From Patescibacteria group bacterium (GTDB taxonomy: Bacteria; Patescibacteriota; Minisyncoccia; UBA6257; GWB1-50-10): 45,189 bases of DNA. Numbering within the stretch: the stretch's first letter is position 1; the number at the start of each line of letters is the position of its first letter. Below are positions 1 through 45,189 of the stretch, piece by piece. Position numbers and translations under genes: made by a program. The stretch is from the NCBI GenBank assembly GCA_038065455.1, contig JBBTQX010000005.1, positions 1-45,189 on the forward strand. Reading direction: 5' to 3'. The notes under the pieces are model-generated. The model saw only the letters and a list, made by a program, of their open reading frames with translations, was not told the origin of the DNA and did not search any database.

Positions 1-338
1 GACGCGCAAATGCTAGGCGAAATACTAAAAACCGACGACCTCCCCTCCAAAAAATCCTCCCTCCAAAAAATCTTCGGCTCGAACCTCACACTACAAGCGC
101 GCGAAGGCTAAAGCATTGCTGTTTGTATCTAATCGCTTCGCTCTTAGACAAACAGGGAACGCGCGGCGTGCCCATGAATCCGTGGTTTTTCCTCGATGAG
201 GAAAAACAAAAATTAGGGAAAATCCCTTTGAGTTCTATTTTAGTGCGCGGGAGAGGATTTGAACCTCCAAGCCTTATGCAGGCACCAGCACCTCAAGCTG
301 GCGTGTTTACCGGGTTTCACCACCCGCGCGTATTTTAA
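1..338 (+). pseudogene. C-terminal part of a CPR-type large serine recombinase, interrupted by a 53-nt insertion and reading antisense into tRNA-Leu
   Basis: Frame 1 reads DAQMLGEILKTDDLPSKKSSLQKIFGSNLTLQARE then stops at 109-111. Removing 107-159 restores ...AREARGVPMNPWFFL...SSILVRGRG, which runs into the tRNA 3' end. I recognise this as resembling C-termini of tRNA-associated CPR recombinases; no catalytic domain is in the window. Confidence 0.55.
244..329 (-). tRNA. tRNA-Leu(GAG)
   Basis: Reverse complement folds to a cloverleaf with anticodon arm ccagc-ttGAGgt-gctgg, long variable arm and GGTTCAAATCC T-loop. CCA is not encoded. Confidence 0.93.
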
Positions 339-659
339 TTAAACTTTAAGCTTCTCCCTAACCTTCTTGCTGGAGAGCTTGCGGACGAAATAGAACTTGG
401 AGCGATGGACTTTTTTCGGGGAGGAAAGTATCTCCACCTTGGATATGGTCATGGCATTTATCGGAAAAACTTTTTCCACTCCCACCTCCTGGAGAACAGC
501 CCGGACGATAAAAGTGCCGCCGGACTCGTTGCCGTGCTTCCGGGAAATCACAAGACCCTCGAAAGCGCTCAGACGCTCTTTGTCCCCTTCTTTGATTTTT
601 TCCCAAACCCGGACTTTCGCCCCGGTCTTTATTTTCTTCAAAATCTCAGCATTTATCAT
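339..659 (-). CDS. rplS: 50S ribosomal protein L19
   Basis: KIKEGDKER..AFEGLVI, GVEKVFP, RSKFYFVR motifs of bL19. Confidence 0.97.
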   Translation of the reverse strand: MINAEILKKIKTGAKVRVWEKIKEGDKERLSAFEGLVISRKHGNESGGTFIVRAVLQEVGVEKVFPINAMTISKVEILSSPKKVHRSKFYFVRKLSSKKVREKLKV

Positions 660-667
660 AGGCTTTC

Positions 668-696
668 AGTCTAGCAATAATACTTTTTTGGGTCAA
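668..696 (-). promoter_or_regulatory. Putative sigma70 promoter for rplS
   Basis: TTGACC-17 nt-TAGACT on the minus strand, 8 nt upstream of the ATG (near-leaderless). Confidence 0.55.
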
Positions 697-709
697 GATA
701 AATGAAGAA

Positions 710-852
710 GCTCCGCAAGCAAGGAATTTCTCGGAACCGAGGTTCGCTTGCTCCGGCGGCAAGCACCCTCTGCACTCTCGGCGAAAAAGTCCTTGCGGAC
801 ACCAAGCTTTTTCGCCTCCGAGAGCTTCCTCAAAACTCCTTGTTTGTGGAGC
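710..852 (+). repeat. Multibranched palindromic element A (candidate structured ncRNA or ssDNA element)
   Basis: Closing stem gctccgcaagcaagga / tccttgtttgtggagc encloses three internal hairpins. Both stem imperfections are G-U(T) pairs on the + strand. Confidence 0.6.
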
Positions 853-870
853 AAAAATAAAACATTGGGA

Positions 871-1056
871 AAGCGAATCTCGGTAAGTCGGAAAAGTGGG
901 TAAAAGCTCCGCTTTTTATCGACATCGCTCGGACAAAACAAAAACGTTGTTTTTACTTTGCTCCTCGCTCGTCGATATAAGACTTGGGGTGGGATAATCA
1001 CCGCGAGCGGTGATTATCCGGAGATGCACACTTTTTCGGCTTGCCGGGATTCGCTT
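871..1056 (+). repeat. Multibranched palindromic element B (candidate structured ncRNA or ssDNA element)
   Basis: 28-bp closing stem (871-898 with 1029-1056) has four differences, all G-U compatible on +. Contains internal hairpin ggataatcaccgc-ga-gcggtgattatcc. Confidence 0.65.
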
Positions 1057-1795
1057 AAAATTCCTCTTTCGACTCTTTTATTTGAAGACTCTCCAAAAAA
1101 TCCGTGAGTTCGCCGGGAAGCTCCGCCTCTATTTTGATTCGGCTACCGTCTTCCAAATTAAACTCCGCTGATTCCGCATGAAGAAACTGTCGGGTCAATT
1201 CCAACTCTTTGCCTAGCTCCCCATCCTCTTTTTTATTCCCGTAGAGCCGATCGCCCACGATCGGGTGGCCGATTGAAGCGAGATGGACTCGGATTTGATG
1301 CGTCCGGCCCGTCTCCGAAAATATCCTCAATAGTGAGTACTTCCCTTTTAAAACCTTGAGCACTTTATATTCCGTGACCGCCTCCTTAACCATCTTCAAA
1401 TTCTTGCCGTTCACACTCCTTTTGACGGAGCCGGAGATTAACCCGATAGGTTTTTCTATCCGCCCCTTCCCAGTCATCCGTCCGTGAACCAAAGCCAGAT
1501 AGGTTTTTTTCACTTCATGTTTCTGAAAAAGTCCTTTCAGGTGGCTGAAAAAATGCTGATTTTTGGCTATAAGCAGGATGCCGGAAGTGTCTTCATCCAA
1601 TCGATGGACTATTCCGGGACGCAAAAAAGACTCGTCTCCCACCTCTTTAGTCTCCGGATAGTGCTCCTTTATCCAATCCGTAAGCACACTCTCCTTCTGA
1701 GCCGATTTAGGGCCCTTTTCGGGCCTATGGACAAGCATCCCGGCGGGCTTATTTATGGCCACAAAATCGTCATTTTCGTAGATTATATCTATCAT
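1055..1795 (-). CDS. RluA/RluD-family pseudouridine synthase (no S4 domain)
   Basis: NKPAG, GIVHRLDEDTSG, TGRTHQIRVH, HPIVGD.LY, LHA motifs. Confidence 0.95.
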   Translation of the reverse strand: MIDIIYENDDFVAINKPAGMLVHRPEKGPKSAQKESVLTDWIKEHYPETKEVGDESFLRPGIVHRLDEDTSGILLIAKNQHFFSHLKGLFQKHEVKKTYLALVHGRMTGKGRIEKPIGLISGSVKRSVNGKNLKMVKEAVTEYKVLKVLKGKYSLLRIFSETGRTHQIRVHLASIGHPIVGDRLYGNKKEDGELGKELELTRQFLHAESAEFNLEDGSRIKIEAELPGELTDFLESLQIKESKEEF

Positions 1796-1846
1796 TTAAG
1801 CCCATTATAGACTGTTCCTTAATCTTGCGGAAGCGGCATCCTGGGA

Positions 1847-1874
1847 TTGACTTTTTTAACGAGTATGATACAAT
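1847..1874 (+). promoter_or_regulatory. Putative sigma70 promoter with extended -10
   Basis: TTGACT...TGa-TACAAT upstream of the 3D-domain gene. Confidence 0.5.
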
Positions 1875-1927
1875 GTGCTTATAAGTATTAATCTCCCATG
1901 GAAGGGGGTTTTTTGTTGGGAAAAACT

Positions 1928-2362
1928 ATGGAAACAATCAAAAAATATCTATTGCCCATATTTTACGGGATTCTTATCCTCCAGCCTACCTTCGGCGCTT
2001 TGCCGGTCGTGTCTGAAGTCGTTGCGGCGGATAAACCGATTGCCGGACCGGAAACCATCCAGGTTTGGGTCACGGCCTATTCGAGCACTCCGGAAGAGAC
2101 CGACAACTCGCCTTTCACTACCGCTTCCAACAAGGATGTTCAAGATGGCTTTTTGGCCGCGAATTTCCTGCCCTTCGGCACCAAGGTGAAGATACCAGCC
2201 CTTTTCGGCGATAAGATTTTCACGGTGGAAGACCGGATGCATCGGCGCAAAATCAACTTCGTGGATGTTTGGATGACCACTAAAAAAGAAGCACTTAAAT
2301 TCGGCATTCATCGGACGGATATAGAAATAATTCATTATCCCCCGCTGGCCAACGCAAAATAG
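1928..2362 (+). CDS. Secreted 3D-domain protein (putative lytic transglycosylase)
   Basis: Signal peptide, then VTAYSS...TD..PF.TAS, AANFLPFGTKV, VEDRM, DVWM and A..FG motifs. Start taken at METIKK. Confidence 0.85.
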   Translation: METIKKYLLPIFYGILILQPTFGALPVVSEVVAADKPIAGPETIQVWVTAYSSTPEETDNSPFTTASNKDVQDGFLAANFLPFGTKVKIPALFGDKIFTVEDRMHRRKINFVDVWMTTKKEALKFGIHRTDIEIIHYPPLANAK

Positions 2363-2390
2363 AAAAAACCGCTGAATAAGCGGTTTTTTT
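2363..2390. terminator. Bidirectional intrinsic terminator
   Basis: aaaaaaccgct-gaata-agcggtttttt between convergent genes. Confidence 0.85.
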
Positions 2391-3000
2391 ATTTTAAAGC
2401 CATTTTATAATTTTCTTCGGCTTTTGCCCAATTCACCACGTTCCACCAAGCGCTGATATAATCCAACCGCTTGTTCTGATACTTCAGATAGTAGGCGTGC
2501 TCCCAAACATCTATTCCCAATACTGGTTTAAGGCCGCTCGAAATCGGATTATCCTGGTTTGCCGTCTGGATAATCTTCAAGGCATTATTTTCGCCTGTTG
2601 CGAGCCAGGCCCAGCCGCTACCGAAGACGCCCGCCGCGGCCTTAGTGAATTCTTCCTGAAATTTTTCGAATGTGCCGAAAGTTTTGACTACCGCTTTGGC
2701 GAGCTCGCCTGTCGCGGCTCCTCCGCCTTGGGGCTTCATCAGCTCCCAGAACATCGAATGATTGAAGTGACCGCCACCATGGTTTCGGATTGGAGTTTTC
2801 AAAGCATCCGGCGCATTCTGGAGACCGATCAATAAATCCCTTATCGGCTTGTCTTTAAATTCGGAATAATTCGCGAGCGCCTCATTCAGCTTCGCAACGT
2901 AGGTCGCGTGATGCTTCGTGTGGTGAATTTCCATCGTCTTCGCGTCGATGAAGGGTTCGAAGGCATCGTACGCGTACGGCAATTTGGGCAATTCATACAT
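2389..3000 (-). CDS. sodA: Fe/Mn superoxide dismutase
   Basis: [31 protein letters not shown]. The GGG motif suggests Mn-type. Confidence 0.95.
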
Positions 3001-3071
3001 AGGAATAATTATAGCAAAAAGGTTGCTCTATTCCTCCAAATATGAGAAGGTTGGTATGCTCGCGAAAAAAT

Positions 3072-4523
3072 ATGTCTCAAAACGATGTCATACTTCGGTT
3101 CAATAAGGTTTCTTTTGAATACGGCCAAAAAGCTATTTTGAAAGAGGCCGATTTCTCCGTACGGAAAGGCTCGAAGGTTACCCTGATGGGCCAAAATGGC
3201 GCCGGCAAAAGCACTATCTTCCGCCTGATTACCGGCGATATATTTCCCGAATCCGGAATGGTAAGCGTCAATGATAATCTCTCGATTGCGACCGCCCGGC
3301 AAGTCGTTTCGCGCGACCAGTTGGAGCTCACGGTACGGGAATTCTTCGAAAAAGCCTTCGTCGAAAAAATATACAACATCGAGCCGCGCATCGACAAAAT
3401 CCTGGAAGTCATCCATCTCGCCGTTCCCCAGAACAAGAAATTAGGTTCTCTCTCGGGCGGCCAGCAGGCCCGCCTGCTTCTAGCCCAGGCGCTCATCCAA
3501 GACCCCGATATTCTCCTCTTGGACGAACCAACCAACAATTTGGACAAGCAGGGCATTACCCATCTCACGGAGTTTCTTATTGAATACAAAAAAACTTGCA
3601 TCGTCATTTCGCACGATGCCGATTTCTTGAATGCCTTCACCCACGGCGTGCTTTATCTGGATGTTTTCACGAAGAAGGTGGAGCAGTACGCCGGCGACTA
3701 TTTCAAAGTGGTGGAGGATATCAAAGCCCGACTGGAACGCGAACGGATGAAAAACGCCAGATTGGAAAAAGATATCCAGAATCGGAAGGACCAGGCAAAC
3801 TTTTTCGCCCAGAAGGGCGGACACATGCGAGATGTCGCCAAAAAGATGAATAAAAAAATCGACGAATTGTCGGAAGAAATCGTGGAGCTTCGCCAGGAAG
3901 ACCGGACTATCCGGAATTTCTTCATCCCCTGCCAAGAAGGGCTCGCCGGCCGAATTCTGGAATTAAAATCGGTCTCCATTATGGTCGGCCATAAGCCGAC
4001 GGTCAAAAAAGTGGATGTATCGCTCAAGAAAAAAGAACGCCTGCTTCTGACGGGACCGAACGGCATCGGCAAGACGACGCTTTTGAACATGCTCGCGACC
4101 GGCCACGCCAAAGGCGAACATATTCCGCCAGGAATTCGCATCAGCTACTACCGCCAGGATTTTTCGACACTCGACTTCGAAAAAACCGTCTATCAGACCC
4201 TCTTGGGCGTAATCGGAAAAAAAACGGAAGAAGAGCTCCGCTCCTGCGCCGCCGGTTTCCTCTTGGACGGAGAGATTTTAAAAACCAAGATCGGCTCCCT
4301 TTCCGAAGGCCAGAAAGGATTGGTCGCCTTCGCCGCGATAACTTTAGAGCATCCGGGGCTCCTCATTCTCGACGAGCCGACGAACCACATCAACTTCCGC
4401 CATATTCCCGTCATCGCGCAAGCGCTCGATCGCTATGAAGGAGCGATGATACTGGTCAGCCATGTGCCGGACTTCGTGAAGCAGATACGGATAGATTACA
4501 CGCTGAACCTCGCGGCACTTTAA
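3072..4523 (+). CDS. ABC-F family ATP-binding protein
   Basis: Two ABC cassettes (GQNGAGKST/LSGGQ/LLLDEPTN and GPNGIGKTT/LILDEPTNH), helical linker, no TM segments. Confidence 0.93.
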   Translation: MSQNDVILRFNKVSFEYGQKAILKEADFSVRKGSKVTLMGQNGAGKSTIFRLITGDIFPESGMVSVNDNLSIATARQVVSRDQLELTVREFFEKAFVEKIYNIEPRIDKILEVIHLAVPQNKKLGSLSGGQQARLLLAQALIQDPDILLLDEPTNNLDKQGITHLTEFLIEYKKTCIVISHDADFLNAFTHGVLYLDVFTKKVEQYAGDYFKVVEDIKARLERERMKNARLEKDIQNRKDQANFFAQKGGHMRDVAKKMNKKIDELSEEIVELRQEDRTIRNFFIPCQEGLAGRILELKSVSIMVGHKPTVKKVDVSLKKKERLLLTGPNGIGKTTLLNMLATGHAKGEHIPPGIRISYYRQDFSTLDFEKTVYQTLLGVIGKKTEEELRSCAAGFLLDGEILKTKIGSLSEGQKGLVAFAAITLEHPGLLILDEPTNHINFRHIPVIAQALDRYEGAMILVSHVPDFVKQIRIDYTLNLAAL

Positions 4524-4591
4524 TCTCCGTTTAAAATCTGAAATGGTGGACCTTAGGGGAATCTCCTATCTCCCGGATGTCCCGATAACTT

Positions 4592-4667
4592 TGGTGGACC
4601 CGACCGGATTCGAACCGGTGACCTCCTCGTTGCAAACGAGGCGCTCTACCAACTAAGCTACGGGCCC
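4592..4667 (-). tRNA. tRNA-Ala(TGC)
   Basis: gggcccgtagcttagttggtagagcg...ttTGCaa...ggttcgaatcc...tccacca; CCA encoded. Confidence 0.96.
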
Positions 4668-4676
4668 TCGAGGCTG

Positions 4677-4748
4677 TGGGTGTGGAAGGAATCGAACCTT
4701 CGACCTCTGTCTTATCAGGACAGCGTTCTACCACTGAACTACACACCC
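4677..4748 (-). tRNA. tRNA-Ile(GAT)
   Basis: gggtgtgtagttcagtggtagaacg-ctgtc-ctGATaa-gacag...ggttcgattcc. Confidence 0.95.
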
Positions 4749-4764
4749 GAGTTAAATTACCAAG

Positions 4765-4808
4765 CCGACGCTCCGGTCGGCTCTCCGACCTCGCTCCGCG
4801 AGCGTCGG
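4765..4808. repeat. Small three-way-junction palindrome
   Basis: ccgacgctc...gagcgtcgg closing stem with ggtcgg-ctct-ccgacc and cgc-tcc-gcg arms. Confidence 0.6.
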
Positions 4809-4873
4809 AGCTGAACTATGTGCCCGACTGACTATTTTTACACTTTATTCGGCTATTTTTCAATAAGGCCTCA

Positions 4874-5065
4874 TTATTTTATAAGTTTGAGACTCTCGAA
4901 GCCTTGCGTGTCGAATTTCACGGCGGCGGCCGAAGGCGCCGGCACTTCGAGCGCATTTTCCAACGTTCCGCCAATCGAAACGATACTCCAAATGGCAAAA
5001 CCGCCAACCAAGAGGCATATAAGGACGGCTAAGAACAGGAAAATGGTTTGTTTTTTTTTAAACAT
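4874..5065 (-). CDS. Small single-pass membrane protein
   Basis: 63 aa, basic N-terminus plus TM helix, downstream of the PilO-like gene. Confidence 0.6.
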   Translation of the reverse strand: MFKKKQTIFLFLAVLICLLVGGFAIWSIVSIGGTLENALEVPAPSAAAVKFDTQGFESLKLIK

Positions 5066-5070
5066 AATTT

Positions 5071-5208
5071 ACCCGGTAGTAGAAACTCGATTGCGAAGCG
5101 AGTGATTTTCAATATTTTTATTGGATATCATTTGTATTAATTATAGCTTTTTAATTCGGGTATTTTATAATTCTTGCGAAGAATATCATCGAGTTTTCAC
5201 TACCGGGT
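5071..5208. mobile_element. MITE/ERIC-like family 1 element, divergent copy
   Basis: Terminal inverted repeats acccggtagtagaaactcgat / atcgagttttcactaccgggt around an AT-rich core; directly follows the TAA stop of the PilO-like gene. Confidence 0.7.
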
Positions 5209-5736
5209 TTATCTGTAAAAAACTCGGGCGCTCACCGACATCGTGAGTTTTGTTCCGTCGCTATTGATGGAAATCTTGTCGATAGAATTCAAATACCGGA
5301 ATTCCTGAAGAGATTTTATAAACGACATCAGAGAAGAGAAGTTCTCGGAACCCGTAACCAAACTAAAGGAGATTGTTCCGAGACCCTGTCCAGATTTGGG
5401 CGTTTCGCCGGCAAAAGAAAATCCGTATTCGACATTGTTCCGCGCCGCGAGCGTTTGTATGTCCCGATTGAGATTTATAAGCTGGTCATATGACGGAATA
5501 ATGTTATAAAGAACATTCAGATAATCCTTGGCTTTTGAATTGTATTGGGAACGCAAATTAGCCAAATCTCCGGCTGAAGTCGTCCGACTCGCGAGAGAAG
5601 CTCGAGCCGTCTCAATTTTACCCATATAATCGGCCATATTGCCCTTAAAAAAGAGAATGCCTCCGAAAAGCGCGGCCACGAGAAGAAATGTGACGCTCGC
5701 CTCAATGATTAATTTCTTTTTGAAATGATTTTCCAT
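5209..5736 (-). CDS. PilO/GspM-like membrane protein
   Basis: N-terminal TM helix, coiled coil, ferredoxin-like C-terminus (F..L..F..SL...RY...ID.ISI). Confidence 0.55.
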   Translation of the reverse strand: MENHFKKKLIIEASVTFLLVAALFGGILFFKGNMADYMGKIETARASLASRTTSAGDLANLRSQYNSKAKDYLNVLYNIIPSYDQLINLNRDIQTLAARNNVEYGFSFAGETPKSGQGLGTISFSLVTGSENFSSLMSFIKSLQEFRYLNSIDKISINSDGTKLTMSVSARVFYR

Positions 5737-5769
5737 TCCTTTGTTCTATTATAGCTCATTTAACCTATA

Positions 5770-6648
5770 ATGATTAGAACTGCGATGGAAACTATCCGCC
5801 CAGACGAAGCGAATTATCCGAAACTTTTGAAAGAGCTGGAAAACGCTCCTTCCCCTCTTTATTTCACCGGCTCTCTGCCGAAGGCAAACGACGTATTGGT
5901 GGCTATCGTGGGCACGAGAAAAGCCGGCCGGGAAGGCCTTTTGGCGGCCAAGCAGATCGCCTCTGGCCTCTCCAAGGCCGGTGCGATCGTCGTAAGCGGA
6001 CTTGCTCTTGGTATCGACGGAGCGGCGCACGAAGGCGCGGTCGCGGCGCATGGCCGAACGATTGCCGTTCTCGGCACCGGCGCGGATTTCATTTATCCCG
6101 CCGCCCACGAAAATCTCGCCCGTGAAATATTAGAGAACGGCGGGGCGATATTCTCGGAATATTCGCCGGGAACGCCGTCTCTCCCTTATCAATTTTTGGA
6201 ACGGAATAGAATCATCAGCGGACTCTCTGTCGCAACCGTGGTTATCGAAGCGCCGGCCCGTTCGGGCGCGCTTGCGACGGCCCGCTTCGCTTTGGAGCAG
6301 GGCCGGGAACTTTTCGTCGTGCCCGGCCCAGCCGTGAGCCAGAATTATCGCGGCTCCCATATGCTTTTAAGGAACGGCGCCCGAGTCGTAACTTCCGCCG
6401 AAGAGATATTGGAAGACCTGGAAATCATCATGGAAAATCTCCAAATGGCCCTGCCGCTTGCGGAGAAAAAAGGAAGCAATTCCGCGATTATTGAAGCTCT
6501 CAAAAATTCGCCGGAGCCGCTCACAGTTGACAAGCTGGCGGAAAACACTAATCTTGAAATTCATATACTCAATCAGCGCCTGACTCTTCTGACTATGGAG
6601 GGGTTGATAGAAGAGAAGGGCGGCCGATTCAGATTAACCAGGCAGTAG
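5770..6648 (+). CDS. dprA: DNA-processing protein DprA
   Basis: YP..L, VAIVGTR, VSGLALGIDG.AH, F..RNRIISGLS, SGAL.TA..A..QGR, C-terminal winged helix; adjacent to topA. Start may be 5785. Confidence 0.96.
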   Translation: MIRTAMETIRPDEANYPKLLKELENAPSPLYFTGSLPKANDVLVAIVGTRKAGREGLLAAKQIASGLSKAGAIVVSGLALGIDGAAHEGAVAAHGRTIAVLGTGADFIYPAAHENLAREILENGGAIFSEYSPGTPSLPYQFLERNRIISGLSVATVVIEAPARSGALATARFALEQGRELFVVPGPAVSQNYRGSHMLLRNGARVVTSAEEILEDLEIIMENLQMALPLAEKKGSNSAIIEALKNSPEPLTVDKLAENTNLEIHILNQRLTLLTMEGLIEEKGGRFRLTRQ

Positions 6649-6762
6649 AAATGCGATCATATAAAATTCGAATTGGATGATATTGGAAAAATGCTTAATG
6701 TTTGTGTAAAAATATATAACGGAATTATTACTGCGATTCGAAATCGCATTTTCACTGCCTGG
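6638..6762. mobile_element. MITE/ERIC-like family 1 element
   Basis: ccaggcagtagaaatgcgat ... atcgcattttcactgcctgg with AT-rich core; supplies the dprA TAG stop. Confidence 0.8.
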
Positions 6763-6767
6763 TAAAA

Positions 6768-8972
6768 ATGAATTTAGTCATCGTCGAATCACCCACCAAA
6801 GCCAAAACGATTTCAAAATATCTCGACTCGTCTTTCGAGATTCGGGCCAGCGTCGGCCATATCCGGGACCTGCCTAAAAACAACAAGAAGGCTATCGATA
6901 TTCCGGCCGGTTTCGTGCCCCGTTACGAAATAGTGAAGGGCAAGGAAGCGGTCGTGGAGGAGCTGAAAAAATTGGCGAAAAAGGCCAAGATAGTTTATCT
7001 CGCGACCGACCCCGACCGGGAGGGCGAGGCCATCGCCTGGCATATCACCCAAGCCATCAGCTTGGGAAATCCTAAATCCGAAATTCCAAATTCCAAATAT
7101 AAAAGAGTCGTCTTCCACGAAATCACGGAAAATGCCGTAAAAGAGGCGATGAAGCATCCGCGTGAAATTGATTTGAATTTATTGAAAGCCCAGGAGGCCC
7201 GGCGAATATTGGACCGGCTCTTTGGCTACGACCTTTCAGGGCTTATTTGGAAAAAAGTGCGCTACGGCCTCTCGGCCGGCCGCGTGCAATCTCCCGCTCT
7301 CCGCATTCTTATGGAACGCGAACGCGAAATAAAAGCTTTCGTACCCGAAACATTCTGGGCCATCTCCGGAAATTTCCTCACGGGGAAAAACGAGGAGATG
7401 ACTCTTACGTGCGTCAAAGAACCCCGCGACCGGAAAGAGATGGAATATATTATTGAAACGGCCCGAACCGGCAAATGGGCCGTGACCGGCGTGAAGCAGA
7501 CGGAAATAAAACGCTCGCCCCGGCCGCCCTTCACGACTTCCACTCTCCAGCAGGCGGCGAGTTCTCGGCTCGGCTATTCTCCTTCGCGCACGATGTCCAT
7601 CGCCCAGAAACTTTATGAGCAGGGCCTCATTACTTATATGAGAACAGACAGCGTGAATATCAGCAAAGAAATCCTGCCCGCTATCCTAACGGAGGTGGAA
7701 AGCAAATTCGGCAAGGAATATGTAGAACCTCGCGTCTTCGTCACAAAGAGCAAAAATGCGCAGGAAGCCCACGAAGCTGTCCGGCCCACGCAGATAAAAA
7801 AAGGAACGGCCGGGAATACCGAGGAACAGAAACGCCTCTATGCGCTTATCTGGGAACGCACCATCGCAACGCAAATGGCGGATGCAAAACTCCTCCGTAC
7901 GACCGTGACGGCGAATGTGAGTGTGAAAGACATTTTGCCGGATTTCACGGCGAGCGGCAGTATCGTGCTCTTCCCCGGATGGCTCGCGGGCGATCCGCGC
8001 TCGCGCGGCGAAGAAAGAGAAATGCTCCAAGTTTTGAAGGGCGAACCGCTCACTTTGAAAAAAATCGATGAAGAAGAAAAACAAACGGAGCCGCCGCCCC
8101 GCTACACGGAAGCCGGCCTGGTGAAAGAATTGGAAAAAAGGGAAATCGGCCGGCCTTCTACCTATGCCGCCATCATCTTCACCCTGCTCAAAAGGAATTA
8201 TGTGGAAAAAGAGGGCCGGGCGCTCAGGCCCACCGATACCGGCGAAGTGGTGTCCGGATTCGTAGAAAAGAATTTTGAGAATTATATAAGCGACACTTTT
8301 ACGGCCGAGATGGAAAATGACTTGGACAAAATCGCGGACGGCAAGCGGGATTACAAAAAAACCCTCAAGGATTTCTACGGCCCCTTCTCGAAAGACGTGA
8401 AAGCGAAAGATAAGCTGGAAAAAGCCACGACGCTGGGCGAGGATGTCCGCTTCAAATGCCCCCTAGACGAAAGCCACGGCATTATGGACATAAAACTTTC
8501 CCGCACCGGCCGATTCTTGAGCTGTAAGCTTTTTCCGAAATGCATGGGCGCGCGGAAAATTGACGGTTCGATTATGGAACCGCCCAAAGAAACCGGCGAA
8601 ATTTGCCCCAAATGCGGCAAAGGCAAACTGGTGGAAAAAGAAGGCCGCTTCGGCAAGTTCATCGCCTGTTCCACTTATCCGAAATGCAAATTCATCAAAC
8701 AGAGCGAGAACAATATCAAAGGCACGGGCGTAAAATGCCCTCTTTGTCCGCCAGCCGGCGGAGGCGGAGAAATCGCCGAACGCCGAGGGCGCTTCGGGCC
8801 ATTCTTCAGCTGTACCAACTATCCGGAGTGTAAATTCATAATGAAATCCAAGCCCACCGGAAACAAATGCGCCCTTTGCGATTCACTGATGATGGAAGGC
8901 ACGAAAACGATACCCGAAAGGTGCTCGAACAGGGCTTGTCCTAACCACAATCCCCACAAATTGAATAAATAA
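6768..8972 (+). CDS. topA: DNA topoisomerase I
   Basis: LVIVESPTKAKTI, ATDPDREGEAI, SAGRVQS, LITYMRTD, AHEAVRPT, GIGRPSTY-like motif, C-terminal zinc ribbons. Confidence 0.98.
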   Translation: MNLVIVESPTKAKTISKYLDSSFEIRASVGHIRDLPKNNKKAIDIPAGFVPRYEIVKGKEAVVEELKKLAKKAKIVYLATDPDREGEAIAWHITQAISLGNPKSEIPNSKYKRVVFHEITENAVKEAMKHPREIDLNLLKAQEARRILDRLFGYDLSGLIWKKVRYGLSAGRVQSPALRILMEREREIKAFVPETFWAISGNFLTGKNEEMTLTCVKEPRDRKEMEYIIETARTGKWAVTGVKQTEIKRSPRPPFTTSTLQQAASSRLGYSPSRTMSIAQKLYEQGLITYMRTDSVNISKEILPAILTEVESKFGKEYVEPRVFVTKSKNAQEAHEAVRPTQIKKGTAGNTEEQKRLYALIWERTIATQMADAKLLRTTVTANVSVKDILPDFTASGSIVLFPGWLAGDPRSRGEEREMLQVLKGEPLTLKKIDEEEKQTEPPPRYTEAGLVKELEKREIGRPSTYAAIIFTLLKRNYVEKEGRALRPTDTGEVVSGFVEKNFENYISDTFTAEMENDLDKIADGKRDYKKTLKDFYGPFSKDVKAKDKLEKATTLGEDVRFKCPLDESHGIMDIKLSRTGRFLSCKLFPKCMGARKIDGSIMEPPKETGEICPKCGKGKLVEKEGRFGKFIACSTYPKCKFIKQSENNIKGTGVKCPLCPPAGGGGEIAERRGRFGPFFSCTNYPECKFIMKSKPTGNKCALCDSLMMEGTKTIPERCSNRACPNHNPHKLNK

Positions 8973-8981
8973 AAAATCCAA

Positions 8982-9743
8982 TTAGAATGGTGTTAAAATC
9001 TCCGGCCCATTATTCGTAATGACGATAGTTTTTTCGAAATGGGCGCTCATACTTCCGTCTTTCGTGGAGTAGCTCTCATCGCTCTTGTTCTGGCGGATTT
9101 GGGAGGTGCCTGAGGAAACCATCGGTTCGATGGCCAAGACTAATCCTTCCTTCAATTTCATCCCCTCGCCCTTCCGGCCGTAATTGTAGACCGAGGGCTC
9201 CTCGTGGAGTTTCAGACCCACCCCGTGACCCGTAAGGCCCGCTATAATACTCAATCCGTTCGTTTCCACGTGGTTTTCTATGGCCCAGCCGATATCGCCC
9301 AGTGTGTTGTCCTTTCTGGCCTCCGTAATGCCCAATCTTAGGGCTTCCTCGGTCGTTTTAAGCAGCTTCTTCACTTCCGGTGCCACATCTCCCACCGCCA
9401 CGGTCAAAGCCGAATCCGTGATATAACCCTTATAAACCACCCCGAAATCCAACTTCAAAACATCGCCGCTCTGGAGCGCGTAGCTCGTGGGTTCTCCGTG
9501 AACCACTTGATCATTCACCGAGGTGCAAATATTGAAGCTGTAGAGATGAGACGAACCTTCAGATTTGTAATTCAAAAAAGCCGAAGTCGCGCCGGCTTCC
9601 TTAAGCATCTTTTTGGCAAGTTCTTCAAATTCCAAAAGAACAACGCCGACTTTAACTTTGGCACGGAGTGCGAGAAGAATGTCCGTGAGTATTTTTCCGG
9701 AAACGCGCAAACCATCCAAATCTTTTTCGTTTCTGATAATCAT
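8982..9743 (-). CDS. map: Type I methionine aminopeptidase
   Basis: CTSVNDQVVHG, D.G....GY.TD, GHGVG..LHEEP, AIEPM, SAHFE.T. Confidence 0.96.
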   Translation of the reverse strand: MIIRNEKDLDGLRVSGKILTDILLALRAKVKVGVVLLEFEELAKKMLKEAGATSAFLNYKSEGSSHLYSFNICTSVNDQVVHGEPTSYALQSGDVLKLDFGVVYKGYITDSALTVAVGDVAPEVKKLLKTTEEALRLGITEARKDNTLGDIGWAIENHVETNGLSIIAGLTGHGVGLKLHEEPSVYNYGRKGEGMKLKEGLVLAIEPMVSSGTSQIRQNKSDESYSTKDGSMSAHFEKTIVITNNGPEILTPF

Positions 9744-9749
9744 ATCGGG

Positions 9750-10430
9750 TTATTTGAGTTTCAGCGCTTTTTTGACGTTTTCGAAAACTTTGTAGGGCAG
9801 GGGTTCGCCGTTTATTGGAAAAACTTTGAAATTTCTTTTCTTCATTCCGGCGATTATAGGATAAGTGCGGTTGTGGTATTCTTTCAGGCGGACTTTTATC
9901 ACTTCCGGCTTATCAAGCGAGCGCGTGCGCATCTTTCCGGCGCAGAAAGCGCAGTTTTTTATCTTTGTGCCGGATAAAAGCGGTAAGCCACAAACGGAGC
10001 ACACGAGCCGATGACTGTTCCGATCAAGCGATGCTTTCTCGCTCACCTGAAGCTGCACTACGACGATATTGGCTTTGCCATAAAGCCTTTCGAGCACTTT
10101 CGCCAAACCGTTATCTTTCGTTCCGAACGCTTCGGGCAATGTTCTGGGAGAACCGCTGAAAACTATGCTATAGCCCAATTTGGACATTTTTCCGGCGAAC
10201 TGAGCGGTAATCTTAAAAACCCACGAAGGGGTGCAAAGCACGCCCGAATCGAAAATGCGCCGTTCCCGCCGAAGGACCGCGCTTTTCTCCCATCCGGGAG
10301 CTCGGACCAGGCTTTCGATATACCGTCCCGTATCGAAATGAATGAAATTGTATCTCCGCGCCAAAAGCTCCGCCTGTGTTCCCTTCCCGCTTCCCGGCGG
10401 CCCATAGATAATGACGGCTTGTTTTTGCAT
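9750..10430 (-). CDS. adk: Adenylate/nucleoside monophosphate kinase
   Basis: GPPGSGKGTQA P-loop, CxxC...CxxC LID, R..D..E.I..RL.EY...T.P; upstream of map. Confidence 0.85.
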   Translation of the reverse strand: MQKQAVIIYGPPGSGKGTQAELLARRYNFIHFDTGRYIESLVRAPGWEKSAVLRRERRIFDSGVLCTPSWVFKITAQFAGKMSKLGYSIVFSGSPRTLPEAFGTKDNGLAKVLERLYGKANIVVVQLQVSEKASLDRNSHRLVCSVCGLPLLSGTKIKNCAFCAGKMRTRSLDKPEVIKVRLKEYHNRTYPIIAGMKKRNFKVFPINGEPLPYKVFENVKKALKLK

Positions 10431-10516
10431 AATACAATTATATCATCTTTTAAGAAAAATATGGGAACAACTAACACATAATCCCCTATATGCGGCAACT
10501 AAAACTCCGCGGCAGC

Positions 10517-10534
10517 CCTGCCTGCGCAGGCAGG
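10517..10534. repeat. Perfect 18-bp palindrome cctgcctgcgcaggcagg
   Basis: Seen directly, nested inside a larger imperfect stem (10500-10558). Confidence 0.8.
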
Positions 10535-10561
10535 CATTTCCGGAGGGTGGAGGGTTTTCTA

Positions 10562-11113
10562 TTAAACGTCGAATTCGTGAATCGAGGCGTTATCGGGAGT
10601 TTTATCCAACACCTTCTCATTGAAAAGAAGGTGAGCTAATTTTAATATTCCTCCGTGCGCTATTATGAGCACTTTCTTATCGGCATAATCTTTCTTCAGC
10701 ATATCGATGAATTTTATCAGTCTTGTTTTCACATCCTCCATAGACTCCCCTTCGTAGAGCCGATAATCATATTCCTGAGCGAAATCCTTAGTTCTGAAAT
10801 CCGTATCGGAGTCGGAAATGACTTTCATTTCTTCCCAAGTTTTACCGGAGAATATTCCGAAATCCCTTTCCAGGATATCCTTACTTTCCACGATAGGGGC
10901 TTTTATTGCTTCCGCCACGATGTTCGCCGTATGCACCGCCCTCACGAGTGGGGAGGTGAAAATCACGTCAAAATTCTCGTTTGTAAGCTTAGTCGCCAAT
11001 TTTTCCGCCTGTTTAACACCTAAAGCATTCAAATCATCGTTGGTCCGCTGGCCCTGCAATCTCATAGCTTTATTTGAATCCGTTTCCCCGTGCCTTGCAA
11101 TGTATATTTTCAT
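10562..11113 (-). CDS. Histidine phosphatase family protein
   Basis: IARHGET, SPL.RA..TA, E.DFG, GES, IAHGG motifs. Start at MKIYIARHG. Confidence 0.93.
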   Translation of the reverse strand: MKIYIARHGETDSNKAMRLQGQRTNDDLNALGVKQAEKLATKLTNENFDVIFTSPLVRAVHTANIVAEAIKAPIVESKDILERDFGIFSGKTWEEMKVISDSDTDFRTKDFAQEYDYRLYEGESMEDVKTRLIKFIDMLKKDYADKKVLIIAHGGILKLAHLLFNEKVLDKTPDNASIHEFDV

Positions 11114-11207
11114 TAATCCCATTCTACCAAATCCCCACTCCATTCCAAAAGAAACGAAACTGTTCTTCCCGAAGAAGCCTCTCCCATTCTTTTAACTCTA
11201 CCAAGAA

Positions 11208-11361
11208 AGAGCCCTAACCTTATCGTTAAGAAAACTGTTTCGCAGGCCGAGCGGGCACGGTTCCTGAGCCGCGCCGAAGGAGAGCGAGGCCGAGAACAAG
11301 CGCAATCCGCCGGCTGGGGCGGATTGATAGCGTGTTTTCGAGACGGTAAGGTTAGGGCTCT
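11208..11361 (+). repeat. Multibranched palindromic element C at the secY stop codon
   Basis: agagccctaaccttatcgtt / gacggtaaggttagggctct 20-bp stem with two G-U pairs on +. Internal hairpins include caatccgcc...ggcggattg. Confidence 0.65.
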
Positions 11362-12631
11362 AGAATATCCCCTCGTATTCGCGCACCGTCAGTTGGCTCT
11401 CAATCTGCTTCATTATCTCAAGCGCCACCGCCACCACGATAAGGAGCGCCGTGCCGCCGATAGTAAGAGCTTGAATGCCCGTAAATATCTGGGTCAGGTT
11501 CGGAAGGACGGCAATAACGCCCAGGAAGAGCGCACCGAAAAGCGTGATGCGCCGCACAATCCGGCCCACCATCTCCGCCGTCGCCTCGCCCGGCCGAATG
11601 CCCGGAATGAATCCCCCGCTCCGCTGAAGATTCTTGGCGATTTCCTGCGGATCGAAAGTAATCGCCGTATAGAAATAAGTGAAGAGTACGACGAGCGCGA
11701 AGTAAGCCAAGCTGTAAAGCGGAATATTCGCGAAGAAGCCGCTCACAAGTTCGTTCAGTTTCAGGGAAAGCGCCGGAGAAAATATGGAAGCCGCCTGGGC
11801 GATGAATTGCGGAAAGAGCAAAAGCGAAATGGCGAAGATAATAGGAATGACGCCCGCCTGGTTCACGCGGAGAGGCAGATAGGTATTCACGCCGCCGTAC
11901 ATCTTGTTCCCCCGCACCTGCTTGGCATAGGAGACCGGAATTTTCCGCTCGCCCTCGTTCACGAAAACTACGCCCGCGATGACGATAATACTTAGAACCA
12001 CGAAAGCGATGTAGGTCGGAAGCATAGCCGGATTGTAATTGAAGAAAGCCGAGCTCACCTCCTGGGGCAACTGGCTCACAATGCCGGCGAAAATAATCAG
12101 GGATACCCCATTCCCGATCTTGTATTCGGAGATGAGTTCGCCAATCCACATCAAAAAGATGCTGCCGGCCGTGACCACGATAACATTCCCGAAGAAATTG
12201 ACGAAGGACAGTCTATCCAAAATTCCCTGGGAAGTCAGAAGATTCAAAAAGCCGTAGGCCTGAAGAATCGCCAAAGGTACGGTGAGATAGCGTGAGATAC
12301 GATTGAACTTCGCCTGGCCCGCCGCTCCCTCTTCGTAATAGGCCTTCTTGAGATTCGGAAAGACGATAGTCAAAAGCTGCATTATAATGGTGGCCGTGAT
12401 ATACGGACCGACGCCCAACATCATCACCGACAGATTGGAAAGGCCGCCGCCCGAAAATATATTCAGGAAGCTGAAAAGCTGGTTCGAGCCCAAGAATTCC
12501 TGAAGCTTAAGAACATCAATACCCGGAATCGGAATGGTGGCCAGAAGCCGGAAAACGAAAAGCCAGAAAAGGACCATCAGGACCTTCTTTCTCAAATCCG
12601 GAATTTTGAATATCTGGAGAAACCTGTTCAT
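11360..12631 (-). CDS. secY: Preprotein translocase subunit SecY
   Basis: LGVGPYITATIIMQLL, GNGVSLIIFAGI, GVIPIIFA, IPGIRPG, GGTALLIVV. Confidence 0.99.
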   Translation of the reverse strand: MNRFLQIFKIPDLRKKVLMVLFWLFVFRLLATIPIPGIDVLKLQEFLGSNQLFSFLNIFSGGGLSNLSVMMLGVGPYITATIIMQLLTIVFPNLKKAYYEEGAAGQAKFNRISRYLTVPLAILQAYGFLNLLTSQGILDRLSFVNFFGNVIVVTAGSIFLMWIGELISEYKIGNGVSLIIFAGIVSQLPQEVSSAFFNYNPAMLPTYIAFVVLSIIVIAGVVFVNEGERKIPVSYAKQVRGNKMYGGVNTYLPLRVNQAGVIPIIFAISLLLFPQFIAQAASIFSPALSLKLNELVSGFFANIPLYSLAYFALVVLFTYFYTAITFDPQEIAKNLQRSGGFIPGIRPGEATAEMVGRIVRRITLFGALFLGVIAVLPNLTQIFTGIQALTIGGTALLIVVAVALEIMKQIESQLTVREYEGIF

Positions 12632-12635
12632 ATCC

Positions 12636-13055
12636 TTATTTTACACTACCGCCGGCTTTTTCTATCTTGGCCTTCGCCGAAGCGGAAACTTTAATGCCTT
12701 CGAGAGCGAGTGTCTCCTTCAATTCGCCGTTTCCGAGTACCTTTACGCGCTCCGAAAGCCGGCCGATGACTTTTTTCTGCACCAAAATGTTTTTGTCCAA
12801 TTTTCCGCCCACGGCGTACTTTCCGAGATCGCCGACATTAAGCTCGGTGGCTGGTTCCCTCCTGGACTTGTTCTTCACGCCGCGGAGCTTCGGAAGCTTC
12901 GAAATGATGTCCCGCTCGGCCGGGCGCATGCGGCGGCCGGAGCGCGCCTTCTGCCCCTTTTGGCCCTTGCCCGAAGTGGTGCCGCGCTTGCCGCCGCGGC
13001 CGACCCGCTTCTTTCTCTTCTTTGCATTCTTCGATTTTAATTCGTGGGTTTGCAT
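12636..13055 (-). CDS. rplO: 50S ribosomal protein L15
   Basis: RVGRGGKRGTTSGKGQKGQKARSG; VKVLGNGE; S.SA..KIEKAGG. Confidence 0.97.
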   Translation of the reverse strand: MQTHELKSKNAKKRKKRVGRGGKRGTTSGKGQKGQKARSGRRMRPAERDIISKLPKLRGVKNKSRREPATELNVGDLGKYAVGGKLDKNILVQKKVIGRLSERVKVLGNGELKETLALEGIKVSASAKAKIEKAGGSVK

Positions 13056-13056
13056 A

Positions 13057-13560
13057 TTATTTTGATAAGGTTAAAATCCCTAATTTCTTCAGGGCTTCGA
13101 TGGTCGCCATCGCATTCGCCAGTTTATTGGTCGTCCGGCCCAGAATCTTCGCCGAAATATCCTTGATACCCACCATCTCCAAGACGACGCGGGCCGAACC
13201 GCCGGCGATAAGACCATGATTCAAGCGAGCGGGCTTTATACGCACTCGAGCGGCGCCGTACTTTGCCTCGACATCGTAAGGAATGGTGCGATTGTCTTTC
13301 ATAACCACCTTGATGAGATTTTTCTGCGCCTGGCGCTTGGCTTTTTCGACGGAGGCGGCCACGTCGAGACCCTTCGCGATGCCGACGCCCACCCGGCCCT
13401 TGCCATCGCCGATCACAACCGTCGTGCGGAAGCTGAAGCGTTTGCCGCCGGCCATCACGCGGGTCACGCGGCGCACCTCAAGCACCTTGTCGCGGAACTC
13501 GCTCTTGGGCTTCATCGGCCCCCTGTTATTCGAACGGTTGTTGTTTCTCTGGTATGCCAT
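13057..13560 (-). CDS. rpsE: 30S ribosomal protein S5
   Basis: RRVTRVMAGGKRFSFR..VVIGD..GRVG.G; GLIAGG. Confidence 0.98.
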   Translation of the reverse strand: MAYQRNNNRSNNRGPMKPKSEFRDKVLEVRRVTRVMAGGKRFSFRTTVVIGDGKGRVGVGIAKGLDVAASVEKAKRQAQKNLIKVVMKDNRTIPYDVEAKYGAARVRIKPARLNHGLIAGGSARVVLEMVGIKDISAKILGRTTNKLANAMATIEALKKLGILTLSK

Positions 13561-13564
13561 GGGA

Positions 13565-13924
13565 TTATAATTTTAAGCCTCCTTCCCGCGCCGCTTCGGC
13601 GAGCGCTTTTACCCGGCCGTGGTAGCGGTAATTGCCCCGGTCGAAGGCCGCTTCCTTCACTCCTGCTTTCACGGCTTTCTCTGCGAGCGTTTTGCCGACC
13701 GCTTTGGCGATATCCGCCTTTTTGATTTTACCCTTATTCTTGATTTCGAGCGAAGAGGCGGAAGCGAGCGTCTTGCCGGTCGCATCGTCGATAATCTGCG
13801 CGTAGATATGGATATTGCTCCGAAAAACCGAAAGACGCGGCCTCGGCGAGACGCTCTTGATGCGATTCCGGACCCGCTTTGCCCGGCGCATCTTGACCTG
13901 ATTGTGTTTTTTTACGGAATTCAT
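13565..13924 (-). CDS. rplR: 50S ribosomal protein L18
   Basis: [19 protein letters not shown]; [22 protein letters not shown]. Confidence 0.98.
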
Positions 13925-13933
13925 ATTTTTGTT

Positions 13934-14485
13934 TTAGGAACTGGCCGAGGCAGTCGCTTTCTTGCCGGCCTTGCGACGGATGACTTCGCCCAAATAATGG
14001 AAGCCTTTGCCTTTATAGGGCTCCGGCTTTTTGAGCGCCCGAATATCCGAGGTTACTTGGCCGACGAGCGCCTTATCCGTTCCTTTGATTTTGAGAATTG
14101 TATTCTTTTCAACTTCGAAAACGATGCCCTTGGGCGCCTCGTATTTCACCGGATGTGAGAAACCAAGATTCAGAGAAAGATTCTCCCCTTCTTTCGCCAT
14201 GCGGTAACCCACGCCGTCGAGAATGAGGGTTTTTTCGAAATCTTTCACGAGTCCGCTTATGGCATTTTGAACGAGCGCCCTCTGAGTGCCCCAATTGCTC
14301 CGATGCTGTTTTGTGGAATTATTAATCGTGAATTTCAATTCATCGGCTTCGAGATTCGAATCCACGCCCGAAAGCACGGGAACGACGAGCTCGCCCTTCT
14401 GGCTCTTTACCCGAATCTCTTTCCCTTCGAATGAGACCGTGATGCCGGCCGGTATTTTAATTGGTTGTTTTCCTATTTTAGACAT
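13934..14485 (-). CDS. rplF: 50S ribosomal protein L6
   Basis: MSKIGKQPI; GVGYR; LGFSHP; PEPYKGKG; RRKAGK. Confidence 0.98.
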   Translation of the reverse strand: MSKIGKQPIKIPAGITVSFEGKEIRVKSQKGELVVPVLSGVDSNLEADELKFTINNSTKQHRSNWGTQRALVQNAISGLVKDFEKTLILDGVGYRMAKEGENLSLNLGFSHPVKYEAPKGIVFEVEKNTILKIKGTDKALVGQVTSDIRALKKPEPYKGKGFHYLGEVIRRKAGKKATASASS

Positions 14486-14496
14486 GTGCCGATTAT

Positions 14497-14709
14497 GTAC
14501 GAATTTTCGAGTCTACGGACGAAGAAAATTCGTCCACAGAAGCGAGCATCCCGCACCTATGCGTAAAATCGCGACTTTTGATTTGAGTTGATGATGTCAT
14601 ATTCGTTCCCTTGTTTTTGTTTTTTATATTTATCATACGCATTAGGTGCGGGATAAGGTTTGATGCTGAAGAATTCTACGCCTTTGGCTTGAATTCTTCA
14701 ATCAAGCCC
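14497..14709. repeat. Composite palindromic spacer: hairpin + family 2 element (14548-14654) + hairpin
   Basis: acgaattttc..gtc-tacg-gac..gaaaattcgt; atcccgcacctatgcgta..AT-rich..tacgcattaggtgcgggat; tgaagaattc..gaattcttca. Confidence 0.7.
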
Positions 14710-15081
14710 TTACCAGATTTCGAATAAAAGCTGTCCGCCGACCTTCTCCCTTCTGGCCCGCTCATCCGTCAGAATGCCCTTAGGAGTCGTTAAAACCAAT
14801 GTACCATAGCCGCCCTTCACTTTCTTGAGCTCGCGGTAGCCGGCGTAGTTCCTCAAAGAGGGCTTGCTCCGGAATTTTAATCCGCTGATTTTCTTCGCGC
14901 CGTCCAATTCTATCTCGAGATATTTCTTGTATGACTTGCCTTTGAGCTCGACGCTTTTCACGAAGCCGCGCTCGGAGAGCACATCCGCCACCGCTTTGTC
15001 GGCTTTGGTGGCCGTGACTTTAAGAATCGGCTTGCCAGCCGCCTGGGCATTTTTTATTTTTATGAGTAAATCTATGTACAT
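14710..15081 (-). CDS. rpsH: 30S ribosomal protein S8
   Basis: DLLIKIKNA; SKPSLR.Y; G.G...LTTPKGILT...AR..KVGG. Start at MYIDLL. Confidence 0.96.
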   Translation of the reverse strand: MYIDLLIKIKNAQAAGKPILKVTATKADKAVADVLSERGFVKSVELKGKSYKKYLEIELDGAKKISGLKFRSKPSLRNYAGYRELKKVKGGYGTLVLTTPKGILTDERARREKVGGQLLFEIW

Positions 15082-15091
15082 ATTGTTTTTA

Positions 15092-15219
15092 CCAGGCAGT
15101 GAAAATGCGATTGCAAACTTCGTTTGAATCGGCAACTTTCATTATTTCCAATGACTTTTTTAAGTTTTTCATAATTTTGATGTTTTTCGTTTTATTATAA
15201 TCGCATTTCTACTGCCTGG
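15092..15219. mobile_element. MITE/ERIC-like family 1 element
   Basis: Same terminal inverted repeats as 6638-6762; one base after the rpsN TAA. Confidence 0.82.
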
Positions 15220-15220
15220 C

Positions 15221-15406
15221 TTACCAGCTGGCTTTTTTTATTCCTGGGATATGGCCTTTCGAAGCCATTTCGCGGAAACATATTCGGCAAAGATTGAAAT
15301 CACAAATATAGCCCCTCTTGCGCCCGCACCGGAAACAGCGCAAAACCTTCCGGGTGCTGAATTTCGGTTTCTTTTCGCTTCTTGCAATGACGGATTTTTT
15401 GGCCAT
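15221..15406 (-). CDS. rpsN: 30S ribosomal protein S14 (type Z, zinc-binding)
   Basis: 61 aa; RCFRCGR...LCRICFRE...IPGIKKASW. Confidence 0.97.
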
Positions 15407-15434
15407 ATAATTAATTTTTGTTAGGTGTGGGGGT

Positions 15435-15923
15435 TTATTTTTTCAATGGTAACCCGAGCCGGCGATACAAAGCAATCGCGGCTTCGCGGTTTTTCTTCCG
15501 GGGAACAATCGTGACCTGGAGCCCGAAGCTGGTTTTGGATTTTTCCTGGTCGATCTCCGGGAAAACGTCGTGTTCTTTGAAACCGATATTGAGATTGCCG
15601 CTTTCATCAATATTGCTCAACTCCAATCCGCGGAAGTCCTTCACGCGGGGCAGGGCCAAATTCACGAGCCGCTCGAAAAAATCTTCCATGTGCTTCTGGC
15701 GGAGGGTAACCTTGAGGCCGATAATCTGATTTTCCCTGATTTTGAAGCCCGCGATAGATTTCTTGGCCGCGCGGATCGAAGCTTTCTGACCCGTGATAGC
15801 GGCGAATTCCTTTTCCACTTCCGGCAGGATTTTCTCCTCGAATTGCCCCTGCTGGCTCAACCGGCCCAAGCCGGCGTTCACCACGATTTTTTCGATTTCT
15901 TGCCTTAAAAGTTTTTCTGTCAT
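15435..15923 (-). CDS. rplE: 50S ribosomal protein L5
   Basis: KIVVNAG.G; ITGQK....[12 protein letters not shown]; LPRVKDFRG; FPEI. Probable start MTEKLL. Confidence 0.96.
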
Positions 15924-15988
15924 TATAATTTTTACTACTTTAGTATTTTTCATATTTTTTGTGTAATGATGGCGGGGTAAGTGTGCCC

Positions 15989-16294
15989 TTATATTGTCGC
16001 TTGGCACTTCCGGCAGAAGCGGACTTTGATTTTATTATCCAGGCGATGGCCGACTCGCGTCGCTTTGTGGCAAGAAGAACAAACGAGCATTATATTGGAA
16101 ACGTTCATCGGGCGCGAAAGCTCGATTGTCTGGCCCTTTTCGCCCTGGCGCTTCGGCCGAACATGCTTTTTGTATAAATTCAAACCTTCCACGCTCACGC
16201 GATCGGATTTCTGGTCGATCATAATCACCTTCCCCGTTTTACCGCGGTTCTTTCCGGCTAATACTTTTATCATGTCGCCTTTCTTAATATCCAT
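15989..16294 (-). CDS. rplX: 50S ribosomal protein L24
   Basis: IKKGD.IKVLAGK.RGK.GKV KOW motif; VEGLNL.KKH. Confidence 0.97.
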   Translation of the reverse strand: MDIKKGDMIKVLAGKNRGKTGKVIMIDQKSDRVSVEGLNLYKKHVRPKRQGEKGQTIELSRPMNVSNIMLVCSSCHKATRVGHRLDNKIKVRFCRKCQATI

Positions 16295-16303
16295 ATTATT
16301 TTA

Positions 16304-16430
16304 TCAGGCAGTGAAAATGCGATTGCAAACTCCGTTTGAGCAAGAATCTTTCATTATTTCCAATGACCTTTTTGAATTTTTTCATGATTTTGATTTTTTT
16401 GTTTTATATAATCGCATTTCTACTGCCTGG
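16304..16430. mobile_element. MITE/ERIC-like family 1 element
   Basis: Same terminal repeats; core clearly homologous to 15092-15219; directly follows the rplN TAA. Confidence 0.82.
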
Positions 16431-16802
16431 TTAGACGAGTTCTTCGGCTAAGGACGCTATCGTGTCGTAGCCTCTTTCTTTTATCTCTCTCGGAATAGGG
16501 CCGAAGATGCGTGTCGCCTTCGGGTCCTTTTTATCCTTATCGATGATGACAACCGCATTTTCGTCGAAACGGACGTAAGTGCCATCCGCGCGATGGATGG
16601 CTTTCCGCTGGCGCACCACGAGCGCGTGGATAATGTCCTTTTTCTTTATCGGTTTCCGTGGCTCGGCCACCTGAACCGAAGCGATAATCACGTCCCCCAC
16701 TTCGGCATAGCGCCGGCGGCTCCCGCCAAGCACGCGGAAACACCGGACGATTTTGGCGCCGGAATTATCCGCAACTTTCAGTATGGAACGTTCTTGTATC
16801 AT
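16431..16802 (-). CDS. rplN: 50S ribosomal protein L14
   Basis: MIQ..S.LKVADNSGAK; RFDENA.V; TRIFGPI.RE. Confidence 0.99.
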   Translation of the reverse strand: MIQERSILKVADNSGAKIVRCFRVLGGSRRRYAEVGDVIIASVQVAEPRKPIKKKDIIHALVVRQRKAIHRADGTYVRFDENAVVIIDKDKKDPKATRIFGPIPREIKERGYDTIASLAEELV

Positions 16803-16803
16803 T

Positions 16804-17034
16804 TTATTTTATCTTTTCGACGATTTCCCAACGCTTATCCTTCGACATCGGGCGGATCTCCTTGATAATCACTTCGTCACCCAGCTTATATTCGTTCTTT
16901 TCGTCGTGGGCTTTGAAACGCGCGGTTACGCTGTAGCGCTTGCCGTAGCGCGGATGGACGACCAGGCGGGTGACGGCCACGACCCTGGTCTTCTGCATTT
17001 TATCGGAAACGATTTTACCTTTGAGTTTACGCAT
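16804..17034 (-). CDS. rpsQ: 30S ribosomal protein S17
   Basis: [12 protein letters not shown]; HP.YGK; AHDE.N; RP.SK.KRW. Confidence 0.98.
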
Positions 17035-17221
17035 GTTGTTTCAATAAAGTTAATATTTGGGCGATGTTTTTCTTCAAATGGCGAATCTCGCGAATATTCT
17101 TCACCTTACCTGCGGCCAGGTCAAAACTCAAGCCTTCCAGCTTTTCGCGCTGTTCCCGAATCTCTTTTTGGAGCTCCGCCGACGGCTTTGTTTTGAAATT
17201 TTGAAGTTCTTTCTTTTTCAT
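17027..17221 (-). CDS. rpmC: 50S ribosomal protein L29
   Basis: Position between rplP and rpsQ; IR.LKK.IAQILT. Confidence 0.93.
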
Positions 17222-17225
17222 ATGT

Positions 17226-17642
17226 TTAGGCTTTTTCGATTACTTTGGTTTTAATCGGCAATTTGAACCCGGCGCTTCGCAGAGCCTTCATCGCCTCCTC
17301 TCTCGGAATGCCATCCACTTCGAAAAGAATTCTCCCGGGCTTGACCGGCACGACGTATCCTTCGATATTTCCTTTTCCGCCTCCCAATGTCACCTCGGGT
17401 GGAAGCTTCGTAACGGGTTTGTCGGGGAAAATCCTGATCCAAATCTTGCCGCCGCGTTTCAAGGCGTGCGTAATCGTCTTTCTCGCGGCTTCAATCTGTT
17501 TGCCGTTCACCCAAGCCGCCGAGCGGGCCTGAAGGCCGAAACGGCCGAAACTCAAATAAAGCCCGCGGGTTTCGACCATTCTCTTCCGAGAACGGCCCTT
17601 CTGCTGTTTGCGATGTTTTTGTTTTTTGGGTTGAAGAAACAT
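17226..17642 (-). CDS. rplP: 50S ribosomal protein L16
   Basis: PKK.KHRKQQKGR; QIEAARK; GKIWIRIFPDKPVT; GGGKG; KLP. Confidence 0.98.
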   Translation of the reverse strand: MFLQPKKQKHRKQQKGRSRKRMVETRGLYLSFGRFGLQARSAAWVNGKQIEAARKTITHALKRGGKIWIRIFPDKPVTKLPPEVTLGGGKGNIEGYVVPVKPGRILFEVDGIPREEAMKALRSAGFKLPIKTKVIEKA

Positions 17643-17652
17643 ACCAATTTTA

Positions 17653-17792
17653 TTTATGAGCGAAGCGAGTAATCATAAAATTGAGTACCCCGCACATAAA
17701 ATCAAACGAACGCCCTTTAACCATAAAACATAGGTATTCTAAATTCATTTCATTTTTATATATAATTGATTTCATAAATTTATGTGCGGGGT
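17653..17792. repeat. GCGAAGC hairpin plus family 2 element (17687-17792)
   Basis: tttatga-gcgaagcgagtaa-tcataaa, then accccgcacataaa..AT-rich..tttatgtgcggggt. Confidence 0.7.
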
Positions 17793-17809
17793 TTTCGAAA
17801 AACGAACAC

Positions 17810-18493
17810 TCACTTTTGTTCGTGTGGTTTTTCAGAAAAAATTTCGCCTTTATAGAGCCAGACTTTGATGCCAATCGTGCCGTAAGTGTTGAAAGCCGTC
17901 GCTTCGCCATAATCGATGAGCGAACGGAGCGTTTGGAGAGGCATTTTGCCTTTGGCCAGCCAATCCGTCCTCGCGATTTCGTTTCCATCCAAGCGGCCGC
18001 TCATCCGGATTTTTCCGCCCTTCACTTCGTGGTTTTGCATCAATCCTTCGAGCGTCCGTTTCATCAAGCGGCGGTAAGGCAAGCGTTTTTCGAGGTCGGT
18101 CGCGATTTGCTGGGCGATAATCGGAGCGGAAACTTCGAAGCGCTTCAGCTCCTCGATATTCAGACTCAAATTGAAATTAGCCGGAAAAGCGTTCTTTACC
18201 CGAAGTACCTGGATTTTTTTCACTATCAGATTTTTGAGATCTTCTATTCCTTTTCCGCCGCGGCCGATTACGAGTCCCGGCCGGCCGGCGCGCACGAGCA
18301 CCCGGACGTTCGTTCCTGTCCGCTCGATTTCAATCGCGGCAATGCCGGCGGCGAGGATTTTTTCGCGGATAATCTTCCGGATGGTCTCATCCTCCTCAAG
18401 AAGGAACTTAAGGCTCTTTTTGAAGAACCAACGGCTGGACCAGGCCAGATTGATGCCCAAGCGATACGAATTTGGATTTATTTTTTGTGCCAT
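17810..18493 (-). CDS. rpsC: 30S ribosomal protein S3
   Basis: KINP...RLGI; RPGLVIGRGG; SGRLDGNEIAR; PLQTLR..IDY; YG.IGIKVW. Confidence 0.98.
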   Translation of the reverse strand: MAQKINPNSYRLGINLAWSSRWFFKKSLKFLLEEDETIRKIIREKILAAGIAAIEIERTGTNVRVLVRAGRPGLVIGRGGKGIEDLKNLIVKKIQVLRVKNAFPANFNLSLNIEELKRFEVSAPIIAQQIATDLEKRLPYRRLMKRTLEGLMQNHEVKGGKIRMSGRLDGNEIARTDWLAKGKMPLQTLRSLIDYGEATAFNTYGTIGIKVWLYKGEIFSEKPHEQK

Positions 18494-18497
18494 ATGT

Positions 18498-19040
18498 TTA
18501 GATTGATTTTCTCTGAAACATCTTCTTGAATAATCCGGATTTCGCCGATGCTTTCACTTCCGCTTTCGCGGTTTCTTTTTCTTTCGGTTTTTCGGGCGCG
18601 GACTTGCTCTCGGAATCTTCCGCTTTTTCGTGTTTGTGTTTTTTGGTTTCGTCCTTCTTTTCCTTCTTCTTGATTTCAATCGTGAAACGCGGCGCTTTGC
18701 CGTTGGGCAAAAGTCCCAGAATCAAAGTAACGTGCGAAGTTTTCTTTTCGATTAAGCTCGCCGAACCGCGCGAACGGGGCGTCCAGCGCTTGGACTTCGG
18801 CCCTTGGTCAACCCGGATTTCCTTGATGAATAGCTTCGAAACATCCAGCTTGAAATTATTTTTGGCATCGGCCGCGGCGGAACGCAGAAGCTTAATAAGC
18901 GCTTCTTTGGGGCGGCGGGGGCTCATCATGAGCTTCGCTTCCGCTTCCTGGAGCGGTAAGCCCCGGATAACATCGGCCAAAATCCGCACCTTTCGAGGCG
19001 GTATCTTCAAATGATTCAATTTGACTTTGATCTGTTCCAT
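18498..19040 (-). CDS. rplV: 50S ribosomal protein L22 with charged C-terminal extension
   Basis: PRKVR..AD.IRG; KLL.SA.A.A..N; VDQGP..KR..PR.RG; TSHVT. Start MEQIKV. Confidence 0.96.
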   Translation of the reverse strand: MEQIKVKLNHLKIPPRKVRILADVIRGLPLQEAEAKLMMSPRRPKEALIKLLRSAAADAKNNFKLDVSKLFIKEIRVDQGPKSKRWTPRSRGSASLIEKKTSHVTLILGLLPNGKAPRFTIEIKKKEKKDETKKHKHEKAEDSESKSAPEKPKEKETAKAEVKASAKSGLFKKMFQRKSI

Positions 19041-19044
19041 ATTT

Positions 19045-19359
19045 TTATTTCGCCGGAGCCGGCTTAGCCGCTTCCTCGGCTTTCTTTTCGGTTTCTTTTT
19101 GAATTTTGCCACCGTGCTTAATGAATTTCCTGGTCGGCGAAAACTCTCCGAGCCGGTGGCCCACCATATCCTCGCCCACTCTGACTTCGATGAAATTCTT
19201 GCCGTTGTGGACGCCGAAAATGAACCCGACCATTTCGGGCGAAATCTCGGAACTGCGCGACCAGGTCTTAATGACCGTGCCGTCGCCGGACTTGAGGCGT
19301 GCCATCTTTTTGATGAGCTTGGGATCTACCCAAGGCCCTTTTTTTGTTGAACGGCTCAT
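19045..19359 (-). CDS. rpsS: 30S ribosomal protein S19
   Basis: MSRS.KKGP; IKTWSR.S.I.P.MVG; VHNGK; [13 protein letters not shown]. Confidence 0.99.
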
Positions 19360-19360
19360 A

Positions 19361-20191
19361 TTATTTTTTGATGCGTCGCTTGATTATCATTTTGTTTGAC
19401 CATTTCTTTTTCGAACGGGTCTTATGGCCGCCTGTAATCTTACCCCATTTCGTCTTGGGTTTCCTAGTGCCGCGCGGCTGGCGACCTTCGCCGCCGCCAT
19501 AAGGATGATCGCGCGGATTCATAACGGAACCGCGAACGGTCGGACGGATATTCAGCCATCTGGAACGCCCGGCTTTGCCGATTGAAACCAAATTGTGTTC
19601 CGGATTGGAAACTTGGCCAATGGAAGCAAAGCTGTCCCAGGATACCCGGCGGGTTTCGCCCGAAGGCATCTTGAGGTCGGTATAGCCGTCTTCGTGGGCC
19701 AGTATCTGAACGGAAGCGCCGGCGGAGCGGCCGAGCTGACCGCCCTTACCCGGCATGATTTCTATATTATGAACGAAAGTACCCACCGGAATTCTTTTTA
19801 AAATGGTGCGGTTGCCGAGTTCGAGCGGAGCGTCAAGCGAAGTGATGATTTTCGCTCCGACTTCCAGTTTGTGCGGCGCGAGCAGATAACGGCGATCGCC
19901 GTCGGCATAAATCACTTTCGCGATGAAAGCGGTGCGGTAAGGATCATACTCGATGGTTTCCACCTTGCACGGCACGCCTTTCTTTTCCTGCAGGAAGTCC
20001 ACATGGCGGTAGATTATTTTGTTGCCGCCGCCCTGGTGGCGCATCGAGATGCGGCCCTGATTGTTCCGGCCGGCGTTTTTCTTCAGTCGCTTCGTGAGCG
20101 CTTTTTCGCGCGGAATTTTCGTCAGCGTCGAGTAATCGGCGGCGGTCATCGAGCGGCGGGAATGGGTATATGGCTTGAATTTCTTTATCAT
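19361..20191 (-). CDS. rplB: 50S ribosomal protein L2
   Basis: GRNNQGRI; IEYDP.RTA; [24 protein letters not shown]. Confidence 0.99.
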
Positions 20192-20195
20192 GGCT

Positions 20196-20579
20196 TTATT
20201 GGATTTCTATCTTATCCCCCGCTTTAAGAGTGACAATCGCCTTTTTGATGCCCGTCTGGAGGCTCGATTTGCGGCCGAAGTGCTTCATCTTTCCCTTGAT
20301 GGTCACTGTATTCACGCCCGTCACCTTCACGCCGTAGCGGCGCTCTATTTCTTCCCGCACGGCGGGCTTGGTCGCCGTCGGTTCCACAAGAAATACATAT
20401 TGTCCCCGAGCCGCGAGAATGGTCGCCCGTTCGCTGAACCAAGGCTGCTTCAAAACCGATTTAACGCCCATGCCCGTTGTTCCGGTTTTCATCGGCGCAA
20501 CTTTCACCGGCTCGGCTTTAGAAACCGATTGCACAGTTTTCTTTTCTTCAATTTTGGTTTTTTTGGAAAAAAGACTCAT
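20196..20579 (-). CDS. rplW: 50S ribosomal protein L23
   Basis: Y.F.V...ATK..V...IE..Y.VKV..VNT; KKAIVTL..G..I; N-terminal extension. Confidence 0.95.
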   Translation of the reverse strand: MSLFSKKTKIEEKKTVQSVSKAEPVKVAPMKTGTTGMGVKSVLKQPWFSERATILAARGQYVFLVEPTATKPAVREEIERRYGVKVTGVNTVTIKGKMKHFGRKSSLQTGIKKAIVTLKAGDKIEIQ

Positions 20580-20589
20580 AGGTTTGAAA

Positions 20590-21219
20590 TTATTTCTCGT
20601 ACTGGCCGATAAATTCCAGAATAGCTTCCTTTTCGAAAAGGATTTTCTTATGATTCAGGGAATCGGCGACATTCATCGAATTAGAAGAAAGCACTTTTAA
20701 TTTGGGGATATTCCGGGCAGCCAGCTTCATATTCCGATTATTCTTAGCCGGAATAATAATGACACTTGGAGAAGCTTTGAAAAGCTTTTTGAAAATCGCC
20801 GCGGCGGTCTTAGTCTTGGGATTCTCGATTTTTAGGGAATCGATTATTTTAAAATCGTCTTCTTTCAGCTTCCGCGAAAGCAAAGAAAAAAGAGCGGCTT
20901 GCTTCATTTTTTTGCTGATTTTTTTCGTATAATCCCTGTCTTTCCGAGGACCGAAAGTGACGCCGCCGCCGGACCACAAAGGCGAACGGATCGAGCTGTG
21001 CCGCGAACGGCCGGTGTGCTTCTGAGCCCAAGGCTTCTTGCCGCCGCCACGCACTTCGCTGCGGTTCTTGGTGTGCGCCCAAGGATGATGCTTATTCGAA
21101 GTCTGGATATCGAAAGCCTGCTTCACGAGCTCGGCATTCCACTTCGCGCCGAAAATCCGCTCCGGCAGCGTGAGTATTTCAACTTTCTTATTATCTTTGT
21201 CGAAAATATCAACTTTCAT
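20590..21219 (-). CDS. rplD: 50S ribosomal protein L4
   Basis: TK.RSEVRGGGKKPW.QK.TGR.R..SIRSPLW.GGG..FGP. Confidence 0.98.
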   Translation of the reverse strand: MKVDIFDKDNKKVEILTLPERIFGAKWNAELVKQAFDIQTSNKHHPWAHTKNRSEVRGGGKKPWAQKHTGRSRHSSIRSPLWSGGGVTFGPRKDRDYTKKISKKMKQAALFSLLSRKLKEDDFKIIDSLKIENPKTKTAAAIFKKLFKASPSVIIIPAKNNRNMKLAARNIPKLKVLSSNSMNVADSLNHKKILFEKEAILEFIGQYEK

Positions 21220-21223
21220 TTTA

Positions 21224-21646
21224 TTATTTCCTCAGTTCAACCGTTCCGCCGGCGAAGCCGGGTACGGCGCCTTTCAAAAAGACCACCATTCCTTCTTTTT
21301 CGATGCCCGCCACCGTGAGATTCCGAACGGTCATCTTCACGTTTCCCATATGGCCTCCCATCCGGCGACCCTTAATAGTCCTCTGGGGCGCAGTCGGACC
21401 GTTGGAACCCGGAGCCCGAAGGCGGTCTTTCTGGCCGTGGCTCTTCGGACCGCCGTGAAAGCGGTAACGTTTGACCACACCTTGAAAACCCCGGCCCCTC
21501 GTCTTGCCCGTCACCTTGACCTTATCCCCCTCTTTCAATTCGTCAATCGGAGCGCCCGCATTCAAGCGGATAGCCGTAACCGGAACCGATATTTCGGATT
21601 TCCAGAGCTGGGTCATTTTCATTTTTTTTCCGGTCAATTTCGTCAT
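21224..21646 (-). CDS. rplC: 50S ribosomal protein L3 (short form)
   Basis: G.K..MTQ; VTG.T.G.GFQGVVKR..F.GG..SHG...R.PGS.G; KG..M.GHMG; KGAVPG. Confidence 0.96.
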   Translation of the reverse strand: MTKLTGKKMKMTQLWKSEISVPVTAIRLNAGAPIDELKEGDKVKVTGKTRGRGFQGVVKRYRFHGGPKSHGQKDRLRAPGSNGPTAPQRTIKGRRMGGHMGNVKMTVRNLTVAGIEKEGMVVFLKGAVPGFAGGTVELRK

Positions 21647-21671
21647 ATTTTTTCTTAATTTGGTTTGGGCT

Positions 21672-21750
21672 CAAAAAAACGGCCGAGACTTCGCCGGTCG
21701 TTTTTTTTGGCTACTTGTCTCGCAGGGAATGTCCAAATCGGATTCTCCTG
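21672..21750 (-). promoter_or_regulatory. Two-hairpin intercistronic element including a terminator-like stem between rpsJ and rplC
   Basis: Minus strand: caggagaat...attccctg, then aaaaaaaacgaccg..cggccgttttttt. Confidence 0.45.
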
Positions 21751-21772
21751 TCTTTTTGTATTTGAACCTATA

Positions 21773-22102
21773 CTACATCATCTTTATTTCGACGTCAATG
21801 CCTGAAGGCAAATTCAAATCGGTCAAAGACTCGATGATTTTTTGCTGGGGATTCAAAATATCCACCAGCCGCTTGTGTACCCGAAGCTCGAATTGCTCGC
21901 GGGATTTCTTGTGGACGAAGGTGGAGCGGTTCACCGTGTAGCGCTTGAACTCCGTAGGAAGCGGAATCGGGCCCATCACCTCGCCGCCTTGGCGCTTGAT
22001 AGCCTCGATAATCTGCTTCACGGAATTATCAATCAGCTTGGTGTCGTACGCTTTCACCTTTATCCGCAATTTTTCTTTTTGAATTTGCTCTTCCTTTTTC
22101 AT
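21773..22102 (-). CDS. rpsJ: 30S ribosomal protein S10
   Basis: RIK.KAYD..LID; GPIPLPT; V.RS..VHKKSREQFE.R.HKRL.DI; LP.G.DVEIK. Confidence 0.99.
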   Translation of the reverse strand: MKKEEQIQKEKLRIKVKAYDTKLIDNSVKQIIEAIKRQGGEVMGPIPLPTEFKRYTVNRSTFVHKKSREQFELRVHKRLVDILNPQQKIIESLTDLNLPSGIDVEIKMM

Positions 22103-22120
22103 GACCTATTTGGTCTTTAT

Positions 22121-23320
22121 TTATTTGATTATTTTGGTAACTACTCCTGCACCGACCGTTTTTCCGCCTTCTCTTATAGCGAAACGCTGTTTCTCTTCCA
22201 ACGCAACCGGAGCAATGAGCTTCACCGTAAAGGTAACCGTATCACCCGGCATAACCATTTCAACACCTTCTGCGAGCGTTACCTCGCCGGTCACGTCCGT
22301 CGTTCTGATATAGAACTGGGGCTTGTAGCCGGTAAAGAACGGGGTATGCCGTCCGCCTTCCTCTTTGCTCAAAATGAGCACTTCGGCGGTGAATTCGGTG
22401 TGCGGCGTCACGCTACCAGGCTTCGCGATGACTTGGCCGCGCTCCACATCCTCCTTCTTGAGGCTCCGGAGCAAAATGCCCACGTTGTCGCCTGCCTGAA
22501 CTTCATCGAGCAATTTCTGGAACATTTCGATTCCAGTCACAACCGTCTTCACGGTCGGGCGTAAACCAATGATTTCCACTTCATCGTTTACTTTAAGGAC
22601 TCCCCGCTCGGCGCGACCCGTCACGACGGTTCCGCGGCCTTCGATGGAGAAGATGTCTTCGATCGGCATCAGGAACGGCTTATCGGTCTCGCGAATCGGA
22701 GTCGGAATATAATCATCGAGCGCTTTCACGAGTTCCATAATCGGCTTGGCGTCTTCGCTGTCGGCCGAGGTGGAATTCAAAGCCTTCAAAGCGGAACCGC
22801 GGATAATCGGGGTTTCGTCGCCCGGGAAGTTGTATTTCTTGAGCAATTCCCGAATTTCGGACTCCACGAGGTTCACGAGCTCCGGATCATCCACCATATC
22901 CGTCTTGTTCAAAAAGACGATAATGGAAGGCACGCCGACCTGGCGGGCCAAAAGAATATGCTCGCGGGTCTGAGGCATCGGGCCGTCTGCGGCGGACACG
23001 ACCAAAATCGCTCCGTCCATCTGGGCGGCGCCGGTAATCATGTTCTTGATATAATCCGCGTGGCCGGGCGCATCAATGTGCGCGTAGTGGCGTTTTTCGG
23101 ACTCGTATTCCGAATGATGTAAAGCAATCGTAATGCCGCGAGCTTTTTCTTCCGGAGCATTATCAATTTGATCGACCTTCTCTTCCTTCTTGGCCCAGCC
23201 CTTCATATAAAGGACGTGCGTGATGGCCGCGGTCAAAGTGGTTTTGCCGTGGTCAACGTGGCCGATGGTCCCCACATTCACGTGAGGCTTATTCCGCTGA
23301 AATTTCTCTTTTTCTGCCAT
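22121..23320 (-). CDS. tuf: Elongation factor Tu
   Basis: [47 protein letters not shown]. Confidence 0.99.
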
Positions 23321-23444
23321 GTTTTTGTTTTATTTTTTATTAGTTTCGACCTAACAATACTTAAAAAGCGACTTTCGCGCCAATGTAATAATAATTCTCG
23401 GCGATTAGCCCCAAAATGTCAACACCCCCCGTAAAAGAATGGGA

Positions 23445-25550
23445 TTATTTCTTCTTTCCTTCAATAATCAATTGGGCGATATTCCCCGGCACTTCTTCGT
23501 AGTGGGAAAATTCCATAGTGAAAGAACCGCGGCCTTGGGTCATCGAGCGGAGATTGGTGGAGTAGCCGAACATTTCCGAAAGCGGTATGTTCGCATCGAT
23601 AACGCGGATAGTGCCCCGCTCGCCCATCGCTTTGATTTTGCCGCGCTTCGAGCTCAAGTCGCCCGTCACATCGCCCAAGAAATCCGGCGGAGCGATAACC
23701 TGCACGTTCATTATCGGTTCGAGCAAGACGAGCTTCGCCTGACGGCAGGCCTCCTGAAGAGCCATCGAGCCGGCGATTTTGAAGGCAAATTCCGAAGAGT
23801 CCACATCGTGGTAAGAGCCGTCGAAGACGGTAACCTGCAAATCGACGAGCGGATAGCCCGCCAAGATACCTTTCTGAGCCGCCTCGGTTACACCCTTCTC
23901 GACGGGTGCGATAAATTCCTGCGGAATGGCGCCGCCCTTAATCTCCTCCACGAATTCGAAGCCTTTGCCACGTTCAAGCGGTTCAACTCGGAGCCAAACG
24001 TGGCCGTATTGACCACGACCGCCGGACTGGCGGATATATTTACCTTCGGCCTCGGCTTTACCCTTTATGGTTTCTTTATAAGCCACTTGAGGCCGGCCGG
24101 TATTCGCTTCCACGGTGAATTCCCGTTTCATCCGTTCCACGAGAATTTCCAAATGCAATTCGCCCATGCCCGAAATAATGGTCTCGCCGGAATCCGGGTC
24201 GCCAGAGACGCGGAAAGTCGGGTCTTCTTCGGTCAAGCGATGCAAAGCAATACCCATTTTTTCCTGGTCGGCTTTCGTTTTCGGTTCAATACGCATGGAG
24301 ATGACCGGTTCGGGGAAAATAATCCTTTCGAGAAGAATCGGATGTTCCGGATCGGTCAAAGTATCGCCGGTCGTCGTGTTCTTCAATCCGACGATGGCGC
24401 CCAAATCGCCCGCATAAATCTCATCCACTTCCTCGCGGTGGTTGGCGTGCATCCGCACGATGCGGCCGATGCGCTCCTGATTATTTTTGGCCGCGTTCAA
24501 AACATAACTGCCACGCTTCATCGTTCCCGAATAAACGCGGAAATATGTGAGACTGCCGACGAACGGGTCCGCCGCGATTTTGAAAGCAAGGGCCGCGAGT
24601 GGCTCATCATCTTTCGGATGGCGCTCCAGCTCCTCGTGCGTTTCTAAATCTAATCCCTTAGTCGCAGGCATATCCGCGGGAGAAGGCAGATAATCCACAA
24701 CGCCGTCCAATACCAGTTGGACGCCTTTATTTTTCAAAGCCGAACCGCAGAAAACCGGCACGAGCGTGTTATCAATCGTGGCTTTCCTCAAAACTCTTTT
24801 TATGTCGGCTATTTCGGGTTCCTTGCCTTCGAGATACGCCGCCATCAAAATGTCATCTTTCTCCACTACTTTTTCTATCAGCGTATGGCGCGCTTTTTTC
24901 GCTTCATCCGCCATATTCGCCGGAATTTCGCCTTCAATGATATTTTCACCATGCTCCCCTTCGAAGCGGAATGATTTCATCCGCAAAAGGTCTACCACAC
25001 CTTCGAAATTATTTTCCAAGCCGATGGGAAGCTGAATGGGAACGGCGTTCGGCGTCAGCCGTTCAATAATAGAACCAAAACTTTTATCGAAACTCGCGCC
25101 CGTCCGGTCAAGCTTATTAATGAAGCAGATGCGAGGCACCATATATTCGTCGGCATAGTGCCAATTGGTTTCGGATTGCGGTTCCACGCCCGCCACACCA
25201 TCGAAAACGACGACCGCGCCATCCAAAACGCGCATCGAGCGCTTAACTTCCACAGTGAAATCAATGTGGCCAGGCGTATCGATGATATTCATCCGGTACT
25301 CCATATTCTTGTCCCCTTTCGCGTAGGTCGGCGTCCAGAAACAAGTGGTGGCGGCCGAAGTGATGGTAATGCCGCGCTCGCGCTCCTGCTCCATCCAATC
25401 CATTACGGTATCGCCCTCGTGCACCTCGCCGATTTTATGGGCGACGCCGGTATAGAAAAGAATGCGCTCGGAGGTCGTAGTTTTACCCGCGTCGATATGC
25501 GCAACCACGCCGATATCCCTCGTTTTTTCAATTGGGTATTGTCTTGGCAT
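23445..25550 (-). CDS. fusA: Elongation factor G
   Basis: [49 protein letters not shown]. Confidence 0.99.
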
Positions 25551-25553
25551 GCC

Positions 25554-25652
25554 TTAGAATTTTTAATTATTAATTTTTGAATTTTTAAACAATATTTAAA
25601 TTCAAACTTTAAAAATTAAGATTTATTTATAAAATTAAAAATTATAAAATTC
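25554..25652. repeat. Very AT-rich degenerate short-period repeat tract
   Basis: gaattttt aattatt aattttt gaattttt ... aaaattaaaaattataaaatt; the two halves are roughly inverted. Confidence 0.55.
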
Positions 25653-25654
25653 GA

Positions 25655-26125
25655 CTAATTTCTTATGTAGCTCGCGAAAGCGCGGTTTGCCTCAGCCATT
25701 CTGTGCGTATCCAGCTTCTTCTTGATAGCCGAGCCCTCGTTCTTCGAAGCCAGCATCAGTTCTTCCGCGAGTTTGTCCGACATCGGCTTGCCTTTCTTGG
25801 CGCGGGCCGCGGCGATTATCCAATGGGTCGCGAGGAAAAACTTCCGTTCGGGGCGCACCTCGCGCGGAATCTGGTAATTGGCGCCGCCGATACGGCGAGA
25901 AGCCACCTCGAGCAAAGGCGTCGCGTTCTCGAGCGCTTTGTCGAAAACTTTGACCGGGTCTTCTTTGGTTTCTTTTTCAATCTTCGCCATCGCGTCGTGG
26001 AAGACTTTTTCGGCGACGCTTTTCTTGCCGCCAGTCATCAAATAGTTGACAAAGCGTTCAATATCAACGCGGCCGTACTTGCTGTCGGCCTTGTGTTCGT
26101 TTTTTTTGAATCCTTTTCTTCTCAT
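25655..26125 (-). CDS. rpsG: 30S ribosomal protein S7
   Basis: D.KY; GKKS.AE; P.LEV.SRRIGGANYQIP.EV; HRMAEANRAF. Confidence 0.99.
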   Translation of the reverse strand: MRRKGFKKNEHKADSKYGRVDIERFVNYLMTGGKKSVAEKVFHDAMAKIEKETKEDPVKVFDKALENATPLLEVASRRIGGANYQIPREVRPERKFFLATHWIIAAARAKKGKPMSDKLAEELMLASKNEGSAIKKKLDTHRMAEANRAFASYIRN

Positions 26126-26136
26126 AGTATTTGAAA

Positions 26137-26553
26137 TTAGCTCTTGGTTTTCTTTTTCTTGGCGCCGTATTTGGAGCGCTGCTGGTTCCGATCCACGCCC
26201 GAAGTGTCGAGAATTCCCCGCACGATGTGATAGCGAACGCCCGGCAAATCTTTCACACGGCCGCCCCGAATCATTACGACGGAGTGCTCCTGAAGGTTAT
26301 GTCCTTCGCCTGGGATATAAGCCGTGACCTCCATGCCGTTCGTGAGCCGGACCCTGGCCACTTTCCGGAGAGCCGAGTTCGGCTTCTTCGGCGTGGTCGT
26401 AAAGACCTTCAGGCAAACCCCCCGCTTGAAGGGCGAGGAAGAATTCACCGGGCGGTTTTTTAGGTAATTAAAATAAAAATCCAGGGCAGGCGCTTTGGAT
26501 TTTCTCGGGGTTCTCACCCGTCCGCGCTTAATTAGTTGATGTATTGTAGGCAT
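26137..26553 (-). CDS. rpsL: 30S ribosomal protein S12
   Basis: [19 protein letters not shown]; [10 protein letters not shown]; [12 protein letters not shown]. Confidence 0.99.
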
Positions 26554-26571
26554 TTTTTAAATGCGTAGTTA

Positions 26572-26600
26572 AATCTAACGAATGACCAGTGATATGTCAA
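26572..26600 (-). promoter_or_regulatory. Putative sigma70 promoter of the str operon
   Basis: TTGACA-17 nt-TAGATT on the minus strand. Confidence 0.65.
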
Positions 26601-26628
26601 GGTTAGGCTTGCAAACCCAGAATATCTC

Positions 26629-27258
26629 CTATTGATTGGCGAATTTGAAGGTGGAGAGAATTTGTTCAACTATTTTTTGATCGTTCCCCCTACCCCAGAC
26701 CAGCAAGCCATAATAGGTATTTCTGTCTTTGAAGGCGTAAAAAACATCGAACTCGCCCCCGGGACCGGCAAGAACTTGATTTTTGAAACCTAAAACTCCG
26801 ATTGGCGATATGTCCATAATTTTAGTCTCATTTGAGTCTTTTGATCCCTTTGAATTATCATAATCCAAATTTAACTTGCCAATAAAACCGTTCACCCCCT
26901 CACTGATTGATAGATCAAAACCAGAATCCTCAACGATGTACCTTTGAATCTGTATTTTTACGCCGTTTGGGTTACCTCTTTCATATTTATTCTCATCATA
27001 GTTGATAAGATTATGGCCAAGATATACGTGATACACGTTAGGATATGAAATAATAAATCCGAGTCCTTGATTCGTATATTGTTGCCAGCCGGAAGTATCA
27101 ATCTCCGCCACAGTTGAAGTCGGCGCTTGTACCTGCGGCGTCGGCACCGGTGTCTGGGTTTTCGTCCCGAACGCAAAATACCCTCCCACAACCACAGCAA
27201 GAGCGAGGATGAAGATTACGATTTGAGGAGTGGTGAAGGCTTTGTTATCCTTGAACAT
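26629..27258 (-). CDS. Membrane-anchored exported protein with pilin-like N-terminus
   Basis: KAFTTPQIVIFILAL TM, Pro/Thr linker, DTSGW..YTN...GF.ISYP and QILSTFKF motifs (PsbP-like pattern seen in CPR surface proteins). Confidence 0.65.
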   Translation of the reverse strand: MFKDNKAFTTPQIVIFILALAVVVGGYFAFGTKTQTPVPTPQVQAPTSTVAEIDTSGWQQYTNQGLGFIISYPNVYHVYLGHNLINYDENKYERGNPNGVKIQIQRYIVEDSGFDLSISEGVNGFIGKLNLDYDNSKGSKDSNETKIMDISPIGVLGFKNQVLAGPGGEFDVFYAFKDRNTYYGLLVWGRGNDQKIVEQILSTFKFANQ

Positions 27259-27264
27259 GATTTT

Positions 27265-27585
27265 TTACTTTTGGAGCTCCTGTTTTAAAAACGGGATGTC
27301 TTCTTGCGCGGTCTTCCACACTGCTTCAACATCAATTTCAAAATAATCATGGATAAGTTTATCGCGCATACCGGCAATTTGCTTCCAGGGAACATTAGTG
27401 TAAACGCGTTTAAATTCTTCTGATAATTTTTTGGCGGCTTCGCCAATAACGCCCAATTCTCGCATTACGGCGCTTAACACCAACTCGTCCTCAATAAATT
27501 TCTAGAACGTCAAACCTGCAGTGAATTTCTCAATCTTTGTAATCGATTCTAAAATATGTTCTATATAGAGCTTGTCATTTCCCAT
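27265..27585 (-). pseudogene. HepT-like HEPN (DUF86) toxin with in-frame TAG at codon 28
   Basis: MGNDKLYIEHILESITKIEKFTAGLTF*KFIEDELV...IGEAA...VPWKQIAGMRDKLIHDYFEID; TAG at 27502-27504. Confidence 0.88.
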
Positions 27586-27868
27586 AGAACGGTTGCAGAT
27601 TCGCTAAAACGCTCTCTTTTATATGCGGACAAAGAGCACGTTCGGTAACCAAGTCAACTTTCCTCCCTAAAATTTCTGAAAGTTCTATTTCCAAGCCAAC
27701 AATTCCAAAGAGACTCTTTGGCTGATTGAATCTCACCAAAAGATCGACATCGCTTTCTTGATGTGCCTCGCCTTTCGCAAACGAGCCAAAAACGCCCGCA
27801 AACGCAACATCGTTGCTTTTGAGAACCGGTATGATGGACTGTAAGTTCAACTGATTCATAATCGTCAT
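27575..27868 (-). CDS. MntA-like minimal nucleotidyltransferase antitoxin
   Basis: VFGSFAKGE....SDVDLLV (GSX10DXD), LGRKVDLVT; overlaps the HEPN start. Confidence 0.92.
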   Translation of the reverse strand: MTIMNQLNLQSIIPVLKSNDVAFAGVFGSFAKGEAHQESDVDLLVRFNQPKSLFGIVGLEIELSEILGRKVDLVTERALCPHIKESVLANLQPFYGK

Positions 27869-27909
27869 TATTATAATTATAATAGCTTAAAAGCGGGCGC
27901 GATTCAACC

Positions 27910-27975
27910 CTACACGACGACAAGAGCGAGGATGAAGATTACGATTTGAGGAGTGGTGAAGCCGAACTTATTCAT
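27910..27975 (-). pseudogene. 21-codon stub of a pilin-like N-terminus
   Basis: MNKFGFTTPQIVIFILALVVV*, paralogous to the N-terminus of 26629-27258. Confidence 0.7.
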
Positions 27976-27987
27976 ATTTTTATTGTA

Positions 27988-29033
27988 TCACTTCTCAATT
28001 TTCAAAACTATTTTTGGGTCGCCGATAACCACATCCATCCAAGAAAGGAACGGAGAAGCCGCATAAAAGCTCTCCGCGAGATTATAACCCTTGGTATAAC
28101 GGTCAAAAAGCACTGAAACATCAGCCATGGCCGAGGAGTAGGACTCATAAACATATCCCTTGGCACCGGTTATACCCTCTTCTATCAGATCGGCAATAAG
28201 CGACTGGCCGTATAGGGCGGGCTTGTTGAAAGTCCGACCGGAGGTGGAAACATAGGTTTCGGCAATTGCGCCGGGCACCCAAGTATTTTTCGGCTTGGCA
28301 TACTCCGTGGAACTCGTCGCGTGGCGGTCGTTGCTCCCCCAACTGGCATAGCCGATTACATTTTGCTGATTAGCGAGGAAGGTTTCGGTGGTGTCTAAAA
28401 CCACATTAAATCCTCTTTCTTGGAGTGATCTGGCCGCATTCGCCATTTGCGCATTCAGATTTAAAGCCCAAGTAGGATCCTCATCGAAAACAAATTTGTC
28501 CGCGGAGAGAAGAACGGGATTTTTCGCCCGATCAATAAGAGCTCTCACATCGGCTACCGTATATCCATCCAGACGGGTTACCAAATACATATCGTATTTG
28601 TTTTTTGCAAAATGACCGTCGGCCATAAAATATCGCGACCCTAAACTGCTGGGATTACCGATGTATTGGCTATCTTGGGGAAAAATTAAAGCCAATTCGC
28701 TGTCCACCGAAGCGGATTTGCGTTCGCTATCCAAAGCCGAAGCCGGCTCACCATCCGAATCGAAATCCCCGCGTTTCACCTTGAGTGGTACGCCTTTGGT
28801 GGTCACGATATAATTTATTTTTTGCATCAGGTCGTTGATTCTCAAATGATTTTCTATCTGCGAACGAATGTTTTGGAAATCCGCATCATTTCAATGGGAA
28901 AAACTTGCGCCGGTGTTTGAACCACTTCACCCATTGAAATTACCGGATTTTTGTTTTTATCCCAAAAAACGAATCCTTCTATAACAAGAAGACCGGCTAA
29001 AGCTCCCAGGATTGCGGATTGTAATTTTGACAT
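27988..29033 (-). pseudogene. TIGR03790-like exported protein, frameshifted near 28890
   Basis: Signal anchor MSKLQSAILGALAGLL. The frame changes to NDADFQNIRSQIENHL..INYIVTTKGVP, SVDSEL, LVTRLDG, GAIAET.VSTS, G.NLAESFY, LSW....GDP. Confidence 0.65.
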
Positions 29034-29040
29034 TTGATTT

Positions 29041-29664
29041 TTACACCCCCAGCAGAAATCCGGCGATGACGGAAACAATCGGGCCGAGAAAAGGCAAGCC
29101 GGTAAAAATAAGGATAATGAGAATAAGCCAGCCATAGGGATTCCGCTCATCGAAAAATCTCTTAAATACCCCGGCGGAATCCGGTATCAGGAATGTCGCC
29201 ACCTTCGCACCATCCAAGGGCGGAATGGGAATAAGATTGAAAACCGCGAGCACTATATTAATAACTACGATAATGCTTATTAAGTAGGATAAAACGGCGA
29301 ATGTTTCCCCGCCTGCCAATCCGACCAAACGATAAACAATGCTCAAAACTACGGCAATAGCGAGATTACTCAAAGGTCCGGCAGCGGCAATCAAAGCCGC
29401 GCCCTTTTCGGGATTTTTCAGGTTATAGGGATTATAAGGCACGGGCTTCGCCCAGCCGAAAATTATTCCGCCCGGCACAAGCGAAAGTATCAGCGGCAAA
29501 AATACCGAACCGACCGGGTCCAGATGTTTCAAGGGATTCAACGTAAGCCGGCCGGCATCACGCGCCGTCGGGTCCCCCAATTTTTCCGCCATGAAGCCGT
29601 GGGAAACTTCATGGATTACCGCCGAAAAAATGAGGATGATAATTTGAAAAACGATTAATTCCAT
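29041..29664 (-). CDS. Site-2 protease family (M50) membrane metalloprotease
   Basis: HEVSH, GD.TA...GRLTLNP..H.D, GWAKPVP, AAGP.SN, FNLIPIPPLDG. Confidence 0.95.
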   Translation of the reverse strand: MELIVFQIIILIFSAVIHEVSHGFMAEKLGDPTARDAGRLTLNPLKHLDPVGSVFLPLILSLVPGGIIFGWAKPVPYNPYNLKNPEKGAALIAAAGPLSNLAIAVVLSIVYRLVGLAGGETFAVLSYLISIIVVINIVLAVFNLIPIPPLDGAKVATFLIPDSAGVFKRFFDERNPYGWLILIILIFTGLPFLGPIVSVIAGFLLGV

Positions 29665-29690
29665 TTGCCTTAATGTTATAATGATAATGA

Positions 29691-30335
29691 ATGAAAAGCG
29701 ACAAGACAATTTATTTTTTCGTGCTGGTCTTCGCCTTCCTGGTTCTGGGTGGCTTTTATCTCGTCTTCGATAAGATAAGCGGACTTGAAACAGCGGTGAA
29801 GAATGTCGAGCTCAATTACCAACTAGCTTCAAAAATCGGTGTGGTGGAAAAGCCAATCGTATCGGCAACATCGACTCCCGAAGTCACTGGTAATCCTCCG
29901 ATTCAAAATCCTCCGGCGGATAATACGAGCGCCGATATAATCATTCCGACCGGAATAATTTTCACGGCGAGTTCCAGTCCGGCTCTCCAGCCCCAAACCC
30001 CGGTCACCGTCACAATAGAAAGCGTAACGAAAAAATCCGACGGTTCAATCATTGTCCAGATAAAAACCTTTACGAGCCAAGCGACAGGCTACAGCGCCAT
30101 CGACCCCAAGACCTTCATCCAATATGTGAGCCTCGATTCCGAAAATCAGGACCCGGCGAACGCGAGCCCCATCTTCGCTTCGATGCCGCCCAAGAGCGTA
30201 AATACCGGCACTGTCATCTTCTACGCAACCCCAGATAAAACGGCGATAATCCTCCAAATGGGACGAGGCGATAATCCGACATTCTACGAGTTTAACTTCA
30301 CGAAAAAGACCTACAAAGAAACCGTCGTCGGTTGA
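29691..30335 (+). CDS. Hypothetical membrane-anchored protein
   Basis: 214-aa ORF with N-terminal TM, Pro/Thr linker and beta-rich C-domain. Confidence 0.7.
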   Translation: MKSDKTIYFFVLVFAFLVLGGFYLVFDKISGLETAVKNVELNYQLASKIGVVEKPIVSATSTPEVTGNPPIQNPPADNTSADIIIPTGIIFTASSSPALQPQTPVTVTIESVTKKSDGSIIVQIKTFTSQATGYSAIDPKTFIQYVSLDSENQDPANASPIFASMPPKSVNTGTVIFYATPDKTAIILQMGRGDNPTFYEFNFTKKTYKETVVG

Positions 30336-30376
30336 ACAATAGAAAATAATTTTTATCCCTGACATTATTTAGTTTA

Positions 30377-30405
30377 TTGACAGGGAAAGGCGTATCGCCT
30401 ATTCT
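30377..30405 (+). promoter_or_regulatory. Putative sigma70 promoter for rpmB and tRNA-Pro
   Basis: TTGACA-17 nt-TATTCT, 10 nt before the ATG. Confidence 0.65.
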
Positions 30406-30415
30406 TAAAATCGTT

Positions 30416-30607
30416 ATGCGAATGTGCGAAAAATGCGGGAAATCTTCGATTGGTGGCGGAACGCGCAAGCTTCTGCGCGGCCACTATAATCCGACCAACT
30501 GGACCAAAAAACGGGCGAATTTGCAGTGGACGAACTTGCTCATCAAAGGCAAACGTTCTTACGTTTGCACGAAGTGCCTCCGAACACTCACGAAAAAAGT
30601 GAAGTAG
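30416..30607 (+). CDS. rpmB: 50S ribosomal protein L28
   Basis: C..CGK.....G......R..YNPT....K.ANLQ...VCTKCLRT (CPR-type zinc bL28). Confidence 0.88.
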   Translation: MRMCEKCGKSSIGGGTRKLLRGHYNPTNWTKKRANLQWTNLLIKGKRSYVCTKCLRTLTKKVK

Positions 30608-30609
30608 CA

Positions 30610-30680
30610 CGGGCTGTAGTATAGCGGTAGTACGCATGCATGGGGTGTATGTAGCCCGGGTTCGATTCCCGGCAGCCCGA
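30610..30680 (+). tRNA. tRNA-Pro(GGG)
   Basis: cgggctgtagtatagcggtagtacg-catgc-atGGGgt-gtatg...gggttcgattccc-ggcagcccga. Confidence 0.92.
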
Positions 30681-30894
30681 CAAAAAGAATGAAAAAGTGG
30701 GGATATCGCCTGCCAAACTCGCTCTTTACGGCAAGCTGGACCTGACCGATATTCGGCGGATTGCCTCCCAGTAAAATAGTTAATCTCTTGAAAAGATTTT
30801 TATTATGCTCATCCATTTCGATTCTCCTTTCGTTATTAAATTATGAAAAAAAACCAACTGGAGTATTTTTACCTTATTTATATCAATAAATCAA

Positions 30895-32112
30895 TTAATA
30901 TCCCTCCAGTTTCTTGGCCTTGTCGTGTCCCCTTATCTTATCCAAAGCCTTGGCTTCAATCTGCCGAATGCGTTCGCGGGTAACGCCGAAAACCTTCCCC
31001 ACTTCTTCCAAAGTGTGCGGAATATTATCTTCCAAGCCGAAGCGCATCGAGAGTATTTTCCGTTCCCGCTCCGTGAGATCATCCAATATTTCCTTGATTT
31101 GGTCTTTCAGAAGCGCATGGCTCGCGAGCTGGTCGGGGCTCAAACTCTGTTCGTCTTTAATGAAGTCGGAAAGCGAAAGGTCATCCTCGCTGTCGCCGAT
31201 CGGCGCTTCGAGCGAAATGACTTCCTGGGAAATTTTCTGGATGTAGTGCACTTTCTTCACATCCATTCCCATTTCGGTCGCGATTTCTTCGGGCAACGGT
31301 TCGCGGCCCAATTCCTGCATCAGTTGGCGCTTCGTCTGGGTATATTTCGTAATGGTCTCCACCATATGCACCGGAATACGGATAGTGCGGGAATAATCCG
31401 CCAAAGCGCGGGTGACGGCTTGGCGAATCCACCAAGTCGCGTAAGTGGAAAATTTGAAACCCTTCCGATAGTCGAATTTATCGACGGCCCGCGAAAGGCC
31501 GATATTCCCCTCCTGAATCAGATCCAAAATGCTCAAACGCGGACTGCGGTTCACATAGCGCTTGGCGATCGAAACCACTAGTCTCAAATTTGCCTGAATC
31601 AATCTCTTTCGAGCGAGTTCATCGGACTGTTCGGCGCGCTTCGCCAAATCTTTTTCTTCCTGCGAAGTCAAAAGCGGCGTCTTGCCGATTTCTTTGAGAT
31701 ACATTTGGACGGCATCGGGCAGAATCTGGTCGAAGCGGGTCGCTTCCTTCAATTCCTGAAGGGAGATTTCTTCCAATTTCGTGTCTTTGATAAAAAGACT
31801 CGTCTCTTTTATCTTTACTCCATGCTCTTCGAGTTTGTTGTAAGCCCGCTCCAAAAAAGCGAGATTTTTTTCGATGTCCGGGAAATAATTCAGAACCTCG
31901 GCATCAGTGATAAATCCTCGGCTCCGGCCGCGCCGGACAAGCTCCCTAAGCCCTTCATCATATCCTTCCGGCACTTTCAGCTTCTTCTCTTTCGGTTTGG
32001 CTTTTGAAACCTTCTTTTTGGCCTTGGGGGATTTTTTTACTTTACGAACCTTCGGCTTTTTGGATTTATTGGCTTTTTTTCCTTTCTTCGCTTTTTTTAT
32101 TTTTTTTGCCAT
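30895..32112 (-). CDS. rpoD: Primary sigma factor RpoD with Lys-rich N-terminus
   Basis: [64 protein letters not shown]; follows dnaG. Confidence 0.97.
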
Positions 32113-32124
32113 ATAAGTGTTCCC

Positions 32125-33840
32125 TTATTTATTTAAATTATCGATACGCTTCGTCGTTTCCGAAAAATCTTTCAAAATATCGTTCACCGAATCATCATCT
32201 CCGACGCTCTGGGCCCTTTTAAGCGCATGCTTGAGGGACAACTGGCGTTCCTTGAGGCTGGTATTCTCGAGCCTTCTCATCAAATCCTTGAATTCTTTTT
32301 TCATTTTTTCCGGCTCCGCGTCCGCGAACTCGTAGGAAGATTGGAGTTCCAGGAATCCCCGGGACTCTTCCGCCGGATTGGCGAGAATCTTCTGGTAATC
32401 GGGCGGCAGAAGCTGGCTATTGGCTTTCAATATATTCAAAAAATCCTCTTTTGTCAAAGCGAGAGCAACCAATCGTTTCGCAACCTGGTCTATATAATCC
32501 GGCAAAGGCGCGCCGGCGTCCCCTTCCTCTTCCGTTCCATAGGACGAAAGTTCTCCGGTGTCCCCCAATTCTTCCGTAAGCGCGGCCTCCGATATACCCG
32601 ATCTCTTCGAAAGCTCCTTAACCCAAATATTCTCTTCCATCGCGCTCTTCAAGGACTTTACCATTCCGAGGAGGTGGCGAATTATCCTCTTTTGTTTGGG
32701 AATATCGCCTTCGGTCCAAACGCCCGGCCGGAAATAAACGCCGAAAATATAATCGAAGGCAGGCGCGGCCCGTCCAATGACATCTTTCAAAAAATTCGGG
32801 TCGGATTGGGCAGCGTCGGCCGGGTCCTTGAATTTCCCGAGATTCAGCACCTTCACGTGGAAATCGAACCGGTTGAAAAAGTCGAGCGCGCGTTCCAGAG
32901 CTTTGAGCCCAGCCGCATCATTATCGAAGCTCACGAGCACGGTATCCGCGAAGCGCCGGAGCTTTTCGAGATGATAGGGCGTAAGAGCCGTGCCCGAAAC
33001 CGCCGCGACGTTTTTTATTCCGGCCTGCCAAGCGCCCAGAAAATCCATCTGTCCTTCCACCAGAACGGCTGTTCGGCTGTCGGCGATGGCTTTCTTGGAT
33101 CGGTCGAAGCCATAGAGCGTCCGCGATTTGTTGAAAATGGGAGTTTCGGGCGAATTGAGGTATTTGGGCGGTGGAGTCGGAGAATCTTTGTACCTCGCCT
33201 CCGCTTCCGGCAATATCCGGCCCGTGAAGGCGACGGTCTTACCCACCTGGTTCGCAATTGGAAAAATTATCCGCTCGAAAAATTTATCGCGGTAAAGGCC
33301 GTTGGTATTTTTATGACTTAAACCCGCCCGCACCACGTCCCCGACCGCGTACCCTTTCTTGATAAGGAAAACAGTAAGCGAGTCGCCCCCGGGGCTGTAA
33401 CCCAAATCGAATTCATCGATTGTCTCGGGTTTTATGCCTCGGTCTTTCAAATACTTTTGGGCCGATTGGTTTTTCGCCAATTCGGCTTTGTAGAAATTCT
33501 TCGCCTCTTCGTGGAGATCGTAAAGAATCCCGAACTCCCTCTGCTGGGTCGGGCTCATCGTCTGAATCGGGATACCGGCCTTCTCGGCCAGGAATCTCAA
33601 AGCTTCCGGAAATTCCAGATGCTCGTAGAGCATCGCGAACTTGATGACATCGCCGCCCAAGCCGCAGCCGAAGCAGTGCCACATTTTCCGTTCGGGCGAA
33701 ACCATAAAAGACGGAGTTTTTTCACCGTGGAACGGACAAAGACCCTTGAGATTCTTCCCTGCCGGCGCGAGCGTCATATATGACCGAAGGAAATCGGCCA
33801 GGTCCAGTTTTTCCTTGATTAAATCAACTTCCTTAGCCAT
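32125..33840 (-). CDS. dnaG: DNA primase
   Basis: CPFH.EKTPSF..HCFGCG; KYLNSPET; VEGQMD; GTALT; FDND.AG. Confidence 0.98.
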   Translation of the reverse strand: MAKEVDLIKEKLDLADFLRSYMTLAPAGKNLKGLCPFHGEKTPSFMVSPERKMWHCFGCGLGGDVIKFAMLYEHLEFPEALRFLAEKAGIPIQTMSPTQQREFGILYDLHEEAKNFYKAELAKNQSAQKYLKDRGIKPETIDEFDLGYSPGGDSLTVFLIKKGYAVGDVVRAGLSHKNTNGLYRDKFFERIIFPIANQVGKTVAFTGRILPEAEARYKDSPTPPPKYLNSPETPIFNKSRTLYGFDRSKKAIADSRTAVLVEGQMDFLGAWQAGIKNVAAVSGTALTPYHLEKLRRFADTVLVSFDNDAAGLKALERALDFFNRFDFHVKVLNLGKFKDPADAAQSDPNFLKDVIGRAAPAFDYIFGVYFRPGVWTEGDIPKQKRIIRHLLGMVKSLKSAMEENIWVKELSKRSGISEAALTEELGDTGELSSYGTEEEGDAGAPLPDYIDQVAKRLVALALTKEDFLNILKANSQLLPPDYQKILANPAEESRGFLELQSSYEFADAEPEKMKKEFKDLMRRLENTSLKERQLSLKHALKRAQSVGDDDSVNDILKDFSETTKRIDNLNK

Positions 33841-33856
33841 TGTTTCCTTTCAGTTT

Positions 33857-33915
33857 ACCCCCACGCCAAATGGGGAGCAAGTTAAAATGAAAACTCCTTA
33901 TTTAGTGTGGGGGGT
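33857..33915. repeat. Short family 2-like palindrome upstream of dnaG
   Basis: acccccacgccaaat ... atttagtgtggggggt. Confidence 0.6.
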
Positions 33916-33979
33916 TAATCCCCTAAATCCTAAAAGGCAATCTCGCTAAAAAAACCGTGAGCGTTTACAATGAAATCAA

Positions 33980-34942
33980 ATGCTTATAGACGACATAACT
34001 ATCCGGGTTTCCGGCGGACACGGCGGGCGGGGCGCCGTCGCTTTCAACAAGAATATGAAATCCCTGGGCCCGACGGGCGCGCGGGGCGGAAACGGCGGAA
34101 ACGTCTTTTTTCTGGGTGTCTCCGATTTGAACGCCTTGAACCGCTTCCGGAACGAAAAAGAATTCTCCGCCCAGAACGGCGAAAACGGCAAGAGACAGAA
34201 TAACGACGGCAAAACCGGCGCGGACGTGATTTTGAATGTTCCCGTAGGAACCGTGGTTCATAATCTGACGAACGGTTCGGAAACCGAAATAACGAAAATC
34301 GGAGATAAAGTGATGATGGCGAAGGGCGGCCACGGCGGCAAAGGTAATTACCATTTTCGCTCCGCCGTAAACACGAGCCCGACCCAGTTCAAAGAAGGGA
34401 CGCCGGGCGAAAAATTCGAGCTTAATTTGGAACTCAAGATGATAGCGGACGTGGGATTTATCGGATTGCCGAACGCGGGAAAATCCAGCCTCTTGAACGA
34501 GCTGACTAAGGCCAAAAGCAAGGTGGCGAATTATCCCTTCACGACGCTTGAGCCGAACCTCGGCGCGTATTACGAGCTTATTCTTGCCGACATTCCGGGA
34601 CTCATTGAAGGCGCATCAACCGGAAAAGGCCTGGGCATAAAATTTCTGCGCCATGTCGAAAGAACCAAAATACTGTTCCATTTCGTCTCCGCCGAATCCG
34701 ATTCGCCGGTCAAGGATTACCGCGTCATCCGGAAAGAACTCAAAAAATACAGCCCCGCGCTCATAAAAAAGTTTGAATATGTATTTCTTACAAAAAGCGA
34801 CTTGGCAGACCCCAAGGATTTGAAGAAAAAAATAAGCGCCTTAAAAAAGACACTGGTCAAAGTCATCCCAATATCCGTCTACGACTGGGACAGCTTAGAA
34901 AAAGTTAAAGAAATACTAAATAAGATTCAAGCAAAGAAATAG
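33980..34942 (+). CDS. obgE: Obg family GTPase
   Basis: Gly-rich Obg fold, ADVG.IGLPNAGKSS, YPFTTLEPNLG, DIPGLIEGA..GKGLG..FLRH; no C-terminal OCT domain. Confidence 0.97.
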   Translation: MLIDDITIRVSGGHGGRGAVAFNKNMKSLGPTGARGGNGGNVFFLGVSDLNALNRFRNEKEFSAQNGENGKRQNNDGKTGADVILNVPVGTVVHNLTNGSETEITKIGDKVMMAKGGHGGKGNYHFRSAVNTSPTQFKEGTPGEKFELNLELKMIADVGFIGLPNAGKSSLLNELTKAKSKVANYPFTTLEPNLGAYYELILADIPGLIEGASTGKGLGIKFLRHVERTKILFHFVSAESDSPVKDYRVIRKELKKYSPALIKKFEYVFLTKSDLADPKDLKKKISALKKTLVKVIPISVYDWDSLEKVKEILNKIQAKK

Positions 34943-34945
34943 CCG

Positions 34946-35488
34946 CTATTTAACTGTTTCTTTGAATTTTACGGTTGCTTTCCCCTCTTTGAAATCAACC
35001 GATTGCCAATCCACCACCGGTATTTTAACGCCGACACTTTGAAAGTTCTGGGAATTCTGGCCAACCAGCTTGCCGACGAAGAAATTCATCAAAAAAGCGG
35101 GAACCGGCATAAAGCCGTAACGCATCTTCAAAAATTTAGGATAAAGTTTGCCGTTCTCCGCCGTAATCGAGGCCCGGACGAAAAGCGTCGCAGTGATCGG
35201 CTTCTGGGCAACCGCCGTTACCTCCGCGTAGCCGTCGAAAATCTTCACGGTCGCGCTTTTTATATATCCCTTCAATTGCCCGTTCACAACATCTATAAAT
35301 AGCCGGTCGAAATCTTTCTCAAATATAATCATCCGGGTGACGCCGTCGGCGTCAACGGTCTTTTGAATCGTCCCCATTTGTTCAGGTATCTTATCCGTCG
35401 CCGCCTGCGCGGAATTCAGACAAATTATTGCGAACAGAGCGAATATGACGGCGGAACGATTGATTTTTTTCATAAATCCGCTAAACAT
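34946..35488 (-). CDS. Hypothetical exported protein
   Basis: Signal peptide (MKKINRSAVIFALFAIICLNSAQA) and beta-rich body; start uncertain. Confidence 0.65.
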   Translation of the reverse strand: MFSGFMKKINRSAVIFALFAIICLNSAQAATDKIPEQMGTIQKTVDADGVTRMIIFEKDFDRLFIDVVNGQLKGYIKSATVKIFDGYAEVTAVAQKPITATLFVRASITAENGKLYPKFLKMRYGFMPVPAFLMNFFVGKLVGQNSQNFQSVGVKIPVVDWQSVDFKEGKATVKFKETVK

Positions 35489-35529
35489 TCGATAAAATCT
35501 CAAATCTGTTTTCCGAATTTCAATAATTT

Positions 35530-36336
35530 TTATTCGTTGTCTTCCATCTTGTTAGTATCTTTCTTATTATCTTTTTCTTCAGCCTCCGGTTGTTCCGTAG
35601 CCTCCTCTAGTTCATCAGCCTCTTCTGGTTCGTCTGCTTCTTCCGCTTCTTGTTCTTCCTTTTGCTCGATTTCTTCCTTTTCCTGATCAGCCTCACTCAT
35701 TTCTTTTTCAATATTTTTCTGCTCGTTTTGGAGAGAATTTTCAAGCTGATCTTTTTTCTGACCGAGTGCGTCGATTTGTCCGTCAATATCTTTAAGTTGT
35801 GCCTCCAATACTGCTATCTGGGCAGTGTCTCCGACGCGGCGCGCCTCCGCAAGAAGATTCGTTTTGATTTCTTTGCGCTGGGCTTTGAGTTGCTCTTTGG
35901 CATCTTTGAAAGTTTGCTCCAGAAGCTTATCCCGCGCGTCAAATTCATCATCCAGCGTTTTGGCAAGAGCGGAAACATCTTTGCCGGCTGTTTTCTCCTC
36001 ACTTACAATCTCTGCGGCATACGCGACATTGGCCTGAAGAAGCGATTCAGCTATTGCCAGTCCCTTGACATTAACGCCTTTTTTCTCAATCATAACTTTG
36101 ATTTCCGTGATACGCTCCCCCGCAAATTCAATTTGAAGCTTGGCTTTCGCCTCGGGGTTAAAGGTAAAGAATTGCCGCAGGTTTTCGCCAAGACGGTCAA
36201 GGAAATAGAACGAGCTTTCGGGAGTGAGACCTGCCGATGGAAGCGTAACTTGCAGACTTTGCGCGAAGACGGTGCCACTCGCGAATGCAAACACGGCTAC
36301 TAATGCGAACATGCCGGATATAAATGTTTTTTTCAT
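35530..36336 (-). CDS. Secreted DUF5667-like coiled-coil protein with acidic tail
   Basis: Signal peptide; LP.AGLTP.S.FYFLDRLGE....FFTF..E.KA.L....A.ER motif. Confidence 0.75.
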   Translation of the reverse strand: MKKTFISGMFALVAVFAFASGTVFAQSLQVTLPSAGLTPESSFYFLDRLGENLRQFFTFNPEAKAKLQIEFAGERITEIKVMIEKKGVNVKGLAIAESLLQANVAYAAEIVSEEKTAGKDVSALAKTLDDEFDARDKLLEQTFKDAKEQLKAQRKEIKTNLLAEARRVGDTAQIAVLEAQLKDIDGQIDALGQKKDQLENSLQNEQKNIEKEMSEADQEKEEIEQKEEQEAEEADEPEEADELEEATEQPEAEEKDNKKDTNKMEDNE

Positions 36337-36354
36337 ATTTCCCAATATAGCACA

Positions 36355-36820
36355 TTACAATTTTCTTTTCAAAAATACCAAACGAATAAGGATTATCGCG
36401 ACAAATAGAGATAAAAGGAAAAATACCGCCCTTACTGACCACATCTCAATGGCAATTAAAGCGTTGCCGAAAAAATAACCCAAAAGAATGAATGTTATCG
36501 ACCAGAGAACCCCGCTCATAATATTCCAGAATAGAAAAATATCTTTATCCATTTTCCAGAAAAAATTTTATCCCTTTCGTTCCCAAATAATAACTGATGC
36601 CATCGCCAAGGATTGCGCCGATGGCGGCAAACCAAATTAAATCTCCAATATCAAGATAACCCCGCGCAGACATAAAACCAAAAAATCCGACAAAAATTGT
36701 TCCTGGAATAACCAAGCCTATAAACGGCAGTGATTCTACTAAAGATATCAATAACACAATCCAATATCCCCAAATTCCAAAACTCTCAATTGTCGGCAAA
36801 AATGAGTTGATAAATTCCAT
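36355..36820 (-). pseudogene. DedA family protein split by an internal deletion and frameshift
   Basis: ES..FIG..IPG, GAILGD.ISY.LG N-half and F..WN..SG.LW....LLGY.FG C-part lie in different frames; the central GRF.P..R segment is absent. Confidence 0.75.
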
Positions 36821-36823
36821 TGC

Positions 36824-38590
36824 TTAATCAGTATCGTTAAATTGTAAGTTATAGAGCCGCTTGTAAGTTGGGCTTTTCTTTAATAATTCCTTGTGTTTAC
36901 CGGTCATTTCAACCTTATTTTCCTTGAAAACGATGATGATATCCGCATGGAGAATGGTAGAAAGCCGATGAGCGATGATGAACGAGGTGCGATTTTTGAT
37001 GAGCGCGTTGGCCGCTTTCGTGATGAGCCGTTCGCTCTCCGTATCTAAATGACTTGTCGCCTCATCGAAAATCAATATACTCGGATCACGAAGCACCGCC
37101 CGGGCGATACCCACCCGCTGGCGTTCCCCGCCAGAGAGTTTTATACCCCGTTCGCCGACAACCGTCTTATACCCCTTGTCCAATTTGAGAATGAAGTCGT
37201 GTGCCAAAGCAGTCTTCGCGGCATTTTCAACCTGTTCTTTATTCACGTCGGATTTGCCATAAGCGATGTTTTCAATGATAGTTCGGGAGAAGAGATCCAC
37301 TTCCTGTGGCACGACGGCAATCTGCCGGCGCAAGCTTTCCTGCGTTACATCACGGATATCGTTTCCATCGATGGTAATTTTCCCTTTCTGCGGGTCAAAT
37401 GAACGCAAAAGCAGATTAATGAATGTCGTCTTGCCACTTCCCGATCTTCCCACCAATGCAATCGTCTTCCCCGCTGGGAAAATGAGATTAATATCTTTGA
37501 GCGCCCATCGCTTATCATTATGATAGCCGAATGAAACATTTTTAAATTCGATTTGTTTTTGAAGCGGCGCAAGCTCAATAGCATTAAGCTTGTCTTTTAT
37601 GGCATTCGGCTCATCTAAAATCGAGAATAAACGTCCGGCCCGGGTGGCTTGGCGCCGCAATTTCGGAAAAATAACGGATAATTGCGAAAGCGGCTGGTAG
37701 GCCATATTTTGGAGCGTAATATACAAGACGAATTCTCCGATAGTCGCCGTGCCGTTTAAAACGAACCAAGCGCTCAATAAGAGAACCGCCATCCGACCCG
37801 TCGTCGCAATCGCGGTCTGTGTATTTTCTATGACCTGCCACAACCGTTCGGCGCCATATTGGATCTCCCGCGCTTTATACATAAGTATTCTTTCTTTCTC
37901 CGTTTCCACGATCTCTTGAGAGAATTTTTTAACCGTAAGCACATTTCCCGCCACGTCATACATTTCCTTTGAAACATCTTCAAAAGCATTGTTCGCCTGC
38001 TGTTCGATCTCATAAATCCGATTGGACAATTTTCTGGTGACCAGAAGGTAGATCGGAAACGGAACGAGCACGGCAAGCGCAATCCAGACGTTTTCATACA
38101 AGAGTGCCGTAAAGGAGCCAATAAATATCACTAAGGGCGGCAAGAGATTTTGCCCGATGACATCGTTCAAAATACTGTAAATGGCGTTCCTGCCACGTTC
38201 AATGCGCCCGATAATCTGGCCGCTTGAAGAACCATGATGGAAAAGCGCGTGCAACTGAAGATACTTCTCAAATGCGGCATTGGACGCCCTGTCTTCGAGA
38301 TCCGTAACGAGCTTGAAAAGATGATAATTATAACTGGATTGGATAACGCTGGTCACTAGGGTCGCGACCAAAATACCCAAAGCGGAATAAATGATTATGT
38401 TCCATGGTAAAACCCCGCCATTCCTCAAAAAACCCGTCAAAGTATCGATCAAAAATCTGGAGATGAAGGGCACCGATATATTCGAAGCCTGAGAAACAAC
38501 GACTAACCAGAACAAAAAAATCACCGACTTCTTGCGGTCCTTAACGAGCGCGATAACGCGCCGAATGGCGGAAGGTTTTTTAGCCGACAT
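36824..38590 (-). CDS. ABC exporter, fused permease/ATPase (MsbA/Sav1866 type)
   Basis: TMD plus GRSGSGKTT, LSGGERQR, IFDEATS.LD, IAHRLST. Confidence 0.95.
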   Translation of the reverse strand: MSAKKPSAIRRVIALVKDRKKSVIFLFWLVVVSQASNISVPFISRFLIDTLTGFLRNGGVLPWNIIIYSALGILVATLVTSVIQSSYNYHLFKLVTDLEDRASNAAFEKYLQLHALFHHGSSSGQIIGRIERGRNAIYSILNDVIGQNLLPPLVIFIGSFTALLYENVWIALAVLVPFPIYLLVTRKLSNRIYEIEQQANNAFEDVSKEMYDVAGNVLTVKKFSQEIVETEKERILMYKAREIQYGAERLWQVIENTQTAIATTGRMAVLLLSAWFVLNGTATIGEFVLYITLQNMAYQPLSQLSVIFPKLRRQATRAGRLFSILDEPNAIKDKLNAIELAPLQKQIEFKNVSFGYHNDKRWALKDINLIFPAGKTIALVGRSGSGKTTFINLLLRSFDPQKGKITIDGNDIRDVTQESLRRQIAVVPQEVDLFSRTIIENIAYGKSDVNKEQVENAAKTALAHDFILKLDKGYKTVVGERGIKLSGGERQRVGIARAVLRDPSILIFDEATSHLDTESERLITKAANALIKNRTSFIIAHRLSTILHADIIIVFKENKVEMTGKHKELLKKSPTYKRLYNLQFNDTD

Positions 38591-38629
38591 AAATACTATT
38601 ATATTCCTTTCTATTCTTCAATTGTAAGA

Positions 38630-39490
38630 CTAATCTATCGCAAAGCGGACGTAGATTCCGGCGGGAACCAGCCTTCTCGAACCAGCCTCCTCTATCTGAA
38701 GTTCGCCGAATTCCACGCTCTTTTTATCAAAAAAACTTTGAACCGCTTGGAAAAAAGATCGGGGCGAGTATCCCGCCGCGTAGCCGTTCAAAATCAGAAA
38801 AGCGCCTTTCTTCGGAGAAAGAAGTTTCTTCACCGGCTCCAATAACCGGAGTAAGTCCTCCTCTATTTTCCAGACTTCTCCCTTCGGGCCTCGGCCGAAA
38901 GCCGGCGGATCGAGAATGATTCCGTCATAAATTTTTTCCCGGCGGACTTCTCGTTCCGCGAACTTGAGCCCGTCGTCGAGCATATATCTTATCTTGTCTT
39001 CCGGAATTTCCGAAAGCCTCGCGTTCTCTTTGGTCCAATCGTTCGCCTGTTTCGAAGCGTCCACGTGGGTGACATATGCGCCGTTCTTCGCCGCCACGAT
39101 GGTCGCGATGCCCGTATAGCCGAAAAGATTCAAAACCTGCGGAGCTTTGAGCGCGAGCGTTTTTTTCTTGAGCCATTCCCAATTCGGAACTTGTTCCGGA
39201 AAAATGCCGGTGTGTTTAAAAGAAGTGAGCATTACCGAAAAACGGACGTCTTCCCAGGAAAGCTCCCATCTTTCCGGCATATCTTTCTTGCTCCAAACAC
39301 CCTTGCCTTCGAACCAGCGGAATTCCGCTTTGGCTTTTTTCCATTCATCGGGCTTCCCCGGCTTCCAAACAGCCTGGGTTTCCGGCCTAATGACGATAAA
39401 TTCGCCGTAGCGCTCCAGTTTCCGGTTGTTGCCGGAATCAATGAGTTCATAATCTTTCCACGGATGGACGACGAGATTCAGATTATCCAT
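38630..39490 (-). CDS. Class I SAM-dependent methyltransferase (RlmI/RlmK-like)
   Basis: DYELIDSG..RKLER.G, FKHTGIFPEQ, VLNLFGYTG, HVDAS, ILDPPAFGRG. Confidence 0.88.
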   Translation of the reverse strand: MDNLNLVVHPWKDYELIDSGNNRKLERYGEFIVIRPETQAVWKPGKPDEWKKAKAEFRWFEGKGVWSKKDMPERWELSWEDVRFSVMLTSFKHTGIFPEQVPNWEWLKKKTLALKAPQVLNLFGYTGIATIVAAKNGAYVTHVDASKQANDWTKENARLSEIPEDKIRYMLDDGLKFAEREVRREKIYDGIILDPPAFGRGPKGEVWKIEEDLLRLLEPVKKLLSPKKGAFLILNGYAAGYSPRSFFQAVQSFFDKKSVEFGELQIEEAGSRRLVPAGIYVRFAID

Positions 39491-40247
39491 TTCTTTTGAG
39501 GGCGCCCGGATGGCCGAGACTCCAATAAAAAAGAACGATGGCAGCGGAGACGGAGGCATTCAGCGATTCGCACTTCGGATTCATCGGAATGCGGAGCTGG
39601 ACGTCGCACCGCTCGAAAGTCTTTTCGCGGATTCCCCTACCCTCATTCCCGACGATGAAAAGCGACGGCGCGCCGAATTTCTCGTCCGAGATTTCTCTCT
39701 CTCCATTCATTTCCAAACCGTATACGCGAAAATCTTTTTCCTTCAGAATATCCACGGCCCGATTCACGTTGCCCACTTCCACTATCGGGATGCGGAAAAC
39801 CATCCCGGCCGAAACCTTGACCACGGCGCCCGTAATGGGCGCCTGGTTTTTCGCCGGCAGAAGGACGCCGGAAGCGCCGAAAGCGACGGCGGAGCGGATT
39901 ATCGCCCCGACATTTTGCGGGTCCGTCAACTCGTCCAAAAGCACGAGAATGGTGTTTCCATCCGACTTGAGATTTGAAACGAAATCATCGAAATTTACGA
40001 GAATCTCCGCTGGGTCCACCGCGGCAATCACTCCCTGGTGCGACGCGTCTTTGGAAACCATCCTGCCCGCGTCCCCGCCCTTCATTGCCGAAAAAGGGAT
40101 TTTATTCTTTTCCAAAGCGCCGCGGAGTTCGCTCGTATTCGCTTCGGGCGACAAAAAAACTTTCTTCACCGCCCGGGGCGCGTTCCCGAGCGCCTCCATA
40201 AGCGCGTGCTTTCCGTATATATATATCTTTTCCCGTTCCCGTTTCAT
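39483..40247 (-). CDS. rlmB: TrmH/SpoU family rRNA methyltransferase (RlmB-like)
   Basis: IYGKHA..EAL, HQGV.A, LD.LTDPQNVGAIIRSA, VGNEG.G, ESLNASV. Confidence 0.88.
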   Translation of the reverse strand: MKREREKIYIYGKHALMEALGNAPRAVKKVFLSPEANTSELRGALEKNKIPFSAMKGGDAGRMVSKDASHQGVIAAVDPAEILVNFDDFVSNLKSDGNTILVLLDELTDPQNVGAIIRSAVAFGASGVLLPAKNQAPITGAVVKVSAGMVFRIPIVEVGNVNRAVDILKEKDFRVYGLEMNGEREISDEKFGAPSLFIVGNEGRGIREKTFERCDVQLRIPMNPKCESLNASVSAAIVLFYWSLGHPGALKRNG

Positions 40248-40332
40248 AAGTGGATTAATGCCAGTCCAATCAGTATATGAAAAAATCCCCGCTTTTCCAA
40301 GAACGGGGATTAAAAACAATTTCGTTTTTAAC

Positions 40333-40584
40333 CTACAGGTTATTCAGCTGGTCATCGATATTCTTCATTTCCGCGTCCAAATTGCCCGTATCTATCGAAT
40401 TTAGGTCGTTTTGAATAGCGGCTGTGGTATCGCTCCCCGACTGAATCTGGAGAGAATCCGAAACTCCTCCAATCGGAGCCAGAGACTGGGTATTCTGGGT
40501 AACCGCGAAGTAAACGGCTATGACTACGATTATCGCGACAATGACATAGACAATCGTTTTCATTGGTGATTTTGTTTGGTCCAT
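40333..40584 (-). CDS. Small membrane-anchored hypothetical protein
   Basis: TM helix plus SD....I..DL...D...LD.E....D..L acidic motif. Confidence 0.7.
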   Translation of the reverse strand: MDQTKSPMKTIVYVIVAIIVVIAVYFAVTQNTQSLAPIGGVSDSLQIQSGSDTTAAIQNDLNSIDTGNLDAEMKNIDDQLNNL

Positions 40585-40586
40585 AT

Positions 40587-41516
40587 TTATTGAGTTACTT
40601 CCAATTCATCGACTTTGGGTATCTGGGCAAGGGCAGTGGCGACATTATGCACCGCATCACGCGCCGCCTTTAGCGTGGTTTTTACTGATTCCAAGTCCTG
40701 CCTTAATTGATTCCTCGTGCCAGTCAAATCAGTCCGAAGCGTATTTTCATCGGAGACGGTGGTTGAGGAAGAAACAACCGAGTAGGTTTTGCCGGCTTGA
40801 ACTTGAATTGCCGCGCGAGCATCTTCTATGGCTTTCTTGGCCAAATCGCTCGCCGCATTCACCGCATCCACATTCGCGCCGTTCGCGGCGGCTTTTTGGG
40901 AACGGGACAAAATACGATTCAAGACCGCTTCAATCTGATCGACGGATTTTTTAAAATTATCCATCGCTTTTGTATTCAACGAATTAATGCCGTCAAAAAG
41001 TTTTTCGGCAACCTGTTTTTTTCTCTCGTCTTTCACCGTTTCGAGTCTTTTCTTAAATTCCTCGCGCTTAGTCTCGATTTCTTTCTTCATTTCTTCGCGC
41101 TTTGATTCAAAATCTTTTTTGAATTCTTCCCGTTTCATTTCGAATTCGTTCTTAACCTCTTCCCGTTTATCCTGGAAGGCTTTCAACTGTTCGGGCATGA
41201 GCCGTTTCGCTTCAATCGCGGATTTCACTTCCCCTCGAACGGCATCAAATTTCTCTTTCGTTTCTGTTCGCGTTTCCTTCACCTGCTCGCGAATATTTTC
41301 GGCTTCATCTTTCGTTCGTTCGCGAATATCTTTAACATCTTGCTTTAATTCTTCCCGCACATTTTTCGTTTTTTCCACCGCATCCTTGCGAATATTCTGA
41401 ATCGCCTTTATTGGTGCAACTTCCCTCTCCGTATTATTGCTGGTCTGAGCGAACGCCAAAACCGGCGCGATTACCGCCAGACCCAATGCAATGCTCAAAA
41501 TTTTTCCTTTTTTCAT
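40587..41516 (-). CDS. Secreted coiled-coil hypothetical protein
   Basis: Signal peptide ending AFA-Q; long E/K/R-rich helical repeats. Confidence 0.8.
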   Translation of the reverse strand: MKKGKILSIALGLAVIAPVLAFAQTSNNTEREVAPIKAIQNIRKDAVEKTKNVREELKQDVKDIRERTKDEAENIREQVKETRTETKEKFDAVRGEVKSAIEAKRLMPEQLKAFQDKREEVKNEFEMKREEFKKDFESKREEMKKEIETKREEFKKRLETVKDERKKQVAEKLFDGINSLNTKAMDNFKKSVDQIEAVLNRILSRSQKAAANGANVDAVNAASDLAKKAIEDARAAIQVQAGKTYSVVSSSTTVSDENTLRTDLTGTRNQLRQDLESVKTTLKAARDAVHNVATALAQIPKVDELEVTQ

Positions 41517-41567
41517 ATATTATTTTTATTTTTGACCTTTCTTATATTATAGCAAATCCGATGGTTT

Positions 41568-42281
41568 TTATCTTTTCAGATAATGTTCCAGGGTATAAAT
41601 CCAGTCTTCGTCCTGGCCGCTGTCGTTCGTCTTCTGACCCAGGAGCCATTCCAAATAATTCCGGTCGGTTTTCGCCACTTCTTCTACCTTCTTATCTTTA
41701 TATTTGCCGAAATTGAACAACTTAAAAAGAATTGGTCGGGCCGACACTTCGAGCATTTCCGCAATCGCCTGTTCTTCCGTCCGGCCTTCTTTAATCATTC
41801 TCGCGAGAAGCCGATTGAAAAGACTATGAAGCACGTTCACATCCGCCTCGGCGTCATGAACGTTGGCTCCTTCCACATCTAGCTCGAGATAATAGCGCAG
41901 GAATTGCAATCCGTATTCCGGAATGACGTTATTCGGATCCAAATGGCGCGCGATGCGGAAGGTACAAATGCGCCGGGGAACACTCATCCCCTCGGTCTCC
42001 AACATCGCTGCATCGAATTTGGCATTGTGAGCCACCATAATCCCCTCGTCTAAAAGCACTTGGAGTCCACTCATCATCACACTCCCTTTGAAAGATTTCT
42101 TGTCCTCCAATATTTTATTCGTGATATGTGTGATGCTCATCGCCTTCACCGAAATCGGAATGGGCGGCTTGAAATATTCCGTGAACGTCCCCGCGGAGGT
42201 CTGATAACAGACCTGGCACAGCCGGTCCTTGAAGATGTCATTCCCTGTTGTTTCCGTATCCAGAAAAATAAGTTGATTCAT
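41568..42281 (-). CDS. DEDDh 3'-5' exonuclease (DnaQ/ExoX-like)
   Basis: FLDTETTG, VAHNAKFD, HDAEADV; C-terminal FGKYK...DRNYLEWL domain. Confidence 0.92.
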   Translation of the reverse strand: MNQLIFLDTETTGNDIFKDRLCQVCYQTSAGTFTEYFKPPIPISVKAMSITHITNKILEDKKSFKGSVMMSGLQVLLDEGIMVAHNAKFDAAMLETEGMSVPRRICTFRIARHLDPNNVIPEYGLQFLRYYLELDVEGANVHDAEADVNVLHSLFNRLLARMIKEGRTEEQAIAEMLEVSARPILFKLFNFGKYKDKKVEEVAKTDRNYLEWLLGQKTNDSGQDEDWIYTLEHYLKR

Positions 42282-42298
42282 TCTTCCATGATAATACT

Positions 42299-42329
42299 AA
42301 AATACCCAACCACAAGGGCTGGATATTTT
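42299..42329 (-). terminator. Intrinsic terminator just outside the left inverted repeat
   Basis: Minus strand aaaatatccagcc-cttgt-ggttgggtatttt; both imperfections are G-U pairs on the minus strand. Confidence 0.6.
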
Positions 42330-42333
42330 AATA

Positions 42334-42525
42334 TTGGCGGTGTTTTTTGGGCGAAGTTCGAACATTTTTTGACGAAAATCCGAATTTCGAATTTTAAAAT
42401 CCAATCGCTCGGGCGGGCAAAAAGGAAGGGGGTTGGGGGGAAGGAATTTTTGCCCGCCCTCGCTTTCCGATTCCAATTTTTTTCCGCCGCCGAATTTCGT
42501 GCCAGTTGAAAACTGGCGCGCCGCC
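42334..42525 (+). repeat. Left long inverted repeat (att-like core plus GC hairpin)
   Basis: 42334-42500 is the reverse complement of 44837-45006 except for one extra CGG, followed by a variable 17-nt hairpin and gcgccgcc. Confidence 0.95.
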
Positions 42526-43286
42526 TAATTTATAATCGTATTGATAATCTGTAGAATGTCGTGTTTGTGGTTTTTTGACAGAATACCAAACATTTTTAAC
42601 ATCTCCAAAAATACTTTAATATTGCTCTTTGAGATTTCAAAATAGGCAATTTCTTTTACTTCGGCACATCGTCCGATTAAATTATTTTCTGTTTTTAATT
42701 CTGTAATTGGAAAACATAAATATAACATTGGTTGCGTGCCAACCGCATACTGCTTTTCGGTAATTTTTATTTCGGTAACTATTTCATATCTGTTAAATTT
42801 GTAAATCAAAAGTGGATATTTAACCTGAGTATATTCAAAATCAAATCCGTTTATGTTTTTTTCAATTGGGTGGCTACGATCAATTTGCAACTCAGAATTA
42901 TTATCAATCAAATTTTGTTCTTGTATTGAATTAAGATAAGCAACAACATTTTCCAATTCTTCTTTAGTAATGATGTTCCATTTATAAAAATACCAGATAT
43001 ATTCTGATAATTCGTAAAGTGCTTTGATTTTTCCGTTTGCTCCAATAAATTCAGTTTCGGGTAGCGATGATTCCGCTAGCTTTTCTGTTTCCTTTTTAAC
43101 CACATCATAGCCAATTTGCCATTCAACATAATTGCTCAACAAGAAACCGTCTCTTCTAACTGCAACTGGCGTCCCATACTCATTCACGATTGATCGGTTT
43201 TTAATGCGAATTTTTCCGCTAACAGCGGTTAATAAAATTGGAATTTCAATTTTGTGTTCGTCTTTTTTAATTAAAATTTGTGGCAT
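42525..43286 (-). CDS. R.PabI-family (HALFPIPE) restriction DNA glycosylase
   Basis: SGKIRIK.R....YG, YVEWQIGYD, LYELSE, YPLL, KQYAVG.QPMLY.CFP, FGILS..H..D, recognised from R.PabI/R.HpyAXII homologs. Confidence 0.88.
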   Translation of the reverse strand: MPQILIKKDEHKIEIPILLTAVSGKIRIKNRSIVNEYGTPVAVRRDGFLLSNYVEWQIGYDVVKKETEKLAESSLPETEFIGANGKIKALYELSEYIWYFYKWNIITKEELENVVAYLNSIQEQNLIDNNSELQIDRSHPIEKNINGFDFEYTQVKYPLLIYKFNRYEIVTEIKITEKQYAVGTQPMLYLCFPITELKTENNLIGRCAEVKEIAYFEISKSNIKVFLEMLKMFGILSKNHKHDILQIINTIIN

Positions 43287-44439
43287 ATTTTTTTCCAAAT
43301 TTACTTCCCAACAACTCCCTAAAATAGTTATCTATTTTTAGTTTGGCATCAGGAATTTCTCTAAACTTAAATTTATTTTTTAATATCGGATTTGTATGAA
43401 CGCTTTGGGCGATAAAACATTCTTTTATTTTTCCGAATTTTTCATTATCAATTATTACATCACAATTTCCAATGAAATATGGCATTCTATCCGTATATTG
43501 TTTAAAAATATCAATGTAGCAATAATAAGGCAGTTTTTCCATTAATACATAAACAGTATTGTAAGTATCTTCATTAATAAAAGTTCTGTTTCGTTTAAGA
43601 GCATTTATATCCCTCAGTGTCCAAAACTTTGCTACTGGCTTATCATTTTTATTTAAAAAATTTTTATTTGGATATTTTTGAACGTAGTTGACTATCGTAT
43701 CAAAATCTTTTAAACGAAAGACGCCATCATCCTTTACCTTAAACTGATAATTTTGAATATAATCGTAACCCATTCCTACTTCATCCCTTTTATAAAGGGC
43801 GATCAAAATCGGAAAGGCCATTCCGCGAGAAGTATCAGAAAATTCATGACTGCTTATGATTATCCCGTCAATTAATTTATAGTTTTTGGCGAATTTTGAA
43901 AGCAAGGCAAAATTGGCTTTTTTTATTAAATATGATAAAGGATGCAAAACGCAAACATAATCCGCTTTAAGTTTGTCGTAAGACAACAAAAATGACATAC
44001 CCAAATCTCTAGTTTTTATGTCGGCATCAATTTTGTCCTGAATAGAAGTATCTTTAATGGAATTACGAATTATGGACGTAGTATCGTTATATGGGGGGTT
44101 GCCTATGGTTATAATTTTTTCATCATTCTTAATCGTTAAGCTTGAACGATTAACATTCAAAAGAGAATTTTGGCAGATAAAATCAACTTTGCTAATTATT
44201 TTTTTTGCTTCAGAAATTGCTTTTTGATCGATATCGGCCCCAATCAATCTTTTCGCAATGTTATTTTTTGCCAAAAACGAACCGTAACCACAAGAAGAAT
44301 CTATTATTGAAAAATTTTTAATATCTTTAATATTATTTTGCAAAACAGAATAAGCCAAATCAACAATAACCTCGGAAGTATAATAAGATCCAAGGTTAAT
44401 GGCGTCTATATGATTAAGATGTTTTTGGCTTCTATCCAT
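43267..44439 (-). CDS. N6-adenine DNA methyltransferase (M.HpyAXII/PabI-system type)
   Basis: LGSYYT, DSSCGYGSF SAM motif, GADID, GNPPY catalytic motif in gamma order; overlaps the R gene. Confidence 0.92.
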   Translation of the reverse strand: MDRSQKHLNHIDAINLGSYYTSEVIVDLAYSVLQNNIKDIKNFSIIDSSCGYGSFLAKNNIAKRLIGADIDQKAISEAKKIISKVDFICQNSLLNVNRSSLTIKNDEKIITIGNPPYNDTTSIIRNSIKDTSIQDKIDADIKTRDLGMSFLLSYDKLKADYVCVLHPLSYLIKKANFALLSKFAKNYKLIDGIIISSHEFSDTSRGMAFPILIALYKRDEVGMGYDYIQNYQFKVKDDGVFRLKDFDTIVNYVQKYPNKNFLNKNDKPVAKFWTLRDINALKRNRTFINEDTYNTVYVLMEKLPYYCYIDIFKQYTDRMPYFIGNCDVIIDNEKFGKIKECFIAQSVHTNPILKNKFKFREIPDAKLKIDNYFRELLGSKFGKKYATNFN

Positions 44440-44447
44440 ACAACTTC

Positions 44448-44456
44448 ATTATATCA
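44448..44456 (-). promoter_or_regulatory. Extended -10 promoter for the methyltransferase
   Basis: TGaTATAAT 8 nt upstream of the ATG (near-leaderless). Confidence 0.55.
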
Positions 44457-44495
44457 ATTTTTTCTAATTTTGAATAATCTTTTTTTGACATATTT

Positions 44496-44717
44496 TTATT
44501 TCATTAAATCATCAATGCCAATTCCCAAACCTTTGGCTATTTTTATAACTGTTTGGATTGATGGCTTAGTGATGACATTTGTTTCAATTTTGGTCAGTGT
44601 TGTATAGGGAAGATCGGATTTTCTCGCCAATTCGTCCTGCGTTAAACCCTGCTTATTTCTAAGTAGTTTTATCTTATCCCCAATTGTTTCGTTTTCGTTA
44701 TTGTTTTGACTTTTCAT
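44496..44717 (-). CDS. XRE-family HTH regulator (C-protein-like)
   Basis: IG.KIK.LR...GLTQ.ELA......TL.KIE....PSI.T..KIA..L; upstream of M and R. Confidence 0.9.
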   Translation of the reverse strand: MKSQNNNENETIGDKIKLLRNKQGLTQDELARKSDLPYTTLTKIETNVITKPSIQTVIKIAKGLGIGIDDLMK

Positions 44718-44811
44718 AGTTTCCAAAGTATGATAGTATTAGTATGGGTGCTTGTTTAAGCCTTCATAAATATGATAACAAATATAACGAATTTAATCAA
44801 ACAAATTTCCT

Positions 44812-45006
44812 GGCGGCGCATTTCGCAAAGCGCAATACGAAATTCGGCGGCGGCGGAAAAAAATTGGAATCGGAAAGCGAGGGCGGGCAAAAATTCCTTC
44901 CCCCCAACCCCCTTCCTTTTTGCCCGCCCGAGCGATTGGATTTTAAAATTCGAAATTCGGATTTTCGTCAAAAAATGTTCGAACTTCGCCCAAAAAACAC
45001 CGCCAA
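44812..45006 (-). repeat. Right long inverted repeat
   Basis: Reverse-complement partner of 42334-42525. Confidence 0.95.
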
Positions 45007-45131
45007 AATTCGGAATTCAAATTTCCGCCAAAAATATGGGCGGCGCGAAGCGCCGTCTGTTCTGCATTCCCCCCACAAAATCCTGATTCTGCAAGGATTC
45101 GCCACGCTCCGCGTGGCTCCTCGTTTGCCAA
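44943..45131 (-). pseudogene. Probable C-terminal remnant of a serine recombinase
   Basis: EPRGAWRILAESGF...FWRCFLGEVRTFFDENP resembles C-termini of CPR island recombinases; no open frame upstream within the window. Confidence 0.45.
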
Positions 45132-45189
45132 TACAATTATGAATAATCAAACCAAAAAGTTTTTCATTTATACTCGCAAGTCTACGGAC

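What the first reader, a model, noticed from the sequence alone, without database searches (positions are those of the whole stretch)
42334..45006. HTH-methylase-restriction cassette bracketed by ~170-bp near-perfect inverted repeats: candidate invertible or mobile defence module
Seen: 42334-42500 (167 bp) and 44837-45006 (170 bp) are reverse complements differing by one CGG. Inward of that, each has a different 17-nt hairpin (gccagttgaaaactggc vs attgcgctttgcgaaat) followed by a shared gcgccgcc, so they are homologous but independently diverged ends rather than a simple read flip. The R gene stop codon overlaps the last base of the left repeat. The cargo is markedly AT-rich and carries no transposase. 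The outer end of each repeat encodes WRCFLGEVRTFFDENP; only the right copy continues into a recombinase-like remnant, and only the left is followed by a terminator. Inference: these look like attR-type and attP-type junctions of a serine-recombinase island. Such junctions are normally direct repeats, so the inverted arrangement suggests a flippable cassette or a non-autonomous cargo element mobilised in trans.
Basis: partly seen in the sequence, partly recalled or inferred. Interest (0 to 1): 0.8.

Follow-up and report, generated by a model that had tools for sequence, protein, structure and literature searches.

The report
Restriction cassette inside serine-integrase island
The long inverted repeat is real: it is two copies of one end of a mobile island's attachment site, and it frames a swappable gene slot that here holds a restriction-modification system in a tiny-genome groundwater bacterium.

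Summary
The 171/174-nt inverted repeat is real, and these are its only two copies in the 654-kb assembly. Each arm holds the last 21 codons of a large-serine-recombinase gene plus a hairpin.

- **Left arm:** an attR-type junction, host DNA | TGGCGG | tail.
- **Right arm:** part of a complete, inverted, internal attP-like site. It lies 133 nt upstream of a recombinase gene that starts at 45139 and is cut by the contig end.
- **Far junction:** contig C2 begins exactly with TGGCGG plus tRNA-Ser(GGA), which fits the missing junction.
- **Cargo:** an HTH leader gene, an N6-adenine methylase and a PabI/CcoLI-family restriction glycosylase.

The layout (tRNA | recombinase | inverted spare attP | HTH-led cassette | attR) recurs in 32 of 37 and 30 of 40 related loci. 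Cargo differs between them and breaks at the arm ends.

"No recombinase" and "terminator only on the left" do not.

Flipping is not shown for this population, because the available contigs break at the arms. One identical cassette is flipped between two other genomes.

This scan has met the family before on other DNA. Five literature searches found no description. What the spare attP does remains open.

The parts
41568..42281 (-). Host-side flanking gene: DEDD 3'-5' exonuclease (ExoX/DnaQ-like), 237 aa
   Evidence: PF00929 5.8e-14 and PF20600 1.8e-12; NCBIfam exodeoxyribonuclease X 1.8e-26, below its cut-off. Syntenic at 93% DNA identity in same-genus G004.
42282..42334 (.). Host side (X) of the attR-type junction J3
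   Evidence: Nearly identical to G004 up to the core; similarity drops sharply after it.
42335..42340 (+). Core TGGCGG of junction J3 (crossover region)
   Evidence: Shared by J3, J2 and the start of contig C2. It is the reverse complement of the tRNA-Ser 3' end CCGCCA.
42330..42500 (+). Left repeat arm = P' arm: last 21 codons of the recombinase frame (42335-42397), hairpin 42398-42472, T-run 42477-42483, GC-rich end
   Evidence: Its hairpin core is 98-100% identical to sequence in genomes of other genera.
42501..42525 (+). Arm-specific 17-nt hairpin plus shared 8-nt GC box, left side
   Evidence: Read; the minus-strand transcript folds it as a small stem-loop.
42525..43298 (-). Restriction enzyme of the PabI family (restriction DNA glycosylase type), 257 aa
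   Evidence: PF09522 4.1e-45; PADLOC REase_II 7.9e-17; full-length match to chain 7cfa_A, 'R.Pab1 family restriction endonuclease', 1.8e-59, and to R.PabI 2dvy 6.1e-15.
43267..44439 (-). Type II N6-adenine DNA methyltransferase, 390 aa (NPPY motif in the translation)
   Evidence: PADLOC MTase_II 8.1e-83; PF02384 at its cut-off; translation.
44496..44726 (-). XRE-type HTH leader gene of the cassette, 76 aa
   Evidence: PF01381 2.9e-16; PADLOC control protein 2e-09. 30 homologues (23-75% identity) among 94 small cassette ORFs of related elements with other cargo, 25 of them the first gene on the + strand.
44812..44836 (-). Shared 8-nt GC box plus a different 17-nt hairpin, right side
   Evidence: Read.
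44837..45010 (-). Right repeat arm = P' arm of the internal inverted attP-like site J2
45000..45005 (-). Core of J2 (TGGCGG on the minus strand)
45006..45131 (-). psiP: inverted copy of the recombinase's C-terminal coding end (P arm of the spare attP)
   Evidence: tblastn to residues 500-539 of the G023 recombinase. Nearly identical to the real P arm joined to tRNA-Ser(GGA) in L211.
45139..45189 (+). First 17 codons of the large serine recombinase gene, cut by the contig end
   Evidence: 84% over 43 residues, including upstream translation. Full-length relatives carry Resolvase + Recombinase + Zn_ribbon_recom.

Best explanation
The segment is the cargo slot of a small integrative island moved by a large serine recombinase (LSR).

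**Integration.** The island's attachment site lies inside the 3' end of the recombinase gene itself (P | TGGCGG | P'). Its target is the very 3' end of a tRNA-Ser gene (...CCGCCA). Integration leaves the tRNA whole and clips the last ~19 codons and the hairpin off the recombinase gene. These clipped parts end up at the far end of the island. That far end is the left repeat arm (J3, attR-type).

**Spare attP.** The island also carries a complete second copy of its attP, J2, just upstream of the recombinase gene and inverted. J2 consists of psiP, the core, P' and the hairpin. Its P' half is the right repeat arm. The cassette is therefore framed by two identical, inverted P'-plus-hairpin arms.

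**Cassette.** It is an HTH-led operon. Here it encodes an N6-adenine methylase and a PabI-family restriction glycosylase, which probably act on GTAC.

**What the arms do.** They serve as homology or recombination arms. Between related islands the cargo is exchanged at the arms, and it is occasionally flipped.

**Shown:**
- The anatomy and the junction structure.
- The family-wide layout and the cargo turnover at the arm ends.
- One flipped cassette.
- The J2 core joined to a second tRNA-Ser gene in 3 of 80 loci.

**Inferred:**
- The link from the contig end through about 1.5 kb of missing recombinase gene to the start of contig C2.
- That the recombinase is active.
- GTAC specificity.
- Any role of J2 (operator, second integration site or cassette-exchange site).
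For: **Junctions.**
- The host flank is ~98% identical to same-genus G004 up to TGGCGG. After the core G004 has a diverged tail and other cargo.
- J1, J2 and J3 of two complete islands in G023 share only the core GCGG(TG), with their arms swapped as expected for attL, attP and attR.
- Contig C2 starts with TGGCGG plus the reverse complement of tRNA-Ser(GGA).
- 9 of 12 J1 junctions examined at tRNA-Ser(GGA) read ...TTTTGGCGG|AG.... The P arm of L211 nearly equals the window's psiP.

**Recombinase.** The N-terminus at 45139 matches the G023 recombinase, which carries the three LSR domains.

**Census 1** (46 recombinase genes in 42 loci):
- A tRNA abuts the recombinase 3' end in 34 of 46.
- psiP is present in 37 of 41 testable elements.
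- An inverted arm pair is present in 32 of 37 with at least 2 kb upstream. Median arm identity is 99.8%.

**Census 2** (80 loci, 81-100% identical recombinases from many CPR classes):
- psiP in 58 of 59 testable loci.
- Arm pair in 30 of 40.
- The contig ends less than 500 nt upstream of the recombinase in 36 of 80, as in the window.

**Cargo.**
- Cargo differs between near-identical backbones.
- In 6 of the 7 pairs compared, homology stops within about 20 nt to about 310 nt of the inner arm ends (closest in the first and sixth pairs). In the second pair it stops about 150 nt before the J2 arm's inner end and no arm matches.
- 9 of 10 small leader ORFs tested are HTH_3.
- Other cargo includes type IIG/I-like, type III and TdeIII R-M systems.

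**The same R-M pair elsewhere.** It sits between such arms in independent metagenome contigs L036, L038, L040 and L046.

**Mobility.** In run X9 the cargo differs from the window by 1.8% (36 of 1990) and the host flank by 7.3% (88 of 1200).
Against: - Only 17 codons of the recombinase are on the contig. The rest is not in the bin, so activity and the J1 junction of this copy are unseen.
- No empty site was found. The exonuclease gene occurs only in G004 (occupied) and G342 (other context).
- No circular form was found.
- 5 of 37 and 10 of 40 related loci lack a clear arm pair.
- The R-M pair itself has no flanking inverted repeat in 38 of the 47 metagenome loci with both flanks.
- The abstract of PMC3783163 (seen in the listing) states that serine integrases recombine no att pairings other than attP x attB, or attL x attR with a factor. 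Recombinase-driven J2 x J3 inversion would therefore be unorthodox.
Confidence: 0.85

Rival explanations
1. A dedicated invertible switch. The neighbouring serine recombinase flips the R-M cassette between the two arms at high frequency, giving phase variation of defence, as Gin and Cin flip their segments.
For: - The layout is inverted sites, then the segment, then a recombinase gene just outside.
- Arms stay ~100% identical within elements (16 of 32; 11 of 30).
- Cassettes lie in both orientations across the family (6 of 32).
- One flipped pair, L182/L226.
Against: - The cassette has its own leader gene and no outside promoter is needed, so flipping would change nothing obvious.
- The family recombinases are ~500-aa LSRs, not ~190-aa invertases.
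- 15 of 16 cassette-sharing pairs keep the same orientation.
- All 4 metagenome loci with this R-M pair next to a recombinase have the window's orientation.
- Between L182 and L226 the arms are only 93% identical while the cassette is 99.5% identical. This fits homologous exchange as well as it fits a switch.
Confidence: 0.08
2. A non-autonomous, transposon-like R-M unit. Its terminal inverted repeats belong to the R-M genes, and it was inserted by an enzyme acting in trans (the type of Furuta, Abe and Kobayashi 2010).
For: [quoted passage not shown] The PabI family is known to be mobile (PMC4615327, passages read).
Against: - The arms are halves of the recombinase's own att site and travel with the recombinase backbone, not with the R-M genes. 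The same M-R pair has no inverted repeat in 38 of 47 loci.
- The same arms hold other cargo.
- There is no target-site duplication. The bases outside the two arms differ.
Confidence: 0.04
3. J2 is a functionless fossil. It would be the leftover 3' end of a second, inverted recombinase gene, so the inverted repeat is an accident of decay.
For: In the window psiP is only a 62-codon frame with a weak TTG start. I can assign it no function.
Against: - It is kept in 58 of 59 and 37 of 41 testable elements.
- Their recombinases diverge down to about 35% identity and target at least 9 tRNA species.
- Within an element psiP is ~100% identical to that element's own recombinase end (median 100%). Between elements, P against psiP is about 80%.
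- In 3 of 80 loci the J2 core is joined to a second tRNA-Ser.
Confidence: 0.08
4. Assembly artefact. The assembler folded back on a repeat and no inverted duplication exists in the genome.
For: - The contig ends 179 nt beyond the right arm.
- Contigs of the runs laid stop at the arms.
- The arms exceed the 55-nt overlaps seen between other contig ends.
Against: - The two arms differ by an indel and have different inner hairpins.
- The same layout is seen in 32 + 30 independent loci from many assemblies, three of them counted twice. Several lie deep inside contigs of over 100 kb.
- The same R-M cassette lies between arms in four other metagenome contigs.
Confidence: 0.02

Closest known systems
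Integrative elements and prophages moved by large serine recombinases (phiC31, Bxb1, A118/LI, SPbeta SprA type)
   Same: Family relatives carry the Resolvase + Recombinase + Zn-ribbon domains. A short common core sits between swapped arms at attL, attR and attP. Insertion is site-specific.
   Different: - The crossover lies inside the recombinase's own coding end, so the gene is clipped on insertion.
- The target is the last bases of a tRNA gene.
- A complete second attP is kept, inverted, inside the integrated element.
- No directionality factor was identified.

The named systems' single-attP layout is recalled, not tested here.
R-M units flanked by long inverted repeats (Furuta, Abe and Kobayashi 2010, PMC2853133; passages read)
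   Same: A complete R-M system lies between long inverted repeats and is linked to a rearrangement junction.
   Different: Here the repeats are att-site halves of a neighbouring recombinase island. There is no target duplication, and the arms hold many other cargos.
PabI-family R-M systems (R.PabI, R.CcoLI; abstracts of PMC7229829 and PMC7806768 seen in the listing; PMC4615327 passages)
   Same: R aligns over its full length to chain 7cfa_A, filed as an 'R.Pab1 family restriction endonuclease'. The title of PMC7806768 describes an R.CcoLI crystal structure. That 7cfa is that structure is my inference. R is paired with an adenine methylase, and the pair moves as a unit (170 close relatives in metagenome contigs).
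   Different: This pair is carried in an LSR cassette slot behind an HTH leader gene. Specificity and glycosylase activity were not tested.
Serine invertase switches (Hin, Gin, Cin) and the FLP/2-micron flip-flop (recalled)
   Same: Inverted sites bracket a segment and a recombinase gene sits next to it. The excised circle would hold two inverted att sites that split it into two segments.
   Different: The recombinase is an LSR and the arms are 171 nt. No population-level flipping is shown, and the cassette is self-contained.
SSV1-type archaeal integrases, whose gene is split by integration (recalled)
   Same: attP lies within the recombinase gene, so integration separates the gene's end from its body.
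   Different: Those are tyrosine recombinases and the whole gene is partitioned. Here a serine recombinase loses only ~19 codons, and a spare copy of the end is kept.
Integrons and recombinase-mediated cassette exchange
   Same: It works like a fixed platform with a slot where unrelated cassettes replace each other at defined borders.
   Different: There is no IntI, attI or attC. Exchange may be plain homologous recombination in the conserved arms.

Membership tests
LSR integrative element | Encodes a large serine recombinase (Resolvase, Recombinase and zinc-ribbon domains) | tested here: inconclusive
   Only 17 codons lie on the contig (45139-45189). They and the upstream bases match the G023 recombinase (84% over 43 residues), which has all three domains. 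The rest of the gene is not in the assembly.
LSR integrative element | attL, attR and attP share a short core with swapped arms | tested here: met
   The window's J3 and J2 share TGGCGG plus P'. The C2 start supplies core plus tRNA. Complete sets exist in G023:C2 and G023:C11.
LSR integrative element | An unoccupied attB in a relative that equals host side + core + target side | tested here: inconclusive
   None found. In G004 the site is occupied by another tail and cargo. G342 has the exonuclease gene in another context. G001-G003 have no match.
LSR integrative element | One attP per element; the integrated form holds only the hybrid attL and attR (recalled for the model systems) | tested here: not met
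   A full inverted attP-like site (J2) sits inside the integrated element here. It is also present in 58 of 59 and 37 of 41 testable relatives.
Serine invertase switch (Hin/Gin type) | Small (~190 aa) invertase with short inverted sites (recalled) | tested here: not met
   Family recombinases are 500-560 aa LSRs. The arms are 171/174 nt.
Serine invertase switch (Hin/Gin type) | Both orientations present in one population | tested here: inconclusive
   Every run listed is kept as contigs. In the four runs laid, the contigs end at the arms and cannot show orientation.
Transposon-like R-M unit with terminal inverted repeats (PMC2853133) | [quoted passage not shown] | tested here: met
Transposon-like R-M unit with terminal inverted repeats (PMC2853133) | Short target duplication; repeats belong to the R-M unit; no linked mobility gene | tested here: not met
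   The bases outside the arms differ. 38 of 47 loci with this M-R pair have no inverted repeat. A recombinase gene lies adjacent.
PabI-family R-M system | R of the RE_R_Pab1 family next to a DNA adenine methylase | tested here: met
   PF09522 4.1e-45; 7cfa_A 1.8e-59; MTase_II 8.1e-83.
PabI-family R-M system | GTAC recognition and glycosylase chemistry | not testable with these tools
   The only hint is that the 2336-nt cargo holds no GTAC. About 6 would be expected from its base composition by my arithmetic. Genome-wide GTAC O/E is 0.75, fourth lowest of 16 palindromes.
Integron | IntI tyrosine recombinase with attI and attC sites | tested here: not met
   The recombinase is a serine enzyme. 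The arms are copies of its own att half-site.

The most novel reading that the evidence does not exclude
The spare inverted attP is a working recombination site, which would make these islands a serine-recombinase gene-cassette platform for ultra-small bacteria. The recombinase would use J2 together with J3, or with a second tRNA target, to flip, exchange or re-seat HTH-led cassettes without excising the island.

Hints:
- The J2 core is joined to a second tRNA-Ser in 3 of 80 loci.
- One identical cassette is flipped between two genomes.
- In 6 of 7 compared pairs, cargo turnover is bounded at or near the arms.
- psiP is kept at ~100% identity to the recombinase's own end.
Probability: 0.25. 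Interest if true: 0.8.

Novelty: new variant of a known kind. Interest (0 to 1): 0.62.

Why it matters
- **Contig breaks in CPR genomes.** The layout explains a recurrent cause of contig breaks. Six of the 20 contig ends of this assembly lie in or beside such elements. In 36 of 80 related loci the contig stops just upstream of the recombinase.
- **How defence genes move.** It shows how restriction and other defence genes travel between very distant lineages of Patescibacteria. Recombinases 81-96% identical occur in genomes labelled as a dozen candidate phyla.
- **Possible tools.** The family offers many natural attP/attB pairs aimed at tRNA ends, which could become genetic tools for bacteria that have almost none.
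- **An open design question.** An integrated element that keeps an intact copy of its own attP has, as far as five searches show, not been described.

Tried and rejected
**Reads.**
- All 21 runs listed (20 of which hold part of the stretch) are kept as contigs, not raw reads. In the four I laid, contigs stop at the arms, so orientation could not be counted.
- The joints that skip the cassette (42467>44813, 42524>44815, 42506>44807, 42456>45082) have sides of 22-30 nt and unknown letters between. I take them for other elements that share the arms, not for an empty slot.
- Run X10 covers the cargo but gave no cover on 40500-42226. That is a hole, not a finding.
- Summed depth on the arms and the right end is 20-70 times that of the cargo. 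It mixes other organisms and is no copy number.

**Searches that found nothing useful.**
- R.PabI protein in 60 relatives: no match.
- Remainder of the recombinase in the own assembly: not found. The nearest, on C9, is 36% identical.
- Empty site: not found.
- Circular contigs: none among the 9 short contigs tested.
- Viral contigs: only 26%-identical recombinases.

**Ideas that did not hold.**
- My idea that J1 x J2 inversion restores a full-length recombinase. No locus has a tRNA beside psiP with the cassette on the recombinase's 3' side (0 of 46). The three tRNA-beside-psiP loci lack a cassette there.
- Folding energy of the arm is not better than that of shuffles (z from -1.55 to +1.47).
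- No promoter for the recombinase was picked up between the core and 45139 by the consensus scan.
- Genome-wide GTAC avoidance is unremarkable.
Full report
**1. Observation**

The window is the whole of contig C5 of a 654,420-bp, 10-contig assembly.

The inverted repeat is real.
- Arms 42330-42492 and 44848-45010 are 99% complementary over 163 nt. The repeat continues to 42500 / 44837 across a 3-nt indel.
- BLAST finds only these two copies in the assembly.
- Inward of each arm lies a different 17-nt hairpin and then the same 8-nt GC box.
- The stop codon of the restriction gene overlaps the last base of the left box.

Three minus-strand genes lie between the arms.

| Gene | Coordinates | Evidence |
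|---|---|---|
| XRE-type HTH | 44496-44726 | PF01381 2.9e-16 |
| Type II N6-adenine methylase | 43267-44439 | PADLOC 8.1e-83 |
| PabI-family restriction enzyme | 42525-43298 | PF09522 4.1e-45; full-length match to chain 7cfa_A, 1.8e-59 |

Cargo G+C is 0.26-0.35 against 0.38-0.59 in the 4 kb to its left.

- The hairpin and T-run lie inside both arms, not only the left one.
- A serine-recombinase ORF begins at 45139 and runs off the contig end at 45189.

**2. What the arms are**

Each arm starts at TGGCGG (42335-42340; 45000-45005 on the minus strand). It encodes the last 21 codons of a frame ending WRCFLGEVRTFFDENPNFEF*, followed by a 26-nt-armed hairpin and a T-run.

- **Left arm.** The sequence before the core is the upstream region of a DEDD exonuclease gene. 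It is ~98% identical to same-genus genome G004 up to the core. After the core G004 carries a diverged tail (WRCLLYKVRMYFENNPDAD*) and other cargo. This is the signature of a site-specific junction: host | core | P'.
- **Right arm (minus strand).** The core is preceded by about 125 nt that encode the C-terminal region of a recombinase. That makes it a whole attP-like site (psiP | core | P'), inverted, with its core 133 nt upstream of the recombinase start codon.

**3. The missing end**

The own assembly has no further part of this recombinase.

Contig C2 begins exactly with TGGCGG followed by the reverse complement of tRNA-Ser(GGA). In 9 of 12 related elements examined at tRNA-Ser(GGA), the recombinase ends ...TTTTGGCGG|AG... 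fused to the tRNA end. In L211 the P arm is almost the same sequence as the window's psiP.

I infer this order: C5 end, then about 1.5 kb of recombinase gene, then C2 start. This link is an inference, not an observation.

**4. Complete relatives**

Two islands in G023 show all three junctions:
- tRNA-Ser | core | recombinase on the opposite strand;
- psiP | core | P' just upstream of the recombinase start;
- P' | core | host at the far end.

The only block common to all three is GCGG(TG). It is the complement of tRNA positions about 71-74. The element restores the CCA end. The recombinases carry Resolvase, Recombinase and Zn_ribbon_recom domains.

**5. Census 1**

A search of 301 genomes of the order found the recombinase at E <= 1e-60 in 86.

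From the 139 listed hits I fetched 40. I chose those at least 45% identical whose upstream side was not cut. With L024 and L026 this gave 46 recombinase genes.

By my count of the table:
- A tRNA on the opposite strand abuts the recombinase 3' end in 34 of 46. The species are Ser, Ala, Arg, Leu, Gln, Glu, Ile, Asn/Lys and Val.
- psiP of at least 70 nt is present in 37 of 41 testable elements.
- An inverted arm pair that begins where psiP ends is present in 32 of 37 with at least 2 kb upstream.

| Measure of the arm pairs | Value |
|---|---|
| Median identity | 99.8% |
| Perfectly identical | 16 of 32 |
| Length | 70-397 nt |
| Spacer | 728-6936 nt |

Five loci with enough flank lack the pair.

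**6. Census 2**

A scan of one genome per species found 277 stretches. The best 80 loci carry recombinases 81-100% identical to the G023 one.

Their record titles name Paceibacteria, Saccharibacteria, Uhr-, Nomura-, Kaiser-, Zambryski-, Morani-, Lipton-, Peri-, Shapiro-, Levyi-, Komeili- and Taylorbacteria. A few carry other labels.

- Where a tRNA abuts the recombinase 3' end in these loci, it is a tRNA-Ser.
- psiP is found in 58 of 59 testable loci (median 100% identity over 120 nt).
- The arm pair is found in 30 of 40.
- The contig ends less than 500 nt upstream of the recombinase in 36 of 80. This is the mirror image of what happens in the window.
For three of them the cassette is also identical.

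**7. The slot and its cargo**

Seven backbone pairs were compared.
- In six, homology runs through the recombinase and J2, stops within about 20 nt to about 310 nt of the inner end of the J2 arm, and resumes at a J3 arm.
- In the second pair it stops about 150 nt before the J2 arm's inner end and no arm matches.

Nine of 10 small first ORFs tested are HTH_3, including two at the far end of flipped cassettes.

Larger cargo includes a type IIG/I-like system, a type III system, a TdeIII system and a trypsin-like protein.

The window's HTH has 30 homologues (23-75% identity) among 94 small cassette ORFs. Twenty-five of them are the first gene on the + strand. It is therefore the family's leader gene and not specific to this R-M pair.

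The M-R pair has 170 close relatives in metagenome contigs, of which 80 were kept (83-99% identity).
- The HTH region is not shared with them.
- Of the 47 loci with both flanks, 4 have long arms, 5 have weak ones and 38 have none.

The arms therefore belong to the island, not to the R-M genes.

**8. Orientation**

- In census 1, 25 cassettes read away from the recombinase, 6 read toward it and 1 is mixed.
- In census 2, 20 are leader-first, 5 have a divergent leader and 5 are mainly reversed.
- Among 16 non-redundant pairs of elements that share at least 500 nt of cassette, 15 agree in orientation and one does not.
- The exception is L182 and L226. Their 2299-nt cassette (HTH, 150 aa, 516 aa) is 99.5% identical but flipped. 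Their recombinases are 84% and their arms 93% identical.
- For the window's own cassette, all 4 metagenome loci that show it next to a recombinase have the window's orientation.
- Every listed run is kept as contigs. In the four laid, contigs break at the arms. Flipping in this population is therefore untested.

**9. Is J2 a live site?**

- Within an element, psiP matches that element's own recombinase end almost perfectly. Between elements the same comparison gives about 80%. This means concerted evolution or selection.
- No locus shows a tRNA beside psiP with the cassette moved to the recombinase's 3' side.
- In 3 of 80 loci (L191, L194, L200), psiP | TGGCGG is followed by a second tRNA-Ser on the opposite strand instead of P'. 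There the recombinase is bracketed by two convergent tRNA-Ser genes.
- That places a crossover exactly at the J2 core. It could be J2 x a second attB, or a two-site insertion.
- It argues that J2 can be used as attP. Three loci are few, and the direction of the event is unknown.

**10. Mobility signal in other samples**

In run X9 the contigs over the host flank differ from the window by 88 of 1200 and 34 of 465 bases. The contig over the cargo differs by 36 of 1990. The cargo is therefore younger than the host divergence.

**11. Literature**

Five full-text searches listed no paper that joins CPR/Patescibacteria with large serine recombinases. None describes an internal inverted attP.

- **PMC12455944** (find mode only): holds none of the words recombinase, integrase, tRNA or inverted repeat.
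- **PMC2853133** (passages): describes R-M genes between long inverted repeats.
- **PMC4615327** (passages): describes PabI-family mobility.
- **PabI chemistry and GTAC:** from abstracts in the listing.
- **Rule that serine integrases use no other att pairings:** from the abstract of PMC3783163 in the listing.

Supplements were not seen and could hold element lists that I missed.

**12. Earlier notes of this scan**

Look-ups after I had written down my own reading show that other agents met the same family on other genomes. They also called it undescribed. I re-derived the layout here independently.

This report adds:
- the window's junctions;
- the C2 link;
- the leader-gene finding;
- the flipped pair;
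- the three double-tRNA loci.

**13. Verdict**

The finding is a real member of a widespread, apparently undescribed variant of serine-integrase islands. The 'recombinase-less mobile or flippable module' part is not shown. The open and interesting question is what the spare attP does.

Noticed in passing
window 1-329: The contig starts with the last 36 codons of another recombinase-like frame (ending ...KIFGSNLTLQAREG*), followed by tRNA-Leu(GAG) on the opposite strand at 243-329. This looks like the tRNA-side junction of a second island, also cut by a contig end.
   Followed up: partly
own genome contig C6 25076-25235 and 27766-27922: A second cassette of the same design in this genome. The 160-nt inverted arms are 98.1% identical. 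An 83-aa HTH leader and four further minus-strand genes lie between them. The contig ends about 100 nt beyond the right arm.
   Followed up: partly
own genome C4 52-112; C8 95996-96069; C9 7941-8100; C2 1-90: Further arm-like or junction sequences lie at or near contig ends. Together with both ends of C5 and the end of C6, at least six of the 20 contig ends touch such elements.
   Followed up: partly
L191, L194, L200 (also L201, L222, L234): ARAGORN calls tRNA-Ser-like genes with anticodon ACT beside several islands. That anticodon would be unusual for Ser. It was not examined.
   Followed up: no
L026 5002-5020 and 13560-13590: In G023:C11, 18 nt are identical in inverted orientation between two sites. 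One is the 5' flank plus first bases of the tRNA-Ser. The other is the host side plus core of the far junction. Unexplained.
   Followed up: partly
arms of L024, L126, L154 versus window, L127, L132, L150: The conserved hairpin has a G-rich or C-rich 21-23-nt loop. It sits in either orientation relative to the recombinase tail in different elements, as if the hairpin module itself can turn.
   Followed up: no
window 42501-44836: The 2336-nt cargo holds no GTAC, the site of the PabI family. By my arithmetic from its base composition about 6 would be expected. Genome-wide GTAC O/E is 0.75, unremarkable among palindromes.
   Followed up: partly
L119 / L174, +5538..+9000 from the recombinase start: The type III R-M genes that fill the slot in G023:C11 occur at 86% identity in the G108 locus. 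There they lie outside its arm-bounded slot, beyond the far junction. This could be a neighbouring or tandem cassette.
   Followed up: no
L162, L165, L171, L176, L177, L183, L186 and others: Some genomes with 89-96% identical recombinases are labelled Actinomycetota, Gammaproteobacteria, Bdellovibrionales or Bacteroidia in their record titles. The cause could be mislabelled bins, contamination or real transfer. Not checked.
   Followed up: no
window 40587-41516: A 309-aa minus-strand protein with a signal-like start and a 33-nt periodic, charged coiled-coil repeat (family D1). It gives a weak apolipoprotein-like match below cut-off. It is syntenic in G004.
   Followed up: no
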